Assembly (NCBI GenBank): GCA_040005235.1
Contig: JBDTZG010000003.1
Coordinates: 32,001-96,000 of the forward strand
Source of the DNA: Acidobacteriota bacterium
GTDB lineage: Bacteria > Acidobacteriota > Thermoanaerobaculia > Multivoradales > UBA5704
Direction of reading: 5' to 3'
Length of the DNA: 64,000 nucleotides
Below are positions 1 through 64,000 of the stretch, in pieces; within the stretch, counting starts at the first letter, position 1, and the number at the start of each line of letters is the position of its first letter. The notes beneath the pieces are model-generated. The model ran no database searches, had not been told where the DNA came from, and saw only the letters and a program-made list of their open reading frames with translations. The translations under genes were made by a program, and so were the position numbers.

Positions 1-149
1 ACCGGAAACTGTTGACGGTAAGTCAACCAGGATTGTTTAAGAAGGGTGCGCAGCTCTGATCTATGTGTGACCGGCACGACCCACCGCTCGTCCGGCTGCT
101 TTGGCGTTAATGGCTCGCGCCCAGGAACATCTGTCCCTTCGGTCGGCAT
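1..149 (-). CDS. 5' part of a hypothetical protein running off the left edge (MPTEGTDVPGREPLTPKQPDERWVVPVTHRSELRTLLKQSWLTYRQQFP...)
   Basis: ATG at 149 on the minus strand, preceded by purine-rich GGAGAAGGGG; frame open to the window edge; not in the ORF track. Confidence 0.4.
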   Translation of the reverse strand, partial: MPTEGTDVPGREPLTPKQPDERWVVPVTHRSELRTLLKQSWLTYRQQFP

Positions 150-355
150 ACGGCTATCCCCTTCTCCGCGATTGACTTGCAGTATTAGACCTGGTTCAGA
201 AGCCGTCGCCAACAGTGTAGAAGACAACGCGGACGAGGAAAGCGTTTATAGGGACCCTGCCGTCCTGTAGGAGCCCGTGCCCGGAACCGGCAGCAACGTG
301 CAGATCACCACCGCCGCGCGGCTCGGACCGCTCACCAGCCAGCGGGGCCTCCAAG

Positions 356-616
356 TCACACTCGTCGATCCGGCCTCCCAGACTCAAGCGGAGTCAAGTT
401 GGATTTCCAATCCGTGACCCCGTCGGAATCTCCTACGACCACCCTGTCGTCACTGTAGACGTACAATTCTTGTTCAAATGGCGCCGGTCCACCTGAAGAA
501 TGAATAACGACCAAAGTGTTACCTGATGGCGGTGAATGCCGCGTTAGATTGGAGCATGCCATCGCAATGGACATCCCCGACGCGAGCGTGAGGACTACGA
601 TTTTTTGAATGTACAT
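356..616 (-). CDS. Small putative lipoprotein, possibly truncated
   Basis: MYIQKIVVLTLASGMSIAMAC is signal/lipobox-like; AT-richer than the flanks; C-terminus looks abrupt. Confidence 0.35.
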   Translation of the reverse strand: MYIQKIVVLTLASGMSIAMACSNLTRHSPPSGNTLVVIHSSGGPAPFEQELYVYSDDRVVVGDSDGVTDWKSNLTPLESGRPDRRV

Positions 617-666
617 TGACGACCTCTCCCGTCGATTGAGGGAAAGCCTGGTATACAGTCCCGGCC

Positions 667-1143
667 ATGCGACCCTCCCCCACCGATGCACGTTTCGCCC
701 TGCTGATTGTTTTCGCGTCGACCTACCTCTCCGCTTGTGCCACGACCCCGCCGACGAAACCGCAGCCGAGCAAGGGGGAAAACGTCGTCGCCGTCTCCGG
801 ACCTCGGCTCGGGGTTCAGCAGATCGAACCGACTCAATGCACCTCGGGCGGTCGCTACCTTTTTCTGGGAGCCGATCTGATCGACGAACGCTCCGGCTTG
901 TTCGTCCGTCTGGTGGTCGATCCCGTACACGGCGACGTGGTGCGGGTGTTCGACCCGAAGCACGACGACACCCGGTCGCTGATTCTCTCCCGCTCGGTCT
1001 GCACGAAGTTCGACAATCAACTGGAGTTCGGCGATTCGATGGTCAACGGCGTGCGCTCGATGAAGGTCAAGATCGCGCTCGACTGCCATACCCCCAGCGG
1101 AGACTTCGTCGTCGGCAACGCGTCGAGCGAGAGCTGTCTCTAG
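667..1143 (+). CDS. Hypothetical lipoprotein
   Basis: Hydrophobic N-terminus with lipobox LSAC; GC3-biased codons. Confidence 0.7.
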   Translation: MRPSPTDARFALLIVFASTYLSACATTPPTKPQPSKGENVVAVSGPRLGVQQIEPTQCTSGGRYLFLGADLIDERSGLFVRLVVDPVHGDVVRVFDPKHDDTRSLILSRSVCTKFDNQLEFGDSMVNGVRSMKVKIALDCHTPSGDFVVGNASSESCL

Positions 1144-1204
1144 CTCTCACTCCGGAGCGGCAAGCCCGCCCCGGGGCGAACGGCCCCAAGGGAGGAAGGA
1201 CTCG

Positions 1205-3136
1205 ATGGCCAGCGTGCTTGAGTACCGCCAACATCTGCTCCGGAGCTACCCGGATGTTTACACGTCGGCGGCGTTGGCGGCTCTCAAGGAGCTGGCACCG
1301 CTCGACCCCGAGCGCCGGGCGGTGATGTCGGCGCGGGTGGCGCGCCGGTTGGCGCGGGCGCGCGACCGCCGACGGATCGACTTCCTCAACCCAGACGCGC
1401 TCATCCCGCGGACTGAAGTGACCGTGCGCGACGCCCGCGCCGGCAACTTCCTCGGCGGCGACATTCCTACCGACCTCCGCCGCCAGTGGATCCAGGGCAC
1501 CGGCCCGGCGACCAAGCCGCACGCATCGGTCGCGAACGGCTTGCGCAACGTCGCCTATGCGCTCCTTTCGGGGGCCGACGGCTGGATGTTCGACGGCGAG
1601 GATGCGCTCGGCCAAGTCGCGACCATGGCGCTCGACAACCAGCGCAATCTGCGGCTCGCGATCGCTCGCGATCCGCAGTTCCTGGCGGTGGCTGAGGAAG
1701 TGGCGGCGGAGATGAACCGCTGGTCGGCCGGCTTCTTCGGTCGACCGATCGTCGCCGACCGGAACCGCCAGCTCGATGTCACGACGCCGATCTTTCGCGC
1801 CCGCGGCCTTCACCTCGACGATCGGCACGTGCGCTGGAACACCGGGCAGGGCTTCTCGGCCTCCCTCGTTGACCTCGCCCTCTACGTCGTCAACAACCAG
1901 GAGCGGCTGCGCGCCGAGGGCCGGTCGATCGTCCTCTATCTGCCGAAGATCCAGACGGCGGAGGAGGCCGCCCTATGGAACGCGATGCTCGTCGCTTTGG
2001 AAGGGCACCTGGGGCTCCCGGTCGGCACGATCAAAACCTATGTTCTGGTCGAACAGCTGGAGGCGAGCTTCCAGTTGATGGAGATCCGCGCGGCCCTGGC
2101 GCCGCATTTTGTCGGCTTCAACACCGGGCGTTGGGACTACATCAATAGCGTCGCCGACGCTCTGGCCTGGGACGCCGAATTCGTCAACCCGAACATCGAC
2201 GCCATCGGCATGACGTACGGCTACCTGCGGACCTACGAGGACCGCGTGCGGCGGGCGGTCAACACACCGGACCGAAACGGTCGCTGCGCGCTGTGGCAGG
2301 GCGGCATGGAGCCCAACATCCCCGTGGGCTCTGCGGCGGGGGTCGCCGCCGGTATGACGCGGGCGCTTGCAGGCGGCGAACGTGAGCAGCGGGCGGGAGC
2401 GAGCGGCAAGTGGGTGGCGCACTGGAAGATGGTGCACATCGTGCGGCCGGTTTGGAAGCGGGTGGGTGAGGACAACCAGCTCGGTCGAGCCTTCCCGGCA
2501 CTTACCTATACACCTGAGGACGCCGCGGGTCTGACGGTGCTGGAGCCGGCGCCGCGCACCGTGCGGGGAGCCCGCGATCTCCTGAGCGTGGCCCTCCAAT
2601 ACGGCAACGCGTTCGCGCAGGGATTCCAGGCCGCCGCACTCAAACCGGCCGACTTCTTCGGCAACGACGACATCCTCTACCTGATGGAGGATATGGCGAC
2701 CGGCGAGATCCGGTTGAGCATCCTCTGGGAGTGGCTGCACAAGCAGGCCCGCTTCACGTCGGACGACGCCGTGGTCGGCGTCAGGGCTCACGATCCCTTC
2801 ACGCCGGAGCTCTTCGCGCGGCTGCTCGACGAGGAGTACGCGAAGCTGCTGGGGGCCGGCGACCGCGATGTCCATGACGACTCGAAGGCGACGACGCTGC
2901 CCATCGCTCGCGCCATCGTCGAAGCCTACGTGACGACGCAAATCAAGGCGCCCTGGTACATCGACCTGCTCAATCTGAATCTCGACAACCATCAGCTCAA
3001 GATCGCCCGCGAACGAATCGTCCGTTACCTTGAGGCCTTCTCCGCCGACGGGACCCGACTCACCGAGAACCTCGATTTCACGGCGCCTCCCGGCGAACCT
3101 AATTCGCCAAGCTCTGGCCCGATGGAACCTGTCTGA
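1205..3136 (+). CDS. aceB: Malate synthase (MSA-like)
   Basis: Motifs R-A-R-G-L-H-L-D-D, LYLPKIQ, GTIKTYVLVE, GFNTGRWDYINS, LMEDMATGEI; RBS GGAGGAAGG. Confidence 0.9.
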   Translation: MASVLEYRQHLLRSYPDVYTSAALAALKELAPLDPERRAVMSARVARRLARARDRRRIDFLNPDALIPRTEVTVRDARAGNFLGGDIPTDLRRQWIQGTGPATKPHASVANGLRNVAYALLSGADGWMFDGEDALGQVATMALDNQRNLRLAIARDPQFLAVAEEVAAEMNRWSAGFFGRPIVADRNRQLDVTTPIFRARGLHLDDRHVRWNTGQGFSASLVDLALYVVNNQERLRAEGRSIVLYLPKIQTAEEAALWNAMLVALEGHLGLPVGTIKTYVLVEQLEASFQLMEIRAALAPHFVGFNTGRWDYINSVADALAWDAEFVNPNIDAIGMTYGYLRTYEDRVRRAVNTPDRNGRCALWQGGMEPNIPVGSAAGVAAGMTRALAGGEREQRAGASGKWVAHWKMVHIVRPVWKRVGEDNQLGRAFPALTYTPEDAAGLTVLEPAPRTVRGARDLLSVALQYGNAFAQGFQAAALKPADFFGNDDILYLMEDMATGEIRLSILWEWLHKQARFTSDDAVVGVRAHDPFTPELFARLLDEEYAKLLGAGDRDVHDDSKATTLPIARAIVEAYVTTQIKAPWYIDLLNLNLDNHQLKIARERIVRYLEAFSADGTRLTENLDFTAPPGEPNSPSSGPMEPV

Positions 3137-4601
3137 AATCTGAGGCGGCGGGCTCGGCCGCGTCCGGTGCGCGGCGGCGTAGCGCGAGCACGGCGAGCAC
3201 CACCATCAGCCCCTGCGGAAGCAGATTGACCAGCGCCTTGATCCGCGGGTCGACCGGCCAGTCGACCGCCCAGTAGATGTTGAGCGTTGCCCACGCGGCC
3301 AAAGTCCACCCGAGGACGCGCGGCCGCGGGACGTAGGTGGAGGCGAGCAACGTGAGCAGCCAGAGTGCAGGGAATACACCGTACGCGTTCGGCAGGAACG
3401 GGCTCCTCAGCGTGGCGAGGATCAGGATGGCAAGCCAGACCAGAGGCATCTCGGCCCGGGTCTGAGGACGCCGAGCCGCGAGCACCGTGGCCACCAGAGC
3501 GATTACGGTGTAGATCCACCCGATGATCTTCGCCGCCGCGAAGCCCATGCCCGGCACGCCGAAGAGCTTGAGCTTCCACGCCAACCCTGGCACCGACATG
3601 TTGATCGCAATCGCCGACGGGTTTCTGAAGGCGGGGAAGGCCTCGCCCCCGACCAGTCCGGGGAGGTGGTCGAGGAAGGAGGAGAACGGCGCCCACCCGA
3701 GGTCGGCCAGAGTGAGAACTGAGAGCGCGGCGCCCATCGCCGCCGTCCAGGCCGCTGCGCGCCATTGGCGCCTGGCCAGAAGGTAGAAGCACAGGAGACC
3801 CGGATAGAGCTTGCTGACCGTCGCGAAACCCAACAAGAGGCCGCCGCTCGCGAAGCGGCGGCGCTCGAAGAGGACCATGGCGACCATCGAAATCGCGATG
3901 ATCACGCCATGCACGTTTCCCTTCTGCAACATGCTGAGGGTGGGCACCGCCGCCCAGACGAGCGGCGACAGCAACAGGGCACGCGTCCCGGCGGCCGGAC
4001 CGACGAATCGGGCCACGAGGAGAAGAGCGAGCAAGATTACCCCGCCTTCGAGCGCAAACCAGAGCATGCGCTGATCGAGGAACGCGGGAGCGAGCAGCTG
4101 CAGGCCGCGCGGCAGAAGCAGAAACTGCGGTGGATACTCGAAAACGTCGATCTTGAAGGGTCCGATCGAACGCGCCTTGCGGATCGCCGTCGGATCGTCG
4201 TTCGGCAGGTTGTAGAGCCTCTCGTCGTAGACGTTCGGGTGGGCTCGGGCCGCTGCTCCGGCGACCACGTAGGCGGAAACGCACGAGTGCCGGACCTCCC
4301 AGTCGCTCGACGGGATGAGCGAGTAGGAGACCTGCGCCGGGTCAACGATGTAGACGGAAAGCCGCGCCACCAGGACGAGCGCGACGACGGCCCCCCCAGC
4401 CGCCAGGGCCTTGAGCCTCGCCGAGCAGGCGCCCTCATCGAGGGCGATCGCCGGGTGGCGGTACGTACCCCAACCAGTGACCGCCCCAACCGCGAGGGCG
4501 ATCAGACCGGCGGCCGGAATCGAGTGGGTGACCCCGAGAACCGCGGTGAACCCAAAGATTCCCACAGCTAGGGAAAGAGCGAGAGACACCGGCACTCGCA
4601 T
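3099..4601 (-). CDS. GT87/DUF2029-type membrane glycosyltransferase (GT-C fold)
   Basis: Polytopic; FEYPPQFLLL, QKGNVHG, KLYPGLL, NMSVPGL motifs; overlaps the aceB 3' end by 38 bp. Confidence 0.8.
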   Translation of the reverse strand: MRVPVSLALSLAVGIFGFTAVLGVTHSIPAAGLIALAVGAVTGWGTYRHPAIALDEGACSARLKALAAGGAVVALVLVARLSVYIVDPAQVSYSLIPSSDWEVRHSCVSAYVVAGAAARAHPNVYDERLYNLPNDDPTAIRKARSIGPFKIDVFEYPPQFLLLPRGLQLLAPAFLDQRMLWFALEGGVILLALLLVARFVGPAAGTRALLLSPLVWAAVPTLSMLQKGNVHGVIIAISMVAMVLFERRRFASGGLLLGFATVSKLYPGLLCFYLLARRQWRAAAWTAAMGAALSVLTLADLGWAPFSSFLDHLPGLVGGEAFPAFRNPSAIAINMSVPGLAWKLKLFGVPGMGFAAAKIIGWIYTVIALVATVLAARRPQTRAEMPLVWLAILILATLRSPFLPNAYGVFPALWLLTLLASTYVPRPRVLGWTLAAWATLNIYWAVDWPVDPRIKALVNLLPQGLMVVLAVLALRRRAPDAAEPAASDFRQVPSGQSLAN

Positions 4602-4732
4602 CGGAGTTTCGTTTTGCAATCAGGCCTCCCGGAGGCGTGCCAAATTCGCAACGCGCTTCCACGTTCGATCGACGTCAAGTCGCCACGGAGCAAGACCGTA
4701 GCGATTGCGGGATGTTACCGCGCCTTGCCTAT

Positions 4733-4748
4733 TGGCACTCCGATTGCT
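4733..4748 (+). promoter_or_regulatory. Sigma54 (-24/-12) promoter upstream of the L,D-transpeptidase
   Basis: TGGCAC-TCCGA-TTGCT matches consensus TGGCAC-N5-TTGC; intergenic, ~110 bp before the start. Confidence 0.7.
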
Positions 4749-4859
4749 CGTCTCTACCGTTTGGAGAGCGAGGACGGAGCGTCTCCGTTCTGCCATACCC
4801 CGGCTGAATTTAGCCGTAAGGTCCGCGGAGGACCGCCATTACGAGGGAAGCAGAGGTCG

Positions 4860-5582
4860 ATGATGATGTCGTTTAGCCGTCGTTTCGTGGTCGTGCTCAT
4901 CGCGCTCGTCGCGGGTCCTGCCGCCGCGTCGGAGAAAGCCGCCCTCTCTCGGGCCGCGATCCTCCAAGCCGAGCAGCGGCTCGCCAACCTCGGCTTCTGG
5001 ACGGGACCGGTCGACGGCGTCTGGGACGGCGCGTCGCGCCAGGCCCTCGTCGCCTTTCAAAAGACGCAACGGGCACGGCCCACGGGCCAGCTCACCCGGG
5101 CCGAATGGAACGCCCTGTCGGCGGCGGTGCCGTTCCGGCCGCGCGAGGCGCGCGGCCTGCACGTCGAGATCGACATCGCCCGACAGGTGCTGTTCCTCGT
5201 GGACGGCGAGGGCAAGGTCGGCAACATCCTCCCCATCTCTTCCGGCAGCGGCAAGACATTCCACGAAAACGGCTATCCCGAGACCCTCGCCGTCACCCCG
5301 TGCGGCCGGCTGGAGGTCTATGCCAAGACCTCGGGGTGGAAGACGAGCCCGCTCGGCAAGATGCACAACCCCATGTACATCGTGGGCGGCATCGCGATTC
5401 ATGGCAGCGAGGATATTCGCACCTACCCCGCGAGCCACGGGTGTATCCGGATCCCCATGTTCGCCTCGCACCTCCTGCCGAAGCTCGTGCCGAAAGGGAC
5501 GCCGGTCTACGTCTATGGCTGCACGGAGGAGCGGCCCGCCGGGTCGGAGACCGCCGCGGGGATCGCGGCGGCGCAGCCCTAA
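4860..5582 (+). CDS. L,D-transpeptidase family protein with N-terminal peptidoglycan-binding domain
   Basis: Signal peptide; PG-binding QRLANLGFWTGPVDGVWDGASRQALVAFQ; YkuD catalytic IAIHG...ASHGCIR. Confidence 0.9.
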   Translation: MMMSFSRRFVVVLIALVAGPAAASEKAALSRAAILQAEQRLANLGFWTGPVDGVWDGASRQALVAFQKTQRARPTGQLTRAEWNALSAAVPFRPREARGLHVEIDIARQVLFLVDGEGKVGNILPISSGSGKTFHENGYPETLAVTPCGRLEVYAKTSGWKTSPLGKMHNPMYIVGGIAIHGSEDIRTYPASHGCIRIPMFASHLLPKLVPKGTPVYVYGCTEERPAGSETAAGIAAAQP

Positions 5583-5602
5583 ATCGTTCGCTACCCCGAG
5601 CG

Positions 5603-6082
5603 CTACCCGCGCCGAGCTGCCTCGATCGCGGCGACGTCGATTTTCTGCATCGTCATCATCGCCGCGAAGGCACGCTTGGCCTCCGCGCCGCCGGCGGCCA
5701 TCGCCTCGGTGAGCACGCGCGGAGTGATCTGCCAGGAGAGGCCCCAGCGATCCTTACACCATCCGCATTGGCTTACTTCGCCGCCATTGCCGACGATCGC
5801 ATTCCAGTAGCGGTCCGTTTCTTCCTGATCGTCCGTGGCGATTTGGAAGGAAAACGCCTCGCTCTGCTTGAACGCCGGGCCGCCGTTGAGACCGACACAC
5901 GAAACGCCACAAACGGTGAACTCCACCGTCAGCACTTCGCCTTCCTTGCCGTCCGGAAAGTCACCCGGCGCCTTGTGAACTGCGGTCACTTCACTGTTCG
6001 GAAAAGTGGCGGCGTAAAAACGCGCGGCCTCTTCCGCGTCCTTATCGAACCAGAGGCAGATTGTGTTTTTGGGGATCGTCAT
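5603..6082 (-). CDS. VOC/PhnB-like protein (3-demethylubiquinone-9 3-methyltransferase family)
   Basis: ICLWFDKDAEEAARFY, LNGGPAF, CGWCKDRWGLSWQI, MQKIDVA. Confidence 0.9.
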   Translation of the reverse strand: MTIPKNTICLWFDKDAEEAARFYAATFPNSEVTAVHKAPGDFPDGKEGEVLTVEFTVCGVSCVGLNGGPAFKQSEAFSFQIATDDQEETDRYWNAIVGNGGEVSQCGWCKDRWGLSWQITPRVLTEAMAAGGAEAKRAFAAMMTMQKIDVAAIEAARRG

Positions 6083-6219
6083 GGTGTGCTCCTTGGGTTC
6101 GGAACCGTGCGAAAACGACGGCTCTAGCGTGAGCCCTCAGCTTATTGCGGATTCGGCGAATTCCGTGCCCGAACGACGGAACTCGATGTACGCTGCACCC
6201 GGAGGAGGCACCGACTCTG

Positions 6220-6894
6220 ATGGAGACCTCTGTCTTCCTGATCCCCGGCCTACACGGCACCGCCGCTCTGTTCGGACCGTTCAGCTCGCTGGCGCCGCGG
6301 GGTTTCCAATGCCAAACGATTCCGCTGCCTACCGGCGGCGAGCAGGAAGCCGACGCTCTCGCGGCACGGATGGCGGAGACGTTGCCCCAGGCGGAACGCT
6401 TCGTCCTCCTCGCCGAGTCGTTCGGCGGGCCGATCGCCGCCCGGCTCGCCGAGCATTTCCCCGGCCGGGTGATCCTGCTGGTCCTTTCAAACCCGCTCAC
6501 CACCGTGCCCGTCCCCTTCCCCGCCGGGCTCGCCGGAAGCCTCATGCAGTCCCGCCGGATGCCCTTGGGCGCCCTGGCGTTCATGATGACCGGCGGCGAC
6601 CGAGCCCTCGCCAAGGCGCTTCTGCGTGAGCTTCACTCGGTCCCACCGGAAACCCTCAAGCGTCGCCTCGCCGCCACCTCCAGGGCCAAAGGAAGCTACA
6701 TTCCGGAGCACGCCGGCTGCCGGATGTTGACCCTCCTGGGGACCTCCGACCGCCTCATCTCCCCCGCCAAAAGCCGCAAGCTCCTGGCGCCGATCCCCGA
6801 CAACACCCTGGTCGAGATCGAGGCGCCGCATCTGTTGCTTCAGACCCGGCCCGCCGAGGCATGGAAGGCCATCCTCCGCGAGCTCGATCGATGA
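6220..6894 (+). CDS. Alpha/beta hydrolase
   Basis: LIPGLHGT oxyanion region, nucleophile AESFGG, D in GTSDRLI, H in APHLLLQ; RBS GGAGGAGG. Confidence 0.85.
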   Translation: METSVFLIPGLHGTAALFGPFSSLAPRGFQCQTIPLPTGGEQEADALAARMAETLPQAERFVLLAESFGGPIAARLAEHFPGRVILLVLSNPLTTVPVPFPAGLAGSLMQSRRMPLGALAFMMTGGDRALAKALLRELHSVPPETLKRRLAATSRAKGSYIPEHAGCRMLTLLGTSDRLISPAKSRKLLAPIPDNTLVEIEAPHLLLQTRPAEAWKAILRELDR

Positions 6895-6993
6895 GGCGTC
6901 CGAGGGCATGGTAATGTGGCGAGGCAACCCTCCGCAAAGCTCCAGCAGCTCCCCAGCAGGTGCCGAGCGACCTATCTTCAATGGAGAAAGTCA

Positions 6994-7581
6994 ATGAATG
7001 TCACGAAGTCCTCTTCTCTGATTTCCTATGTCGGCGTCCTGGCGATGTCGCTTGTGCTCACCGGCTGCGGCACGAAGCTCGACATGAGCGTCATCAACAA
7101 GTCCATCAGCGATGGGCTCGCCAGCCAATTGGGCCTTACGGACGCGGTGGTGACCTGCCCTCTGGAAGCCCCCCCCGCCAAGGCGGGCGATACGTTTGAA
7201 TGTGAAGCGAAACCGAAGGACGGCGGCCGGCTCACGCTCAAGGTGACGCAGAAGGACGACAAGGGTAACGTCGCCTGGGACTTGGTGAAGATCGAGGGCA
7301 TGATCAATCTCAAGACGGCGGAGGAAGCCATCACCACGGGTCTCAAGGAACAGACCGGAGCCGATGTCACCGTCTCCTGCGGCGAGCAAGGCGGCAGCAG
7401 CCTGCGCGCGGCTAAGGCGGGCGAGACGTTCGATTGCCAGGCCAAATCGGCGGACGGCACCTCCAACACCGTCGTGGTGACGATGAAGGACAACGAGGGC
7501 AACATCAGTTGGGCACTTCAGCAGCCGGCGGAAGAAGCGACCGAGGAACCCGCCGAGACCTCGGAGCCGGAAGGAAAGTAA
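6994..7581 (+). CDS. Lipoprotein with two DUF4333-like domains
   Basis: Lipobox LTGC; repeated VTCP...AKAGDTFEC / VSCG...AKAGETFDC modules. Confidence 0.8.
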   Translation: MNVTKSSSLISYVGVLAMSLVLTGCGTKLDMSVINKSISDGLASQLGLTDAVVTCPLEAPPAKAGDTFECEAKPKDGGRLTLKVTQKDDKGNVAWDLVKIEGMINLKTAEEAITTGLKEQTGADVTVSCGEQGGSSLRAAKAGETFDCQAKSADGTSNTVVVTMKDNEGNISWALQQPAEEATEEPAETSEPEGK

Positions 7582-7735
7582 GCCCCCTCCTCCCTTAGAA
7601 GTCGCCGACCACAGAGCAAGCGCCGGTATCGCGTTGTTTCACGCTTGAGACAGCCGATACCTACGACTGCCACGGCGCGTCGTCCTCTTCGGGGGCCGGT
7701 CGAATCGCCGATGCTGCCCAAGGAGAACCCGCCGC

Positions 7736-8983
7736 ATGAATCCTTCCTCCGTCGTCGAGCGCTTCCTGCGCTATGTGACCTTTGACACCCAGTCGTCCGA
7801 GAGCTCGGACACCTATCCCAGCACTTTGAAGCAGCTCGACCTCCTGCACCTGCTGGCCGAGGAGCTGCGCGGGCTGGGGCTCTCGGACGCCGAGATGGAT
7901 TCGCACGGCTATGTGATGGCGACGATCCCGGCGACCAGCGGAAAGGCGAACGTTCCGGTGATCGGATTCATCGCCCACGTGGACACCTCGCCCGAGATGA
8001 GCGGCGCCGGGGTAAAGCCGATCATCCACCGCAACTACCAGGGCCAAGAGATCGTCCTTCCCGACGACCCGACGGCCGTGCTGCGCCCGTCGGAGCTTCC
8101 CTACCTGACCGAGCGGATCGGCGACGATTTGATCACCGCGTCGGGCACTACCTTGCTTGGCGCCGACAACAAGGCTGGAGTGGCTGAGATCATGGCCGCC
8201 GCGGAGTTCCTGCTCGCGCATCCGGAGATTCCGCACGGGCCGATCCGCATCGGCTTCACTCCCGATGAAGAGGTGGGCCAAGGCACCAAGTATTTCGACG
8301 TCAAGAAGTTCGGCGCCACTTGCGCCTACACGATGGACGGCGGCCGCCGCGGCGAGATCGAGTTCGAGAGCTTCTCTGCCGACTCGATGACGATCACTTT
8401 CCAAGGACGGAACACCCATCCGGGCTTTGCCAAGGGGGTGATGGTCAACTCGATCAAAGTCGCCGCCGACTTCATCCACCGCCTGCCGAAAGACGGCCTC
8501 GCTCCCGAAACGACCGACGATTACGAGGGGTACGTCCATCCCTATGTGCTCACCCCGAGTGTTGATCAAACGGCGGTGAAGCTGCTGATCCGCGACTTCA
8601 AAACCGCCGCACTGGGCGAGAAAGAAGCCTGGCTCCAAAAGCTCGCCCAAGAGACCGTCGCCGACTGGCCGGGCGCCACCTTCGAGGTAAAGGTCGAAGA
8701 GAGCTACCGCAACATGCGCGAGGTGCTCGACCACCACCCGCAAGTGGTCGAAAACGCCCGCGAGGCAATCCGCCGCGCGGGCATCGAACCGCACAGCCAG
8801 CCGATCCGCGGCGGCACCGACGGCTCGAAACTCAGCTTCATGGGACTGCCCACCCCCAATGTCTTTGCCGGAGAGCAGAGCTTCCACTCCCGCTTCGAAT
8901 GGGCCTCGGCCCAAGACATGGAAAAAGCGGTCGAGGTGATTATCGAGCTGGCGAAGGTTTGGGAGGAGCGGTCGGAAGCTTGA
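7736..8983 (+). CDS. pepT: Peptidase T (M20B tripeptidase)
   Basis: VERFLRYV, FIAHVDTSP, LLGADNKAG, FTPDEEVG, PIRGGTDG, FHSRFEW. Confidence 0.95.
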   Translation: MNPSSVVERFLRYVTFDTQSSESSDTYPSTLKQLDLLHLLAEELRGLGLSDAEMDSHGYVMATIPATSGKANVPVIGFIAHVDTSPEMSGAGVKPIIHRNYQGQEIVLPDDPTAVLRPSELPYLTERIGDDLITASGTTLLGADNKAGVAEIMAAAEFLLAHPEIPHGPIRIGFTPDEEVGQGTKYFDVKKFGATCAYTMDGGRRGEIEFESFSADSMTITFQGRNTHPGFAKGVMVNSIKVAADFIHRLPKDGLAPETTDDYEGYVHPYVLTPSVDQTAVKLLIRDFKTAALGEKEAWLQKLAQETVADWPGATFEVKVEESYRNMREVLDHHPQVVENAREAIRRAGIEPHSQPIRGGTDGSKLSFMGLPTPNVFAGEQSFHSRFEWASAQDMEKAVEVIIELAKVWEERSEA

Positions 8984-9004
8984 GTGCTCTGACCCTCCAG
9001 AACC

Positions 9005-9042
9005 TTGACCTGCCTGCATGGAATCCCTAAACTGCCTGCATG
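9005..9042 (+). promoter_or_regulatory. Sigma70 promoter and direct-repeat operator of the toxin-antitoxin operon (probably leaderless)
   Basis: TTGACC-17 bp-TAAACT, ATG 6 nt after the -10 box; CTGCCTGCATG repeated at 9010-9020 and 9032-9042. Confidence 0.6.
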
Positions 9043-9282
9043 CAATACACCCTTCGGAATGTGCCGCCGCATCTCGACCAGGCGTTGCGCCATCGAGCGC
9101 AAGAAGAGAGAAAGAGCCTGAATGAGGTCGCTCTCGAAGCGCTGCTCCAAGCCTTTGCGCTGAGGGGAGAGGAACTCAAGCGGCGGGACCTTGGCGACGT
9201 GGCCGGCACCTGGATCGAAGACCCGGAAGTGGATCGTGCCCTCGAAGAGCAGAGGAAGATCGATCCCGAACTGTGGCGTTGA
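9040..9282 (+). CDS. Antitoxin, ribbon-helix-helix/FitA-like
   Basis: YTLRNVPPHLDQALRHRAQEERKSLNEV RHH pattern; stop overlaps the toxin start. Confidence 0.85.
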   Translation: MQYTLRNVPPHLDQALRHRAQEERKSLNEVALEALLQAFALRGEELKRRDLGDVAGTWIEDPEVDRALEEQRKIDPELWR

Positions 9283-9662
9283 GGCTCGCCCTCGACACCA
9301 ACCGCTTCTCGGATCTCTGCCGAGGGGATACCGAACTGGAGCTACTCGTGGAACGAGCCGAAGCGGTTTTCTTGCCCTTCGTAACGGTCGCCGAGCTGCG
9401 TGCAGGATTTTCGCTCGGCACCAAAGGCCGAGAAAACGAGAAGGTATTGCAACGCTTCCTCGCCAAACCCGGAGTCGCCATTCTGTGGCCCACAGAGGCG
9501 ACCACCCGGCAATACGCGGCCCTCTACCGTCAGCTGTGGGAGCAAAGGACGCCGATTCCCACGAACGACCTTTGGATTGCCGCCCTGGTGAGCGAGCACG
9601 GACTGGTGCTCTGCGATCGCGATCGGCATTTTGACGCGCTGCCCCAGTTGGAACGGGTATAG
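9279..9662 (+). CDS. vapC: PIN-domain toxin (VapC family)
   Basis: LALDTN, VAELRAG, IPTNDLWIAA, DRDRHFD; TTGA overlap with the antitoxin. Confidence 0.9.
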   Translation: MRLALDTNRFSDLCRGDTELELLVERAEAVFLPFVTVAELRAGFSLGTKGRENEKVLQRFLAKPGVAILWPTEATTRQYAALYRQLWEQRTPIPTNDLWIAALVSEHGLVLCDRDRHFDALPQLERV

Positions 9663-9688
9663 AGCCGGTTTGAGCCGGATGGGCCCCT

Positions 9689-10105
9689 TCAAAGGCCCGG
9701 AGGCTCGTCCTCGGGTACGCAGATCAGCCTCCGAACGTCACAGCGCTTCCCCTCGACGCAGCCGCCGGTTTCTCCGTAGCAGGTACAGTAGACCCGGCCC
9801 GACTCGTCCTGGACTCCAAAACCCCGGCAGGGCCGGCCCTCAATACAGGAGGTCCTGCTCTCGTTGGGGTACTTGAGGCGCGGCGCGCAGTCGCCGACGC
9901 TCTCGACCTCGGGAAGGCGCTGCACGATCTTGCCTGGTGAATCCTGCCGCAGCAAGGCGGGATCGGGGGCCACGGAAGAGACGTCCTCGATCCGGCCCGC
10001 ATCGGGAGCCTTGGCGTTTCGTTCCAAGGGGGCGCAGAGGCAGGAGGTCAGGGACAGGGCGGCGAGTGCCAGCCAGCCTGTTTGTGAGAGGCTTCGCACC
10101 GTCAT
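9689..10105 (-). CDS. Small Cys-rich exported protein
   Basis: Hydrophobic N-terminus with LTSC; 8 Cys in the C-terminal half; 6 bp downstream of the preceding gene on the same strand. Confidence 0.65.
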   Translation of the reverse strand: MTVRSLSQTGWLALAALSLTSCLCAPLERNAKAPDAGRIEDVSSVAPDPALLRQDSPGKIVQRLPEVESVGDCAPRLKYPNESRTSCIEGRPCRGFGVQDESGRVYCTCYGETGGCVEGKRCDVRRLICVPEDEPPGL

Positions 10106-10111
10106 TTCTCC

Positions 10112-11665
10112 TCAGTACCAGTAGGACACGGCCTGCACGTGCTGGTGCTCCGCAAGGAAGCTCCAGCGTTTCGTGCAGCCGAGGGATGAATCCGTCATGA
10201 ACCGGAGGAAGCGTACGCTGTCGCCGTCTACATCGACCGGCAGGAAGCCATCGTAGTCTCCCCAATACGCCTCTCCTTTGGGCCGCTGGTCCGGACAGAC
10301 CGGAACTGCCCGCGCGATGTCCACCGGGATCGAGAGGGGCTGGCCGTTGACATAGCCGAGAGTGCCCCGTGTGAGACCCAATGTCGTGGTGCTGGCGCCT
10401 TCGCGGACCAGAAACGAAGCTTGCCATCGCGGGGCGGCCCCGAAGGGAAGCCCCTGAAACGCCGTGACATTCGGATTGAAGACGTCGAGCCGCGTGCGCC
10501 GTCCAGAGGCAATAGCCCCGAAAGTCCACTTTTCATACCAGCCACAGCTGCGGAGCGTCTCATCACAGACGCCACCCCGCAGGAAAAGCCAGCCCTGCTC
10601 GTCCTGCTGCGTGACGAGCCAGCGGACCGAGTCGCGGCGTACCACCCCTTCATTGTCCTCATCCGGCGGTTCCGCCGAGGCCACCCCGACGTCGAACGAA
10701 AATTGCGGTCCGGTGCGCAATTTGAGAGGCGCGCCCAGCACCGTACCGCCGAGGTCGACTTGAGGGTAGAGAGCGACTCTCCAGAGAATGGTCTTCGGCT
10801 CTTCCCAGGCGCCATTGCGATAGCGGCTTGCGATCAGCGCGTGGGGTTGCGTGTCGACGTCTTCCGTCTTGGCGACCGCCATGGCATACAGCGTTCCGTC
10901 CGCCGCGACCCGGATGCGAGGATGGGAGCCGGCGTAGTAATGCGGGAATGGCGGCGGCAAAAGGGCGAACGGCTGCCGGCCGTCCGGGCTGCGCCAGACG
11001 TCGATCTGCGATCTGTCGATGTCGACGTAGGCGGCGAAGATCTCACCGCTCGGCCCGGCCGCCATCGATCCGCCATCGTAAAAGTTGCCGCGCGTCGGCA
11101 AGCCCCAAGCCGGGTTGCGCGGCGTCGTATTAGTGAGGCACTGGAAATGCTCGAACCGAACGCCTCCGTCCGTCGAACGGGCGATGCAGGCGCCCCCCAA
11201 TTGCCCGGCATCAAGGTAGCCGGAAATGCCGGAGGCCGGGAACTTGCCATCGGGGATCGCGAGGCTCGACATGAACACCAGGCCGTAGTTGGTCTTCGAG
11301 GTAGTCAACGCCGGGTCGCCCCAGAGCACCGCCCAACCCGGTGGAGGCTTGAGCCGGCCCCCATAGGTCCAGGTGTTGCCGCGGTCTTCCGAGTACGACC
11401 AGCCCATCAGGCTCGCGTTGCGCAGAACTGTACGGCTCGTGGGTCCGTACTCGATCGCAGCCTGACCCGTGTCGTCATTGAAGCCGACCACGACGCGATA
11501 GATCCCGCGGGAGAAGCTCGTGGTCGCATCCGTCTCTGCCTGGGCACCCTGCCGGGTCGTCTCGTCCCGGCCGGTCACCCTACCGGAGGTGGCACAGCCC
11601 GCAAGGAGGAGGAGGGCGGCGAGGGAGGCGCATGGGGCGGAATTGGAAGCACTGGAGAATGGCAT
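10112..11665 (-). CDS. Lipoprotein with Asp-box (BNR/sialidase-like) repeats
   Basis: Lipobox LAGC; YSEDRGNTW, RSTDGGVRF, RSPDGRQPF. Confidence 0.75.
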   Translation of the reverse strand: MPFSSASNSAPCASLAALLLLAGCATSGRVTGRDETTRQGAQAETDATTSFSRGIYRVVVGFNDDTGQAAIEYGPTSRTVLRNASLMGWSYSEDRGNTWTYGGRLKPPPGWAVLWGDPALTTSKTNYGLVFMSSLAIPDGKFPASGISGYLDAGQLGGACIARSTDGGVRFEHFQCLTNTTPRNPAWGLPTRGNFYDGGSMAAGPSGEIFAAYVDIDRSQIDVWRSPDGRQPFALLPPPFPHYYAGSHPRIRVAADGTLYAMAVAKTEDVDTQPHALIASRYRNGAWEEPKTILWRVALYPQVDLGGTVLGAPLKLRTGPQFSFDVGVASAEPPDEDNEGVVRRDSVRWLVTQQDEQGWLFLRGGVCDETLRSCGWYEKWTFGAIASGRRTRLDVFNPNVTAFQGLPFGAAPRWQASFLVREGASTTTLGLTRGTLGYVNGQPLSIPVDIARAVPVCPDQRPKGEAYWGDYDGFLPVDVDGDSVRFLRFMTDSSLGCTKRWSFLAEHQHVQAVSYWY

Positions 11666-11772
11666 ATCTATTCAGGCGCGGGGATCACTCCACGTGTTAC
11701 AGCCCCGCGGTTGGTTCGGCTCCGCAGGTCTTCGACTGAATCCAGAGGATCCGCTCAAAATGCTGCGATCGA

Positions 11773-14700
11773 TCACTCCTTATGGTAATTCGGGTAAGCC
11801 GGATGATCCGGAATCACCACCGGGTTTTTCTTGAGCGCCTCTAAGGTCACTTCGACCGCCTTTTCCAATTGGCGGTCGTGGCCCGCGGCGACGGAGGCCG
11901 GATCGTTTTCCACTTCGATGTCCGGTGCGATGCCGTGGTTCTCGACTTCCCATTCGCCGTGGAGGCCGTAGATGGCGACCCGCGGCGCGGTGACGGATCC
12001 GCCATCCAGGAGCGTCGGATAGTTGTAGATGCCCACCAGGCCTCCCCAGGTGCGGGTGCCGACGAGCGGCCCGACCTGGTCCTGCTTGAACATCCACGGC
12101 AGCGCATCGCCGCCCGAGCCGGCCATCTCGTTGATGATCATCGTCTTGGGTCCGTAGATCTGCGCGAGCGGCGAGCAGAACGGCTCGCCTTCGCGGGAGA
12201 TGGCGCAGTTGCGCAGCGGTCGCTTGAGCTGATCGATGATGTAGTCCGCCACCTGGCCGCCGTGGTTGTAGCGCTCGTCGATCACCGCGCCGAGCTTGCC
12301 CACTTGGGCGAAGTAATAGCGGTTGAAGTTGACGTAACCTCCGACGTTCGTATCCGGAACGTGAACGTAGGCGAGCCTGCCGCCGCTTAAGGTGTCCACC
12401 GTCCGGCGGTTGCCCTCTTCCCAGGCGCGATTGCGGAGCTGCTGTTCGCTCGGCAACGGCACCACGGTGACCTCGCGCGAGCCTTGGCCGTCCGGGTGCG
12501 GCCCCACCTTGATCTTGATCTGTTTGCCGGCGGTGTTCTCAAAGAAACTGTAGACCTCGGCCGGCGGCCGGACCTCTCGACCGTCGACGGCGAGGAGGTA
12601 CTCGCCCTTCTTCACTTCGACACCCGGCTGCGTGAGCGGCGCCAGGAGATCCGGGTTCCAGTTCTCGCCATCGTAAACCTTGGCAAACCGGTACCGGTTA
12701 CCGTCGATCTCGTAGTCCGCGCCGAGCAATCCACCTTTCACCTCGGTCGGCGAGCCGAAGTCGCCGCCATCTACGAACATGTGGCCGACGGTCAGTTCTC
12801 CCAGCATCTCTTCGAACAGGTAGTTCAAGTCGGCGCGCCCGCCCAAACCCTTAAGATACGGGGCGTACTTCTTTTCCGTGGCGGCGAGGTCGAGACCGTG
12901 ATGGCTGGGGTCGTAGAAGAAGTCCCGTTCGATGCGCCAGACCTCGCGGTACATCTGGTTCCATTCGGCACGCGGATCGACGTAGACCTCCATCGCGTCG
13001 AGATTCAAGGCGCCGTCGCCCGGCTTCGGCGCCGCGTCGGTGGCCGCGATGAACCAACCCGGCCCCTGGCCGTACAGCGCCTGATCGCCGCCCGCGGAGA
13101 CCGCAAAGCTGCTCACCCCGGAGAGGAACGGCTCGACCTTCTGGGTGGCGAGGTCGAATTTCGAGATCGAAAGCGACGGGGGCCCGTCGAGGCGCGGCAC
13201 GTCCACGGTTTCGGAGACCCACAGCGTCCCCGCCGTGCCGGCGTCCAGCGCGACGTAGTTCGCGGCAGGGATCGGCAGCGCCACGATGCGCTGGCCGATG
13301 CCGTCCAGATCGATCGTCACCGGAGCCGGCTTTTCTTCCGCATCGTCGCCATCGTTCGGCTTGGCGTCTTTCTTTCCGCCTTTGGTGGCGGCTTCCTCGC
13401 CGGAGGCTTTGCCTTTGTCGCCCTTGGCCGCGTCTTTGGCGTCCTTCGAATCTTTGGCGGCTTTTTTCTCCTCCTTCTCCTCGTCGGAGAGGGGAGCCAC
13501 CGGCGATGGATCGCCTTTTTTGAGCACCGCGGCGTAGACGCTTCGCAGCACCGGATGCTGATAGCTCGACAGGTCGAGCCATCCCGAGGAGAGACCGAGG
13601 TCCGTGCTCACGGTGAAGTACAACGACTTTCCATCCCGGTCGAACACCGGCGAGCGGGCGTCCCCCATCCCTTCGGTGATCTGCGTTTCTTTTTTGGCGG
13701 CGAGCGAATAGACGAATACCGACCGCAGGTGGCTTTCCAGGAGCTTGGTGTAGGCGAGCCACCGGCTGTCCGGCGACCAACGGGCCGCGAAGCCGGCGGT
13801 GGGATCTTCATAGCGATCGGTCGCCACCTTGACCGGCGTGCCTTTTCCGACTTCGACGTACCAAAGGTTCAGCCGCTTGTCGGTGTAAGCGATGCGCCGG
13901 CTGTCCGGCGACCAGATCGGCTCGTAAAAGAACGACGGCGGGCCTCCCAGGTCGATCTTCTTCGTCGATCCGCCTCCGGACGCATCGGCGATGTGAAGGG
14001 CGTATTCTCCGGATTCATCGGAGAAGAACGCGATCGATTTACCGTCCGGCGACCAGGCCGGATCGCGCTCCGCCACCGCGGTTGTCCGCGTCAAATTGCG
14101 GATGTCGCCTTTTTTCGCCGGTACCGAAAGGATCTCGCCGCGCGCCTCGAAGACCGCGCGGGCGCCGTGCGGCGAAATGCGGCCGACAAGAATTTTCTCT
14201 CCTGCCTTTTCGAAATGCGGCCGTACGGCGGGCAGATCGCCGACGATCGAAATGTCGAGCTTCGTCGCGCCACCGCCCGCCGGATCGAATAGGTAGAGGG
14301 CGCCGAACTGCTCGTAGACCAGCGCATCCGGACCGGCGGAAAGCGACTTGATGTCGAGGCCGCGGTTTTCGATCACCTGCCGCACGGATTTGGCGCGGGT
14401 GTCGTAGGCGAAAAGAGTCACCGGCCCGTTGCGATCGGAGAGGAAATACACCGTGTCGCCCAACCATGCCGGGTGGGTGTCGTTCGAGTTCTCGCGTGGC
14501 ACCTTCTCCAAGGCGAGGTCGGAAAGGCGGACCAGGTCGATCGGCGTCGTCTGCCCGCCGCGATAGCGCTTCCAGGCGGTCTGCCAGATCAGGTTCGGCA
14601 CGTAAGCGACGCGGGTTCCGTCGGGAGAAAACGAAGCGGTCTCTCCCCGCCACATCGGCAGCACCTCGGCGGCGCCGCCGGTCGCGGGCACGGTATAGAG

Positions 14701-15120
14701 CCGGTGGAAATCGGCATACGAATCGCGGTCGGAAGAAAACAGCACGCTCTTGCCGTCGGGGGTCCAGCCGACGGGGACGTCGTTGCCCGGATGCCAGGTA
14801 AGCCTCCTGGGCTCTCCCCCGCCCGAGGGCATGACATAGGCGTCGACGTTGCCGTCGTACTGCGCCGCAAAGGCGAGCCACCGGCCGTCGGGAGAAAAGA
14901 CCGGCGAGCGTTCGTGGCCGCCCGTGGTCAACTGCCGCGCCGCGCCCCCTCCGCGCGGCACCGTCCAGAGGGTGCCGCCGTAGACGAACACGACATCCGT
15001 CTTGCTGAGGGTGGGGGTTTGGGCCAGCAGCGGCACGCCGTCGACGGCCCGGGCAAGCCCCGAGACGACGAGCAACAAGCCGATCCAGATCGCGATTCGA
15101 AGACGCCTGTCTATCCGCAT
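11773..15120 (-). CDS. Tricorn-like protease (S41: beta-propellers, PDZ, S41 catalytic domain)
   Basis: Signal peptide MRIDRRLRIAIWIGLLLVVSGLARA; PD40 repeats (FSPDG, WSPD); EMLGELTVGH, IDERYNHGG, INEMAGSGGD, GTRTWGG; true start far downstream of the 1772-aa ORF start. Confidence 0.93.
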   Translation of the reverse strand: MRIDRRLRIAIWIGLLLVVSGLARAVDGVPLLAQTPTLSKTDVVFVYGGTLWTVPRGGGAARQLTTGGHERSPVFSPDGRWLAFAAQYDGNVDAYVMPSGGGEPRRLTWHPGNDVPVGWTPDGKSVLFSSDRDSYADFHRLYTVPATGGAAEVLPMWRGETASFSPDGTRVAYVPNLIWQTAWKRYRGGQTTPIDLVRLSDLALEKVPRENSNDTHPAWLGDTVYFLSDRNGPVTLFAYDTRAKSVRQVIENRGLDIKSLSAGPDALVYEQFGALYLFDPAGGGATKLDISIVGDLPAVRPHFEKAGEKILVGRISPHGARAVFEARGEILSVPAKKGDIRNLTRTTAVAERDPAWSPDGKSIAFFSDESGEYALHIADASGGGSTKKIDLGGPPSFFYEPIWSPDSRRIAYTDKRLNLWYVEVGKGTPVKVATDRYEDPTAGFAARWSPDSRWLAYTKLLESHLRSVFVYSLAAKKETQITEGMGDARSPVFDRDGKSLYFTVSTDLGLSSGWLDLSSYQHPVLRSVYAAVLKKGDPSPVAPLSDEEKEEKKAAKDSKDAKDAAKGDKGKASGEEAATKGGKKDAKPNDGDDAEEKPAPVTIDLDGIGQRIVALPIPAANYVALDAGTAGTLWVSETVDVPRLDGPPSLSISKFDLATQKVEPFLSGVSSFAVSAGGDQALYGQGPGWFIAATDAAPKPGDGALNLDAMEVYVDPRAEWNQMYREVWRIERDFFYDPSHHGLDLAATEKKYAPYLKGLGGRADLNYLFEEMLGELTVGHMFVDGGDFGSPTEVKGGLLGADYEIDGNRYRFAKVYDGENWNPDLLAPLTQPGVEVKKGEYLLAVDGREVRPPAEVYSFFENTAGKQIKIKVGPHPDGQGSREVTVVPLPSEQQLRNRAWEEGNRRTVDTLSGGRLAYVHVPDTNVGGYVNFNRYYFAQVGKLGAVIDERYNHGGQVADYIIDQLKRPLRNCAISREGEPFCSPLAQIYGPKTMIINEMAGSGGDALPWMFKQDQVGPLVGTRTWGGLVGIYNYPTLLDGGSVTAPRVAIYGLHGEWEVENHGIAPDIEVENDPASVAAGHDRQLEKAVEVTLEALKKNPVVIPDHPAYPNYHKE

Positions 15121-15219
15121 ACCGATCCTCTTAGGGTCCGTTCCTCTTTGGGAGAGGACAGTACAACGAGCCGGGCCGGCGGAGTAAAGTGTCGCAATCT
15201 CAAACGGGAGAAAGACGCC

Positions 15220-16968
15220 TTGAGCCAATCGAACCGACCCAAGAATCCTGCTTCGGATCGCCTGCCGTCCGATACCTCCCAACTCACCCGGCGCACCCTC
15301 CTCGCCGGGGGTGTTGCGGCCGGGGTTTCTACGGCGATGCTCGGCGCGAAAGCTCCGTCGGCGGCCGGCGCCCCAACCGGCGGCCCTTCGGCCGTCCCCC
15401 TCAAAGTGCCGCCGTTCGAGCTGGAAGAGGCGACGATCGCCGCGCTCGGAGACGCGATGGCCTCGGGGCGGCGGACGTCTCAGGATCTCGTCCGCCTCTA
15501 CCTCCGGCGGATCGAGGAGATCGACCGGTCGGGACCCGCGCTCCACGCGGTGATCGAGCTGAACCCGGACGCCCTCGCGATCGCCGAGGAGATGGATCGT
15601 GAAAGAAAGCAAAAAGGGCCGCGTGGGCCGCTTCATGGAATGCCGGTCCTGATCAAGGACAACATCGCGACGGAGGACCGGATGGAAACGACCGCCGGCT
15701 CGCTCGCGCTGGTCGGCGCCCGGCCCGCCGCCGACGCCTTCCTCGTCTCGCGGCTGCGTGCGGCGGGCGCGGTGATCCTGGGCAAGACCAACCTTTCCGA
15801 ATGGGCGAACTTCCGCTCGACCCGTTCCAGCTCCGGCTGGAGCGGGCGCGGCGGTCAGACCAAGAACCCGTACGTCCTCGACCGCACTCCTTCCGGTTCC
15901 AGCTCGGGAACCGGAGCGGGAATCGCCGCGAGCCTCGCCGCGGCGGGCATCGGCACCGAGACGGACGGTTCGATCGTCTCCCCCGCCTCGGCGAACGGGC
16001 TGGTCGGCATCAAGCCGACCGTCGGCCGGGTCAGCCGATCGGGCGTGATCCCGATCTCGTCGAGCCAGGACACGCCGGGGCCGATGGCGCGAACGGTGGC
16101 CGACGCGGCGCTCCTGCTCGCCGCCATCACGGGAAGCGATCCGAACGATCCGGCGACCGTGCCTTTGTCCGGCGGCTCTCCGGCGCTCGGTGACATCTCC
16201 GCCCTGCTCGATCCCCAAGGACTTTCCGGCGCGCGATTGGGCGTCGTCCGCAGCCAGGGTTTCGGCCGCCATCCGGCGGTCGATCTCGCGATCGAAGCGG
16301 CGATCGAAGCGATGCGGAAAGCCGGCGCCGTGGTGGTCGATCCGGTCGAGCTCGTCTGGTCGCAGGAGATCCGCGACGCCGAAACCATCGTGCTCCAATA
16401 CGAGTTCAAGGACGGCTTGGACAAGTACCTCGCGGCGCTCGGAACCGCCACGCCGGTCAAGTCGCTCCGCGAGCTGATCGACTGGAATCTGAAGAACCTG
16501 GACCGCGAAATGCCCTGGTTCGGGCAAGAAACCTTCGAGGCCTCGGCCGCCCGCGGACCGCTCACCGACGAGGCGTATCAGAAGGCCAGGGCAAAATGCA
16601 TCGAAAGCGCCCGCACTTTGGGCCTCGAAGCCACCTTCGCGAAAGACCGGCTCGACGCCATCGTCACGCCCACGAGCGGCCCGGCCGGACCGATCGACTG
16701 GCTCCACGGCGACCGGCCGGTCGGCGGCACCGCGGCGCTCGCGGCCATCTCCGGCTGGCCCAGCATCTCCGTGCCAGCCGGCTTCGCCCTCGGCCTGCCG
16801 TTCGGGATCTCGTTCACGGGACCGGCCTGGAGCGAAGGCAAGCTCGTCCGCATCGCCTACGCGTTCGAACAGATCACGAAAGTCCGCCGCGCCCCGCGAT
16901 ACCTGCCGACGCTCGATACCAGCCAGGAACATACGCCGCTCCCGCCGGTGCCGAAGAAGGCGGCGTGA
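15220..16968 (+). CDS. Amidase-signature family enzyme with Tat signal
   Basis: TRRTLL Tat motif; GPLHGMPVLIKDN, GKTNLSEWAN, SGSSSG, GTETDGSI; TTG start approximate. Confidence 0.9.
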   Translation: MSQSNRPKNPASDRLPSDTSQLTRRTLLAGGVAAGVSTAMLGAKAPSAAGAPTGGPSAVPLKVPPFELEEATIAALGDAMASGRRTSQDLVRLYLRRIEEIDRSGPALHAVIELNPDALAIAEEMDRERKQKGPRGPLHGMPVLIKDNIATEDRMETTAGSLALVGARPAADAFLVSRLRAAGAVILGKTNLSEWANFRSTRSSSGWSGRGGQTKNPYVLDRTPSGSSSGTGAGIAASLAAAGIGTETDGSIVSPASANGLVGIKPTVGRVSRSGVIPISSSQDTPGPMARTVADAALLLAAITGSDPNDPATVPLSGGSPALGDISALLDPQGLSGARLGVVRSQGFGRHPAVDLAIEAAIEAMRKAGAVVVDPVELVWSQEIRDAETIVLQYEFKDGLDKYLAALGTATPVKSLRELIDWNLKNLDREMPWFGQETFEASAARGPLTDEAYQKARAKCIESARTLGLEATFAKDRLDAIVTPTSGPAGPIDWLHGDRPVGGTAALAAISGWPSISVPAGFALGLPFGISFTGPAWSEGKLVRIAYAFEQITKVRRAPRYLPTLDTSQEHTPLPPVPKKAA

Positions 16969-17186
16969 CGCGCTATCTGAGCTAGAGGCGGGGTGAGGTT
17001 GGCGAGCTCGGCGCAGCTCGCGGCGTGATCCTTCGCGGGCCAGCAGGACACCTACCTGAACGTCGTCGGGTCGGCGGCGATCCTTGAACACGTCAGCTGC
17101 TCTAACTCCGGGTTCAGGTTTGACCGACGCGCTCCCGATTGCACATCATGCGCTCCTGACCCAGCTTGGCCCCGAGGAGTCCCTCC

Positions 17187-19169
17187 ATGCGCCGAATCGT
17201 GATCGCCCTGCTGTTCGCCCCATCCATTTCGGCCTTCGGCCTCACCGCCGAAGAACCGGTTCCGATCCCCTCCGCGCTCGTGGCCGACGGCCTGCCGCCC
17301 GTGTCGCGCGCCCTCGCCGCCGAGGTGGCCCGCTATACGGAATTCCGCAGTGCGAGCTTCGTCGATTGGCACCCGGTGGAGCCTCAGATGTTGATCTCCA
17401 CCCGATTCGGCAACACCCAGCAGATCCATCGGGTCAAAAGTCCGGGGGGAGACCGCACCCAGCTGACTTTCGCCGCGGAGCCGGTGGTCAGTGCCACGTA
17501 TGAACCGAAGGCCGGTAGGTACCTGGTGTTCCAGAAAGACCAGGGCGGCGACGAGTTTTCTCAGATCTACCGCCAGGACCTCGCCGACGGTCGCATCACC
17601 CTGCTCACCGACGGCGGCCACTCGCAGAACAACGGCGTCAAGTGGAGCCGCGCGGGGGACCGCATCGGCTACAACTCGACGCGCCGAAACGGCGCCGACA
17701 GCGATCTGTACGTGATGGATCCGCTGCACCCGCAATTGGACCGCCGGGTGCTCACAATCCAGGGCGGCGGCTGGTCGGTGTCCGACTGGTCGCCCGACGA
17801 CCGGCGGCTGCTGGCGGTCGAAGGGGTCTCGATCAACGAAACCCGCCTCTGGTCGGTCGACGTGAACGACGGGACGAAGAGCCGCGTCTCTCCCGAAGGC
17901 GCCGAACCGACGGTCTGGCGTTCGGCGCTGTTTCACCCCGACGGCAAGCGGGCCTACGTTCTCACCGACCGCGACGCGGAGGTCGCCTACCTCGCCCTGC
18001 TCGACCTGGCGACCGGCAAGGTCCAACGGGTAAGCGCGGAGCGTTCCTGGGAGGTCGAAGGCTTCGACCTGTCGCGCGACGGCGCCATCCTCGCCTTTAC
18101 GGTCAATGAGGAGGGGCTGTCGAAGCTGTTCCTGCTCGACACGAAAAGCGGCGTCGAGCGCGAGGTCGCCGCGGTGCCGGTGGGCGTGATCGGCCGGATC
18201 GTCTTCCACCCCGACGGCAAGCTGCTCGCCTTCTCGGTCGGAAACTCCGCCGCTCCGAGCGACGTCTATGCCCTGGACACGAGCACCGGCGCCGTCTCCC
18301 GGTGGACCGAAAGCGAGACCGGCGGCGTGATTCTCGCCCTCCCCGACCCGGAGGTGGTGCGCTGGAAGAGCTTCGATGAGCGCGAGATCAGCGGTTTCCT
18401 TTACCGCCCGGCGCCGCGCTTCTCCGGCAAGCGACCCGTGCTGGTGATCATCCATGGCGGACCGGAGGGGCAATCGCGTCCCACCTTCATGAGCCGATGG
18501 AGCTACCTGCTCGATCAGCTCGGAGTGGCGCTCTTGGAACCCAATGTCCGCGGCTCGACCGGCTACGGCAAAACGTTCGTCAAGCTCGACAACGGAATGG
18601 CCCGCGACGGCGCGGTGGCGGACGTCGGCGCGCTGCTCGACTGGATCGGCCGCCAACCCGACCTCGACGCCTCGCGCCTGATGGTCTACGGCGGCAGCTA
18701 CGGCGGCTTCATGTCGCTCTCCTCGGCGACTCACTTCTCCGACCGGTTACGCGGCGCGATCGACGTGGTGGGAATCTCGAACCTCGGCACCTTCCTCGAC
18801 CACACCGAGGACTACCGCCGCGACCTCCGGCGGGTCGAATACGGCGACGAGCGCGACCCTAAGATGCGCGCCTATTTCGACCGGACCGCACCGCTCGCCA
18901 ACGCCGGCAAGATCACCAAGCCGCTGTTCGTCATCCAAGGCGCCAACGACCCGCGCGTACCGCGAGGCGAAGCCGAGCAGATCGTGGCCGCGACGCGCAA
19001 GAACAACGTCCCCGTCTGGTACCTGCTCGGGACCAACGAGGGCCACGGATTCAACAAGAAAGAGAACCAGGACTACCAGTTCTTCGCCATGGTCGAGTTC
19101 CTACGGAGGTACCTGCTGGCCGATCCGGAGGCGGCCACCGCAACGGCGGGGGGATCGGCGGAGCGATGA
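17187..19169 (+). CDS. Secreted S9 (prolyl oligopeptidase/acylaminoacyl) peptidase
   Basis: IHGGPEGQ, GGSYGG, QGANDPRV, NEGHGF; N-terminal propeller; signal peptide. Confidence 0.93.
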   Translation: MRRIVIALLFAPSISAFGLTAEEPVPIPSALVADGLPPVSRALAAEVARYTEFRSASFVDWHPVEPQMLISTRFGNTQQIHRVKSPGGDRTQLTFAAEPVVSATYEPKAGRYLVFQKDQGGDEFSQIYRQDLADGRITLLTDGGHSQNNGVKWSRAGDRIGYNSTRRNGADSDLYVMDPLHPQLDRRVLTIQGGGWSVSDWSPDDRRLLAVEGVSINETRLWSVDVNDGTKSRVSPEGAEPTVWRSALFHPDGKRAYVLTDRDAEVAYLALLDLATGKVQRVSAERSWEVEGFDLSRDGAILAFTVNEEGLSKLFLLDTKSGVEREVAAVPVGVIGRIVFHPDGKLLAFSVGNSAAPSDVYALDTSTGAVSRWTESETGGVILALPDPEVVRWKSFDEREISGFLYRPAPRFSGKRPVLVIIHGGPEGQSRPTFMSRWSYLLDQLGVALLEPNVRGSTGYGKTFVKLDNGMARDGAVADVGALLDWIGRQPDLDASRLMVYGGSYGGFMSLSSATHFSDRLRGAIDVVGISNLGTFLDHTEDYRRDLRRVEYGDERDPKMRAYFDRTAPLANAGKITKPLFVIQGANDPRVPRGEAEQIVAATRKNNVPVWYLLGTNEGHGFNKKENQDYQFFAMVEFLRRYLLADPEAATATAGGSAER

Positions 19170-19286
19170 TCGGCGACCCGCCGGGTCTCCCGGAAGGGTC
19201 GATGCCCTCTTCCGGAATCCGGCTTTCGGACGGGGTGAACCGTGCCTCCGTGGCATAATCCACTCTCTTTCCAGGAGGCACCTTCG

Positions 19287-20189
19287 ATGCGCAAGATCGC
19301 GCCGTTTGCGGTATTTCTAGTCCTCGCACTTCTCGCCGCCACCCCTTCGTACGCCGCCGTATCAGGGAAAATCGGGCGCAAGGGGGTCACGGTCGAGGTC
19401 GTCGACGCCGTGCTCTACGAGGGGAAGGACTTTTTTGGCGACGACCCCGCCTTGATCCTCCGCCTCTCCGCGGCGAAATTCGATCATGCCGCGATCGACG
19501 AGGCGATCGACCTCGAAGGGGAGATCGACCGCCAGGTCGAAGGCCCGCCGAACGTAACGCTCGAATTCCGCATGGACGGTTCGTGGTCGGGCGGCGGCGG
19601 CTACTTCGTTCCGAACGCAACCTGCGGTTGGTGCATGGATGGTGCTCTCTCGGAGATGGCGAAGACCAAGTTCGAGAAAGATCTCCTCACGGGGACGATC
19701 AAGGTGGTCTCGGCGACCTTGAAAGACGGCGACGGCCCCGACATCGACCTCACGCTTTCGGTCCCGATCTATCGCGTCAAGGGCCTCACCGAACTGCCGA
19801 AAGGCGGCGGCGAGCCGGGGCGGGCCTACCTTGCTTGCACCGCGGCGGTCACCGAACAGGTCAAGCCCGACAAGGCCGCGTTGATCGCCGCCTGCTTCGC
19901 CAAGGACGATCGGTGGGTCGCCAACTTGAACCTCGACAACTCCGGAATGTTCCCCGACCTCGTGTCGTCCGTGCGCTATGAGATCGGACGGGGATCGATG
20001 CTCGAAGAGGTAAAGATCCTCTCGGGGCGGGTGAAAGGCAAGCGCGCCGAGCTGGAGGTCGAAGGGAAAATCTTCGACCGCTCCTCCGAGCCGCCCTCGG
20101 TCGAGCGCCATCGCGGCAAGGTATTCCTCGCCCTCACCGGCGACGGCTGGCGTCTCCGCGGCGACCGGCTCGAACAGGTCTTTGACTGA
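19287..20189 (+). CDS. Secreted hypothetical protein
   Basis: RBS AGGAGG; signal peptide ending SYA-A; strong GC3 bias. Confidence 0.75.
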   Translation: MRKIAPFAVFLVLALLAATPSYAAVSGKIGRKGVTVEVVDAVLYEGKDFFGDDPALILRLSAAKFDHAAIDEAIDLEGEIDRQVEGPPNVTLEFRMDGSWSGGGGYFVPNATCGWCMDGALSEMAKTKFEKDLLTGTIKVVSATLKDGDGPDIDLTLSVPIYRVKGLTELPKGGGEPGRAYLACTAAVTEQVKPDKAALIAACFAKDDRWVANLNLDNSGMFPDLVSSVRYEIGRGSMLEEVKILSGRVKGKRAELEVEGKIFDRSSEPPSVERHRGKVFLALTGDGWRLRGDRLEQVFD

Positions 20190-20269
20190 TCCAGAAGCCG
20201 AGCCGGCGGGATCGAACGCCTCTCCCGGAAAACCGTCTTCCGGGAAAGGCGGATCTCGAAAAGAAGCTA

Positions 20270-20668
20270 CTACTCGCTACGGTTGCGGCGCGCCCAAGCT
20301 CGGAACGAGCCGTCGGTTTCGTGGTCGTAGTAGGTCCGCTTGTGGTTGTCGGCGGCCCAGAGGGTCCACACCTCGGTGACGTAGTAGACCGGACCGTCGA
20401 AGTCGTTGCACTCGGCGCCGCCGCTCACGGTACGACCAAAAACGAGCACGTGGTCCCCCTCGTCCAGGCCTTCGACCGCGCCGGCCATCACTCGCACTTT
20501 CCCTTCGTGCTCGCGCACCAGAAGGCAGTCGCTGTCCTCGTCCCAGCTCAGGTAGCCGTCCGTGGTGAAATCCACGGCGAAGACAGCGCGCGGCAGGGCC
20601 AGGCCCGCCACCATCATCAAAATCGATCCGAACATCAGTGCAATCCGTTTACGAGCTTGGCTCTTCAT
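20270..20668 (-). CDS. Small secreted hypothetical protein (possibly OB-fold-like)
   Basis: RBS GAGG; signal peptide ending VFA; one Cys pair. Confidence 0.65.
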   Translation of the reverse strand: MKSQARKRIALMFGSILMMVAGLALPRAVFAVDFTTDGYLSWDEDSDCLLVREHEGKVRVMAGAVEGLDEGDHVLVFGRTVSGGAECNDFDGPVYYVTEVWTLWAADNHKRTYYDHETDGSFRAWARRNRSE

Positions 20669-20853
20669 CTCTTCACCTCTCCATGGAATACGGTCGCCGG
20701 GCACGCCCGGGATCTAACAAAGGGGAACCCGAATACGACGACGGGCGATTCTACAACGCCATCGCGCCGACGCCCCCAGGAGGGCCTGAATTGCCGCACC
20801 CGCCGTACCGGCTTGCGTATCATGCGTGGTGCCGAAAGTCTCCCCCGGGAGTC

Positions 20854-22833
20854 TCAAGGACCAAGGCACACATCCGGACAAGGGCAAGTCTTGCAAACCG
20901 CGTCGTGGCATTCCTTGGCATCCGGGCACCCCCGCTCGTTGAAGCGGCAGCCTTCGATGCAATGTCGGTCGGTCGCGGAGCAGCCTTCGCAGACCGTCCC
21001 GAACCGGCATTCGACGTCACTAAAGCAAGCCGTCCCCTGGCATGCACCCTCCGCGGCTACGGAGACTCCGGCCTTGTCCGCCTCGCAGTCGGTGGGATAG
21101 GTACGTCCGTCGCAGCCGCAGACCGGGACGTACCAGAGAACGCAATGCCCTGGCGTGATCCTGCGGCATACACCGTTGCCTGCCGTTCCACAAGCCGTCT
21201 CGATCGAGTAGTTGCAGTACTGGCCCTGGGGGCAGGCAGGGCTGTTGAGGCCGCAGTTGCGAGGGGGTAGCCCGGTCTTGCACTTGCCCGCTCCGGCCGC
21301 CGCGAAAACTCCCGAGAAATCGGCCTGGACCAGTACGTGGTCGAAGATCTCGACCTCATCGATGGCGCCTTCGAAGAATAGATTGGGCACCTGAAGAGCC
21401 CCGATCAACAGGTCGCCCCCCTTGGCGCTGCCCTTCAGGTCTTGCGCCGGGAAGGTCTCGACAAGCAGGCCGTCCACGTAAAGTTTAACCTCGAGGTTGG
21501 AACCCTCGGCATCGTGGATCACGGTCGCGCCCAAGAGGTGCCACTGTCCGTCCGCCAAATTGGCGCAGCCGGTGCAGATCCCTCCGGCCGTGGCGGTGGA
21601 TACGATGCCGGTGATCGCGGTCACGATAAACCCGGGCAAGCCGTCGCCAAGGAAGAATTGGTATCCGATCGGTTCGAGGTTGAGAGGATACGGGATGGTG
21701 TTAGTGACGATCGGCTGGAAGCCGACTGCCGAGGTCCGCACCCAAGCGTCGATGGAAAAGGCGGACGGTTTCACCAGGTCGATGCCCAAACCCACGCCCG
21801 AAGACACCCGAACCAAATCCCCCTGACCGTTGAAGAGCAGGGCCCCTCCGACCCGACCCGTCACCGGGTCCGGACGTGCGATGGCGCCGTCATGCGGGCC
21901 CGACGCGTGACCGGCGATGTCCGGGGCCAGGGTCCCGGCGCTTTCGTCGAGAGGCCACCAAGCGATAGGAGTGCAACCCGGCCGGCGGCATTTACACTTG
22001 CCGGCGGACCGGGCTGCGAAGATGGCCGCAACCTCGCTCGGGATGAGAGCGCGATTGAAGAGCTCCACTTCGTCCAGAAGGCCGTCCCAGAAGCCGGACC
22101 TGCCGAAGGAACGCGCCCCCATCCGGAGCGGAAACGTATTGTCGAGCGAGCGGCCGGCATAAGCACCTGGATCAAAACGAGGTAGGACTTCGGCGCCATT
22201 CAGGTAGAAGCGGACTCCGTCGGCTTGGTCGCGGTCCACTGTCACAGCAACGTGGTACGGCATGCCCGTGCCCACGAATGCGTTCGAGACGTAATTGGTG
22301 TAGTTGTTCGCGCCGCCCGCAAGTTGGAGGCTCAGGCGCCCTTGACTGATGAAAAGGCTATAGCCTCTCGGCTCCGAGCTTCGTTTGTCCACGATGACGC
22401 GCACGCCGGTGCTCGAGGACGTCTGAATCCAGGCATCGATCGAGAAGTCGCCGATTCCGATATCCAAGAGAGAGCTGTCGGGGATCTGCACATAGTCGTC
22501 GATCCGGTCGAAGGACAGCCCGTGGTCCACGACCCCCGAGACCCGGGCGGGCCCCCCCACGAGTTTCCCGTTGTTGCCCGCGACCAGATCGAACGCGGTG
22601 GCGCCCGAATCTTCGTCGAGCGCCCACCAGGCCACGAGCTGGGACGGGGCTCCGATGCAGTTCGCGGGACTATTGTTAATAGAGCGTCCGACCCTGGGGC
22701 TGGGGTCGATCGCGGTTGGGAGCTCGGCACCTCGCAGCAGGGACGCCCCGCCGACGAGGCCTGCCGCAATGAGCGCCACGAAGAGCGGTGGAATGAGGCG
22801 AGACCGGCTTGTCTTGACGCTTCCGGGGGACAT
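20854..22833 (-). CDS. Secreted protein with two LamG-like jellyroll domains, a Kazal-type inhibitor domain and a Cys-rich tail
   Basis: Two AWW(A/P)LDE...FSIDAW...G.(L/I)DEVE(L/I)F..AL modules each ending GKCK; Kazal CVLWYVPVCGCDGRTYPTDC. Confidence 0.85.
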   Translation of the reverse strand: MSPGSVKTSRSRLIPPLFVALIAAGLVGGASLLRGAELPTAIDPSPRVGRSINNSPANCIGAPSQLVAWWALDEDSGATAFDLVAGNNGKLVGGPARVSGVVDHGLSFDRIDDYVQIPDSSLLDIGIGDFSIDAWIQTSSSTGVRVIVDKRSSEPRGYSLFISQGRLSLQLAGGANNYTNYVSNAFVGTGMPYHVAVTVDRDQADGVRFYLNGAEVLPRFDPGAYAGRSLDNTFPLRMGARSFGRSGFWDGLLDEVELFNRALIPSEVAAIFAARSAGKCKCRRPGCTPIAWWPLDESAGTLAPDIAGHASGPHDGAIARPDPVTGRVGGALLFNGQGDLVRVSSGVGLGIDLVKPSAFSIDAWVRTSAVGFQPIVTNTIPYPLNLEPIGYQFFLGDGLPGFIVTAITGIVSTATAGGICTGCANLADGQWHLLGATVIHDAEGSNLEVKLYVDGLLVETFPAQDLKGSAKGGDLLIGALQVPNLFFEGAIDEVEIFDHVLVQADFSGVFAAAGAGKCKTGLPPRNCGLNSPACPQGQYCNYSIETACGTAGNGVCRRITPGHCVLWYVPVCGCDGRTYPTDCEADKAGVSVAAEGACQGTACFSDVECRFGTVCEGCSATDRHCIEGCRFNERGCPDAKECHDAVCKTCPCPDVCLGP

Positions 22834-23190
22834 GAGACCCTCCTTCAGAAGAGCACGAGATAGGGCTGTGGGCCTAGGTTCTTCTTAATTTTAGCTCTCC
22901 TGGAATAATTTTACAACTTTTGCACGCGAGCCGTCGCCATTCGCGCCGGAGGGCGAGAGTGCTGCGGCGAAGCTGCATTTGCGATCTCCTTTGCCGGGAA
23001 TGCCCCGCGCACGACCGGGAGACTCCTCTCGCCGTACGCGGCTTCCTCTTTCCTCGACGACCTGGGCGGCCCACGGATCTGAGAAGTTTTCTACGATCCT
23101 CCTAATACCGACGCTCCTTCCGAACGTCTTCTTCGTAGGCGGTAGGGCAGACGCTCGCCGTTCACTTCCTCTATGGAAAGGACGAAGACC

Positions 23191-23400
23191 ATGAAGCGCA
23201 AGCTCCAACTCCATCGTGACACGATCGTTCGCCTCACTCCCGTCGAGATTGAAGCCGCCCACGGCGGTCAGTTCGTCACCGTGACCCAGGATCGGAGCTG
23301 CCAGATCGGCTCCTGCGCTTGCAGCCAGCAAACCTGCGGCATCAGCTGCGGCGGAACCTGTTTCCAGCACACCTGCGTCGCTTACATCTGCAACCTCTAG
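23191..23400 (+). CDS. RiPP (lanthipeptide-like) precursor peptide, 69 aa
   Basis: Leader MKRKLQLHRDTIVRL...AAHGG, core with 8 Cys in S/T-C repeats; RBS GGAAAGGA; GC-rich hairpin follows the stop. Confidence 0.8.
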   Translation: MKRKLQLHRDTIVRLTPVEIEAAHGGQFVTVTQDRSCQIGSCACSQQTCGISCGGTCFQHTCVAYICNL

Positions 23401-23492
23401 AGGCAACGGCCGGCCGTCTGCCCCAGGGTGGGCGGCCGGGCTCCTTTGACACTCCGCTCCTCCTGGTCTAGCGTCCGCACGGGAGGAGCGAC

Positions 23493-24335
23493 ATGTCCAA
23501 GGTCCTGGTGCGGAGTTTCGGAATTTCCCTGGACGGCTTCCAGGCGGCGGCGCCACGATCTCGCTCCCAAACTCCCCGGCTCTTCCTCTTTGGCGTGATC
23601 GCCCTGGGGATCGCGGGCATCGCCTGCACCGTGGCGGCGGACCCGAAGTCTCCGTTTCTTGGAGAGTGGACGTTTCATACCAAGGGCAAGCGGAATGAGG
23701 CGCACCTTGCGCTGCTCAAAACCGGGGCTTGCCGCATGGAGCTCGGCCAGGAGCTTTACCATTCTTGCAGTTGGCTGACCGAGTCGAACGGCGAGGCGAC
23801 GATCAATTACGGGAAATATCTCTCCCTGAGCTCCGCGAGCGCCAAAGTCGGGGGCGACGAACTGACTTTCAACTTTGGAAACAACCCCGAGGCCTACTGG
23901 GTCCTCACAAGAGTCGGGTCGCAAAAGGAAACCGACGTCCTCGATTTCTTTGAGGGAGAGACGCTGGTCGAGTCGGGAGACTTGAGGCACGGAATCGCTC
24001 AGTTGATCCGGTCGGCCGACCACGGAAACTCCCGTGCGCAGAACAGCCTCGCCTGGACCTACGCGACGAGCAAGCATCCGGAGGCCCTCGATGGCAAGAA
24101 GGCCGTCGCCTACGCAGAAAAAGCCATCGCCCAGGATCCGATTTTCGCCTATGTAGACACACTCGCCGCGGCTCTGGCTCGCGACGGTCAATTCGAGCGA
24201 GCTGCGAAGACCCAAGTAGAAGCCCTTGTGCTGCTCAATCAGAGCTCATTGGGTCCAGACCTGGAGTCAATCAAAACTCGATTCAATGATCGGCTGGCGC
24301 TTTACAAAGCGGGCCAGGCCTACATCGAGCCGTAA
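23493..24335 (+). CDS. Exported Sel1/TPR-repeat protein with a chimeric N-terminus
   Basis: SADHGNSRAQNSLAWTYAT, YVDTLAAALARDGQFERA; RBS GGAGGAG; first 16 aa resemble the start of a DHFR/RibD_C protein. Confidence 0.75.
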   Translation: MSKVLVRSFGISLDGFQAAAPRSRSQTPRLFLFGVIALGIAGIACTVAADPKSPFLGEWTFHTKGKRNEAHLALLKTGACRMELGQELYHSCSWLTESNGEATINYGKYLSLSSASAKVGGDELTFNFGNNPEAYWVLTRVGSQKETDVLDFFEGETLVESGDLRHGIAQLIRSADHGNSRAQNSLAWTYATSKHPEALDGKKAVAYAEKAIAQDPIFAYVDTLAAALARDGQFERAAKTQVEALVLLNQSSLGPDLESIKTRFNDRLALYKAGQAYIEP

Positions 24336-24407
24336 AGCCCCCGTAGACTACGCAGTTGACATCGCGCCCAACTCGTCGGATTACCGAAAGTGCGGGCCCC
24401 CAATCCC

Positions 24408-27104
24408 CTATTCGCAGCGCAGCGCGAGCGTCGGCGCGATCTGAGACGCTCTGCGCGCGGGCACGTAGGCCGCGAGCAGGGTCACGAGCACCATCAAGGG
24501 GACGATGACGAGATATGCCACGAAATCGACCCCGCCGGTATTGAACAGCATGGAATTCATCAGCTGCTCGACGGCAAAACCCATCGCGAGGCCGATTCCC
24601 GTCCCGATCCCTACGAGGGTGAGGCCCTTGCCCATGACCAGGCGCAGGACGGCGAACGGTCCCGCTCCGATCGCCATCCGAATGCCGATCTCGCGAGTCC
24701 GGCGGCTCACGTTGTAGGCCACCAGTCCGTACAGGCCCGCGATCGCCAGCAGGAGACCCACCCCGCCCATTGCACCGACGAGCCGGATCGCGGCGCGCGG
24801 GCCGTCCACGGCGTGGTAGTTGTAGAGATCCTCGTAACTCCTCGTCTCGACGATCGGCAGGTTCGGAGCGAGCGTCCCGACGATCCGTTTGAGCGGCTCG
24901 ACGAGCTGCAGCGGATCGCCGCTCGAACGAAGCAGCAAGACCATCCGCTCTCGGTGGTGCTGGGCGAACGGAAGGTAGACGAAATCCATCGGCCGTTCGC
25001 CGGTCTCGCGATATTGGATCGTCTGGGCGACGCCGACGATCTCGACCGGCATGCCGGCGTGCCCGTCGAGCCGGACGCGCTTGCCCACTGCATCCCCTTT
25101 TGGCCAGTAATGATGCGCGAATTGCTCGTTCACCACCGCGACGCGTGGCGTATCGCCGCGATCCGAAGCCAGGAAACCACGGCCCCGGAGAATCCGAATC
25201 TTCATCGTGTCGAAGAACCCTTCGTCCACGGGGTCCATCGCCGAAGTGAAGCTCTCCCGATCCCGCGGCATCTGAAACCCTTCCGGCACGAAGGAGAAGG
25301 CTTCGAAACCGTTCAGGCCGAGCGGTGGATTGCTGGTGAACGCGGCGCTCTCGACGCCGGGGGTTTCCCGGACCCGTTCGGCCAGCTGCTGATAAAACCG
25401 CTCGGTCTCTCCCGCATCGTATTGCACCAGACGCGGATCGAACCGGGCCATCAACAGGTGATCCTTTGCGAACCCGGTCGCCTGGATCAGGCTATGTTGG
25501 AAACTCCGAGCCATCAAGAAAGCCGCGGTGAGCAGCATCAGCGACATCGCGACTTGGGCGATCACCAGGACGTTTCGACCCCACAGCCGTTTCTTTCCCG
25601 GCAGGTCGACGTCGGCGCTCTTCAAACCGTTCGCGAGATCCGCGCGCGTGCTCTGCAAGGCCGGCGTCAGGCCGCAAAAGAACGCGCTCGCGAGCGACAC
25701 CGCTAGGCTCGCGACCAGCACGCGCGCATCCATTCGAAACGGGATCGTGACCGGCAAATCGGTCGGCACGCTAAACTTGCTGAACAACGCGATGCCAACG
25801 TAGCCGACGACGAGGCCGCCCAATCCACCCAGGATGGCGAGAATCAAACTCTCGGTGAGGAGCAGCCGGATCAGGCGGAAGCGTCCGGCGCCCAGCGCCA
25901 ACCGGACGGCGATTTCGCGGGTGCGCGTACGAGCCCGGCTCAACAGGAGCCCCGCCACGTTGGTGCAGGCCACCAGGAGCACCGCCAGCGCCAAGATCAA
26001 GAAGATCACGCTGAATTTCCAGTTGACGTCGTCGTCGGCCGTCCGCATTTCGAATTGGGTGCGGACCGTCGCGCCGCGGTCGCGGTTCAACGCCGGAAAC
26101 TCCCGCTCGAAATTCTGAGCGATCCCGGCCAGCTCGGTACGAGCCTGGGCTAACGTCACAGCCGGTTTCAAGCGCGCCTTCACGTTCAGCTCGCGATCGT
26201 CCCGGTCCTCGAAGAAACTCTTCTCCGGGTGGGTCGAAAACGTCCGCGCCATCGCCAAAGGCACGTAGAAATCGGGACGCGAGTAGATCTGCAGCCCTGG
26301 AAACGATTCCGGCGCGACGCCGATGACGGTGAGCTCCGTGCCGTTGAGGCGAATTCTCCGGCCCACCACGGCAGGGTCGCTCGCGAACTGGTTCTTCCAA
26401 TAACCCGAACCGAGCACCACCACCGCATCGCGGCCGGGCACCTGGTCTTCGCTCGCCCGGAAATCACGCCCCAGCTGCGGCTGTACGCCCAGCACGGCAA
26501 GGTAGTTTCCGGACACCATCATGCCACCCTTGACCTGCGGCGTGGCGCCGGGTTCGACGGTCACGCCCACGGGCTCCGTGTCCGAGTAGGCGATCACGCC
26601 CTCGTAGCTTTTCGCGTGATCCCGGATGTCCAGAAATTCCCGATACGAAAAAGAATCGAGACTCTTGTCGCGGGACGTACTCATCAGGGTGACCACGTCG
26701 TTCGGATGGGGCACCGGGTACGGCCTGAAGATCAGCGCATCGACCATGCTGAAGGGCGTCGTGGTCATGCCGATCCCGAGCGCGAGCGTGATGACCACCA
26801 AAACCGCGAGTCCCGGCGTGCGGCGCAGGCTCACGATCGCGTATTGGACGTCGTCGAGAAAGTCCGTCAGCCAGTGAACGCGTCGCATTTCTCGCATCTC
26901 CACTTTTCGTTGTTCGAGGCCGCCCATCGCGCGCATCGCCTGGGTTCGCGCCTCTTTGGGCGAAAGCCCGGCGGCGACGCCTTCCTCGAACTTGTTCTCC
27001 AGATGGAACTGCAGCTCCTCGGCAAGCTCCTGCTCGACCCGGTTGCGGCGAAAGATCGATCGCAGCCGCAACGGCGCCGTGAACCACCAATGTTCGATTC
27101 GCAT
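24408..27104 (-). CDS. Acidobacterial duplicated orphan ABC permease (MacB_PCD/FtsX x2)
   Basis: EQELAEELQFHLE prefix, SLRRTPG, LLVACTNVAGLLL, RTREIGIRMAIGA, YVPARRASQIAPTLALRCE. Confidence 0.93.
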   Translation of the reverse strand: MRIEHWWFTAPLRLRSIFRRNRVEQELAEELQFHLENKFEEGVAAGLSPKEARTQAMRAMGGLEQRKVEMREMRRVHWLTDFLDDVQYAIVSLRRTPGLAVLVVITLALGIGMTTTPFSMVDALIFRPYPVPHPNDVVTLMSTSRDKSLDSFSYREFLDIRDHAKSYEGVIAYSDTEPVGVTVEPGATPQVKGGMMVSGNYLAVLGVQPQLGRDFRASEDQVPGRDAVVVLGSGYWKNQFASDPAVVGRRIRLNGTELTVIGVAPESFPGLQIYSRPDFYVPLAMARTFSTHPEKSFFEDRDDRELNVKARLKPAVTLAQARTELAGIAQNFEREFPALNRDRGATVRTQFEMRTADDDVNWKFSVIFLILALAVLLVACTNVAGLLLSRARTRTREIAVRLALGAGRFRLIRLLLTESLILAILGGLGGLVVGYVGIALFSKFSVPTDLPVTIPFRMDARVLVASLAVSLASAFFCGLTPALQSTRADLANGLKSADVDLPGKKRLWGRNVLVIAQVAMSLMLLTAAFLMARSFQHSLIQATGFAKDHLLMARFDPRLVQYDAGETERFYQQLAERVRETPGVESAAFTSNPPLGLNGFEAFSFVPEGFQMPRDRESFTSAMDPVDEGFFDTMKIRILRGRGFLASDRGDTPRVAVVNEQFAHHYWPKGDAVGKRVRLDGHAGMPVEIVGVAQTIQYRETGERPMDFVYLPFAQHHRERMVLLLRSSGDPLQLVEPLKRIVGTLAPNLPIVETRSYEDLYNYHAVDGPRAAIRLVGAMGGVGLLLAIAGLYGLVAYNVSRRTREIGIRMAIGAGPFAVLRLVMGKGLTLVGIGTGIGLAMGFAVEQLMNSMLFNTGGVDFVAYLVIVPLMVLVTLLAAYVPARRASQIAPTLALRCE

Positions 27105-27106
27105 GA

Positions 27107-27442
27107 TCAAGCCTCGCTGAGCTGGACGACGCGTGAAATGGCCGACGAGAGCCGCTCCCAGTTGGCGGTCTCCGATTCGAGCTGGTTTCGGCCCAGGCGG
27201 GTGAGCGAATAGAACTTCGCCCGCCGGTTGTTTTCCGTCTGCTTCCATTCTGCGGTGATCCAGCCCTCCTGTTCCAACTTATGGAGCGCCGGGTAGAGGG
27301 AGCCTTCGCTCACCTGGAGTACATCGTTGGAAATAGAGCGCAGGCGCAGACCGATGGCCCACCCATGCATAGGTTCGAGCGCCAGGATTTTCAGCAGCAG
27401 CAGATCGAGGGTACCGAGGACAAGGTCGTTGGGCTTACTCAT
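27107..27442 (-). CDS. PadR-family regulator (acidobacterial type)
   Basis: GTLDLLLLKIL, HGWAIG, EGSLYPALHKLE, NNRRAKFYSLT; directly upstream of the permease. Confidence 0.95.
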   Translation of the reverse strand: MSKPNDLVLGTLDLLLLKILALEPMHGWAIGLRLRSISNDVLQVSEGSLYPALHKLEQEGWITAEWKQTENNRRAKFYSLTRLGRNQLESETANWERLSSAISRVVQLSEA

Positions 27443-27489
27443 CTCGGTTACCGAGGGTACGACAGACTCCCCTCGGTAAGCAAGGGGAA
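27443..27489. promoter_or_regulatory. Putative PadR operator overlapping the promoter
   Basis: Inverted repeat TTACCGAGGG (27448-27457) / CCCTCGGTAA (27470-27479) immediately before the padR ATG. Confidence 0.55.
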
Positions 27490-27550
27490 AGTTTCAGGGC
27501 GAAACTTTTCCCGTTGAATCGATGACCGCCACCCCTTCCGGGCGGGAAGG

Positions 27551-29302
27551 TTACTTCGCCATATGAAGGTCGACCCGGCCGCCGGCCGCCCCCACCTCGA
27601 CCATACCGTGCGCCCGGCCGAGACCGTTCGCCGCCGTGACTTCGTACGTCCCCGGTTCAAGGCCGGTGAGCTGGAACTGTCCGCCGCGATCGGTCACGAA
27701 CGAGCTCTGCGGGGGGAGGAACGGTGTGACCGCAGCTCCCTTGCCGAGGGGGACCACCCTTCTCGCTTCGACGGTGACCCCGGCGGCGGGATTGCCTTGT
27801 GGATCGCGCAGGCGCCCCTCGATCGAGAGGCCGCGCGAGAGCACGACTTTTAGATTGGGAAGCCGGCCACCCGTCGCCAACTTCAGGCCCGGCAACCGGC
27901 CGGGGACGAAGCCGTTCGCGCGCGCTATGAGATCGAAGGCGCCGGGTTCGAGACTCCCCGCGTGAAAGCCTCCGTGGATGTCCGAGGTGGCCAGCCGCTG
28001 TTCCTTCTGCTCCGTGGTCCGTTCTCCACCGTCCGCGCTTTCCGTCTCGCGCAGGGCGAAGATCTCCGCTCCGCCGACCGGCTTTCCCGCCTCGTCGAGC
28101 AGAATTCCGGTGATCCCTGCGGCATCCTCCGGATCGGCCCGATCGAGACGGAGAAGGACCGGCAGGTCGCGCGGCCCCGGCACGACCCCGGCGATCTGAC
28201 GCCAGGCATGACCCGCCGCCGCGGCTCCAAACGTCGGCTTCCCCGAGCCGGCGACGGCGATCTCGAAGTTCCCCTGGTCGTCGGGATGAACCACGCCATC
28301 GAGCGCAACGCCTTCGCCGCCCACCCAGGCCAGGGCGTTCGACAAAGGTTTGCCGTCGATCGATTCGAGCGCCCTGCCGCGCGCCTTCCTCGGCGGACCG
28401 AGGCGAACTGAAATCGGTTTGCCGCCGACCGGAATTGCCATGGGAGCCACAACTTCGCCCCACGCGCCGCCTTCCGTCACGATCAGCAGAAGCGTGCCAG
28501 GCGCCGGAGAGAGAACGTCGGCGTGGCCTTCGTCGTCGAGAACCGCCACCGCCGATCCCAACGAATAGACCAGTGCGCCGGAGGCGGGCCGGCCCGCGGC
28601 GTCGCGCGCCGCGATCGCCAGGGCCGGCTGATCGGCCAAGCGCACCACCGCCCAAGGGGCGTCGGCTTCGACGTCCGTCGAGCCGAGTCCTGCCGCGGTC
28701 TCAGCCTGTACCTGGGTTTTTTCGCCTGCGCTGCGATTGACGATCGCCCGGCCCTGGCTGTCGGTCCGGACGCGCTCCGCCGCGGGACGCCAGGCGCCCG
28801 GATCGTCTGAAGCGGCCGCCCCACCGAACGGGACGGCGCGCACGGCGGCCCCGGCAACCGGTTGACCCGTCGGATCGAGCACCGTCACGGAGAGCGGCCG
28901 GAGGCCGGCCGGCACCATCGGCGGCAATTCGACCGGCTCCACCAGCGGCAGAAGGGGAATTTCGAGCGTCCGAAAACCCCGGGCTCGAAACGTAACCCGA
29001 TAGCAACCCGGCGCCGGGACGGACAGCTCGAACGTGCCATCCCCCACCGCCCGGGCGGACGCGAGCACCGCCGGCTCGTCCCCGCCGAAGGCCGCCCGGC
29101 GCGCGGCAAAGCTCAAGAAAGCCGGCCGAATCTCGACAAAGGCGGACGACGGAGGCGCGCTCGCGCCCTGGAGCGGCAGCACCCGGCCGCGAATCTTGAT
29201 CGGCCTGGCCGCAGGTTGGCCAAAAACTGCCCCGGACCAAAGAAGGCCGAGACACGCGGCCATGGCCGAGGGGCGGCGGCGGGCCGCTTTCGAGATCGAC
29301 AT
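27551..29302 (-). CDS. Secreted protein with carboxypeptidase regulatory-like (Ig-like) repeats
   Basis: Repeated I.G.(V/L).D..G.PV.GA.V and F.L.GLEPGTYEVTA modules; signal peptide. Confidence 0.8.
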   Translation of the reverse strand: MSISKAARRRPSAMAACLGLLWSGAVFGQPAARPIKIRGRVLPLQGASAPPSSAFVEIRPAFLSFAARRAAFGGDEPAVLASARAVGDGTFELSVPAPGCYRVTFRARGFRTLEIPLLPLVEPVELPPMVPAGLRPLSVTVLDPTGQPVAGAAVRAVPFGGAAASDDPGAWRPAAERVRTDSQGRAIVNRSAGEKTQVQAETAAGLGSTDVEADAPWAVVRLADQPALAIAARDAAGRPASGALVYSLGSAVAVLDDEGHADVLSPAPGTLLLIVTEGGAWGEVVAPMAIPVGGKPISVRLGPPRKARGRALESIDGKPLSNALAWVGGEGVALDGVVHPDDQGNFEIAVAGSGKPTFGAAAAGHAWRQIAGVVPGPRDLPVLLRLDRADPEDAAGITGILLDEAGKPVGGAEIFALRETESADGGERTTEQKEQRLATSDIHGGFHAGSLEPGAFDLIARANGFVPGRLPGLKLATGGRLPNLKVVLSRGLSIEGRLRDPQGNPAAGVTVEARRVVPLGKGAAVTPFLPPQSSFVTDRGGQFQLTGLEPGTYEVTAANGLGRAHGMVEVGAAGGRVDLHMAK

Positions 29303-29503
29303 GAAAACCTCTTCCCTGAGGGGCGTCGGAGACGAACAGGTCCCGCGAGCGCTGGGATTGTACGGGAACCTCCCGAGTCCCGAAGAATTGAGCCGGCAGC
29401 GATAGAATCGTCTCAATCCGCCGCTGCACCAGAAGTTTTTCGTCAATCCGGCAGAGCTCGGCACGGCAGTCTGATGGCTTTGGCGAAGGATCGAGGAGAA
29501 TGC

Positions 29504-29848
29504 ATGTCCAAGAGCATCCTGGTTCCCCTATTCATGCTTGTCTCCAGCTGCCTGATGGCCTTGGCGTGGCTGGGCCACCTGCGCTATCGCGACAGCATCG
29601 GCTTCTGGACCGCCCTCGGCGCGAGTTGGCTTCTGGTCCTGCCCGAGTACGTGCTCAACGTGGCGGCCACCCGGTTCGGCTACGGCACCTACAGCGGCGC
29701 CCAAATGGCAAGCTTTCACCTCGCCTTCGGCGTCGTCTGCGTCGCCCTCGTCTCGCGCTTCGTGCTGGACGAAAAGCTGGGCCTGCCCCAGATGGTCGGG
29801 TTCATGTTTCTGGGGGTCGCCATGGTGCTGATCACTTATCGACCTTGA
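29504..29848 (+). CDS. Small DMT-superfamily membrane protein (DUF486-like)
   Basis: MALAWLGHL, SWLLVLPEY, 4 TM segments; RBS GAGGAG. Confidence 0.8.
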   Translation: MSKSILVPLFMLVSSCLMALAWLGHLRYRDSIGFWTALGASWLLVLPEYVLNVAATRFGYGTYSGAQMASFHLAFGVVCVALVSRFVLDEKLGLPQMVGFMFLGVAMVLITYRP

Positions 29849-29940
29849 AGGATGGAGCGCACCCCTTCCGATTCGCGTTGTTTCCGGGGTGATCCCATGG
29901 GTGGCGGTTGTAGCTTCACTGTCCTGCGCAGCAATCGTTC

Positions 29941-30275
29941 ATCCGGCGGATTCCGCGAAAATCCGCCGGAGACGACGCCGAACGGCCCCGTAAAGCTGCT
30001 ATCGGCTGTCGACGGCGGCTCTGCGGTCTTCGAGAGTGGCTATCCAGCTCTGGATGCCGCCATCGCCCGTGGAACCCCGCTATCGAGAACGGGATAGCTG
30101 GCATTGCTCCTCGAAAGCCGCTATCGCTCGCGAAGAGCGACGTTGCGGCGGCTGCGAGCGGCAAGCAGTCTCGGATAGCCGCTCTACGTCAAGGAATCGC
30201 GCGTTTTTCCTTCTGCATCCCGGATTCCGCGCCGGACGCCCGAATCCAGCGGCGGAAAGCCGCTTTCGACGGTCA
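29941..30275. repeat. Degenerate ~20-bp-period intergenic repeat tract
   Basis: GCTATC-like motif at 29998, 30039, 30059 (GCCATC), 30079, 30120; hairpin TCCGGCGGAT...ATCCGCCGGA at 29942-29970. Confidence 0.4.
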
Positions 30276-30537
30276 CGCCGCCGTGGCGGCGGCCGCATTC
30301 GCCCACCGGGACTCGCTGAGCGATTGCGCCGCCGACAGATCGGCTGGCATCACGCCATTGGTTCCGCCGAGGCGGACGACCATGGGGCTCGTTCCGTTCG
30401 TCCTCGCCACCTGCGGCAAGGCGGGAGCGACCTGAATACAGGATCCCGTCAAAGTTGCCAGACGCGATGTCGGCAGGCCCCTACATAGGACAGGTTCCTG
30501 GCAAACGCCGCCGGCGTCTGCGCTATCCTCACCGCAC

Positions 30538-30999
30538 GTGAAACGCCTCATCGTCTACGGCCTGGCGGGCGGCGCGCTGCTCGCGCTGCTCAAGGTCATC
30601 GAGTACAAGCACTTCGTCCACGCCTACCCGACCGAAATCTACGGCGGCCTGGTGGCGGCGATCTTCTCCGCCCTGGGGGTATACCTCGGGTTGCGGTGGA
30701 CCCGCGCGCGGGAGGTGGTGGTGATCCACGAGGTGCGCGTCCCCCACGAGGTGCGCGTTCCGGTGGGCGGGCAGTTCGCCCTTGATGCCGAGAAGCTCAA
30801 GCAGGTCGGCATCACCCCGCGCGAGCACGAGATTCTCGGCCTGATCGCGGAGGGCTTGAGCAACCGGGAGATCGGCGAGCGGCTGTTCGTGTCGGAGAAC
30901 ACGGTGAAGACCCACTCCTCCCGGCTGTTCGAGAAGCTGGTGGTGAAGCGCCGGGTTCAGGCGGTCCTCAAAGGTCGGGAGCTGGGATTGATCCCATGA
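30538..30999 (+). CDS. Membrane-anchored LuxR-type HTH regulator
   Basis: Two N-terminal TMs, then ITPREHEILGLIAEGLSNREIGERLFVSENTVKTH; internal HEVRVP duplication. Confidence 0.9.
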   Translation: MKRLIVYGLAGGALLALLKVIEYKHFVHAYPTEIYGGLVAAIFSALGVYLGLRWTRAREVVVIHEVRVPHEVRVPVGGQFALDAEKLKQVGITPREHEILGLIAEGLSNREIGERLFVSENTVKTHSSRLFEKLVVKRRVQAVLKGRELGLIP

Positions 31000-31019
31000 C
31001 CCCCTGGCCATCGCCGGGG

Positions 31020-31073
31020 TCATCGAAAGGATGATTTCGGCCCTCTCCCCCAAATATCACCCGAAAGTAGGAC
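31020..31073. promoter_or_regulatory. Putative tandem LuxR-type operator boxes
   Basis: TCATCGAAAGGATGA (31020-31034) and ATCACCCGAAAGTAGGAC (31056-31073) between the regulator and the DUF4199 gene. Confidence 0.45.
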
Positions 31074-31127
31074 GCGCCGGATGCCATCGGGAGGCCAGGA
31101 TGCGGGCCAACCCAAGGAGGAAGTGAC

Positions 31128-31679
31128 ATGAAAAAAATCGTGCTCCGCTACGGACTTTTCGCAGGCGCCATCCTGGCGGCGTTGGTGGCTACGGTGGCTT
31201 TTGGGGTGCCGTTCAGCTCCGGCAACTTCGAGCACAGCGAGATCTTCGGCTACAGCTCGATGGTCCTGGCGTTCCTGTTGGTCTTCTTCGGCGTCCGGTC
31301 GTACCGCGAAAATGTCGGCAATGGCGCGATCGGCTTCGGCAAGGCGCTCCAGGTCGGCCTACTGATCGTGCTGATCGCCTGCGCGATGTACGTGATCTCC
31401 TGGGAGATCACCTATTTCAACTTCGTCCCGGACTTCCTGGACAAATACAACGCCCACATGCTCGACAAGATGCGGGCCGAGGGCAAGAGCGCAGCGGCGA
31501 TAGAGGAAGCGACCGTGAAAATGGCCAGCATGGCCAAGCAATACCAAAACCCGCTGTTCAACAGCGCCATCACCTTCATGGAGGTCTTCCCCGTCGGCCT
31601 GATCATGGCGCTGGTCTCCGCAGCGATTCTGCGCAAGAAACCCCGCCTCGACGTACCGGCTGAGGCCGGCATGGCCTGA
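31128..31679 (+). CDS. DUF4199-like membrane protein
   Basis: MKKIVLRYGL, GYSSMVLAF, FFGVRSYRE, FVPDFLDKY; RBS AAGGAGG. Confidence 0.85.
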   Translation: MKKIVLRYGLFAGAILAALVATVAFGVPFSSGNFEHSEIFGYSSMVLAFLLVFFGVRSYRENVGNGAIGFGKALQVGLLIVLIACAMYVISWEITYFNFVPDFLDKYNAHMLDKMRAEGKSAAAIEEATVKMASMAKQYQNPLFNSAITFMEVFPVGLIMALVSAAILRKKPRLDVPAEAGMA

Positions 31680-31783
31680 CCCGAGCGCGGTGCCCTCGAC
31701 GGCTTTCGCCGAGGCCACCGCGGTTGACACCCCCATCGAACCGACGCCAGGATTAGGCGATCCTTCAAAGAAAGGGTGGGACC

Positions 31784-32542
31784 ATGATTCCAGCGCGGGT
31801 AAAGGTGCGCCTCCAGGCGCGCGGCGGAAAGATCCTCGGACCGGCGACCGAGCAGCCCCTCCTCACGGTCAAGGATCTGATCCGGAGAGAGACGCTGATC
31901 ACCGACGAGAAGTTCAACAAAGAGGCCTCGGGCACGGTCGTGCCGGCGTCGCCGTTCAAAGAGAACTTCTCGAGAAACGCGCTCGTCGTCGAGCCGCCGG
32001 CGATCCCCGCGTATCCGACCCCCGGGCCCTATTGGTTGGAACCACCGGTCGGCGAGGGTGAGTTGATCGTGAAGCTGAACCTCACCGAGCCGTCCTTGCT
32101 CGAGTTCACGGCGTCCGCGTTCTCTCCCGATCGGGTGTTCGCGTCGGCGACGATGTGGGTATTGCCCGAAATGCAACTTCTGGACGATCCTGGCCTGGTG
32201 CTGACCATCGCGGGTTTGTACACCACGGTGACGGCGTCCGCCATGGGCAGTAAGGTGACCATCAACGCGCACGTGGAAATGATGTGCGGCTGCCCGATCA
32301 CGGCGCCGCCCCCGCCGCCGGAAACGGAGCTTTTCTGGCCGTCGAGCGAATTTAAGGTGACGGCAGAAATCCGCCCGCGAGACGGCCGGGACAACCTACC
32401 CGTCGATCTCACCTGCACGGCCACGAGCACTTTTACCGGCTCGGCGGACCTGCAGCGCGGGACGTTCGACGTGTGGCTGGTGGCGGTGCAGGCCAAAGAG
32501 ACGAACGTCGGATTCGCCAAAACTACAGTGACGGTGACGTAA
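31784..32542 (+). CDS. Hypothetical beta-rich protein with MMCGCPI motif
   Basis: Clean GC3 bias; RBS-like AAAGGGTGG; no signal peptide seen. Confidence 0.7.
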   Translation: MIPARVKVRLQARGGKILGPATEQPLLTVKDLIRRETLITDEKFNKEASGTVVPASPFKENFSRNALVVEPPAIPAYPTPGPYWLEPPVGEGELIVKLNLTEPSLLEFTASAFSPDRVFASATMWVLPEMQLLDDPGLVLTIAGLYTTVTASAMGSKVTINAHVEMMCGCPITAPPPPPETELFWPSSEFKVTAEIRPRDGRDNLPVDLTCTATSTFTGSADLQRGTFDVWLVAVQAKETNVGFAKTTVTVT

Positions 32543-32555
32543 GGCCGGGGCGCCC

Positions 32556-34142
32556 TCAGCCGGGAAGACGCGAAATCGCTTCCCGGCGCAGCACATGCCC
32601 CGGTTTGGCGCCGGTCGCGGCACCGCCGGCAAAGACCGCCCGGCCGTTCACCCACACCCGTTCGATGCCGGCGGAGAGAGCGTGCGGTTCGGTCGTGGTG
32701 GCCCGGTCGATCACCTTGCCCGGATCGAACAGGACCAGATCGGCAAAGGCACCGGGCACGAGACGGCCGCGGTCTTGGATCCCGACGTGGTCGGCGGCGA
32801 GCGAGGTCATCTTGCGCACCGCCTCCTCCAAGCCGAGCACTCCCTTCTCCCGCACGTAACGCCCGAGGACGCGCGGATAGGAACCAAAACCGCGCGGGTG
32901 GCTGCCGTCGAGCTGGCCGTCGGTGCAGAGATTGGTGTGCGGCCAGGCCAGGAGCTTTTCGAGGTCACCGTCGATCATGCTGGTGGCGATGACGTTTTCG
33001 ACCCCTTCCTTCCCCTGGCGGCGGAGCGCCTCGGCGTCGCGGATGAGGGCGATGAGCGTCACCTCGGGCGCTTCGCCGCGCTCTTTCGCGATCTCGGCCA
33101 CGGTATGGCCGGCATAGGCCGGGTGCGGCAGATAGCCGCCGAGCAGCAGGCCGTCGGCCGGCGCGATCTCGGCGAGCACCTGGCGGGCTTCCTTCAGGTT
33201 CTCAAAATCGCGGTCCGGGAAGAGCACCGTGAGCGACGAGTGCCAATAAAGATAAGGATAGATGTCGGCCGTGACGTCGATCCCTTGGGAGCGCGCCTGG
33301 TCGAGCAGCGCGATCAGCCGGGGCGCCTGGCCCCAGAGGTTCCGCATCGCGAGCTTGACGTGGGAGATCTGCACCGGGAGCTTCGCCTCGCGGCCGATCG
33401 CGAGGATCTCGTCGATCGCCTCCCAGAACTTGCGGTCCTCGCTGCGGATGTGGCTGATGTAGCGGCCGCCATAGCGCGCGGCGACTCGGGCGAGGTCGAT
33501 CAGCTCGCCGCGGGACGAATAGATGCCGGGATCGTATTCAAGCCCGGAGGAGAGCCCGAGCGCTCCGGCCGCCATGTCCTGTTCGAGCAGCTTCGACATC
33601 TTGTCGATTTCGGCGGCCGTCGCGACACGGCGGAAATCTTCGCCGAGCACCTTGTCGCGCAGCGTGCCGTGCCCCGAGTAGGAGGCGACGTTGATCGCCG
33701 CCGGGGATTTTTCCAGCCGCGCGAAATAGTCGCCGAGCGGAAAGAACGAATCACCGTCCTGCCCGCCGACTACCGTGGTGATCCCCTGGCTCACCGCACC
33801 GAGTGCCTCCGGAATCTCGAACAGGTCCCCCGTGGCGTGGGAATGCGTATCGATGAACCCGGGCGCGAGCACCAGCCCTTTGGCGTCGAACACCTCTTCA
33901 CCCGGCAGCGGCGCCACGTCGCCCACCGCGACGATGCGGTCGCCGACGATCCGCAGGCTCCCCGACCGTCCGGGCACTCCGGTACCATCGATCAACCGGG
34001 CGTTGACGATCCGAAGCGGCTCGGCCTCGGCGGGCCGTTCGGCCGGTTCGACCCCGCCGGATGCGGTCAAGGGCGGCTCGCCAGCTCCGACGAGAGCGCG
34101 GAAAGCGAGCAGCGCGACCACGAAAGCGCCGATTCGACCCAT
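32556..34142 (-). CDS. Secreted N-acyl-D-amino-acid deacylase (amidohydrolase)
   Basis: LAPGFIDTHSH, QGITTVVGGQDG, YISHIRSE, QISHVK, HPRGFGSYPRVLG. Confidence 0.9.
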   Translation of the reverse strand: MGRIGAFVVALLAFRALVGAGEPPLTASGGVEPAERPAEAEPLRIVNARLIDGTGVPGRSGSLRIVGDRIVAVGDVAPLPGEEVFDAKGLVLAPGFIDTHSHATGDLFEIPEALGAVSQGITTVVGGQDGDSFFPLGDYFARLEKSPAAINVASYSGHGTLRDKVLGEDFRRVATAAEIDKMSKLLEQDMAAGALGLSSGLEYDPGIYSSRGELIDLARVAARYGGRYISHIRSEDRKFWEAIDEILAIGREAKLPVQISHVKLAMRNLWGQAPRLIALLDQARSQGIDVTADIYPYLYWHSSLTVLFPDRDFENLKEARQVLAEIAPADGLLLGGYLPHPAYAGHTVAEIAKERGEAPEVTLIALIRDAEALRRQGKEGVENVIATSMIDGDLEKLLAWPHTNLCTDGQLDGSHPRGFGSYPRVLGRYVREKGVLGLEEAVRKMTSLAADHVGIQDRGRLVPGAFADLVLFDPGKVIDRATTTEPHALSAGIERVWVNGRAVFAGGAATGAKPGHVLRREAISRLPG

Positions 34143-34208
34143 GGGGTTCAAGGTGTAAGCGAGGCGAGAACCGCTTCGAGAAGTCCGAGCTCGGCAGGCA
34201 CCCGCGGC

Positions 34209-34313
34209 TCGCTCGGCCGAAAGTCCGATTCTGCCGCCGGCCGGAGTGAACTTCGCCGCGTTCTTGAGCTGGTGGAGCTCTTCGTTCTCACCTGGCTCGT
34301 CGGCCGTCCGCAC
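34209..34313 (-). pseudogene. Internally deleted sensor histidine kinase remnant
   Basis: Reads VRTADEPGENEELHQLKNAAKFTPAGGRIGLSAER; NAAKFT..GG.I is the HATPase N-box; lies just after kaiB. Confidence 0.6.
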
Positions 34314-34318
34314 CCTGT

Positions 34319-34648
34319 TCAGCCCCGGCGAGGCCGCAACTGCAGGCCGACCAGGGTCCGCTCGGTATCCGAGAGATCGCCGATGATGCGGCGAATCGGG
34401 TCGGGCAGCTTGCGCACGAGGGTCGGGATGGCGAGGATCTGATCGTCGCGAGCCAGTTTCGGGTTCACCAGCAGGTCGATGACCTCGATCCGGTAGTGCC
34501 CGGCGAGGTGCTCCTCGCACAGCCGTTTCAGGTTGCTGAAGGCGGCGATCGACTTGGGGGTCTGCCCGGCAACGTAGAGCCGAAGCTCCCAGACCTCTGT
34601 CGGGTCGGGGTTCTCAGAGGAGAGATTCGGTTCCAAGGCGGTCGGCAT
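34319..34648 (-). CDS. kaiB: Circadian clock KaiB-family protein
   Basis: [43 protein letters not shown]. Confidence 0.95.
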
Positions 34649-34666
34649 GATCGTTCTCAATATATC

Positions 34667-36400
34667 TCAAAGTAACTTGGTGCCAATGCCTTGACGGTCG
34701 GCGCCCCGGCGGTGCGCCATGCGCTCGCGGTCGCCCACCGCGATCCGTTCCGCCTCCTCATTGTCCAGGGCGATCCGCCGCGATTCCTCCTCGACCGCTT
34801 CCGCATCGGTGCGCAGGGCCGCGATCTGCGCTTCGAGCGTCACGCGGCGGCGCTCCAGCTCGCGCTGCCGCCGCTCGGCCTCCTGCTTCCTCGTCACCCC
34901 TCCGGCCTGCTCGCGCGCTTCCTGAGCGGCCCGAAGAGAGCCGGTCAGAACACCCTCCGATCCGACATAGACGTCGAGGAGATCGATGCCCTGGTGGGTT
35001 AGACGGAACTCACGGATCTGGTTCGAGTGCTCCATACCCCGGGATTTGAGCACGTAGAGGCCCCGATTGCGCTCGCCGCCCGCCTCGATATGGCGCACCA
35101 GAACCCAGGTATCGACCAGGGAGGAGATCTCCGCCTCGGACCGTTCGAGCGCGCCACCGCCGGAGGTCAGGCTGACCAGGAAGGCAGTGATCCCCTCGGA
35201 CTTGAGGAAGTCGATCAGGCGCACGAGCATCGCCTGCACCTCGACCTCCGCGCCCACGGCGCTGAAGGAGGTGAGCGGATCGATGACCACGACCTGGGGC
35301 CGCCATTCGCGGACGAGCTTGTGGATCGCGACCAGATGCGATTCGAGGCCATGGAGCGAAGGCCGGGCGGATTCGATGCGCAACAGGTCCCGGTCGAGCC
35401 ACCGAGCCAGGTTGATACCGATCGAGCGCATGTTGCGGACGATCTGATGCGCCGATTCCTCGAACGAGAGATAGAGGCACCGCTCTCCGCGCGCGCACGC
35501 GCTGTCCACGAAAGAGACGGCGAGGCTGGACTTACCGGTGCCCGCCATGCCGCTGACCATGATGCTGCTGCCCCGGAAGTAGCCGAGTCCGCCGAGCATG
35601 GCGTCGAGCCGCGGGACTCCCGACGAGATCCGCTCGGCGCTGGCGGCATAATTGAGCCCCATCGAGGTCACCGGCAGCACGGAGATGCCGGTCTCGTCGA
35701 TCAGGAACGGATATTCGTTCGTTCCGTGAACGGTGCCGCGGTATTTGACAATTCGCAGACGGCGGGTCGAAAGCTGGCCGTTGACCCGGTGGTCGAGCAG
35801 GATGACGCAGTCGGCGACGTACTCCTCCAGACCGTGTCGGGTCAGTTGGCCGTCGCCGCGCTCGCCGGTGATCACCGTGGTCATTCCCCGGTCCTTGAGC
35901 CAGCGAAAGAGGCGCCGCAACTCGGAACGCAGGATCGCGTCGTCCGACAGTCCGCCGAACAGGTTCTCGATCGTGTCCAGGACGACGCGCCGAGCGCCGA
36001 TGGAGTCGATGGCCAGCCCGAGGCGGATGAACAGGCCTTCGAGATCGTATTCTCCCGTCTCCTCGATCTGGCTGCGCTCGACGTGAATGGCTTCGACGAG
36101 GAACTTGCCCTCCGCTTCGAGAATGTCGAGGTCGAAACCGAGCGAGCGGACGTTCTGCGTCAGCTCCGCGGCGGTCTCCTCGAAGCTCACGAATACCCCG
36201 GGCTCACCGTGCTCGACCGCGCCGCGGACCAGGAACTCCATGGCGAGCAGCGTCTTGCCGCAGCCGGCGCTGCCGCAGACCAGCGTCGGCCGGCCGCGCG
36301 GCAGCCCCCCGCCGGTAATCTCGTCGAGCCCGCGGATGCCGGTCGCCGCCTTCGGCAGCTCGCGGGACGGCGAGCTGTCACGTTCCAGGGGTTCGCTCAT
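34667..36400 (-). CDS. kaiC: KaiC (KaiC2-like) double ATPase with C-terminal coiled coil
   Basis: Walker A GSAGCGKT and GMAGTGKS; FEE pairs; ISSLVD at the phosphosite position; ~70-aa charged helical tail. Confidence 0.95.
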   Translation of the reverse strand: MSEPLERDSSPSRELPKAATGIRGLDEITGGGLPRGRPTLVCGSAGCGKTLLAMEFLVRGAVEHGEPGVFVSFEETAAELTQNVRSLGFDLDILEAEGKFLVEAIHVERSQIEETGEYDLEGLFIRLGLAIDSIGARRVVLDTIENLFGGLSDDAILRSELRRLFRWLKDRGMTTVITGERGDGQLTRHGLEEYVADCVILLDHRVNGQLSTRRLRIVKYRGTVHGTNEYPFLIDETGISVLPVTSMGLNYAASAERISSGVPRLDAMLGGLGYFRGSSIMVSGMAGTGKSSLAVSFVDSACARGERCLYLSFEESAHQIVRNMRSIGINLARWLDRDLLRIESARPSLHGLESHLVAIHKLVREWRPQVVVIDPLTSFSAVGAEVEVQAMLVRLIDFLKSEGITAFLVSLTSGGGALERSEAEISSLVDTWVLVRHIEAGGERNRGLYVLKSRGMEHSNQIREFRLTHQGIDLLDVYVGSEGVLTGSLRAAQEAREQAGGVTRKQEAERRQRELERRRVTLEAQIAALRTDAEAVEEESRRIALDNEEAERIAVGDRERMAHRRGADRQGIGTKLL

Positions 36401-36488
36401 GGGGTGAAATCTCTAGTAGCCATCATCGAAGTCCGGATCGGCGAAAATTCCGTGGATCTGTGCAAAATAGTTCAAATGCCTGTCGCCG

Positions 36489-38006
36489 TCAAAAATCACC
36501 CTGCCGCCCTGTCGCTAAGGGAAACCGCGCCGCGATCCAGTCGCCGATGATTCCAAGAGCCTCGGGGGAGAACGTCTCCTCGATCGTGCCGTACTCTTCG
36601 ATGCCGCCGGTCTGGGCATGCTGGAACAGGTGATTGAGGCCGGGAAGGATGCGCTCCTCGTGCGTAGGATTCTTGGCGGCGGACAGTGCGGCGCGCACGG
36701 CATTGGCGTTCACTTCCGGGTCCACCTGGAGATCCTTTCCTCCGAACAGGGAGAGGACCGGAATCTTCAACTTTCGTAGGTAGATCCCCGGATCTTGGAC
36801 GATCAGCGACCGGAACCAGGCGGTCGTCGAAACGCGGATCGAGCGCTCGATCGCCGCGGCGTCTACCCCGAGCTTCGCGCGTTCCTCGTCGGTGAACTGC
36901 TTTCTGCGGACCTCCGCGAGCGCCCGCAACCGCTCTAGCAGCTTGTCGGTCGGGATCTTGGAATCCGCGATCAAGTCGAGGTCCTCTGCCTGGGTCGCGA
37001 GCACTCGATCGATCAGCTTCTCGTCGAGCCCTTGGAGGCGGAGGAGGGCCCGGCCCTGGCGTACCAGCAGCGACCGCAGGGTCTCTCCCGGCGGGGCGAG
37101 GAGAACGAGGAAGTCCACGGACGGATCGGCTGCCGGAGTCACCGCGCCGACCGCCGCCACCGCGACCATCGGCCCGATTAAGCCCCCCTCGCTGTGGCCG
37201 ACGATGCCGACCGCGTGGCCTGCCACCTCGGGGCGCGACCGTAGATAGGCTACGGCGGCCCGCGCGTCGGCCGCGAAATCGTCCACCGTAGAGCCGAAGT
37301 GGTCGCCCCCCGAGGCGCCGGCCCCCCGATCATCCCAGCGGAGCGAAGCGATGCCGCGGCGGGCCAAGGCGTCGGCAATTACCAGGAACGGCTTGTGGCT
37401 CAGCAGCGACTCGTCCCGGTCCTGCGGTCCGGAGCCGCTGACCATGGCCACGGCGGGGAACGGCCCCTTCCCCTCGGGAACGAGGAGAGTCCCGGCCAGG
37501 CGAACCTTTCCCGCGTCGCTTTCGAACGTGACGTCGAGGCTCCGGTAGGGAAACGGCGCCTTCGGCAACTGTGGCCGGTTGAGGGCAAACGCCTGCTTCT
37601 GCCGCTCGAAGGTGAGCGGCAGCATCTGCCCCCCTTGCGACCACACGCCCGTAATAGCGCCCCCTTCGGCGTTCAGAGTGCCCTGATAGGAGCCGGCGAT
37701 CGCCGGGATCGAAAGCTTGAGCGTGCGGTTCTCGAACGACACTTCGCCGACGGGGATCTTCGCCCCCTGGTCGATGCTGTCGAGAATCGCGGTCAAACCG
37801 CCGTCGGTCTTTTTGTCGATGCGCAGCCCGAGGCGAAGGCTTACCGCCCCCACCTTGAGCGCTCCCAGCCAATCTCCGGCTATTTCGTCGCCGGTAGCTG
37901 CCTTCTCCGGAGCGGCGGGAGCTTCGGCAAGAGCCGATGGAATCGTCGCGAGCAGGGCGAACGCCGTCGCCAGACACGGCAAGAGCTTGGATCGGAACAC
38001 TTTCAT
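36489..38006 (-). CDS. Secreted alpha/beta hydrolase
   Basis: SGSGPQDRD, WDDRG, GHSEGG, GGKDLQV, GLNHLFQ; signal peptide. Confidence 0.9.
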   Translation of the reverse strand: MKVFRSKLLPCLATAFALLATIPSALAEAPAAPEKAATGDEIAGDWLGALKVGAVSLRLGLRIDKKTDGGLTAILDSIDQGAKIPVGEVSFENRTLKLSIPAIAGSYQGTLNAEGGAITGVWSQGGQMLPLTFERQKQAFALNRPQLPKAPFPYRSLDVTFESDAGKVRLAGTLLVPEGKGPFPAVAMVSGSGPQDRDESLLSHKPFLVIADALARRGIASLRWDDRGAGASGGDHFGSTVDDFAADARAAVAYLRSRPEVAGHAVGIVGHSEGGLIGPMVAVAAVGAVTPAADPSVDFLVLLAPPGETLRSLLVRQGRALLRLQGLDEKLIDRVLATQAEDLDLIADSKIPTDKLLERLRALAEVRRKQFTDEERAKLGVDAAAIERSIRVSTTAWFRSLIVQDPGIYLRKLKIPVLSLFGGKDLQVDPEVNANAVRAALSAAKNPTHEERILPGLNHLFQHAQTGGIEEYGTIEETFSPEALGIIGDWIAARFPLATGRQGDF

Positions 38007-38016
38007 CTTCATCTCC

Positions 38017-38217
38017 TTAAGTGTTGGTTTCCGGATCGAAGAGATCTTCGATCGGCATCTTGAACAGTCCCGCGATGCGAAAAGCGAGCGGCAGACTGGG
38101 GTCATATTTGCCGATCTCGATCGCGTTGACCGTCTGGCGCGAGACCTCCAGCCGTTGCGCCAGATCGGCCTGCGTCCAATCGCGCTCGGCGCGCAGCACC
38201 TTCAGCCGGTTCTTCAC
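38017..38217 (-). CDS. XRE-family HTH regulator
   Basis: KNRLKVLRAERDWTQADLAQRLEVSRQTVNAIEIGKYDPSLPLAF; GTGA overlap with the upstream gene. Confidence 0.93.
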   Translation of the reverse strand: MKNRLKVLRAERDWTQADLAQRLEVSRQTVNAIEIGKYDPSLPLAFRIAGLFKMPIEDLFDPETNT

Positions 38218-38636
38218 GAGTACCTCCGGTACCCGAGCATCACGGCCAAGGGATGGATGAGGATCATGGCGACGAAAAGAAAGGCGAAGTCCTTGACCTC
38301 CACAGCGCCGCTCACCGCCAGAAGCCAAAACGACAAGCCCCCGAACACGCCGACCCCGAAGGCGAGCGCAAGCGCTTCGACCTCGATCTTGCGCCGCAGC
38401 TCGTCGGTTTCACGAAGGAACATCCGGTACGCCAGAACGGTCGCCAGGCCGAGGAGCGCGGTGCCGATCACCGCCGCAAAGGTCACCCCGGAGGACCACC
38501 ACTCTTTCTTGATCCCCAGCGTGGCGGCGGCGAAAGAGAGCGCCCAGGCCAGAGCCCAGATCGTGACGCGCCACCGATTTCGTCGATCCCGCTGTCGGCC
38601 CGAAGTGCCGCGGGAAGAGTCATCGTTCGTATTCAC
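38214..38636 (-). CDS. Four-TM membrane protein coupled to the XRE regulator
   Basis: 4 hydrophobic segments, DELRRKIEVEAL motif; RBS AAGGAGG. Confidence 0.8.
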   Translation of the reverse strand: MNTNDDSSRGTSGRQRDRRNRWRVTIWALAWALSFAAATLGIKKEWWSSGVTFAAVIGTALLGLATVLAYRMFLRETDELRRKIEVEALALAFGVGVFGGLSFWLLAVSGAVEVKDFAFLFVAMILIHPLAVMLGYRRYS

Positions 38637-38659
38637 AGGCGTTGCCTCCTTGTCTTAGA

Positions 38660-38722
38660 GTCAAGATTACTTGACACGACGAACGGTACAGCGTCCTTTT
38701 CTCCGTGTCAAGCGTGCTTGTC
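38660..38722 (-). promoter_or_regulatory. Sigma70 promoter flanked by two palindromic operators (probably XRE)
   Basis: Minus strand TTGACA-17 bp-TACCGT; GTCAAG-ATTA-CTTGAC (38660-38675) and GTCAAG-CGTG-CTTGTC (38707-38722). Confidence 0.65.
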
Positions 38723-38785
38723 CAGAAAGAATGACGAGAAGACGGTGAATGAGGTAAAGCTAGCGTGCGATAACCTCCGGATCCT

Positions 38786-40264
38786 ATGACCGGAACGGAA
38801 CCGTTCGCGACCGCCTGGGTCCTGCTGGGACTCGGGGTACTGCTCGGCCTGTCGGCGCTTTCGAGCCGATTGGCCGGCAAGAGCGGTTTGCCGATCACCC
38901 TGCTGCTGCTCGGCGTCGGCATGCTCGCGGGCTCCGAAGGAATCGGCCATATCGGGTTCGAGGATTATTCGCTCTCGTTCCGCCTGGGTTCTCTCGCCCT
39001 GGTCTTGATCCTGTTCGACGGCGGCCTCAACACCCCCATCGCCTCGGTGAAAAAGGGGCTCGGCCCCGCGGCCGTCCTCGCGACGCTCGGCGTCCTCGGC
39101 ACCGCGTCGATCATCGCGTTCGGCGCGTGGCTGCTCGGCTTCGAACCCCTGCGGGCGGCGCTTCTGGGGGTGGTCGTCTCTTCGACCGACGCCGCCGCCG
39201 TGTTCTCGACCCTTCGCGCGGGAGGAATCCGACTTCCCCACCGCCTGGGCGCGGTGCTGGAGCTTGAGTCGGGGCTCAACGACCCAATGGCGGTGATCCT
39301 GACCACGGCGATCACTTCGATCGCCCTCGGGAAGGAGGTCTCCGGCTGGCACCTGGCCCTGGAGATCCCCGTCCAGCTCGCGGTCGGGGCGGGGCTGGGA
39401 TTCGCGATCGGCCGCGCCGGGCGCTGGCTGCTGCGCCGCGCTCGGCTCAAGGTGAGCGGTCTCTACCCGGCGCTCACCGTGGCGCTCGCGCTGCTCGCAT
39501 TCGCACTCCCCACGCTGTTCTTCGGCAGCGGCTTCCTCGCCGTGTATGTGGCGGCGATCGTCCTGGGCGACGGCAAGCTGCCCCATCGCAACAACCTCCT
39601 GCGGGTCCACGACTCGATCGCTTGGTTCGCGCAGATCGGCATGTTCCTGCTGCTCGGGCTGCTGGTTTTCCCGTCGCGGGTGCTCACCGTGCCACCCCAG
39701 GGCCTCGCTCTCGCGCTGCTGCTCGCGCTGGTCGCCCGGCCGCTGGTGGTCTTTCTGCTCCTGCTGCCGTTCCGGTTCCCGCGCCGCGAGGCGATCTTCC
39801 TCTCCTGGACCGGTCTGCGCGGCGCGGTGCCGATCGTGCTCGCGACCTTTCCGGTGATGGCGGGCCTGCCCGGCGCGCGCGAGATCTTCGACGTCGTCTT
39901 TTTCGTCACTGTGATCAACACCCTCGTTCCGGGGGCGACGATCGCCGCCCTGGCCCGCCGGCTTCGGTTGGCCGCCTCGGAGCCTCCGCCCCCCGAAGCG
40001 GTAGTCGAGATCCACTCCGCGCGACCGCTGGAAGGCGAGACGCTGTCGTTCTATATCGAAGAGGCCGCGGCAGTCTGCGGCGCGGTCATCGCCGACCTGC
40101 CGATTCCGGACTCGGCGGTGATCCTGCTCGTCGTCCGCGGCAACCGAATGATCGCGCCGCGAGGCTCGACGCTGTTCGAGGCAGGCGATCACATCCACCT
40201 GTACTGCGAAGCCGCGGACGCGCCTTTCCTCGGATTGCTCTTCGGTCGGCCGGAGGAAGGGTAG
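38786..40264 (+). CDS. cvrA: K+/H+ antiporter (CvrA/NhaP2 family) with TrkA_C domain
   Basis: LILFDGGL, SSTDAAAVFS, ELESGLNDPMA, GLRGAVPIVLA. Confidence 0.9.
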   Translation: MTGTEPFATAWVLLGLGVLLGLSALSSRLAGKSGLPITLLLLGVGMLAGSEGIGHIGFEDYSLSFRLGSLALVLILFDGGLNTPIASVKKGLGPAAVLATLGVLGTASIIAFGAWLLGFEPLRAALLGVVVSSTDAAAVFSTLRAGGIRLPHRLGAVLELESGLNDPMAVILTTAITSIALGKEVSGWHLALEIPVQLAVGAGLGFAIGRAGRWLLRRARLKVSGLYPALTVALALLAFALPTLFFGSGFLAVYVAAIVLGDGKLPHRNNLLRVHDSIAWFAQIGMFLLLGLLVFPSRVLTVPPQGLALALLLALVARPLVVFLLLLPFRFPRREAIFLSWTGLRGAVPIVLATFPVMAGLPGAREIFDVVFFVTVINTLVPGATIAALARRLRLAASEPPPPEAVVEIHSARPLEGETLSFYIEEAAAVCGAVIADLPIPDSAVILLVVRGNRMIAPRGSTLFEAGDHIHLYCEAADAPFLGLLFGRPEEG

Positions 40265-40417
40265 GCCCGAGCCCGAAGCAGTAACTATCAAACAAAGCTT
40301 TGGATGCGTCCTTCTCCCCGTCCGCATCCGGCAAGGCTCCGGCACTCCTTTTAAAGGAACGGTTTCCCGAGACTCTCGAACGATTCGGAGTCGTCGCGGA
40401 CCGACCGGGAGGAAGCC

Positions 40418-40570
40418 ATGAGGAAGAAGGCGTTCGACAAGAGCCTCAATCTCCACCGCGAGACCCTGCTGGCGTTGGAGGATTCGACGCTCCCCAAAGC
40501 GCAGGCCGCAGGCGCCGTGACGTCAGCCTGCAAATCCGGCTGGACCTGCTGCAACAGCACCTGCTTCTGA
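40418..40570 (+). CDS. RiPP-like precursor peptide, 50 aa (MRKKAFDKSLNLHRETLLALEDSTLPKAQAAGAVTSACKSGWTCCNSTCF)
   Basis: Translated by hand, below the ORF-track cutoff; RBS GGGAGGA; LNLHRETL leader; core with 4 Cys, rich in Ser/Thr. Confidence 0.75.
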   Translation: MRKKAFDKSLNLHRETLLALEDSTLPKAQAAGAVTSACKSGWTCCNSTCF

Positions 40571-40763
40571 GCCAGTGAGTCGACCGGTCCGCGGTCCGCG
40601 GTGCAGGCTCTCGGCCGGCACCGCACTCGGGTCTCTCCGGTGGGCCTTGCGGCTGGCCTCGATTTTCGCCACGCTCTGCGGCTCGCGGTCGAAGGGAAGG
40701 GATCACCCCAAAAACAGTCGGCACCCCTCCGGTCGGCGGGGCGCACATGATCTGTCTGCCGGT

Positions 40764-40976
40764 TCAGCAACCGCAATCGGTCGCGTAGCCGCTATAGCAG
40801 AAGCAATGGGTGAAGAAGCATTCGGAGTAGGTACCACAGGTCCAATTGCAGCCGCTGTCGCCTGAGCAGAATGCCCTTTCGCGGCTCTCCTCAGTGCCGC
40901 CCACGGCAGCACCCAGGGTCTCGGATCGGATGTTGGCCAGAGTCTCACGGGACAGGCGGAGTCGCTTCGTCTTCAC
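40764..40976 (-). CDS. RiPP-like precursor peptide, 70 aa
   Basis: GTG start after AAAAGGAG; leader KRLRLSRETLANI...AVGG; core with 8 Cys. Confidence 0.8.
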   Translation of the reverse strand: MKTKRLRLSRETLANIRSETLGAAVGGTEESRERAFCSGDSGCNWTCGTYSECFFTHCFCYSGYATDCGC

Positions 40977-41097
40977 GTCCAGTCTCCTTTTCAGAAGGTC
41001 CAACGCGGTCTATGCGCGAGAGCTTAGCGCAGAGAAGGTGAGAATGCGGCGGGCCGGGCTCGCGACGAATGAAGCTACCGCGCCGTAGACCCTGGCG

Positions 41098-42075
41098 ATG
41101 ATTCGCTCCCTCCTTCGCATCTTCTCCACCGTGGTCGGAATCCTCGCGCTGGCTTGGCTCATGATTTTCTGGTTGGTTCGCCAGCCGATGCGCGCGGCGC
41201 CGCGGCGAATCGAGAGACATGCCGACCCTCGCCGCTTACGCGACGATGTCCAGGTGCTGGCCCGAGATTTGGTTCCACGCGACGTGGCCCATCCGGAGAA
41301 CCTCGACCGCGCCGCCCTCTATATCGCCAGGCAGTTCGAGCTGGCCGGGCTGGCTCCGGAATTCGAGCGCTACGAGGCGCGCGGCGGGAAGTACGCCAAT
41401 GTGGTGGCGAGGATCGGTTCGGGACGATCCCCGCTGGTGATCGGCGCGCATTACGATGCCTTCGGCGAATTCGGTGCGAATCCCGGAGCCGACGACAACG
41501 CGAGCGGTGTCGCGGGGCTGCTGGAATTGGCGCGGCTGATCTCGGGCCACAAGATTCCGGGCGGCCTCGAGTTGGTGGCATTCTCGACCGAGGAGCCGCC
41601 GTTCTTCGGCTCGCGTCAGATGGGCAGCGCCGTCCATGCCGACCGGATGCTCGCGAGCGATCGCCGCTCTCGGGGGATGGTCTCGCTCGAAATGATCGGT
41701 TACTTCACCGAACGGCAGCCCTGGCCGAGCGCCCTGCTCAGAGCGTTCTATCCGACTCGCGGCGACTTCGTGATGCTCGCCGGGCGGAGAAGCGATCGAG
41801 CGTTGATCCGCGCGCTCAAGCCGGGGTTTCAGGGGGGGTCATCGGTTCCGATGGTGAGTTATGCCGGCCCCTTTGTGGGCGGCCTTGATGCTTCAGATCA
41901 CGTGAGTTTCTGGGATCGCGGCCTGCCGGCGGCCGTGCTGACTGACACTTCCTTTCTCCGCAACCCGCGCTACCACGCCTCGGACGATACTTCCGGATCT
42001 CTCGATTACCCGCGCATGGCCGCAGTGGTCGACGGCCTCGCGAACGCGGTACTCGGTCCCGTCGCACCGCCTTGA
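41098..42075 (+). CDS. M28 family metallopeptidase
   Basis: IGAHYD, PGADDNASG, STEEPP, SLEMIG, SDHVSF, YHASDDT. Confidence 0.9.
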   Translation: MIRSLLRIFSTVVGILALAWLMIFWLVRQPMRAAPRRIERHADPRRLRDDVQVLARDLVPRDVAHPENLDRAALYIARQFELAGLAPEFERYEARGGKYANVVARIGSGRSPLVIGAHYDAFGEFGANPGADDNASGVAGLLELARLISGHKIPGGLELVAFSTEEPPFFGSRQMGSAVHADRMLASDRRSRGMVSLEMIGYFTERQPWPSALLRAFYPTRGDFVMLAGRRSDRALIRALKPGFQGGSSVPMVSYAGPFVGGLDASDHVSFWDRGLPAAVLTDTSFLRNPRYHASDDTSGSLDYPRMAAVVDGLANAVLGPVAPP

Positions 42076-42205
42076 AGCGTACGCCCGTCGAAATTCCGGA
42101 GCGCGTCCGTCTCTCTTCTCGCGTCACAGAGCTTGAGCCTAAACGCGAATGTTTTTCGCGTGTCTGGTGGAGAGCAAGGACAAACACCAACGCGAAGGAG
42201 ACCCT

Positions 42206-42634
42206 ATGCACCTCCGGATCTTGACCACCCTCATCTTTGTCGCAGTCTTCGGATTCCTCTTGCCCACGACGGCTCGTGCCCAATTCCCCGACATCACCGA
42301 GAGCTCCGGTCACTACAGAGACGCGACCCAGAAAGCCGCCGACTGCTACGGCAGGGGCGCCCGAGCGCTCAAGAAGGCGCAGAAGCAGGCGGCGGCCGGC
42401 GAGACCGAAAAGGCCCGCGAGAACTATCTCCGGGCCAAGAAAGAATTCTCAGAAGCGGTTGGTATGCAAGAGGGCTATTTCGAGGCGCTCCTCGGCCTCG
42501 GCCAGTCCTATCTCGCTCTCGGCCAGAAAGAATCGGCGCTCGACGCCTGCGTCCATGCGCTGGCGGCGAAACCGAAGAGCGCCGACGCTCAGGCCTGCGC
42601 CGAATCCGCCCGCGGCCCGGCGGCGGCCGGCTGA
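42206..42634 (+). CDS. Small secreted TPR-like protein
   Basis: RBS AAGGAG; signal peptide ending ARA; EALLGLGQSYLALGQKESA TPR helix. Confidence 0.75.
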   Translation: MHLRILTTLIFVAVFGFLLPTTARAQFPDITESSGHYRDATQKAADCYGRGARALKKAQKQAAAGETEKARENYLRAKKEFSEAVGMQEGYFEALLGLGQSYLALGQKESALDACVHALAAKPKSADAQACAESARGPAAAG

Positions 42635-42645
42635 GAATTAGCCGC

Positions 42646-42825
42646 AGGCGCTCGCTGCTCCTCGCCCGGGGACTATCCTCCATGCTGTTCGGCCTGGCCA
42701 CCACCGATCCGCTCACCTACGCCCTCGTCGCGGCGGTCCTCTTCGGCTCCGCCTTCGCCGCCTGCCTTCCCGCCCTCCGCCAGGTGATCGGCACCCGGCC
42801 GACGCTAGCGTTGCGGGGGGCGTGA
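42646..42825 (+). pseudogene. C-terminal remnant of a duplicated orphan (FtsX-type) permease
   Basis: LSSMLFGLATTDPLTYALVAAVLFGSAFAACLPALRQ...PTLALRGA* parallels the end of the permease at 24408-27104; no matching 5' part. Confidence 0.65.
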
Positions 42826-42839
42826 GCGGGGCGCGGGGC

Positions 42840-43892
42840 CTAGTGCAAATACACCGGCCGGGCGATCACCTCGCCGCGCCGGTGACGTAGATCGATCGTC
42901 GCTTCTCCGGGCTTGAATCCCGAGAAGTCGTCGCGGTTAACTGTGAGCACGTACCAGCCGGAGATCGAACGGGCGAGCCGGTGGGTGGCGAGGCCGGGGA
43001 GCCGGAAAGTGCTCGAATAGGTGCCGCCGGTTGCGGCGGCCACCCCTTCGAGCCCCACTTCTAAAGAGTGAGAGTCCGCGCTGGTGACGTCGAGCACAAA
43101 GACCGAAGTCTTCGCGGCGGCCAAAGCGGCTACGGCCGGACGGAAATCCGGCGTCATGCGGACGCTGCCCCCGAAACCGAATCGACCTAAGCCCCAACCG
43201 AGATAGATCATCGTCTTCTCGCCGGGCAGAGGGCTGAGCGCCTTCGCGGTCATTTCGAGCGCCCGCTCAGGGCTCGCGACCCGGAGCGCCTCGGCGAAGT
43301 CGAATTGTGCGGCCAAGGAGGGGTGCGGGGACCGCGGGACGTCCACCTCCGGCGTGTAGACCCTCGCCCGATCGACCGCATCGAGCACGGCTTGCCGGTC
43401 GGTGGTGAAATCGAGCCAGAGCTTAAGATGGGAATCGAACGAAACCACCGCGACGCGATCCGACGGAGCGAAGCTCGCCACCAGCTCGCGGGTGTAGGGG
43501 CGCAAGCGCAACTGGCCGGAAATCCGAGTCGGGTTCAAATCGGCCTGGACGAAGAAGACGACCAGCTTGCCAGGCGGCCGCACCGCTTGCTCTGCCGGCT
43601 TCCACCGCTCGAATTCGGTGACCTCCACCTCCGGCAGGCTCGCTTCGGACTCCGAGGAAACCCAATCGACGCCGGTCACTGGAATTTCCCGCCCATGGAC
43701 CGTAATCCGGAAGTCATCGGGGACGAGCCCGAGGATCGGCCGGCCGTCGCCGTCCACCACTCGCACGACGATCGTGTCCAGCGCGACGGTGATCGCATCG
43801 TCGAAATGCTCTTGCGGCGAATCGGTCGCCGCGGCGCCCTTCACCGTAAAGATGAAGCCAGCCACCAGGAGAAGGAAGGTCAAGCGTCGCAT
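42840..43892 (-). CDS. VWFA-related secreted protein (acidobacterial type)
   Basis: VRVVDGDGRPILGLVPDDFRI, DRVAVVSFD, LPGEKTMIYL, AAATGG. Confidence 0.85.
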   Translation of the reverse strand: MRRLTFLLLVAGFIFTVKGAAATDSPQEHFDDAITVALDTIVVRVVDGDGRPILGLVPDDFRITVHGREIPVTGVDWVSSESEASLPEVEVTEFERWKPAEQAVRPPGKLVVFFVQADLNPTRISGQLRLRPYTRELVASFAPSDRVAVVSFDSHLKLWLDFTTDRQAVLDAVDRARVYTPEVDVPRSPHPSLAAQFDFAEALRVASPERALEMTAKALSPLPGEKTMIYLGWGLGRFGFGGSVRMTPDFRPAVAALAAAKTSVFVLDVTSADSHSLEVGLEGVAAATGGTYSSTFRLPGLATHRLARSISGWYVLTVNRDDFSGFKPGEATIDLRHRRGEVIARPVYLH

Positions 43893-44057
43893 GATCTTTG
43901 AGTCTAACCTGTGCAGAATCACTCGTTGGAGCGGTCCCGTCCCACGAAACGCGAGGTCCGGCCCGAGATCGAGCTTCCGTCGGGCTCCTCCATCCGGACG
44001 CGAGCTCCTTCGCAGTCCGATCTAAACCTCCAACCCTGCGGCGATTCCACCTCTGCG

Positions 44058-47000
44058 CTACTTACCCGGCTCTCGATCGGCTTCCTCCAGGGTCGGCCCC
44101 ACGGGCACTTCAAGGGGGTGCATGACCGGACGTCCCCAGCTCAAGACGTGCCCGATGCGTCGTTCCTGGTTGATGTCCTGGCTTGCGATTCGCACCAATT
44201 CCTCGCGGACGCTGGGGCGAAAATCCAGCAAGCCAGGCCACCAGCCGTTCTCCGACCGGGGCGTCAGAGAGGCAACGACCAGGTTGCCGCCGATGTTCCG
44301 ATCCAGCTCCTGCGCGCGGGAAAACAAAAAGGAGAGCACTTCGGGCGAGGAGCGGAAAAGTTGTCCGCCTTCGAGCTGCGCCTGCTGCAGGGCATGACGG
44401 AATCCGCCGGGTGGCGGCACCGCGTCGTCGAGGGGATCCGGCGAGGCGTTGAGGATCAGCACCTGCCGCGCGTCGGACATGGACGCGGCTTCGAGCGGGA
44501 TGTTGTGCGCATACCCTCCGTCGACGAGATGGACCTCGCAGCCGTCGGGCAGGCGGGCCAGATGCGGAGGGAAGACCGGAAAGGCCGATCCCGAAGCAAA
44601 GACCGCATCGAGGGCACGGGCGGGCGCCGGCTTACGGAAGACCTGCCACGGGCCCCCGGTCGGCGTGCCGCAGCCTTCCTGGCCTTCGAAGCAAAAATAG
44701 AGTCCTCCGGCATTGATGGTCCGGGCCGAAGAGCATTGCGTGGCGCGGAGCAGCGTGCCGGTCACCACCAGGTTTGCCTGGAAGCTGCCGGTCCACAACT
44801 GATCCTCCGAAAGCGCCTCTCCGAAGGCACGGACCGCCCGAACGTTGCTATAGACGGCCGGCGCCACCAGCAGCACCCAACAAGCTATGCAGAACGCAAA
44901 CAGGCCGACCATCGTGCCGGCAAGGCTCGTCGTGACCACGCCGCGCCGATCCCTCATCAGCCCGTCGAGGCCTCCCCGCAGGAAGCACGGGACGCGCCTG
45001 CGCGGGGCATGAGCGAAGAAGAGCAGGGCGACGGACGCGACCACCCCCGCACCGATTAAGCCGGACCAATAGGGGCCGGTCAACTCGAGCATCGATCCGT
45101 ACCCGGTGGCGGTCGCCGCCACGAGGGGAAGAAACGCGGCGCCGATTACGGTCGCAGCCGCCGCCATCGCGGCGACATAGCTGTGATCTCCGCGCACGGC
45201 CAAACCCCAGCGACCGCTTAGGGCACCGGTAGCAAGCGCCGCGGCGATGACGAACACTCCGGCGCTCGCCAGTACCGACAGGCCGGGCAACGGGACTCTA
45301 TGCAAGCCTTCCGGCAGACCGCGGAGCCAATGTCGCGCGACCAACGCGATACCCAGAAGCTGGACACCGAAAAGGAGGCCGACCGCGGCGAGCCGGCCGA
45401 GCAGCCTTGCCACGTCCGTGGGACTTTCATGCTTGCTCTCTCGAATGACGCAGGTCATGCAGAAATGCGCGAGGATACAGGTCAGGATGTAAAACACGCC
45501 CTCGGCCGCGGGAACGGTTTCCATATATTCGCTGCGCGTCGTGACGATCGCGACCGCTCCGGCAACCACGATCAGGAGCGCGATGGCCAACACCCTCCAA
45601 CTGCCGGCTTTCTGGACCGAATCCGGAGGGCAGGCGCCATATCCCCACCAATTGAAGGTCTTGGCTCCGAGAAAAACGAGCTGCATCACGAAGAGCAAGA
45701 CAAAAATGCTCAGCAGGCGGGGAAAATCGGCCATCGGAAAGAGCGGCTTGCCGGACGTCGACTCGACGATTTTCCGCAGCGACCCCACCTGCGGCAGCTG
45801 GGCAGCGAAGAATGCCAGCATCGCGCCGCCGGAAGTACCTATGATCGTATGCACGATGAGCGGGTCGGTAGAGTTCTTCGGAATGGTTTCGGCTTGCCCG
45901 GTCGGGATTTCTGGGTTACGGAGCTGCCGGGACGATTTGCGCCCCGCCCCATACAACTCGTCGAGCAGGACCGTCTGGTACAAGCTCTTGACGCCACCAC
46001 CCGAAAGCACGAGCGCCAGTCGCGCGGTACGGGAATTCTCCTGATCCTGGCGCAGGAATGCCATCGTTTCGTCGATGGTGAAATCGAACAGTCCGTTCTC
46101 ATACCAGCGGGTATTGAGTCGTGCGAGCTCCGGGTCCTGGGTCGCATCGTGGCTGAACAACCGGCTGACTTCAGCACGGAATCGGTCATGGGTCGCGGGG
46201 TTGTACCAGAGGACCGATTTGTATCTTCCTCCCCGCGTTCCCATGTTCTTCTGGATTTCCGGCGCTAGGAAAACATTCCCCAAGCTGGCGCGATCCACTA
46301 CTTCACCGCCGGCGACCTCCTCCACCAATTGACGGCGAACCAGAAGGACGTCATTGGGGATGCTGGGAGAATCCTCCGGCAAGCGACCTGCCCGGTAGTG
46401 CATCGGTGAGCCAAAGCGCGCGGAGTCAGGAGGGTGATAGGAAAACGTGATCGTCGAAGACGCATCCTCTGCGGGCAGGGCGCCATGCATCAGCGTCAAG
46501 TGTGCGTTTTCGAAGTAGAGCCGCCAGAAGCGGGATCGCTCGACCTTGTCAATTTTGCCTTGATCCAGCCAGTTCTCCACATACAACGCGGGCATGATGA
46601 AGCCGGAAGTAGAAAGGTGGGCCACCAGGTCGACCCGAAACTCCGCGCGGATCTTCTCGATCTCTTTCCGAACGGCCGGCGCATCGGGCTCTCCTTTCCG
46701 CACCGCGACGAGCAACGAAGAGAGGTACTGGTCGAAGCCCGTAATCGGGTCGTCGCGCCAGCGCCCCGAAGCCACGATCCAGGGATAATGCGCGGCAATG
46801 TCCTGTGAGTCGCCCGCCTCGGTGGGGATCCCCGAGCCCTCAGAGAATTCCAATATCGAGAGGGCTTGGCTGTCGCGTTCGAGCAACATAGCCATGAAGG
46901 GGGACACGATCGCCGCGTCGATCTGGCCTGTTTTGAACCAGGATAAGATCTGATAGTAGTTGCCGAACGCCAATTCGAAATCAAGTGGAACTTTGAGCGA

Positions 47001-47261
47001 AGGCACATCCTTCGACTTTTGCGCAACCATCCCCAGATACCCATCGACCACCCGAAGGTTGTCCTGCTCGGATTTAGAGGCGGCGAAGTTGAACGTCGTA
47101 TATCCGACCCGCACCACACGCGGCTTCGGACGGGCTGGGAGGGTTTCCGGCTGCGCGGCGGATGCAACAACCGTGTCGGCCTGCGAACGAGCCGCCGCTC
47201 CGGACAGCAGGACGGTCAAAAGACCCGAGATCACAAAGGCTCCTTTGCTTGAGGAAGTCAT
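44058..47261 (-). CDS. Fusion of a PhnD-like solute-binding domain and a patatin-like phospholipase interrupted by ~8 TM segments
   Basis: Signal peptide; SBP-like GQIDAAIVSP, HLSTSGFIMP, SIPND; patatin SGGGVK, GTSGG, then TM block, then ASGSAFPVFP, VDGG. Confidence 0.8.
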   Translation of the reverse strand: MTSSSKGAFVISGLLTVLLSGAAARSQADTVVASAAQPETLPARPKPRVVRVGYTTFNFAASKSEQDNLRVVDGYLGMVAQKSKDVPSLKVPLDFELAFGNYYQILSWFKTGQIDAAIVSPFMAMLLERDSQALSILEFSEGSGIPTEAGDSQDIAAHYPWIVASGRWRDDPITGFDQYLSSLLVAVRKGEPDAPAVRKEIEKIRAEFRVDLVAHLSTSGFIMPALYVENWLDQGKIDKVERSRFWRLYFENAHLTLMHGALPAEDASSTITFSYHPPDSARFGSPMHYRAGRLPEDSPSIPNDVLLVRRQLVEEVAGGEVVDRASLGNVFLAPEIQKNMGTRGGRYKSVLWYNPATHDRFRAEVSRLFSHDATQDPELARLNTRWYENGLFDFTIDETMAFLRQDQENSRTARLALVLSGGGVKSLYQTVLLDELYGAGRKSSRQLRNPEIPTGQAETIPKNSTDPLIVHTIIGTSGGAMLAFFAAQLPQVGSLRKIVESTSGKPLFPMADFPRLLSIFVLLFVMQLVFLGAKTFNWWGYGACPPDSVQKAGSWRVLAIALLIVVAGAVAIVTTRSEYMETVPAAEGVFYILTCILAHFCMTCVIRESKHESPTDVARLLGRLAAVGLLFGVQLLGIALVARHWLRGLPEGLHRVPLPGLSVLASAGVFVIAAALATGALSGRWGLAVRGDHSYVAAMAAAATVIGAAFLPLVAATATGYGSMLELTGPYWSGLIGAGVVASVALLFFAHAPRRRVPCFLRGGLDGLMRDRRGVVTTSLAGTMVGLFAFCIACWVLLVAPAVYSNVRAVRAFGEALSEDQLWTGSFQANLVVTGTLLRATQCSSARTINAGGLYFCFEGQEGCGTPTGGPWQVFRKPAPARALDAVFASGSAFPVFPPHLARLPDGCEVHLVDGGYAHNIPLEAASMSDARQVLILNASPDPLDDAVPPPGGFRHALQQAQLEGGQLFRSSPEVLSFLFSRAQELDRNIGGNLVVASLTPRSENGWWPGLLDFRPSVREELVRIASQDINQERRIGHVLSWGRPVMHPLEVPVGPTLEEADREPGK

Positions 47262-48424
47262 GCGATCTCGCCTCCGTGGGACTCATCGGTAGCCTTCGAC
47301 CTTCGAACGGCAAAGGCTCCCGCCGCGACCACGAACATGCCGAGCGTGAAAAGGCACCAGAGAAGATAGGGTCTCCAACCGGCCTCATCCTTCTCGCCCC
47401 GATCCGCCAGAGCAATGTACCAGCCTCCCTCGACATCGCTCGACAGCCGGCGGACGAAAGCGATGGGACTCGTCTGACGGGACTCTCCCAGAGGCCACGA
47501 CGCTTCGGCTCCCGGTGCGAGCCCTTTAAGCGGGGGAACGGCCCCTTTGCCAAAGAACGCGTCCTGCGAGAAGACTCTGATCCCTTGACCGTCGAGGAGC
47601 TCCGTGTCGATGTCCTGATCGTGCGCCGCGAAAGCGAGAAGCCCCTCCAGTTCTTTCGGATCGACGACCGCCTTGAGAACGCCGACCGCACGCCCGTCGG
47701 CGGTCACCACCGGCAGCACCACGTCATAGCCGAACAGCCCCGCGCTGGGATCCCAATCGACCCCCCCGATGTGGACGCACTCCATGGGGAGATGGCGGCA
47801 GCGAATCAATGCCTTCTTTAGCCTCGCCGCTTCGGCCAGCTTCGCTGTTTCCCATGCAACTGTCTTCGCCGCCTCCGTCAGGTTTGGATCTGACGATACT
47901 TCCGGCTCCTTCGGCTCGAGGCCCTTCGGCCACCAGGGGTCGTCATCTTGCCGATAGTCCTCGGTACGATTCGAAGCCGCGATCACCCTTCCCTTCAGAT
48001 CACTGAGGAAGATTTCGCGAAAGGCGCTCCCGCTGGCATCCTTTAATTCTGCGAAGTAAGTGGAAAGAGGGTTGTTTTCTTGGATTTCTTTGAACGGATC
48101 TTCTTTCCCCTGACTCGCGAAGGTCGTCCAAAACTTTTCCCTATCCTCGTCGGCCTGGGTGCGGGCAATCTTCGTCGACTCTTCAGCCAGTTCGACGACC
48201 TCGGGAATCACCGTGAGGTAGCCCGTCACGCCGACCACCCGCTTGATATAGGTGTCGATGAGCGACGCCAGGCGTTCGGTCTCGACGGACATCTCCTCCG
48301 GTCTTTCATGTTCGCCTGCCACGCGCAACGCCCAGAGGGACTGAAAGGCGATCGCGATGACGAAGACGGGACCGAGGACCAACAGCCAACGCCAAGTCGA
48401 CAAAATCCCTCGAAGCTGCGACAT
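47258..48424 (-). CDS. Membrane protein with extracytoplasmic Cache domain and no cytoplasmic output domain
   Basis: TM1, EIFLSDLKGRVIAAS...YRQDDDPWW, VVLPVVTADGRAVGVLKAVV, TM2, 15-aa tail; ATGA overlap with the next gene. Confidence 0.75.
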   Translation of the reverse strand: MSQLRGILSTWRWLLVLGPVFVIAIAFQSLWALRVAGEHERPEEMSVETERLASLIDTYIKRVVGVTGYLTVIPEVVELAEESTKIARTQADEDREKFWTTFASQGKEDPFKEIQENNPLSTYFAELKDASGSAFREIFLSDLKGRVIAASNRTEDYRQDDDPWWPKGLEPKEPEVSSDPNLTEAAKTVAWETAKLAEAARLKKALIRCRHLPMECVHIGGVDWDPSAGLFGYDVVLPVVTADGRAVGVLKAVVDPKELEGLLAFAAHDQDIDTELLDGQGIRVFSQDAFFGKGAVPPLKGLAPGAEASWPLGESRQTSPIAFVRRLSSDVEGGWYIALADRGEKDEAGWRPYLLWCLFTLGMFVVAAGAFAVRRSKATDESHGGEIA

Positions 48425-48778
48425 CGGCCACCTCTTGCCTGAACGCCAGAGTAAGTCTGGAGCGATGGTCTTCGTCCGCTCCGCGAAAGTGAGCTTCAAC
48501 GCGGCGCTTCGCGGAGAAGCGGAAGGAGTAGACGGACGCACTCTCCAAAGATCCTCCGATCGGCGGCCGAACGGTGAATTACATTCGGGCCTCCGCCGCC
48601 GTGATACGCTCTCGCTACCCCATTCGGACCGAGCGGAACGACCGCCGCTTCAAGGAGGCACCGGCTGGCACGGGTTCTTTTGAGCTTAGGACAGCGGTTC
48701 TAAGGGGAGGCGGTAGGAGCTGACCGTAACCTTTGGGACGGCGCCGCGGCCAGCTCGGCGTCGGCGACGGATCGTCTT

Positions 48779-51700
48779 TCACATTTTTCCCGGAGGCACG
48801 TCTTTGTCTCGGTTCGGTCTCTCCTCTGACTCGTCCGTATAACCCTTCACAAACACTGCTTGCAAGATTGGCTTATCGCCGGCGATTATGGCCACAACAT
48901 GGACACCGTAGCTCAATCCTTCCGACGTTGAGATCTTCGTGCTCAACTTCCCATCCTTTCCAAAACGCACATCCTTGTTGACCGCAATATCGTCGATGGT
49001 CACTACCAGTGGTGCGCCGATGAGCTCGGAATCCGGCTTCGCTCCCGCAGCCCACAGCCACACGATTCCATCAGATCCCAGAATCGGAAGACTTGGGCTG
49101 GGAATACTCGTGCTCACGAACAACGAAGGATGGATAAGGTTGGACGTTGGCGACTCGTGTGTCTGCAACAGGTCCGCAACCGACTGAATCTGATCCTTCA
49201 GGTTGTCGACTACCTCGATCGGTTGATCGTTCGGCTCCGTCATCGATGTGATCTGAGCGAATCCCTTTCGAATAAAATCTGAATCCGACGAGATGATGGC
49301 GTCAAGTGTTCCGTTCTGCATCACCAGACCATTGACGACCTCTTTGTTCTTCAGCGCAGCCTGAGCAGCTATCTCACCGTCGAATCCAATTCCCTTGTCG
49401 CTTTCCTTAACGGGAAGCGCTGGGGAATCATCTGCCTTCCCGAGGTATCGCATAAAGTTGCTTCCCGGCGAAACCGTGATCTCCTCGACCTTGCCGTCCG
49501 ACCCGAGCTTGAGCCCGTTGATATGTCCATTGCTTATCACCACGGTGTCCCGAGCGTTGTAGGGAAGCGCGCTCTGGATAGCCATGGAGTTGCCACGAAG
49601 GCGAACATTACATCTCGATCGCGGACAGTAGTCGGCGACCGGAAACGGCGCGCGAATGTGGCGAAAGTCCAGCTTCCACAGTCCTCTGCCATAGCTGGAA
49701 GCGAATCCTTCGTTGTTACTAGTCATAAAGAAGCCGGTGCAATAAAGGATTGCTTCGGAGCCCCGGACGTTGGCCCACGTTCTGCCGCCGTCGCCGCTCC
49801 AAATTATGCCCGCCTCGCGAGTGCCAATGAGGATCCGCTGCGAATCAAACGGATCAAAGTAGATCGTCGTAACCTCCATCCCGTATGCGTGCTTCCCGGG
49901 GTCGTTCGCATCGAAGGTTCCCAGTCGGTATTGGTGGTATCTTGTTACTAGATTCGTGAGCTCAACATCGGTCTCCCAAGTGCTGCCGCCGTTCCTCGTA
50001 ACCTTGATTACACCGTTCACGATGTCGGGCGCGATGATGAAGGCCGCATTGAGCGGATCAACGCCGAAAACCGCCGAGTAGTCGAAATTCGTAGCTCGCA
50101 TCCCCAGACTTCCGTTGTCAGGAAGATAGATAATCTGCGACGCGCCGTAAGACTGGTTGGTTCTTAGATCGAACCGGAAAAGACCGAGGCGTTTGTCAGC
50201 GCCGGAGGCGTCTGAGAATGAGCCATATACGAATTGGTGGTCCCCATTCCTCGACGGCTTTGGAAAACTGCTTGGAGTAAAGGGTGTCTCGCCTATCATG
50301 AGCCAGTGGTCACCGTTGTCTTCGGATTTGTAAATCTCTGGATACGATTCGTGCGGCAATCGATAGCGCACCCAGGTGCGCGGGCTGACGTAGAAGGGCG
50401 CCGCAAAATCCGCGAGGTAGCCGGTGCGGGAGCCGCGCACGTTTTCCGGCACCTCGCGCTGCGCGTCCAGGTTGCCGTTGGCGAACATGCTCCTCCACCT
50501 GGGATCCGGTCGGACTGAATTCCACGCTACCGTTGCCATCCCAGGATCGGAGACGTAAGGAGCGACCTGAGCGTAAAAACCTTCGGGTGAGCTCGCCCGG
50601 GGCCAGGTGACTCCACCATCAGGGGAGCTCCAAAGCGAACCATTGTCCTGAGTTGCGAAATAAAGCGACAGATCGGCTCGATCATAGACTGTCCCCGCTA
50701 GTGCGGTGATTTGATAGGAGTTAAGACCCGATCCTCTTACCGCCGCGCGCTCCCAATGTGTGGAGCTCGAGTCCGTCGGTTTGAAAACGCCGCCGTCTGA
50801 TCCATATAGCAGAGGCAAGCCCGCCGAATTGAGTGCCATGAATCCGGAGTCATCATGGATTCCGTCGTCGCGGCTAAAGCTCCTCCAGTTGAACGGTCCC
50901 GTTCGCAAGGCGTCTGCGATGTCCGCGCAAGTGCGACGTAATAGCTGGACACCTGTGCCGGCCCAAATTTCGAAGCCGTTAGCGCCCGCAGGCCGGGCCG
51001 AAATGCGAACGAACGGATTTCGGCTCAGCCGGCCGGCTGCCGGCATAGGGATTGGCGTGAATCGGTTCGCTCCCATCTCATAGAGAAACAGATGGTCGTG
51101 ATCCTTCAATACGAATACCTTGTCCAGATCTCCCGGCCAGGCATCGACCTGTTTGAACGAGCCATCGACGTTGAAGTTGCCCCGAAAAACATTGTCCCAG
51201 GTGCCCTCCGGCGTCAGCCGAAACACGCCAAGCTCTGACAACAAAACTGCTCGGTTGTGCGCCAACGCTACGATGGAATGAGGTCCCCCCCCGACGGGTG
51301 TGTCCGTCCAGTTGTCGCCATTGTCCGTACTGGTGGCTACCCCGAAGTCCGTGGCGACGTATATCTTTCGCCGGTTGTCCGGTGCCACGCTGATACCGTT
51401 CGCTGCGCCATGCCAGCCAAAGCTTGCGGCCGTCCAAGAATCTCCGCCATCGTGGCTCACCCAAATTCCGCTGTCGTCGACCATCTTATTGGTGCCCTGA
51501 ACCGTTGCGATGAGAGTGTCACCCTCTGCATAGGCAACGTCCTTCGACGAGATGGCTCTAAGATTTGTGAGATGGCGCCAGTTAGCACCGCCGTTTGACG
51601 TCTTCCAGAGGCCTCCGAATTCGGTGGAGAAGACGATCTCGGAATCATTATTGGGTTTCACGGCAATGGCATGAGTCCGCCCGCCGCACAACGGAGACCG

Positions 51701-51850
51701 ATCGAAAGTCGGCAGAAGGTAGGGTGGGAACTCGGCCACGCTTTGCGCTAAGGCGGAGCCCATGAAGAGTGTGACCAAGCCGCAAGCAACCATTGCGCTC
51801 ATGCAGTGCAGCCGGGGCTTCCTACGCGGGCCAAATGGTCGGTTGGACAT
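48779..51850 (-). CDS. Large secreted BNR/Asp-box beta-propeller protein (sortilin/GH74-like)
   Basis: Repeated KTSNGGANW, SHDGGDSW, STDNGDNW, SPDGGVTW, SEDNGDHW, SYGRGLWK; RBS GGAGG; AT-richer codons. Confidence 0.8.
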   Translation of the reverse strand: MSNRPFGPRRKPRLHCMSAMVACGLVTLFMGSALAQSVAEFPPYLLPTFDRSPLCGGRTHAIAVKPNNDSEIVFSTEFGGLWKTSNGGANWRHLTNLRAISSKDVAYAEGDTLIATVQGTNKMVDDSGIWVSHDGGDSWTAASFGWHGAANGISVAPDNRRKIYVATDFGVATSTDNGDNWTDTPVGGGPHSIVALAHNRAVLLSELGVFRLTPEGTWDNVFRGNFNVDGSFKQVDAWPGDLDKVFVLKDHDHLFLYEMGANRFTPIPMPAAGRLSRNPFVRISARPAGANGFEIWAGTGVQLLRRTCADIADALRTGPFNWRSFSRDDGIHDDSGFMALNSAGLPLLYGSDGGVFKPTDSSSTHWERAAVRGSGLNSYQITALAGTVYDRADLSLYFATQDNGSLWSSPDGGVTWPRASSPEGFYAQVAPYVSDPGMATVAWNSVRPDPRWRSMFANGNLDAQREVPENVRGSRTGYLADFAAPFYVSPRTWVRYRLPHESYPEIYKSEDNGDHWLMIGETPFTPSSFPKPSRNGDHQFVYGSFSDASGADKRLGLFRFDLRTNQSYGASQIIYLPDNGSLGMRATNFDYSAVFGVDPLNAAFIIAPDIVNGVIKVTRNGGSTWETDVELTNLVTRYHQYRLGTFDANDPGKHAYGMEVTTIYFDPFDSQRILIGTREAGIIWSGDGGRTWANVRGSEAILYCTGFFMTSNNEGFASSYGRGLWKLDFRHIRAPFPVADYCPRSRCNVRLRGNSMAIQSALPYNARDTVVISNGHINGLKLGSDGKVEEITVSPGSNFMRYLGKADDSPALPVKESDKGIGFDGEIAAQAALKNKEVVNGLVMQNGTLDAIISSDSDFIRKGFAQITSMTEPNDQPIEVVDNLKDQIQSVADLLQTHESPTSNLIHPSLFVSTSIPSPSLPILGSDGIVWLWAAGAKPDSELIGAPLVVTIDDIAVNKDVRFGKDGKLSTKISTSEGLSYGVHVVAIIAGDKPILQAVFVKGYTDESEERPNRDKDVPPGKM

Positions 51851-51913
51851 GGCAACCTCCTTCGGAGTGGGGATGCCCGCGAAGTGTAGCACCGCCCGGT
51901 CATCGAACCGGCC

Positions 51914-53023
51914 CTATGGGCTCGGCGCAAACCGTAGCCAGTCCCCCCGAAGCGGCATCGTCCAACGCGGACCCGAAGGGCCACAAACGGCGTTCGTTGG
52001 GCCGGCCGTCGGGGCGTCACAGTCCAGCTCCTTGCAGATCGTCGCAAGGTATCGCTCGACCTTGGCGTCGGTGAGAAACGAGACGAAGCGAACCGGTTCG
52101 CTTTGAGGACGGAAGAAGTCGTCGTAGTGCGCCACCAGAACGTGCCGTGGCCGCAGCGCCTTGAGGATGGCTTTCGGCTGGCCGGGGGCCTTGTCGTAGG
52201 AGGCGATGCACAAGACGGCGAGGTCGTACGGGTGCCCATCCGGAAACGCTGGAGGCTCGCCGATTCCTTGGCGGTTCGCCGAGTCTTGGTAATAGATGCG
52301 GTAGCGCACGGTCGAAAGATCGTCGGCCATCAAATCGATCACCAGCGCGAAGGTCTGCCCGACCCGCAGATCGCGGAAGTGCCTGGCCTCCCAGGGCGTT
52401 CGCCAATCGTCCTTAACGCTCCCGCTCGCCCAAAGATAGTGATCGATCTGGGGCGCATGGCTGGAGACGACGGGGAAGAACCGAATCGGCCGCCTCTCGA
52501 CGCCGCGCATCAGCCAGACCCATTGGCCCGATTTCTCTTCGAGCAGCGTCGTCCGCCCGGCGGCGTAGGGAGCGAGAGCATGGGCGCCGGATCGGTTGAC
52601 AAAGACGTGGGCCGCCGTTGCTTTTTCCAGGACGACCGGAAAGTCCCCGATGTGGTCGTAGTGGGCGTGCCCTGCGAAGAGGCCCTCGACTTTCGAGACG
52701 TCGATCCCGGCGAGGCCACGTTCGATCGCAGCGCGATCCGCCCGCCATCGGGCGAATTGAGCCCGCGGTGCACTGGGATTGGAAAAGTACGGTCCCAGAA
52801 GAATCGAGTCGTCGCCCCAACGAACGTAGAGCCCGGCGGCGCCCAGGTACTTCATGTCCACCGAAAGGACCGGCGACTCCGGCGGCTTTTCGGCCGGACG
52901 GCAGGGAGGCTGCTCAAAATCGAACGACGCGCCGGGGTGGTTCGGCGCCGTGCGCACGAACCGTCCGTGGCAGCCGAGCCCGAACGCGAGGGCCAGGGCG
53001 AGAGTGAGGGCTCCGTGTTTCAT
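51914..53023 (-). CDS. Metallo-beta-lactamase-fold hydrolase lipoprotein
   Basis: Lipobox LGC; HAHYDH, SSHAP, YYQDS, AHYDDFF. Confidence 0.85.
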   Translation of the reverse strand: MKHGALTLALALAFGLGCHGRFVRTAPNHPGASFDFEQPPCRPAEKPPESPVLSVDMKYLGAAGLYVRWGDDSILLGPYFSNPSAPRAQFARWRADRAAIERGLAGIDVSKVEGLFAGHAHYDHIGDFPVVLEKATAAHVFVNRSGAHALAPYAAGRTTLLEEKSGQWVWLMRGVERRPIRFFPVVSSHAPQIDHYLWASGSVKDDWRTPWEARHFRDLRVGQTFALVIDLMADDLSTVRYRIYYQDSANRQGIGEPPAFPDGHPYDLAVLCIASYDKAPGQPKAILKALRPRHVLVAHYDDFFRPQSEPVRFVSFLTDAKVERYLATICKELDCDAPTAGPTNAVCGPSGPRWTMPLRGDWLRFAPSP

Positions 53024-53196
53024 TTCCCCTCAAGTGTATCCGGCCAGCACCCACGCAGCGGCGTACCTCTTGCATTTGGCGGCGGAGGAGAAGGCACCCA
53101 GGCGGGCATCGGAGTAGAATCATCGGAAGGAATTTGACCCATGGCATGGCGGAGGACTCCACCGGGCTGGCCGCGAGTTTTCGCGCCGAAGTTTAC

Positions 53197-54825
53197 TTAC
53201 TCTCGCTCCGGACCAGTGGGGATCCCGAGCGAGCGCATCATGCGATGGAACGTCGTCTTGGTGAGCTTCAGGCTCTCTCGAGCCCGCCGAACAGAGCCGC
53301 CGTGTTGGTGAAGCCGCGAGAGAATCAACTCGCGCTCGTACTCCCGGAGGGCCTCGTCGTAAGAAAAGCCGTCGCCCAGTACGGCGCCGGCTTTCGGGTT
53401 CGGCGCGCTTGCGGCAATCCCCGGAACGCCGCGTAGGATCAGATCGTAATCGAGCCACACGCCGAGTCGGGCATGCATCACGAAGGCGGTGCAGGCACGC
53501 GCCAGCTCGCGCACGTTGCCCGGCCAATCGTAGGCGACCAGAGCGCGGAACGCCTCCTGCGTGAATCCGAGAGTCGGTTTGCCGTACTTTCGCTCTTCGC
53601 GCAGGCGGAAGTGGTCGAGAAGCTGCGGGATGTCCCACGGTCGGTTGCGCAGCGCCTGAAGATGGATCGCCAGGGTGCGGAAGCGATCATGAAAATCGGC
53701 GCGCAAGGCGCCCTGCCGAACCGCTTCCTCGAGATCGCGGTTGGTTGCAAGGACGACCGCGACATCGACCGAGATTTCCCGGGTAATTCCCACGGGTGTC
53801 ACGGTGTGGCTCTCCAGCACTCGCAGAAGCTGGGCCTGAACCCGCAATGACAGTTCCGCCACCTCGTCAAGGAACAGCACGCCGCCTTCGGCCGCGCGAA
53901 AGCAGCCGAGCTCGTCGGTGAGCGCGCCCGTGAACGAGCCCTTCTTGTGACCGAACAGGCGCGAGGCTGCAAGGTCCTCGCCGATCTCTGCGCAGTTGAC
54001 GACCACCATCGGACGCCGACGCCGGGAACTGTAGGCATGCAAGTAGCGGGCGATCAGATCCTTGCCCGTTCCGCGCTCGCCGAGAATCAAAATCGGCTCG
54101 GGATGGACTGCGTTAAGCGAGGGGATGAAGACTTCGTGGAGGCCGAAGCGAAGGGCCCGAGTATGGGTCGATTCGCCCAGAATCTCCGGCGCGTTCTCGA
54201 TCTCCTCGTGCTGCGCGATTCGCTGTTTGAGCTCGCGCGCCTGGCGTTGGGCACGAAAGTGGTAGCCGAGCAGCCGTCCCGCAGCCGACCCGTAGCTTCC
54301 AAGGCAGGCAAGGTCCGGCTCGCCGTAAGCGGCCGCGAGACCCTGGTTTTGGAGGTAGATCACCGCGAGCACCGCGCCGTCTGAAGGATCGTGCACGGGA
54401 GCGCAGAGCACGCTCCAACGCGTGTTGTCGAGCGAGCTTGTGCGCCAGCCATCCCCCAGCTGGAGAGAGTCATGAATCCGCTCGGGCCGACCGGTTTCGA
54501 CCACGCGCCGAATCACCGAAGGAGAGACACCGCGAACAGATCGTCCCTCCTCGCAAGCCACGAGCTGTTCTCGCGTCAGGCCGCCTAGCGAATGGATACA
54601 ACGTAGCGTCAAGGGCGCCGTTCGTTCGACCAAGAGGAGCACGGCGTTCTGGGCGCCGAGACCCGCGGCGACGGCCTCGAAAGAAGTGCGTAGAGCCTCC
54701 CGTTGGTCGCCTCGATCGCTGGCGAGGAAGGCGAGCAGCTCGTTCACCGCATCCACAAGCCGCGATGGGTCGCGTGTGGTCTTCGGGGTGCCAAGGACCG
54801 GAGGACATTCCTGGAGTGCGTTCAT
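53197..54825 (-). CDS. Sigma54-dependent transcriptional activator (GAF-AAA+-HTH)
   Basis: GAF SVLCAPV...AVIYLQN; GERGTGKD, FGHKKGSFTGA, LFLDEV, WPGNVREL; C-terminal Fis-like HTH. Confidence 0.92.
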   Translation of the reverse strand: MNALQECPPVLGTPKTTRDPSRLVDAVNELLAFLASDRGDQREALRTSFEAVAAGLGAQNAVLLLVERTAPLTLRCIHSLGGLTREQLVACEEGRSVRGVSPSVIRRVVETGRPERIHDSLQLGDGWRTSSLDNTRWSVLCAPVHDPSDGAVLAVIYLQNQGLAAAYGEPDLACLGSYGSAAGRLLGYHFRAQRQARELKQRIAQHEEIENAPEILGESTHTRALRFGLHEVFIPSLNAVHPEPILILGERGTGKDLIARYLHAYSSRRRRPMVVVNCAEIGEDLAASRLFGHKKGSFTGALTDELGCFRAAEGGVLFLDEVAELSLRVQAQLLRVLESHTVTPVGITREISVDVAVVLATNRDLEEAVRQGALRADFHDRFRTLAIHLQALRNRPWDIPQLLDHFRLREERKYGKPTLGFTQEAFRALVAYDWPGNVRELARACTAFVMHARLGVWLDYDLILRGVPGIAASAPNPKAGAVLGDGFSYDEALREYERELILSRLHQHGGSVRRARESLKLTKTTFHRMMRSLGIPTGPERE

Positions 54826-54989
54826 ATTGGGCTCGGTACCTCGCTCTAATCAGGACACCGTGGAGTAAATTTTGTTTAGAAAACACCACAACGTTTCAAA
54901 AATTCCCCGGTCCACGGCATCGCAATTTCGAGGCCAGAGCGGCTCCCTCCCTGTCGAAACCAGGATCTTGGAGAACCGAAGGATCTTCC

Positions 54990-55005
54990 GTTCCAACGTT
55001 GGAAC
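54990..55005. promoter_or_regulatory. Perfect 16-bp palindrome, candidate upstream activator sequence
   Basis: GTTCCAACGTTGGAAC, ~100 bp upstream of the sigma54 promoter at 55101. Confidence 0.5.
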
Positions 55006-55100
55006 ACTTCGCCTTTCATTCGGTCCACCCGCGGGACGACCCGCGAAGGCATCGCGAGACGACGCCTTTACGAATCAGCGAGATGCACCTCTCTCTCTGG

Positions 55101-55146
55101 TGGAATGGCGCTTGCCTAGACTGCGGGTTGCCTGGCCTTCCAGGCA
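55101..55146 (+). promoter_or_regulatory. Sigma54 promoter plus 5'UTR hairpin (copy 1)
   Basis: TGG-AATGGCGCTT-GC (GG-N10-GC); hairpin TGCCTGG-CCTT-CCAGGCA at 55129-55146; conserved in copy 2. Confidence 0.65.
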
Positions 55147-55169
55147 CGGACCCGAAGGGGGACATCATC

Positions 55170-55331
55170 ATGATCAGGATTCGACTCGGCAGCCCCGCGG
55201 CCCTCGCGCTTGCTCTCACCGCCGCACCCTTGATCGCTACCCTCGCTCCTGGGGCGGCCCAAAAACTCGGCTTGACCGAGGATGACTTGATCACCGGGAC
55301 TTCGATTCCCGGAGAGAGGAAAGCCGCATGA
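55170..55331 (+). CDS. Small secreted peptide, 53 aa (copy 1)
   Basis: MIRIRLGSPAALALALTAAPLIATLAPGAAQKLGLTEDDLITGTSIPGERKAA; RBS AAGGGGGA; paralog at 58896. Confidence 0.7.
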   Translation: MIRIRLGSPAALALALTAAPLIATLAPGAAQKLGLTEDDLITGTSIPGERKAA

Positions 55332-55517
55332 GAAATGAGAGGATCGCGCAGCTCCGCGCGACTCCCGAATCGACGCTCCTCGAACCGCGAGGCGTCGGCT
55401 GTCTCCACCTTCTTTCGATCGCTTGGATTGCTATTCCACGCCGCCGAGCACACCCAGCGGCATCTCGGTCAGATCCTCACGACCCGGAGGATCGTTCCAG
55501 GAGGCGAGGCGCGGTAG
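55328..55517 (+). pseudogene. Frameshifted 3' remnant of a DinB-family gene
   Basis: IAQLRATPESTLLEPRGVG in one frame continues as LGLLFHAAEHTQRHLGQIL in another; H..EH..RH.GQ is the DinB C-terminal His motif. Confidence 0.7.
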
Positions 55518-55654
55518 CCGCCAGCCGGCTCACCGCGATCCGAAGAAGGCCCACGAGGCACTCGCGAGGGGGGCGCCTCGTGCAGAGAGATGAGGATCTG
55601 CTCTCGGTTCGCATGCTCAAGCGCGGTGCGGCCTGACTCGGACGCCGCCCGCCC

Positions 55655-58618
55655 CTACGGCTTATAGCTCCGCACCACCTGCATCCGGTGCCCGGCCGCA
55701 TCGCGAACGGCGATAGTGAACACCGGCCGCTCCGAAGTCGTCACCTTGCGCGGCAAGGTGAGGCGGAGGATTCCCCCTTCCGGGTTGATCGACTTCCCCA
55801 TCGCGAGGTTTCCGCCGACGGGAACGTTGCCAAGCCGCAGGTTGCAGGTCACCGTCAAGCTCCCCGGAATGACGCCGCTTTCGACATCGAAGGCCGCGAT
55901 CTCCAGAATACGGAACGAGCGAGCGACGCGGGCGCGGAGGACCGAAGGACGCACCACCAGCGTCGGCCGTTGGTCGTCCTCCAAGAAACCCCACGGTTGG
56001 CCGAAATCGATCGGGGCTCCGAGGTCGATCCAGCGAGCGAGGGTCATCTTCTCGTCGACCATCATGCCGGGGACTCCGACTCCCGCGGGGTGGGCTGTCG
56101 TGGCGGCAAAATCGAGGTCGTCGGTGCGGTCGGCGTTGGTTCGGCCGTCGAGGCGCTGGCCCCAGACTTTCCAAAGCAGCAGGCTCTGGCGCGATTGGAA
56201 GGCCCGGACGTAGCGGGTGAGCTGGGGCACGAACCAGAGGCCGTACTGTGACGGCGGCGGCTCGGACAGCTCGCTGGTCATGTCTTCAATCAGTTGCCAA
56301 TAGGTGCGCGGCCAGGTGCCGTCGCGTTCGATGGTGCCGGCCGCCGCCGTGAGCGGCAAGCCGGCCGCCGGGCTCGCCGCGCCGTGGCACAAGGCGCAGC
56401 GGCGCTCGAGGATCGGCAGCACGTCGCGCCGGTATTCGACGGTCGTGGCGTGGCCGGGAATCAGACGGATCGCGGTGGCTCCCCCGGCGTCCAGGGTCAG
56501 CAGCGGCGTGGTGCGCGCGAGGTCGGGCATCGGGAAATCCGGGCGTGCCGCCGCGGTGGTTTCGAAATCGAGCGGTTCGAGGCTGTGGGCGTGGCAGCCG
56601 CCGCAGTCGTAGCGCGCTTCGCCTGGGCGGAGCTGGTGCCAGGTTTGGGCCATGTTGAGCACCATTCCGCGCCGGTCGAGGGTCTGGAAGGTGAGCGCGA
56701 TATCGGCCGGTACCTTGGCGAGGAAACTCGTGTCCGCGTGGAGTGTGCCGTCCGGATGGCGGACCGGAGGGGCATTCGGTTTCTTCACCAGGATCTCGCC
56801 CAGGATGCGCATCCGCTCGCCGCCGATCACCGAGTATTTCGGTCCGTTCGCCGGATAGCTGCGGTCGGTCTGTGCCTGCTGCATCAGGACCCGGACGGCG
56901 ACCACGTCGTCGTCCGAGTAGATCCCCGCGTCCGTCCCCTGGCGGGTCCAGCGGAGTGGATTCTGCGTCGGCTCGTCGAACGGATCGCGATCGGTTTGAA
57001 ACGGGCCGAGTGCGCCTTCGCTCTCGCGCCAGAGGAGCGACGAGCTGCCGATCAAGCCGAACGGCTCTCCCGGGGTCAACCTCTCGGCGCGGATCGCGGC
57101 GTCCGAGAGTTCAGGCCGCGCGGGCGGCGCGTCGATTCCGTACAGCTGGCGCCACGAAACGACCGGCCGCGGCCATGCCAGGTTGTATCCCGGCTCATAC
57201 AGAATGGTGATCAACCCCGGCGGTTGCCCCGCCATGTCGGCCGCCGGAGTCGCGACCGGCTCGCCGTCGGGAAACAACACGATCCGGCCGTGCGGCCAGG
57301 GGAACGCGCTGCCCGAGTTGACGTAGGCGCCGTTGTGGTTGACCGGCCCGGGCGCGTAGACCGCGAGCAGGTCGGCTTTCGCCGGATCGCCTTCGACGCT
57401 CGGCGTCGCCGCGGGATGGGTGAGCTTGCCGCGCCGGTCTATGCCCGCGCAGTTCTCCGGCCCGGCCGAGGCGTAAGGGTTGTCCTCCCGCCCGGGGCAG
57501 GGGGCGGGATAGTCGTCCGGCGTGGTCCAGGGCGCGAGCAGGCGCTGGCCGATCCGCTCGAACGGGATCGCGCCCGAGGACGGTTCGGGATCAGACGTTG
57601 CGAAATCGGGTCCCGCCGGGTCGATCGGATAGCGGATCAGGTCGCCGAAGCCGTTGTCGTTCAGGTTGTAGTAGCGGCAAACCACCAGATCACCGCCCGG
57701 CATCTGGGTCATGAAGTGATGCGCGAGCGCGTTCTCGCTGAAACCGGACAGGCTGTTCCAGGTCCGGCCGTCGGGAGCGATCACCCAGAGCGCGAACTGC
57801 CGCGTGTCGCGCAGGCCCTGCTCTTCCCAACTGGTGAAGGCGATCCGGCCGTCCAGCAGCGCCATCGGGTGGAGCGCCATCGCGACGTTCAGCGGTCCGA
57901 TCGGCTCGACGTTTGCGCCGTCGGAGTCCATTGCGAACAGTTGCAGAGCGCGCTGGACCGACGACATCGCCTTCGGCGGCAGAAAGTCATCGCGCGTGGA
58001 GGTGAAGACGATCCGGTTGCCGGCTACCCAAGTTCCTCCCGTGTTGAACACGCCGATCCGCGGATGGTTGCTTCCCGGATCGTTAGGCCCGAACCGCGCG
58101 CCGTTGCCCGTGTTCGGCGTCAACTGCTGGCGGGTCAATCGCACGAGCGCCCGGCTCGCCAGATCGAGCTTGTAAAGATCCGCGCCGCGGCGCGACAGGC
58201 CGCCGCGCTGATCGTTCCGCTCGGTCAGATCGTGGTACCAGGTGAACAGCACCGACCGGCCGTCGAAAGACACGTTCGGATCGGCGACCGAGCCGACCGA
58301 CAACGGTTTGCCCGCAGGCGTGTCGATCTGCCCTCGATAGCGCTCCAGCGGAAAAAGCACCTCGCGCGCGCCGGAGGTCTTCATCAGCACGAGCTGCGCG
58401 CCGGGATCGGGAATCAACGGCCGCACCACATCCGGCCAGACGCTGTTCGCCGCCTCCGGCCCGGGACCGAAGTAGGGCGCGCGAACGTAGATCAGCTCGT
58501 ACGGCAGAGGGCGGATGATCTCCTGGGCGGCGGCGGCGAACGGCACCGCCGCTCCCGCGAAGGTGAGGGCGAGGGCGAGGGCTGAGACCCAACGGAAAAC
58601 CCATGTTCGCTGGCGCAT
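55655..58618 (-). CDS. Secreted HzsA-related beta-propeller/cytochrome c protein with two CxxCH motifs
   Basis: Signal peptide from MRQRTW; DPNVSFDG, IVFTSTR propeller; SFLAKVPAD...FQTLDRRGM...QLRPGE..CGGCH; VLPILERRCALCH; ARWIDLGAP. Confidence 0.8.
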   Translation of the reverse strand: MRQRTWVFRWVSALALALTFAGAAVPFAAAAQEIIRPLPYELIYVRAPYFGPGPEAANSVWPDVVRPLIPDPGAQLVLMKTSGAREVLFPLERYRGQIDTPAGKPLSVGSVADPNVSFDGRSVLFTWYHDLTERNDQRGGLSRRGADLYKLDLASRALVRLTRQQLTPNTGNGARFGPNDPGSNHPRIGVFNTGGTWVAGNRIVFTSTRDDFLPPKAMSSVQRALQLFAMDSDGANVEPIGPLNVAMALHPMALLDGRIAFTSWEEQGLRDTRQFALWVIAPDGRTWNSLSGFSENALAHHFMTQMPGGDLVVCRYYNLNDNGFGDLIRYPIDPAGPDFATSDPEPSSGAIPFERIGQRLLAPWTTPDDYPAPCPGREDNPYASAGPENCAGIDRRGKLTHPAATPSVEGDPAKADLLAVYAPGPVNHNGAYVNSGSAFPWPHGRIVLFPDGEPVATPAADMAGQPPGLITILYEPGYNLAWPRPVVSWRQLYGIDAPPARPELSDAAIRAERLTPGEPFGLIGSSSLLWRESEGALGPFQTDRDPFDEPTQNPLRWTRQGTDAGIYSDDDVVAVRVLMQQAQTDRSYPANGPKYSVIGGERMRILGEILVKKPNAPPVRHPDGTLHADTSFLAKVPADIALTFQTLDRRGMVLNMAQTWHQLRPGEARYDCGGCHAHSLEPLDFETTAAARPDFPMPDLARTTPLLTLDAGGATAIRLIPGHATTVEYRRDVLPILERRCALCHGAASPAAGLPLTAAAGTIERDGTWPRTYWQLIEDMTSELSEPPPSQYGLWFVPQLTRYVRAFQSRQSLLLWKVWGQRLDGRTNADRTDDLDFAATTAHPAGVGVPGMMVDEKMTLARWIDLGAPIDFGQPWGFLEDDQRPTLVVRPSVLRARVARSFRILEIAAFDVESGVIPGSLTVTCNLRLGNVPVGGNLAMGKSINPEGGILRLTLPRKVTTSERPVFTIAVRDAAGHRMQVVRSYKP

Positions 58619-58826
58619 TTCTTGGAAGAGGATACGTTGGGAACTCCGCGTTCGTCGAGGGCGATGATCGACCAGCCCGAAGGATCTCCTCGCCGGCCGC
58701 ATCGCATCCGGCGCGGAGGAAGGAGCACCCCGCTCGCAGGGGGGAGGATTTGCCGGTCCCCGGGACCACGGCGGAACTACATTCCATTCGTAGAGCACCT
58801 TCGCCAAGATCCGCCCCTTTCCTGGC

Positions 58827-58870
58827 TGGAACGACGCTTGCAAAAGGCTGTTTTGCCTGGTGACCAGGCA
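58827..58870 (+). promoter_or_regulatory. Sigma54 promoter plus 5'UTR hairpin (copy 2)
   Basis: TGG-AACGACGCTT-GCA; hairpin TGCCTGG-TGA-CCAGGCA at 58854-58870. Confidence 0.65.
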
Positions 58871-58895
58871 CGGACCCCAGCAAAGGACTTCTCCA

Positions 58896-59063
58896 ATGAT
58901 CAGAATCCGACTCGGAAGCCCCGCAGCCCTTGAGCTTGCCCTCTCCGCCGCCCTATTGCTCGCCACCCTGCCGGCCCGCGGGGACGACGACGCGATCCAC
59001 GGCGCGAACGAGAACGACTTGATTGCCGGAAACTCGATCCTCAACGAAGCTCGGGCGGCTTAG
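58896..59063 (+). CDS. Small secreted peptide, 55 aa (copy 2)
   Basis: MIRIRLGSPAALELALSAALLLATLPARGDDDAIHGANENDLIAGNSILNEARAA; RBS AAAGGA. Confidence 0.7.
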   Translation: MIRIRLGSPAALELALSAALLLATLPARGDDDAIHGANENDLIAGNSILNEARAA

Positions 59064-59181
59064 CCGCTTCGCCTGAAACGAGAAGGTCCACCCGGAACGC
59101 TCTGGGGACCGGCTCGGCATACACTTAAGGTATGCAGACCGGCAGGCAGGACGGTTCAGATCGCCGCCAGATTTCGCTGGA

Positions 59182-61350
59182 GTGCTCGCGGTGAGAACCC
59201 AATGGGGATCTGCCGATCCACGGGCTCCGCGCCGCTTCTTCGGTCTGGCTCATTTCGCCCGTTCGCTCGTCGAAGCGCTGTGGAAATGCGCGCCCTTCTT
59301 TGGCCTGTACGCCCTCTCTTTCGTTCTGCTCAAAGAAGTCGGCCAGGGTCGAGAGACTCTCGCCGCATTACTGGATTTGGGCCCGGCCAACATCTCCTGG
59401 TTCCTCTTCGCCCTGCTGTTGGGGGTTTCGAGCCTCTTTACCGCGTCGTTCCTCTTTCTTCTGCTCGACCGATGGAACTATGCAGCCGCGGACGGTTCGC
59501 GGGCTTTTTGCCGCATCTGGGTCCCTTCTGTCCTCACCCTCTCCGCCTCCTTGGTCATACCCATAGCGGCGGAGCGGAGTGCGGCGCACTCCAAATTCTT
59601 CGATGTATTGTTGGGGTTCCCCATCTGCCTCCTGATTCCCGCCCTCGTAGGCCTGGCCTGGTCGCGAACCCGCCCCGTCTTCGCGCCCGCGCGGACGATT
59701 TTCATCCTCGTCGGAGGCGTCAGTCTGCTCGCCTCTTTCTTCATCGGCCTGCTGGCGTTTTATGGCTTCTGCTTCGTGTTCCTCACCGCATTCTGTTTTC
59801 TGATCCGGGACGACTTCCGCGACGGCAATCCGAACTTCCGGCCCTGGGCCGACCTGCATCCGAACGGGCTCTTTCATGCGACGCTGCTTTGCCTCGCCGT
59901 GCTGTGGCTGTCGAACACCTCGGTCGCCAACCGGATGCTCGTCGGCACGCCGATGATCGTCCTTTGCGGTTTCTCGTTCTTCGCGGGACTGGCTTACCTT
60001 TTGACCGGGCTCCTGAGCCGAATTTCACCCGGGGCCGTGTGGACCGGCTGGGGCCTTCTGTGCCTTCTCTTGGTTCTCACGCCGGTCAACCATGAACCCC
60101 TTCGACTCCTGCCTCGCGCGCCGAATCCAACGCGACGCCTAGCCCCGTCGGCCCACTTCGTCGAGTGGCTCCGCTCCCGCCCCGAGGTGCAGGAAGGGAA
60201 CCGGCCCTACCCGGTGTTCTTCGTCGCGGCCGAAGGCGGGGGCATTCGCGCCGCCTACTGGACCTCCACGCTGCTCGCGAGCCTGGAGGAGCGCTATCCC
60301 GGTTTCACTTCGCACGTGTACGCGATCAGCGGCGTTTCCGGCGGCAGCGTCGGTGGCGCGATCTACGACGCCATGTTTCGCGATGCCTCCGGCGCAAAGC
60401 GATGCGCTCCTCTGGTCCAGGGCGGCCTGAAGGGTCTTCGCCCCTGCACGGCATACCTTTTCCAGTGGGATCTTCTGGGGTCGCCGCTCTCCGCCTTGCT
60501 GCTCCACGATCTGCCGTTCGGCTGGCTCGGCGTACGACGGGCCCACGATCTCGAACAGAGCCTGGAGATCGCCTGGTTCGCCGACCTGGAGAACCGCCGC
60601 TTTGAAGAACCGTTCCTGGATTTGTGGCGCGATCGGACCTATCAGGTCCCCTCCCTGATCCTGAACGCCACCTCCGCGGACAACGGCCACCGCCTCGTCC
60701 TCTCAAACCTCGCCGCCCGCGGCGAGCTCACGGCCGAAACCGGCGTGGAGGAGCTCCTGGACCGGCCGGTCCGGCTGAGCACCGCTGCTTTCTTGAGCGC
60801 GCGCTTCCCCTTGCTCAGCCCCGTCGCGACGTTTGAAACGCCCGCCGGCAAGGCCTATCGGCTGGTCGATGGCGGCTATTTCAATAACTCCGGCCTGGCG
60901 TCGCTCGCGCGCCTCTTGCGCGCGGTGATCCCCGCGGTGGCCGGCAGCGAGCTGGCGGGCCGGATCGAGCCGCACGTTCTGGTGATCTCCAGCCGGCCGG
61001 CCGGACCGCCGGCCGCGCCGGGTCGCCTCGCCGGATCGTTTGCCGGAGCGTTGGTCGGACCGGTGGCGGTGCTTCAGAGCACCGGCGAGGCTCATGACGA
61101 AACCTACCTCGGCGAGATCGAACGAATCGTCGGCGCCGGCGGCGTAGCGACGGATCTCCGTCCGATCGAGGGTTCGTCCGAGGCACCCTTGGGCTGGTTC
61201 TTCTCGGCGGCGACGCGCTGCCAACTGGACCGGAACGTCAACGAGGTCACGAACCAGTCGAAAGGGTCGAAGGCGATCGCTCGCGCCTTGGAACTTCCAG
61301 CGCGGCCGCCGGCCGCTTGGACCTCCTGCCCGCCCGCTCCGGAACCCTGA
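59182..61350 (+). CDS. Polytopic membrane protein with C-terminal patatin/cPLA2-like domain
   Basis: ~9-10 N-terminal TMs; AAEGGGIRA, SGVSGGSVG, SARFP, LVDGGYFNNSG; start uncertain. Confidence 0.85.
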   Translation: MLAVRTQWGSADPRAPRRFFGLAHFARSLVEALWKCAPFFGLYALSFVLLKEVGQGRETLAALLDLGPANISWFLFALLLGVSSLFTASFLFLLLDRWNYAAADGSRAFCRIWVPSVLTLSASLVIPIAAERSAAHSKFFDVLLGFPICLLIPALVGLAWSRTRPVFAPARTIFILVGGVSLLASFFIGLLAFYGFCFVFLTAFCFLIRDDFRDGNPNFRPWADLHPNGLFHATLLCLAVLWLSNTSVANRMLVGTPMIVLCGFSFFAGLAYLLTGLLSRISPGAVWTGWGLLCLLLVLTPVNHEPLRLLPRAPNPTRRLAPSAHFVEWLRSRPEVQEGNRPYPVFFVAAEGGGIRAAYWTSTLLASLEERYPGFTSHVYAISGVSGGSVGGAIYDAMFRDASGAKRCAPLVQGGLKGLRPCTAYLFQWDLLGSPLSALLLHDLPFGWLGVRRAHDLEQSLEIAWFADLENRRFEEPFLDLWRDRTYQVPSLILNATSADNGHRLVLSNLAARGELTAETGVEELLDRPVRLSTAAFLSARFPLLSPVATFETPAGKAYRLVDGGYFNNSGLASLARLLRAVIPAVAGSELAGRIEPHVLVISSRPAGPPAAPGRLAGSFAGALVGPVAVLQSTGEAHDETYLGEIERIVGAGGVATDLRPIEGSSEAPLGWFFSAATRCQLDRNVNEVTNQSKGSKAIARALELPARPPAAWTSCPPAPEP

Positions 61351-61383
61351 GGATCTGAAGCCTCCTGCGCTAGAGTGCGCGGC

Positions 61384-61491
61384 GTGCCGAAACCACCGAG
61401 CGCCCGCCTAAAAACTCAGCCGCTTTCTCCGGAGCAGGAAGAGCGGATTCGCGAGCTGTTCCGCGAAGAGCTGGACAAACGAAACAAGTAG
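61384..61491 (+). CDS. Possible 35-aa small protein (MPKPPSARLKTQPLSPEQEERIRELFREELDKRNK)
   Basis: TAGAGT -10-like box 7 nt before the GTG; amphipathic charged helix; no homology evidence. Confidence 0.35.
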   Translation: MPKPPSARLKTQPLSPEQEERIRELFREELDKRNK

Positions 61492-61600
61492 ATTGCGATT
61501 CGGCGCCGTATAGCGGCCATCCGCCGCGGCCACCGCGTTGCCGCAGCAGCGGACGATTTTCGGCTCTGGATAGCGACGTCCCACCTCGCGAAGAGAGTTT

Positions 61601-61740
61601 CTGAGCCGGAAAGCGGCTTTCCGTCCCAGAATCGGATCTTCGGTCCCAGGACCGGATCTACCGTCCCAGAATCGGATCTTCGGTCCCAGAATCGGAGATT
61701 CGCCCACGCCTAGCGGACTTACGTCTCGGATTCGGACTTT
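61601..61740. repeat. 20-bp tandem repeat array
   Basis: CCGTCCCAGAATCGGATCTT / CGGTCCCAGGACCGGATCTA / CCGTCCCAGAATCGGATCTT / CGGTCCCAGAATCGGAGATT at 61621-61700, with degenerate flanking units. Confidence 0.85.
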
Positions 61741-61826
61741 CAGCGAGCGTTTCGCTCTCTACCTCGCGGAATGGGGCTTTCCGCGGCGCCCGCGGATTCT
61801 CCGCGCCGGAACCGCCGATTGCGCGC

Positions 61827-62186
61827 CTATTTCGTCGCGTACTTCTCCGCGCCGAGAAAATGGAGAGAGACATACGGCTCATTGCCCACCACCCAGCTGT
61901 CGTGCGGATCGGAAGGGATGTAGAAGAGATCTCCCGGTTTCAGCTCGATCACACGGTCTTCGAACGCCGCGGTCGCAATGCCGGAGAGGACGAGCCCCAG
62001 ATGCTCGACCGTACACCGCGCGGCGCCGACGCCCGGCCCCACATGCTCGGACCACTTCCATCCCGGCTGGTAGGTCGCCCGGCCGATCGTCTGCCCGGCG
62101 AGACGGATGATTTCGAACCGGCCGAGGGTCATTTCGCGGACCTCGTCCGGAGTTTCGAAGCGCCTGAGGATCACGCCTAGGTCCAT
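61827..62186 (-). CDS. Cupin-domain protein
   Basis: QPGWKWSEHV, CTVEHLG, LKPGDLFYIP..PHDSWVVGNEP; RBS GGAGGGAGG. Confidence 0.9.
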   Translation of the reverse strand: MDLGVILRRFETPDEVREMTLGRFEIIRLAGQTIGRATYQPGWKWSEHVGPGVGAARCTVEHLGLVLSGIATAAFEDRVIELKPGDLFYIPSDPHDSWVVGNEPYVSLHFLGAEKYATK

Positions 62187-62468
62187 GTCGCCTCCCTCCC
62201 GTTCCGTCGTCGCTGCATTTCAGAGATAGAGTAGAGCCCTTCGTGTTGGGACGTACAGCGAGGGGCGATCTTATGAGAACGTTGCCGTCGGAATTCGCCG
62301 ATCTGTTGTCCCGGAAGGGACGCGACTGGGAATGAATGAAACGGTTTAACACTTCCTTCAGGTTTCAGCATCCTTCTGGGTCGTGCCTCCTCGAAAGTCG
62401 GCGACGACGCCGAATTCGAAGGAGGCGCCAACCGGAGCCCTGAAGGCTCCTCAACTCAGGAGTTGTCC

Positions 62469-63212
62469 ATGAAGAAGTTTGTCGTTCGCCTTTCCGTCGG
62501 TTTCCTGTTGGCCGCCTTCGTCCACTCTCCCGGTTTCGCCTTCGAGGGGACCGGGTCGATCGCGAGCGAGGAGGCGTTCCTCTCCTCGCTGGGCGATCGC
62601 GCGATCTTCGTCGCGCCGGGCGTCTACGAAGTCAAGCTGAATTCCAAAGAGACGATGCGCGTCGCCTTCGGCGATGCGGGAAGGCAATTCGATCGCGCTC
62701 GCTTCGAGGGGGAGCTTGCCAAAGTGCAGGCCGATCTCGCGCAGACGGCCCACCCGTCCCGCGAGCTGCTGCGGAAGGCGCATCGGCTGGAGGATCTGAT
62801 CGCCGGCCTTCGGACTCCCCAAACCCGGGCCGCGGTGACGGGCTGGACCTGCCCGGGGACCACGATTCAATACACCTACTCCTTGGACGGCTATCTCACT
62901 AGCGGCGTCGTCACCGCCAAAGCGAAGATCGGGCTCGGCGTCGATTTCGGCCCGCCTCCCCCCTCCTACCCGAACCGCTACGCAGACGCTTACGCCACGG
63001 CCTACCGGTCACCCTCCTGCTCTGAGAACTCCGTCAGCGCAAGCGACTCCCTGACCAACGGCGCTCTGGGCTTCGCCACCGCCACCGCCTCGGCCTCCTG
63101 CTCGGGCACCTGCATCGCCTGGGAGACGTTCAGCGAAGTGACGCAAGCCGGTTGCACCGACGGCTACCGCTCGCTGACCCGCTTTGGCGGCAGCTTGGTG
63201 AACTGCCCCTGA
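62469..63212 (+). CDS. Secreted hypothetical protein
   Basis: RBS AGGAG; signal peptide ending GFA; short coiled coil, then a Cys-containing beta region. Confidence 0.75.
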   Translation: MKKFVVRLSVGFLLAAFVHSPGFAFEGTGSIASEEAFLSSLGDRAIFVAPGVYEVKLNSKETMRVAFGDAGRQFDRARFEGELAKVQADLAQTAHPSRELLRKAHRLEDLIAGLRTPQTRAAVTGWTCPGTTIQYTYSLDGYLTSGVVTAKAKIGLGVDFGPPPPSYPNRYADAYATAYRSPSCSENSVSASDSLTNGALGFATATASASCSGTCIAWETFSEVTQAGCTDGYRSLTRFGGSLVNCP

Positions 63213-63225
63213 TCTGAGATCACGG

Positions 63226-63260
63226 GAGACGGCGGGCCGGCCCCGCCTGCCGTCTCTTTC
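63226..63260 (+). terminator. Putative intrinsic terminator
   Basis: GAGACGGCGGGC...GCCTGCCGTCTC stem followed by TTTC. Confidence 0.45.
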
Positions 63261-63305
63261 TCCGCCGCCAGTCAGAAAAGGTGCGATTTCTGGGATAATA
63301 AGCCC

Positions 63306-63605
63306 ATGGACCCACAAACCGCTGGCTTGGTCTCCCTTGGAATCCTTGCGCTCGTCGCGCTCGCCTACCTAGCCGTGTTCCGCAAAAAAGGCGAGGTGAA
63401 GATCGATGGGCCAGGCGGCACCGGCCTCTCGTTCAAAGGAAGCAACGAAGCCGACCGGCTCCCGGCGGGCGAAACGATGGCCGAGCGCATTCGAGCCAAG
63501 GGCTCGGTCGAAGTCGTAGGGAGCACGGGCGGAAACGTCAGCGCTCGAGAACTTGATGCAGGCGAGAACGTTCGCGTGGAGAATCAGCCCGGCCCAAAAG
63601 CTTGA
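63306..63605 (+). CDS. Single-TM small protein with two C-terminal 21-aa amyloid-like pseudo-repeats (candidate NLR effector)
   Basis: TM at residues ~7-25; GETMAERIRAKGSVEVVGSTG / GNVSARELDAGENVRVENQPG; stop overlaps the NTPase start. Confidence 0.75.
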   Translation: MDPQTAGLVSLGILALVALAYLAVFRKKGEVKIDGPGGTGLSFKGSNEADRLPAGETMAERIRAKGSVEVVGSTGGNVSARELDAGENVRVENQPGPKA

Positions 63606-64000
63606 CCCCCGGCGCTCCGAGCGTGACGGGGGAGATCTCGAACGTACACGCGGGAAAGAACGTGGTTCTCGCGGGGACCTACATTGAGGCCGCCGGAACC
63701 CTCACCTCCCGCTCCCCTCTCCACCAGCTCCCCGCCCCACCCGCCGATTTCGTTGGCCGCACGGAAGATCTCACGGCGCTTCGCGCGTCGGTAAGGAAAG
63801 GCGGCGCCACAATCTACGGCCTTCAGGGTCAAGGTGGCGTGGGAAAGACCGCGCTGGCTCTGGTGCTCGCCCGCGAGATGTCGGCGGATTTCCCCGACGC
63901 GCAGATCTTTCTCGATCTTCAGGGGGTGAGCGAACGGCCGCTCTCGTCTGCCGACGCGATGGCGCATGTGGTGCGCTCATTCTATCCCGACGTGAAGCTC
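63602..64000 (+). CDS. NB-ARC/STAND NTPase (bacterial NLR-like), 5' part; runs off the right edge
   Basis: Hand translation: MTPGAPSVTGEISNVHAGKNVVLAGTY...LHQLPAPPADFVGRTEDL...LQGQGGVGKTALAL...FPDAQIFLDLQG; absent from the ORF track because there is no stop in the window. Confidence 0.85.
   Translation, partial: MTPGAPSVTGEISNVHAGKNVVLAGTYIEAAGTLTSRSPLHQLPAPPADFVGRTEDLTALRASVRKGGATIYGLQGQGGVGKTALALVLAREMSADFPDAQIFLDLQGVSERPLSSADAMAHVVRSFYPDVKL

Follow-up and report, generated by a model that had tools for sequence, protein, structure and literature searches.

Patatins have a Gly-rich oxyanion motif with Arg or Lys and a G-x-S-x-G nucleophile (PMC10291501), and four blocks have been described (PMC3125207), including a Ser-containing block followed by D-G-[AG]. 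Cache domains are almost always coupled to cytoplasmic outputs, and a detached Cache module has been published before: SMP_2, a Cache-clan domain without known output domain (PMC4822843). In AioX-AioS, LuxP-LuxQ and HptA-HptS, a solute-binding protein and a membrane-anchored Cache protein are encoded side by side, and AioX, a PF12974 protein, docks with AioS (PMC8050422). In LapD-LapG and DvhD-DvhG, the periplasmic domain of an inner-membrane protein controls a periplasmic hydrolase, and the dCache domain of DvhD was modelled onto DvhG, the periplasmic protease it regulates (PMC13090378).

In the window analysed here (a 64,000-nucleotide stretch of Acidobacteriota DNA), related domains are encoded by two overlapping genes:

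44058..47261, minus strand: enzyme gene P0001 (1067 aa; solute-binding domain, split patatin and eight transmembrane segments, from ORF, domain and family searches)
47258..48424, minus strand: Cache gene P0002 (388 aa, ATG start; TM-dCache-TM without output domain)
47258..47261, minus strand: ATGA stop/start overlap from the Cache gene to the enzyme gene (sequence)
47271-47275, minus strand: GGAGG, Shine-Dalgarno-like, ahead of the enzyme gene (sequence)
48430..48434, minus strand: GAGGT, Shine-Dalgarno-like, ahead of the Cache ATG (sequence)

Conserved families were found for both proteins, so the two ORFs did not arise by chance, and the Cache gene lies upstream of the 1067-aa gene with an ATGA overlap, as the original prediction had stated. 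An in-frame GTG is present further upstream of the Cache-gene ATG. No sigma-70-like promoter was found at the locus, and counts of terminator-like sequences were no higher than chance. A tie to the neighbouring VWA gene, in the manner of an alpha2delta-like partner, was unsupported because VWA adjoins the pair only in the window and in one other locus (L010), where the gene order differs.

The enzyme had been described from its sequence as a signal peptide, a PhnD-like domain, GGGVK and GTSGG motifs, about eight TM segments and a DGG motif, and all of these elements were found in that order:

47178..47261, minus strand: signal peptide, probably cleavable, about aa 1-28 (by eye; lipobox Cys absent)
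46092..47123, minus strand: PhnD/PtxB-like solute-binding domain, about aa 47-390 (Y103, S217-T218-S219, H259, D304)
45987..46001, minus strand: patatin oxyanion motif GGGVK, aa 421-425 (motif and family alignment)
45825..45839, minus strand: nucleophile motif GTSGG at aa 475, with S477 (motif and family alignment)
44853..45716, minus strand: eight-helix membrane insert, aa 516-803 (eight Kyte-Doolittle peaks)
44127..44861, minus strand: C-terminal patatin half, aa 801-1045 (ASGS.FP block, D914-G-G, Cys)
44514..44522, minus strand: catalytic Asp motif DGG, aa 914-916 (motif and family alignment)

Pfam Patatin (PF01734) matched P0001 in two stretches with 35.3 bits (gathering cut-off of 27.7). 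Among 164 aligned family proteins, GGGV[KR] was observed in 152 (11 gaps and one GSGVR) and G[TN]SGG in 154 (10 gaps), while S477 was kept in 126/126 aligned members and D914 in 123/126, the remaining three being gaps. ASGSAFP at 889-895 corresponds to the Ser-containing block ahead of DGG914. As read from these alignments, the catalytic motifs of the enzyme are intact and invariant across the family. Four Cys of the C-terminal half (843, 857, 864 and 908) are invariant within the clade, and the family conserves E726, W732, W795 and P801 in the insert as well as Y804 just past it; E587 is also among the conserved polar or aromatic residues of the bundle.

PlpD of Pseudomonas aeruginosa (5fqu) and a cUMP-AMP-activated phospholipase (9iom) likewise have the oxyanion GGGx[KR], GxSxG, ASxxxP and DGG in order, and the enzyme halves align with both chains. 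The two halves map in order onto complementary parts of 9iom, the C-terminal half on residues 159-199 (E 2.6e-4) and the N-terminal half, weakly, on residues 23-80 (E 0.82). Unlike in these patatins, the Ser and Asp of P0001 are separated by 437 residues that include an alpha-helical 8-TM bundle, and a PhnD-like domain is found at the N-terminus. PlpD carries POTRA and a beta-barrel, whereas P0001 differs from PlpD and type Vd proteins in having no Pfam match to POTRA or Omp85 beta-barrel domains and an insert made of hydrophobic helices. The two patatin halves very probably refold into one Ser-Asp domain on the outer leaflet, held by the bundle.

The location of this putative active site depends on the insert, for which helices were counted by hydropathy only (Kyte-Doolittle). 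An even number of helices was obtained for 131 of 150 family members, with modes at 8 and 12, and the even fraction dropped to 87/112 with a stricter hydropathy cut. The 12-TM insert corresponds to the 8-TM insert plus four central helices. Odd loops contained on average 4.1 K/R and even loops 1.2, an alternation observed in 84/85 8-TM and 38/38 12-TM proteins. A hydrophobic N-terminal stretch was present in 102/124 family members compared to 1/124 in the control. Some relatives are fused at the C-terminus to OmpA (P0069; weak in P0182) or Bmp (P0053 and P0064), and the invariant Cys pairs fit a C-terminus outside the cytoplasm. The alternating K/R-rich loops, the signal peptides and the OmpA/Bmp fusions place both catalytic halves outside the cytoplasm. 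On these sequence features, the enzyme has an out/out topology with the insert as an even-numbered membrane bundle; for P0001 itself, the eight helices and this topology agree with the even TM count and external patatin halves first proposed. An odd TM count or a cytoplasmic active site was ruled out by the helix counts, the N-terminal stretch and the OmpA/Bmp fusions. No support was obtained for an internal repeat of 4 TMs within the insert, with only overlapping neighbouring hairpins scoring.

This topology bears on a role in phage defence, in which the enzyme would be a ligand-gated suicide phospholipase resembling CBASS CapV/CapE. Indeed, its best PDB and defence-library matches are CBASS-type phospholipases and its spread is patchy, with the enzyme in 17/401 genomes of the class and missing from two same-genus genomes. 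However, these matches cover the catalytic motifs only and are far below cut-off (NF041079, 8.9 vs 200; the other, 23.5 vs 400), CapV and CapE are soluble proteins of ~320 aa whereas P0001 has 1067 aa, a signal peptide and eight TMs, and its active site is placed by prediction in the periplasm, on the other side of the membrane from cytoplasmic nucleotide signals. Moreover, no cyclase, CD-NTase or defence family was detected among the seven window neighbours scanned, and the enzyme had no plasmid match. We consider such a role highly improbable. No viral-contig relative of the Cache protein was found either.

The Phosphonate-bd family (PF12974) matched P0001 weakly (E 0.056 for the whole protein, E 0.0021 for the domain alone; 17.9 bits, below the cut-off of 27) and was detected at E<=0.1 in 5/22 family members, with a best value of 3.9e-14. 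Comparing the solute-binding region with a PhnD alignment using hhalign gave a probability of 87.8% (E 3.3e-6) and aligned the STS-H phosphoryl-binding motif (PMC5700983) with S217-T218-S219/H259, and the Tyr phosphoryl-oxygen ligand position with Y103. Within the clade (n=17), Y103, S217 and S219 were conserved in 17 proteins, H259 in 16 and T218 in 15; the phosphoryl-ligand His is absent from distant family branches. No PDB match was obtained with the profile of this region or with the corresponding domain of L007. Hence, the domain has profile similarity and Tyr/STS/His positions in common with the binding proteins PhnD, PtxB and GpxB (PF12974), the latter a PhnD-family protein that binds glycerol-1/3-phosphate (PMC12718374), but it is divergent, contains insertions and forms part of an enzyme, and no genes for an ABC transporter lie next to it. 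It may bind a phosphoryl group, either the substrate head group, a glycerophosphate-type product or phosphate.

The enzyme family comprises 242 clusters at 50% identity (E<=1e-30), and its named records include Woeseiaceae, Planctomycetota and Sandaracinaceae. A literature search found no paper describing this architecture; the family is widespread and apparently undescribed. A HAD phosphatase is fused to the enzyme in many members of the clade, with 11 of 21 close homologs having it. This domain is HAD-IB-like with scores below cut-offs, its best PDB match is 4gxt, a protein of unknown function, and it matched phosphorylcholine phosphatase with only E 0.23. A Hydrolase_4 gene (lysophospholipase/monoacylglycerol-lipase-like) directly adjoins the enzyme gene in 8/16 genomes of the class and in 9/29 other loci (7 distinct); it is found in either orientation and across several phyla. 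The five Hydrolase_4 N-termini inspected had no signal peptide, suggesting that these neighbours are probably cytoplasmic and that the product would need flipping. In the window genome, the enzyme lacks the HAD fusion and has no Hydrolase_4 next to it. These fusions and lysophospholipase-like neighbours point to phospholipid breakdown or recycling, and our best reading is that of a periplasm-facing phospholipid deacylase for lipid or phosphorus recycling. The enzyme probably deacylates glycerophospholipids or lysolipids at the outer leaflet, while the HAD of relatives and the lysophospholipase-like neighbours of other branches would take later recycling steps. Several patatin-domain enzymes are transacylases (PMC10291501), and the conserved E587, E726, W732, W795 and Y804 of the bundle could fit a transacylase or acyltransferase, with the bundle presenting the donor for moving acyl chains of membrane lipids onto periplasmic lysolipids or envelope glycans. 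However, the recurring partners are hydrolases (HAD, Hydrolase_4), and no conserved glycan-biosynthesis neighbour was noticed among the selected neighbours scanned against Pfam, making this main activity very unlikely.

The second protein of the pair had been predicted to be a TM-Cache-TM protein with a 15-aa tail and no output domain, which agrees with its TMs, its dCache_1 match and the short tails of its homologs:

48329..48385, minus strand: Cache protein TM1, aa 14-32 (hydropathy)
47363..48328, minus strand: periplasmic dCache region, aa 33-354 (Pfam and conservation)
47306..47362, minus strand: Cache protein TM2, aa 355-373, with an unconserved tail of 15 aa behind it (hydropathy)

The dCache_1 match of P0002 had an E of 1.6e-7 (31.6 bits, below the cut-off of 45), ESM Atlas dCache_1 clusters matched the region at 0.98, and the only PDB match of the profile was TlpA (E 0.04). 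Invariant residues include RE..D..G..AAS.RT...Q....WWP, C209/C216, D225 and K251. The dCache_1AA and dCache_1AM ligand classes are defined by an aromatic pair and a terminal Asp motif (PMC10589655); W164/W165 are present here and, by eye, there is no Asp at the presumed terminal position (GVLKAV). In 19/19 Cache proteins, only 4-26 residues follow TM2; a truncated gene was ruled out since all 18 homologs stop shortly past this helix. No longer homolog running on into output domains was found, which is weak evidence. No Cache-patatin fusion was found: the Cache profile had no significant match among the 164 enzyme family proteins, and the 416 aa by which P0060 is extended at its N-terminus are not a Cache domain.

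The Cache gene adjoins the enzyme gene in 5/5 informative clade loci, with an RTGA junction in L009, L010, L012 and L013 besides the window, and in six further pairs the two genes come from contigs of exactly equal length. The abutting order is kept down to ~40% enzyme identity and 28-32% Cache identity. Pairing is restricted to this enzyme clade, as no Cache gene was found beside the enzyme in any of 16 further genomes from the class or at distant loci. Therefore, the predicted two-protein system stands as a conserved abutting pair within the clade and does not extend to most of the family, in which the enzyme needs no Cache neighbour. The enzyme was also found in 0/10 genomes with related output-less dCache proteins, meaning that lacking an output does not imply an enzyme partner. 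Positions conserved specifically in the clade enzymes were few (23) and scattered, with no obvious docking patch.

Alternatively, the Cache protein may not be a regulator of the enzyme. It could be the sensing half of a split receptor, passing a signal via its TM helices to a kinase or chemoreceptor encoded elsewhere and perhaps sensing products of the enzyme, or a co-transcribed detached sensor like SMP_2. Stand-alone TM-dCache-TM proteins with varied neighbours and no enzyme occur in the same phylum (13/14 loci inspected), and the pocket subfamily is common to longer receptors. The deep conservation of the abutting order argues against this view, as does the Cache tail, which lacks conservation and can consist of only 4 residues, whereas the stand-alone family has a conserved DPHLE-type tail. 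Furthermore, no kinase or MCP gene was detected by Pfam among the seven window neighbours scanned. We regard a split receptor or detached sensor as unlikely. SMP_2 itself consists of one Cache domain and is related to BarA/GacS sensors; P0002 has a double domain of dCache_1-like type and goes with a single enzyme gene. Translational coupling with the accessory gene first could also suit a constitutive subunit for assembly, stability or self-protection (an inhibitor guarding the cell's own membrane) that senses no ligand. In this respect, a different small membrane protein is coupled to the enzyme gene in the L024, L092 and L098 branch, suggesting exchangeable accessory subunits; other branches have a Hydrolase_4-like neighbour, a small membrane protein or nothing. 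Such a subunit is decidedly unlikely given that the presumed ligand-pocket residues are invariant and recur in longer receptors.

Overall, we favour, with a probability of roughly 0.45, a reading in which P0001 is a patatin-type acyl hydrolase of the inner membrane that faces the periplasm and the Cache protein is its dedicated subunit. The latter is possibly a clade-specific, ligand-gating accessory. That it docks on the enzyme and tunes its activity according to a periplasmic ligand is a tentative proposal to which we give a little under even odds. Docking would most plausibly involve the solute-binding domain, AioX belonging to the same Pfam family. In contrast to the AioX-AioS type, a cytoplasmic kinase is absent here and the enzyme carrying the solute-binding domain is the sole candidate output, so that information would either travel in the opposite direction or remain on the outer side. 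LapD-LapG and DvhD-DvhG have cytoplasmic domains, switch inside-out with c-di-GMP and target proteases, whereas the present pair has no input from the cytoplasm and its candidate target is a lipase-type enzyme. The most specific version, in which the ligand-bound output-less dCache switches the split patatin via the PhnD-like domain to remodel or degrade the outer leaflet, is rather doubtful. With receptor and effector on the same side, no signal would cross the membrane.

If true, this would represent a mode of signalling limited to the outer side of the inner membrane. A dCache that is conserved, lacks an output and goes with a single periplasmic enzyme offers a testable case for the role of orphan Cache proteins. 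The family, with its hundreds of divergent clusters from bacteria that have received little study, would add a polytopic, periplasm-facing class to patatin enzymes and may provide a route for the turnover of phospholipids in the outer leaflet or the scavenging of lipid carbon and phosphorus.

Both genes of the pair are single-copy in their own genome. P0001, the enzyme, and P0002, the TM-dCache-TM protein referred to as the Cache partner, present the following features:

44058-48424, minus strand: P0002 and P0001, two ORFs filling the whole span
P0002 stop and P0001 start, minus strand: ATGA overlap, 388-aa ORF upstream and 1067-aa ORF downstream
P0001 N-terminus, minus strand: hydrophobic stretch (hydropathy)
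P0001 GGGVK421, GTSGG475 and DGG914, minus strand: patatin motifs (sequence)
P0001 aa 516 to 803, minus strand: membrane insert with eight hydropathy peaks
P0002 aa 14-32 and 355-373, minus strand: TM segments, then a 15-aa tail (hydropathy)

The Pfam Patatin model matched P0001 in two stretches above its cut-off, the Phosphonate-bd match was weak, and no Pfam or NCBIfam model spans the insert. For P0002, the dCache_1 match (E 1.6e-7) was below the Pfam cut-off, and Atlas grouped the protein with dCache_1 clusters of approximately 375 aa, most frequent in Acidobacteriota. From this grouping and an acidobacterial VWA neighbour, the host probably belongs to the Acidobacteriota.

A word-indexed search retrieved 21 P0001 homologs besides itself, of which 11 had a C-terminal HAD phosphatase domain. 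Among 50%-identity representatives, the enzyme profile had 524 matches at E≤1e-3 and 242 at E≤1e-30; the weak end of this list may include ordinary patatins, and the family analysis was performed on the best 150 matches. The nucleophile Ser was conserved in 100% and the Asp in 98% of 126 near-full-length family proteins. The C-half profile matched the solved patatins 9iom (E 2.6e-4) and PlpD 5fqu (E 3.2e-5) and the N-half profile matched 9iom weakly (E 0.82), both halves aligning to 9iom in order. Of 401 genomes in the class, 17 had the enzyme, as did 2 of 401 from a phylum-wide sample, both counts including its own genome; it also occurred in MAGs named Woeseiaceae, Planctomycetota, Pseudomonadota and Sandaracinaceae. 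Its best Atlas match was a 737-aa Patatin + Phosphonate-bd cluster. The divergent member of the Sandaracinaceae MAG (L007:7286-10540), whose PhnD domain is canonical (E 1e-12) and whose insert is short, at about 4 TM, is possibly nearer the ancestral form. Variants were also observed: a Bmp-type SBP follows a degenerate HAD in P0053 and an unassigned region in P0064; OmpA-like domains occur in P0069 and, weakly, in P0182; and P0060 is extended N-terminally by 416 aa that include four hydrophobic segments. At L024:1187-4337 a frameshift separates the Asp half of the gene from the TM insert, and at L001:9775-14138 the HAD ORF overlaps the enzyme ORF in another frame, owing either to an assembly indel or to a fusion that has been frameshifted.

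Insert helices were counted as hydropathy peaks between Ser and Asp in the 150 of 164 family proteins with all three motifs. We found 6 (3 proteins), 7 (14), 8 (85), 9 (1), 10 (5), 11 (3), 12 (38) and 13 (1) peaks, the number being even in 131 of 150 proteins (87 of 112 at a stricter threshold). In the 12-TM insert, four helices are added at the centre of the 8-TM form, which preserves parity. K/R residues averaged 4.1 in loops 1, 3, 5 and 7 versus 1.2 in even loops, with an odd-loop excess in 84/85 8-TM and 38/38 12-TM proteins; loops 1-7 of P0001 have 3, 1, 4, 3, 2, 0 and 7. Because membrane loops are oriented by the positive-inside rule, this pattern suggests, at the hydropathy level, that both insert ends lie outside the cytoplasm. 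Independent support comes from the N-terminal hydrophobic stretch (102/124 family proteins versus 1/124 in a control window), from OmpA and Bmp domains fused to the C-terminus, seen within a selection of 27 long or partial family members, and from clade-invariant Cys residues (four in the enzyme C-half, two in the Cache domain). With a probability of roughly 0.85, the patatin halves would refold into one periplasmic active site.

By hhalign, the N-terminal-region profile aligned to a PhnD alignment (87.8%, E 3.3e-6) verified as PhnD/PtxB against PDB. S217-T218-S219 and H259 coincide with the STS-H motif, and Y103 lies close to the Tyr, residues that bind phosphorus oxygens in PhnD-type SBPs (PMC5700983). 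These positions are kept in 17, 15 (S/T), 17, 16 and 17 of 17 full-length clade proteins; the His is absent from distant enzyme branches. Together with the example of one such SBP whose ligands are glycerol-1- and -3-phosphate (PMC12718374), this conservation makes a phosphoryl ligand likely for the PhnD-like domain.

In a 165-row tree built from the patatin halves, which left out proteins shorter than 850 aa, P0001 fell within a 21-row clade (support 1.0) whose deeper branches carry HAD. The Cache gene lies directly upstream of the enzyme in the window, L009, L010, L012 and L013, which are all the clade loci with upstream DNA (L008, L011 and L014 start inside the enzyme gene and are outside this count). 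RTGA was found at 5/5 junctions, an alternative enzyme ATG 2-11 bases later being possible in L012 and L013, and the pairing is retained down to 38-40% enzyme identity. Identical longest-contig sizes suggest that 7 of 18 Cache matches are paired with one of the 21 enzyme matches (L009 included), an assignment that does not extend to eight full-length clade enzymes or to three Cache matches on contigs >4.4 kb. Outside the clade, the loci inspected showed no Cache gene in the vicinity of the enzyme and, of 401 genomes, only its own had a P0002 ortholog (seven other matches at E≥1e-15), which speaks against a partner general to the family. An acidobacterial VWA-domain gene also flanks the pair, downstream in the window (42840-43922) and upstream in L010 (7565-8662). 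Upstream in the window, a sortilin/BNR-like gene (48779-51892; GC 0.565, GC3 0.65, lower than its neighbours' 0.61-0.65) was possibly acquired separately. A large ORF of the window (55655-59044) matched a hydrazine-synthase-alpha middle domain and, weakly, cytochrome c.

All 18 P0002 homologs among proteins of 213-679 aa stop 4-26 residues past TM2, and no longer homolog was found at E≤1e-10 among proteins of 680-2000 aa, which is weak evidence. Related dCache proteins lacked an output in 13 of 14 loci inspected. Twelve loci (L031-L037, L039-L041, L043, L044), from other classes of the phylum, encode a conserved stand-alone TM-dCache-TM family of ~360-385 aa with a conserved tail, D-[PA]-[HR]-[LF]-[ED]-x-[IL], and varied neighbours. 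A split patatin was found in 0/10 genomes with such proteins (those of nine of the twelve loci and of L038), the same search profile being positive in G000 and G040. A split receptor or detached sensor is a rival reading of P0002, at low probability. Its presumed pocket residues are common to longer receptor proteins, MCP-like by eye, so ligand binding by its Cache domain has probably been retained; a constitutive role as chaperone or inhibitor is less probable still. We tentatively favor, at slightly under even odds, a bound, ligand-responsive subunit of the enzyme. Docking is plausible given that the SBPs of LuxPQ and HptA/HptS bind dCache-type domains and AioX, a PF12974 protein, acts with the Cache-like AioS (PMC8050422), and that the DvhD dCache was modelled on the protease under its control (PMC13090378). 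Signalling wholly outside, with receptor and enzyme on the same membrane face as in the original prediction, is rather less likely than not.

In 8 of the 16 other genomes of the class, a lysophospholipase-like Hydrolase_4 gene directly adjoins the enzyme, tail to tail. Of 29 collection loci, 9 (7 distinct) have such a neighbour on the same strand, upstream or downstream, many of the others being short. The search profile derives from six such neighbours, of which five were Pfam-confirmed, and three had lysophospholipase L2 as top NCBIfam match, below cut-off. DxD and GD motifs are kept in 11/11 clade HAD fusions and degenerate in some outliers. The window locus has neither an adjacent Hydrolase_4 nor a fused HAD. 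In another enzyme branch, a multi-TM protein of 250-280 aa without NCBIfam match is coupled 3' of the enzyme in place of Hydrolase_4 (L046:4673-5503, L052:713-1483, L024:4353-5099), a second accessory type. A transacylase is improbable and a defence effector very improbable.

Neither the split-patatin architecture nor the Cache pairing was described in the literature searched, and large domain-architecture tables might hold it. In its accessible part, the lipocone paper mentions patatins solely in other contexts, and the portion of Upadhyay et al. available gives known outputs for every Cache family but SMP_2 (PMC4822843). The P0001 family is a real and apparently undescribed patatin variant whose Cache partner is restricted to one clade, and its enzyme would, somewhat more probably than otherwise, deacylate phospholipids or lysolipids for recycling.

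Follow-up and report, generated by a model that had tools for sequence, protein, structure and literature searches.

The small membrane-protein gene and the NLR gene at the 3' end of the window (the whole stretch of 64,000 nucleotides analyzed, C18:32001-96000 of an Acidobacteriota genome of 6.2 Mb with a G+C content of 65.9%) most likely constitute a single gene that can be read in two ways, since a conserved slippery sequence and hairpin would allow a -1 slip at the end of the small gene. Programmed -1 frameshifting would yield a 99-aa protein with a transmembrane (TM) helix and repeats and a 765-aa TM-repeat-NB-ARC-TPR fusion (98 + 667 residues), and the sequences compared below make this reading quite probable. 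The original prediction had described two separately translated partners of a HET-s-like amyloid signalling pair; this two-gene reading is probably wrong. The features of the junction are listed in Table 1.

Table 1. Features of the recoded locus, with positions counted from the first letter of the window.
Feature	Position	Strand	Basis or remark
Short-product ORF, 99 aa (TM helix, beta-hairpin, R1, R2; end Pro97-Lys98-Ala99-stop)	63306..63605	+	Zero-frame ORF
N-terminal TM helix, residues 3-25	63312..63380	+	AF2 pLDDT ~90; family consensus
Beta-hairpin, residues 28-46, around conserved I-K-G-P-x-G turn	63387..63443	+	AF2; conservation
Repeat R1, residues 55-75	63468..63530	+	Profile/repeat comparison
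Repeat R2, residues 76-96	63531..63593	+	Profile/repeat comparison
Slippery heptamer C CCA AAA (X_XXY_YYZ; P-site CCA, A-site AAA)	63593..63599	+	Zero-frame register
6-nt spacer GCTTGA, with zero-frame stop TGA 63603-63605 and non-conserved TTG 63602-63604	63600..63605	+	
GC-rich stem-loop, 11 pairs, 2-nt bulge; presumed frameshift stimulator	63606..63632	+	RNAfold
-1 frame reading from heptamer (Pro-Lys-Ser-Leu-Thr-Pro-Gly...) into STAND NTPase	63593..64000	+	Ends at C18 97602
Repeat R3, -1 frame, residues 11-25 of TTG ORF, h-x-x-h-[QH]-[AG]-G-[RK]-[DN]-h-h	63632..63676	+	Repeat comparison
NB-ARC domain start	63794..64000	+	Pfam; domain and TPR sensor run on past window
P-loop GxxGxGKT	63827-63850	+	Within NB-ARC

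The small protein was modelled with AF2 on an alignment of 129 sequences. The TM helix is followed by hairpin strands 28-35 and 39-46 (pLDDT 70-77) and by four short strands across residues 57-92, which are of low confidence (pLDDT 52-61); the equivalent four strands of an in-frame relative were modelled at pLDDT 88-95. The helix is preceded by Met-Asp and followed by Arg-Lys-Lys, and by the positive-inside rule the protein would be oriented N-out, C-in. The consensus of the family N-terminus is M-D-x-x-T, about 19 hydrophobic residues and then [FY]-R-x-R, with an acidic residue at position 2 or 3 in 104 of 119 members. Across the 129 sequences, whose mean identity is 30%, the hairpin turn is conserved at G35 (83%) and P36 (89%), and P97 and K98 are among just six columns at or above 90%. 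Apart from a sub-threshold LPXTG-anchor match on the TM helix, Pfam at E<=1 returned no family for the small protein. The effector had been predicted not to be a Bell or HeLo helical bundle, and this was borne out: the Bell five-helix bundle is absent from the Pfam matches at E<=1, and the AF2 model consists of one helix and beta strands. The HRAM profile PF11558, which a HET-s-like motif might have matched, was likewise not among the Pfam matches at E<=1. Neither Pfam nor PADLOC assigns the small protein or the in-frame forms of ~290 aa to a family, and the small protein matches only unnamed clusters in the ESM Atlas. Fold searches returned nothing beyond helical bundles of a generic kind (best E 0.046) and isolated single helices (Z<4), so that no fold assignment was possible.

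The second ORF, read from the TTG at 63602, is open at its 3' end in the window and is 666 aa long once extended in contig C18. TPR repeats occupy residues 495-640 (TPR_12, E 2.4e-28), which provides a sensor of the kind that was to be looked for beyond position 64000. The NB-ARC match at residues 65-241 (E 1.2e-4, 21.9 bits) lies just below the Pfam cut-off of 23.5; five homologues from other loci score 28-44 bits, above it. An NB-ARC P-loop NTPase followed by a TPR repeat sensor is the STAND/NLR layout. The components originally recognized are thus all present and conserved: both ORFs, a TM helix, beta-rich repeats and a matching motif ahead of the NB-ARC/TPR NTPase. The stop of the 99-aa ORF does overlap the start of the NTPase ORF as TTGA. 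What changes is the relation between the two ORFs.

The small ORF of the window ends in GGC CCA AAA GCT TGA, and the NLR lies in the -1 frame. In this genome CCA makes up 3.7% of the proline codons and AAA 26% of the lysine codons. Among the 148 CCCAAAAG sites of the 6.2-Mb genome, the composite signal is unique to four paralogous loci. The cassette is present at each of them, once on C18, once on C9 and twice in tandem on C5; the copies share 56-81% protein identity and have all kept CCCAAAAG and the stem; at the position of the window's TTG, C9 has CTG and both C5 copies have TGG.

Further loci were retrieved by protein profile, with matches in 11 of 201 genomes of the window's order, 2 of 401 of the phylum and 12 of 92 of the family, plus one metagenome scan. 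These searches gave 15 loci with a short small ORF, with protein identities down to 24-35%; in all 15, CCCAAAAG is followed by 5 nt and by a C-rich arm that has a G-rich partner, and the NTPase is read in the -1 frame. Two more blind searches started from distant members; they extended over 58 and 141 genomes, gave three matches each and added three split loci: G1038 (C CCA AAA, stem CCCCC/GGGGG), G1143 (C CCA AAA, stem CCCCGCGC/GCGCGGGG) and G1163 (C CCA AAC, stem GCCCCGACC/GGUCGGGGC). G1025, also from a blind search, is an in-frame long form with neither Pro-Lys (PK) nor heptamer, and the partial relative L007, retrieved by protein, is without R2, PK and the signal. The heptamer is therefore in register at 18 of 18 split loci found by protein profile alone (14 genomes and one metagenome contig), a count that includes G592, which is cut by the contig end, and G589, whose small ORF is broken upstream so that just the R1-R2 part is in register.

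When species-representative genomes were scanned with the DNA pattern, 81 sites came up, ten of which end an ORF of a family member. Six of the ten were new and come from Chloroflexia (two), Anaerolineales, Anaerolineaceae, Acidobacteriota and Tepidisphaeraceae. Since the signal was the query, these six loci show its spread, over Acidobacteriota, Chloroflexota and Planctomycetota, and are not counted for its conservation. In total, all 24 split loci (18 protein-retrieved and 6 pattern-found) have the heptamer in register and the NLR in the -1 frame. Whole-genome profile searches of five of the pattern-found genomes gave the same single member in each. In a sample of Chloroflexota, 2 of 351 genomes were positive, so the family is sporadic in this phylum. 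A pattern search of genome contigs with one alignment gave 182 matches, none of them a relative.

A stem-loop with its C-run core 6-7 nt past the heptamer is found at all 24 split loci and comprises 11 distinct stems. The stems were compared in a per-locus helix table, since unequal loop lengths misalign the 3' arms. The C-G pairs of the core are the same at every locus, and the inner pairs differ between loci with pairing kept; classical covariation is confined to the inner pairs because the core does not change. Hairpin energies range from -14 to -27 kcal/mol in 45 nt, with z scores against dinucleotide shuffles of +0.3 to -3.0, mostly around -1. The hairpins are thus not significantly more stable than the shuffles, as C- and G-runs pair whatever their order, and the argument from the stem-loop rests on position and conservation. 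According to Sharma et al. (PMC4066793), frameshift stimulators begin 5-8 nt downstream, C_CC.A_AA.A is among the motifs that shift at >0.10% without a stimulator in E. coli, and C_CC.A_AA.G is the best motif reported. C_CC.A_AA.A is only a modest shifter in E. coli, and its efficiency in Acidobacteriota may differ. The tetranucleotide GGAG, considered as a Shine-Dalgarno-like stimulator, lies 11 nt ahead of the heptamer in the window, C9 and G414; elsewhere its position is inconstant.

The wider family was surveyed by an exhaustive profile search, in which 509 representative clusters passed E<=1e-3 and 259 passed E<=1e-10. The endings of the best 149 representatives were analyzed, 132 short forms and 17 long in-frame forms. 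PK occurs within the last 14 residues of 110 of the 132 short forms, with the spacing PKx-stop in 68, PKxxxxx-stop in 27, PK-stop in 3 and other spacing in 12. In 20 of the 27 with the stop at +15 the ending is PKxxPPx, where PPx is the 5' arm of the stem read in frame. The other 22 short forms comprise 11 with KK near the end and 11 with neither PK nor KK, and two of the latter end in PNx, the ending that C CCA AAC gives. After R2, PK is found in 2 of the 17 long in-frame forms; one of them, P0123, continues in frame via Pro-Lys-Ser-Leu-x-Pro-Gly into an NB-ARC P-loop. With 110 of 132 short forms and 2 of 17 long ones having the dipeptide, the protein can evidently do without it, and its presence goes with the split arrangement. 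A word-index search for longer forms gave 2362 candidates, none of them significant, but the exhaustive profile search did find in-frame forms. The -1 ORF encodes NB-ARC at eight of nine loci tested, with TPRs wherever it is complete, and NACHT plus FGE-sulfatase at the ninth. In the in-frame forms the module is attached to an uncharacterized four-helix domain or to HD-CE plus a GHKL ATPase, and in the genus of the window there are TPR proteins that begin with the TM part alone.

The principal alternative is that the small ORF and the NLR are separate genes, the NLR being initiated on its own from TTG or a near-cognate codon by coupling to termination, and R3 templating an amyloid-like fold in R1 and R2 of the effector. 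Overlaps of the start and stop codons would fit it: besides the TTGA of the window, ATGA or TTGA occurs at two loci and CTGA at four. According to Dyrka et al. (10.1101/2020.01.06.895854), 42% of Bell/NLR ORF pairs overlap. Gene callers split the present family into proteins of ~100 aa. A canonical start at the junction is found, however, at only 3 of 24 loci (TTG in the window, TTG in L083 and ATG in L061); the codon at this place in the other 21 is CTG, CTA, TGG, CGA, AGA, CAA, CCA, GTA or similar. The -1 frame has its first ATG, GTG or TTG as late as codon 66-86 in C9, G147, G083 and G617, past the conserved HQLP motif at the entry of NB-ARC at codons 43-54. The window's TTG itself has no purine-rich Shine-Dalgarno sequence at 5-12 nt, by direct reading.

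The -1 frame opens ahead of the heptamer and is coding before such starts. When the window copy, C9 and L006 are compared over the stretch from the hairpin to HQLP, 16, 17 and 45 differences lie at -1-frame codon positions 1, 2 and 3. This pattern marks the stretch as coding, though in C9 it lies ahead of any start, and indicates that purifying selection is acting in the -1 frame. A canonical NTG overlaps the stop at three loci, the window included, and CTG does so at another four; at these loci, termination-reinitiation could play a part.

The repeats bear on the templating part of this alternative. Their family consensus is h-x-h-E-D-h-x-S-R-x-G-G-h-x-A-x-D for R1 and h-x-h-x-x-h-E-A-x-G-D-h-x-h-T-S for R2. 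With anchor columns removed, the mean BLOSUM score of R2 and R3 over 11 non-anchor columns at 21 loci is 0.76, against -7.45 +- 0.31 when shuffled (z 26, the pairs being non-independent), and so the matching motif seen in both ORFs is real. R1 and R3 are weakly alike (z 6.8, anchor columns removed), and R1 and R2 are indistinguishable from shuffles in an ungapped register (z 0.7). By hhalign, R1 matches R2 at E 0.009 (reversed-profile control 0.3) and R1+R2 match R3 at E 0.011 (reversed control 0.35), modest support for profiles so short. The '2+1' repeat layout described at the outset therefore holds in that R2 and R3 are clearly alike, and is weaker in that R1 is a more divergent copy. The common pattern of R2 and R3 would suit two templating partners. 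The covariation proposed between effector and NLR motifs did not appear: within-locus similarity is not above between-locus similarity at 21 loci (permutation p 0.36 for R2/R3 and 0.09 for R1/R3), so the motifs do not show the co-evolution that templating would predict. In-frame relatives have R1 and R2 together with an R3-like motif on a single chain. Amyloid behaviour of the repeats is possible, and amyloid templating would be compatible with a two-product gene, since the long and short products would share R1-R2.

Two separate genes would further leave unexplained the invariant, rare-codon, in-register C CCA AAA, and PK is largely absent from in-frame relatives. With the missing starts and the lack of motif covariation, this makes independent translation of the two ORFs improbable.

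A different cis element could also be imagined, the heptamer and hairpin forming an RNA that masks or regulates initiation of the NLR, an RNase site or an attenuator, with the NLR translated from a non-canonical downstream codon. The stem-loop is indeed conserved and overlaps the place where an initiation region would be. Such an element would not explain the exact X_XXY_YYZ register at 24 of 24 loci. In addition, the -1 frame has the signature of coding sequence, and a conserved R3, ahead of any canonical start. The junction has no matching family in Rfam, and the stem has no trailing T-run and so is not an intrinsic terminator. This explanation is rated highly improbable.

Decaying NLR pseudogenes or an assembly error at the A-run, for which the broken small ORF of G589 might be cited, are hardly credible: the same break in the same register occurs at 24 loci from many assemblies, recurring in the four paralogues and 13 other assemblies, the -1 ORFs are intact and 669-923 aa long wherever the contig allows, purifying selection acts on their frame, contigs of two sequencing runs (which may be the source samples) span the junction with 0 differences and 0 gaps, and a run of four A is not long enough to give rise to systematic indel errors. 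Two other sequencing runs, X3 and X4, contained small, diverged parts only. The refuting condition raised earlier, that the two ORFs are one frameshifted gene in relatives, applies here in a special form: the frame break is real, but it lies on a conserved -1 frameshift signal.

Programmed -1 frameshifting within one gene is therefore the preferred reading. The signal, its register and conservation, the missing starts and the coding of the -1 frame can be seen in the sequences; from them we infer that shifting occurs at some rate. Most ribosomes would stay in the zero frame and stop one codon past the heptamer, giving the 99-aa bitopic membrane protein. A fraction, paused by the stem-loop 6 nt downstream, would slip back one base at C CCA AAA and go on via Ser-Leu-Thr-Pro-Gly, R3, NB-ARC and TPR to a 765-aa membrane-anchored STAND/NLR. 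This long product would have the entire short protein as its N-terminus. The TPR sensor may then trigger NB-ARC oligomerization, which would cluster the N-terminal TM/beta modules; by way of the R1-R2(-R3) beta module that the two products share, the clustered modules could draw in the short form, expected to be the more abundant one, and the resulting assembly could damage the membrane and lead to cell death or abortive infection. The domain logic and the analogy with Bell and HeLo proteins suggest that both products may act in membrane-directed cell death or defence.

In its widest form, the proposal is of an NLR immune system in one recoded gene. Frameshifting would fix the ratio of an abundant short effector to a rare anchored sensor, oligomerization of the sensor would let R1-R3 nucleate short copies into a membrane lesion, and the result would be a HET-S/NWD2-like pair made by the ribosome and reused with NB-ARC-TPR and NACHT-FGE in at least three phyla. 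This extended scheme is put forward tentatively and is rather doubtful as a whole.

The closest known systems are the Bell-BASS/NLR pairs of Dyrka et al. and E. coli Bab/Agp (10.1101/2024.11.07.622273). As in Bell-BASS/NLR pairs, a small protein with an N-terminal hydrophobic helix (acidic position 2-3) and a short C-terminal beta motif overlaps collinearly with an NB-ARC/TPR protein that has a related motif ahead of its NTPase, and regulated cell death is the likely role by analogy. The preprint of Dyrka et al. also notes an acidic residue near the N-terminus of Bell/HeLo/MLKL helices and rare Bell-NLR fusions, and does not contain the words 'frameshift' and 'transmembrane'. In contrast to Bell-BASS/NLR pairs, a single TM helix plus beta module takes the place of the Bell five-helix bundle, the NLR in most cases has no start of its own and is connected through a -1 frameshift signal that is conserved, the motifs do not covary within pairs, and the phyla are Acidobacteriota, Chloroflexota and Planctomycetota. 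HET-S/NWD2 (HRAM, PF11558) shares the repeats of ~21 residues, two on the short protein and one beside the NTPase domain of the NLR, and the membrane-targeting N-terminus. It differs in that no HRAM match was found here and that the proposed long product has all three repeats in cis; whereas the prion-forming domain of HET-S is natively disordered, R1-R2 of an in-frame relative are predicted to fold confidently as a monomer.

The arrangement X_XXY_YYZ plus a stem-loop 5-8 nt downstream follows the logic of dnaX (tau/gamma), IS3/IS911 OrfA-OrfAB, phage tail chaperone G/GT and Gag-Pol. These genes likewise give two products with a common N-terminus in a ratio set by the RNA, and slipping close to the end of a short ORF turns that ORF into the first part of a large enzyme (Atkins et al., PMC5009743; Sharma et al., PMC4066793). 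Here, in contrast, the gene is a chromosomal STAND/NLR receptor and not a replication, transposition or virion gene, and the heptamer is C CCA AAA/C where theirs is usually A AAA AAG. Nothing on NB-ARC or NLR genes was found in those two articles. The literature searches made here found nothing on frameshifting in NB-ARC, NLR or STAND genes; the supplementary pair lists of Dyrka et al. might include such pairs as overlapping genes.

NLRs with a fused membrane-acting N-terminus, the 'all-in-one' HeLo- and Bell-NLRs, resemble the predicted long product, whose membrane helix could be clustered by oligomerization. Plant CC-NLR resistosomes, NLRs with a fused N-terminal membrane-acting domain, are comparable with it. 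Unlike these proteins, the product predicted here has a constitutive TM anchor, is fused by recoding and would be co-produced with its free N-terminal module.

To our knowledge, few chromosomal, non-mobile bacterial genes use programmed -1 frameshifting, dnaX and a handful of others. If the present reading is true, a large family is added to them (509 clusters at E<=1e-3, most of whose short forms end on the slippery-site dipeptide), and it would be the first case in an NLR-type immune receptor as far as the literature searches could tell. Annotation would then change, as 'hypothetical 100-aa proteins' and 'N-terminally truncated' STAND NTPases would, in thousands of cases, be halves of one gene. 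The analysis also defines an unnamed N-terminal TM and beta-repeat module that is joined, in frame or by recoding, to NB-ARC-TPR, NACHT-FGE-sulfatase or HD-CE plus GHKL ATPase, and it offers the testable idea that the ratio of sensor to effector in a cell-death system may be hard-wired.

Genes 5′ of the cassette (the small ORF, the slippery heptamer with its stem-loop, and the −1-frame NLR) are listed in the table with the other features. The patatin-like phospholipase-domain protein, encoded two genes upstream of the cassette, has a long, multi-TM N-terminal half. It had no PADLOC match and could be a further membrane-acting defence effector. The product of the ORF immediately 5′ of the small ORF begins with a stretch resembling a signal peptide and is rich in Cys towards its C-terminus; no family was assigned to it in Pfam or PADLOC.

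Features in the window and at related loci
Feature	Location	Strand	Pfam E-value
Patatin-like phospholipase-domain protein, 722 aa	window 59182-61350	+	2.1e-8
249-aa ORF	window 62463-63212	+	
Family member with profile match ending after R1	L007:1822-2034 (metagenome contig)		
Cassette with interrupted small ORF, L028/L031	G589:C40:114447-114729		
NACHT + FGE-sulfatase (SUMF1-like) protein, 923 aa, −1 frame	L081:4875-7643 (Anaerolineales)		
Two complete cassettes in direct tandem, L004 and L005	G000 contig C5:86245-92500		

The module also occurs in in-frame fusions. At loci L013, L014 and L015 (genomes G198, G122 and G038, of the window's genus) residues 1-55, the N-terminal TM part, are joined in frame to open frames of 544-612 aa; L014, the only one of the three that was read, carries TPR_10/12-like repeats and no visible NB-ARC. 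In the family representative P0076 (866 aa) the TM helix and the motifs R1, R2 and R3 are followed in frame by HD-CE and HATPase_c_3. The same TM-R1-R2-R3 order is found in an in-frame class of about 290 aa (representatives P0048, P0053, P0061, P0062, P0064, P0084, P0085, P0088 and P0125, and locus L158), followed by an unnamed four-helix domain with the terminus ...SFRKRLS, for which comparison with solved structures gave no clear match. The hosts of P0076 and of this class are lower-GC organisms.

The L007 protein has a divergent tail and lacks the Pro-Lys ending, the heptamer and the hairpin; with its match ending after R1, it is therefore a decayed or differently built relative. In L028/L031 the frame changes between the TM part and R1, and the heptamer, stem and −1 NB-ARC ORF are all intact; the interruption reflects either decay of this copy or a mistake in the assembly.

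Lys-Lys takes the place of Pro-Lys at the end of eleven short representatives, and Pro-Asn does so in two (...KKx or ...PNx, e.g. P0066, P0090, P0104 and P0146), endings that would fit the alternative slippery heptamers A AAA AAN and C CCA AAC, respectively. The form present in genome G1163 is C CCA AAC. Loci of the G048 group, a clade (L100, L011, L012, L112 and L072), have a further small hairpin, CUCCYUUCARGGAG, behind the first one, about 30-45 nt past the heptamer; it might contribute to the stimulator or form a pseudoknot.

At L081 the same small ORF and signal precede, and the signal opens into, the NACHT + FGE-sulfatase ORF, and the cassette therefore serves a different STAND sensor. 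In the window's own genome, L004 and L005 each comprise the small ORF, the signal and an NB-ARC/DUF7779/TPR_10-type NLR, their small proteins being 55-57% identical to that of the window. This tandem arrangement suggests recent duplication and sensor diversification.
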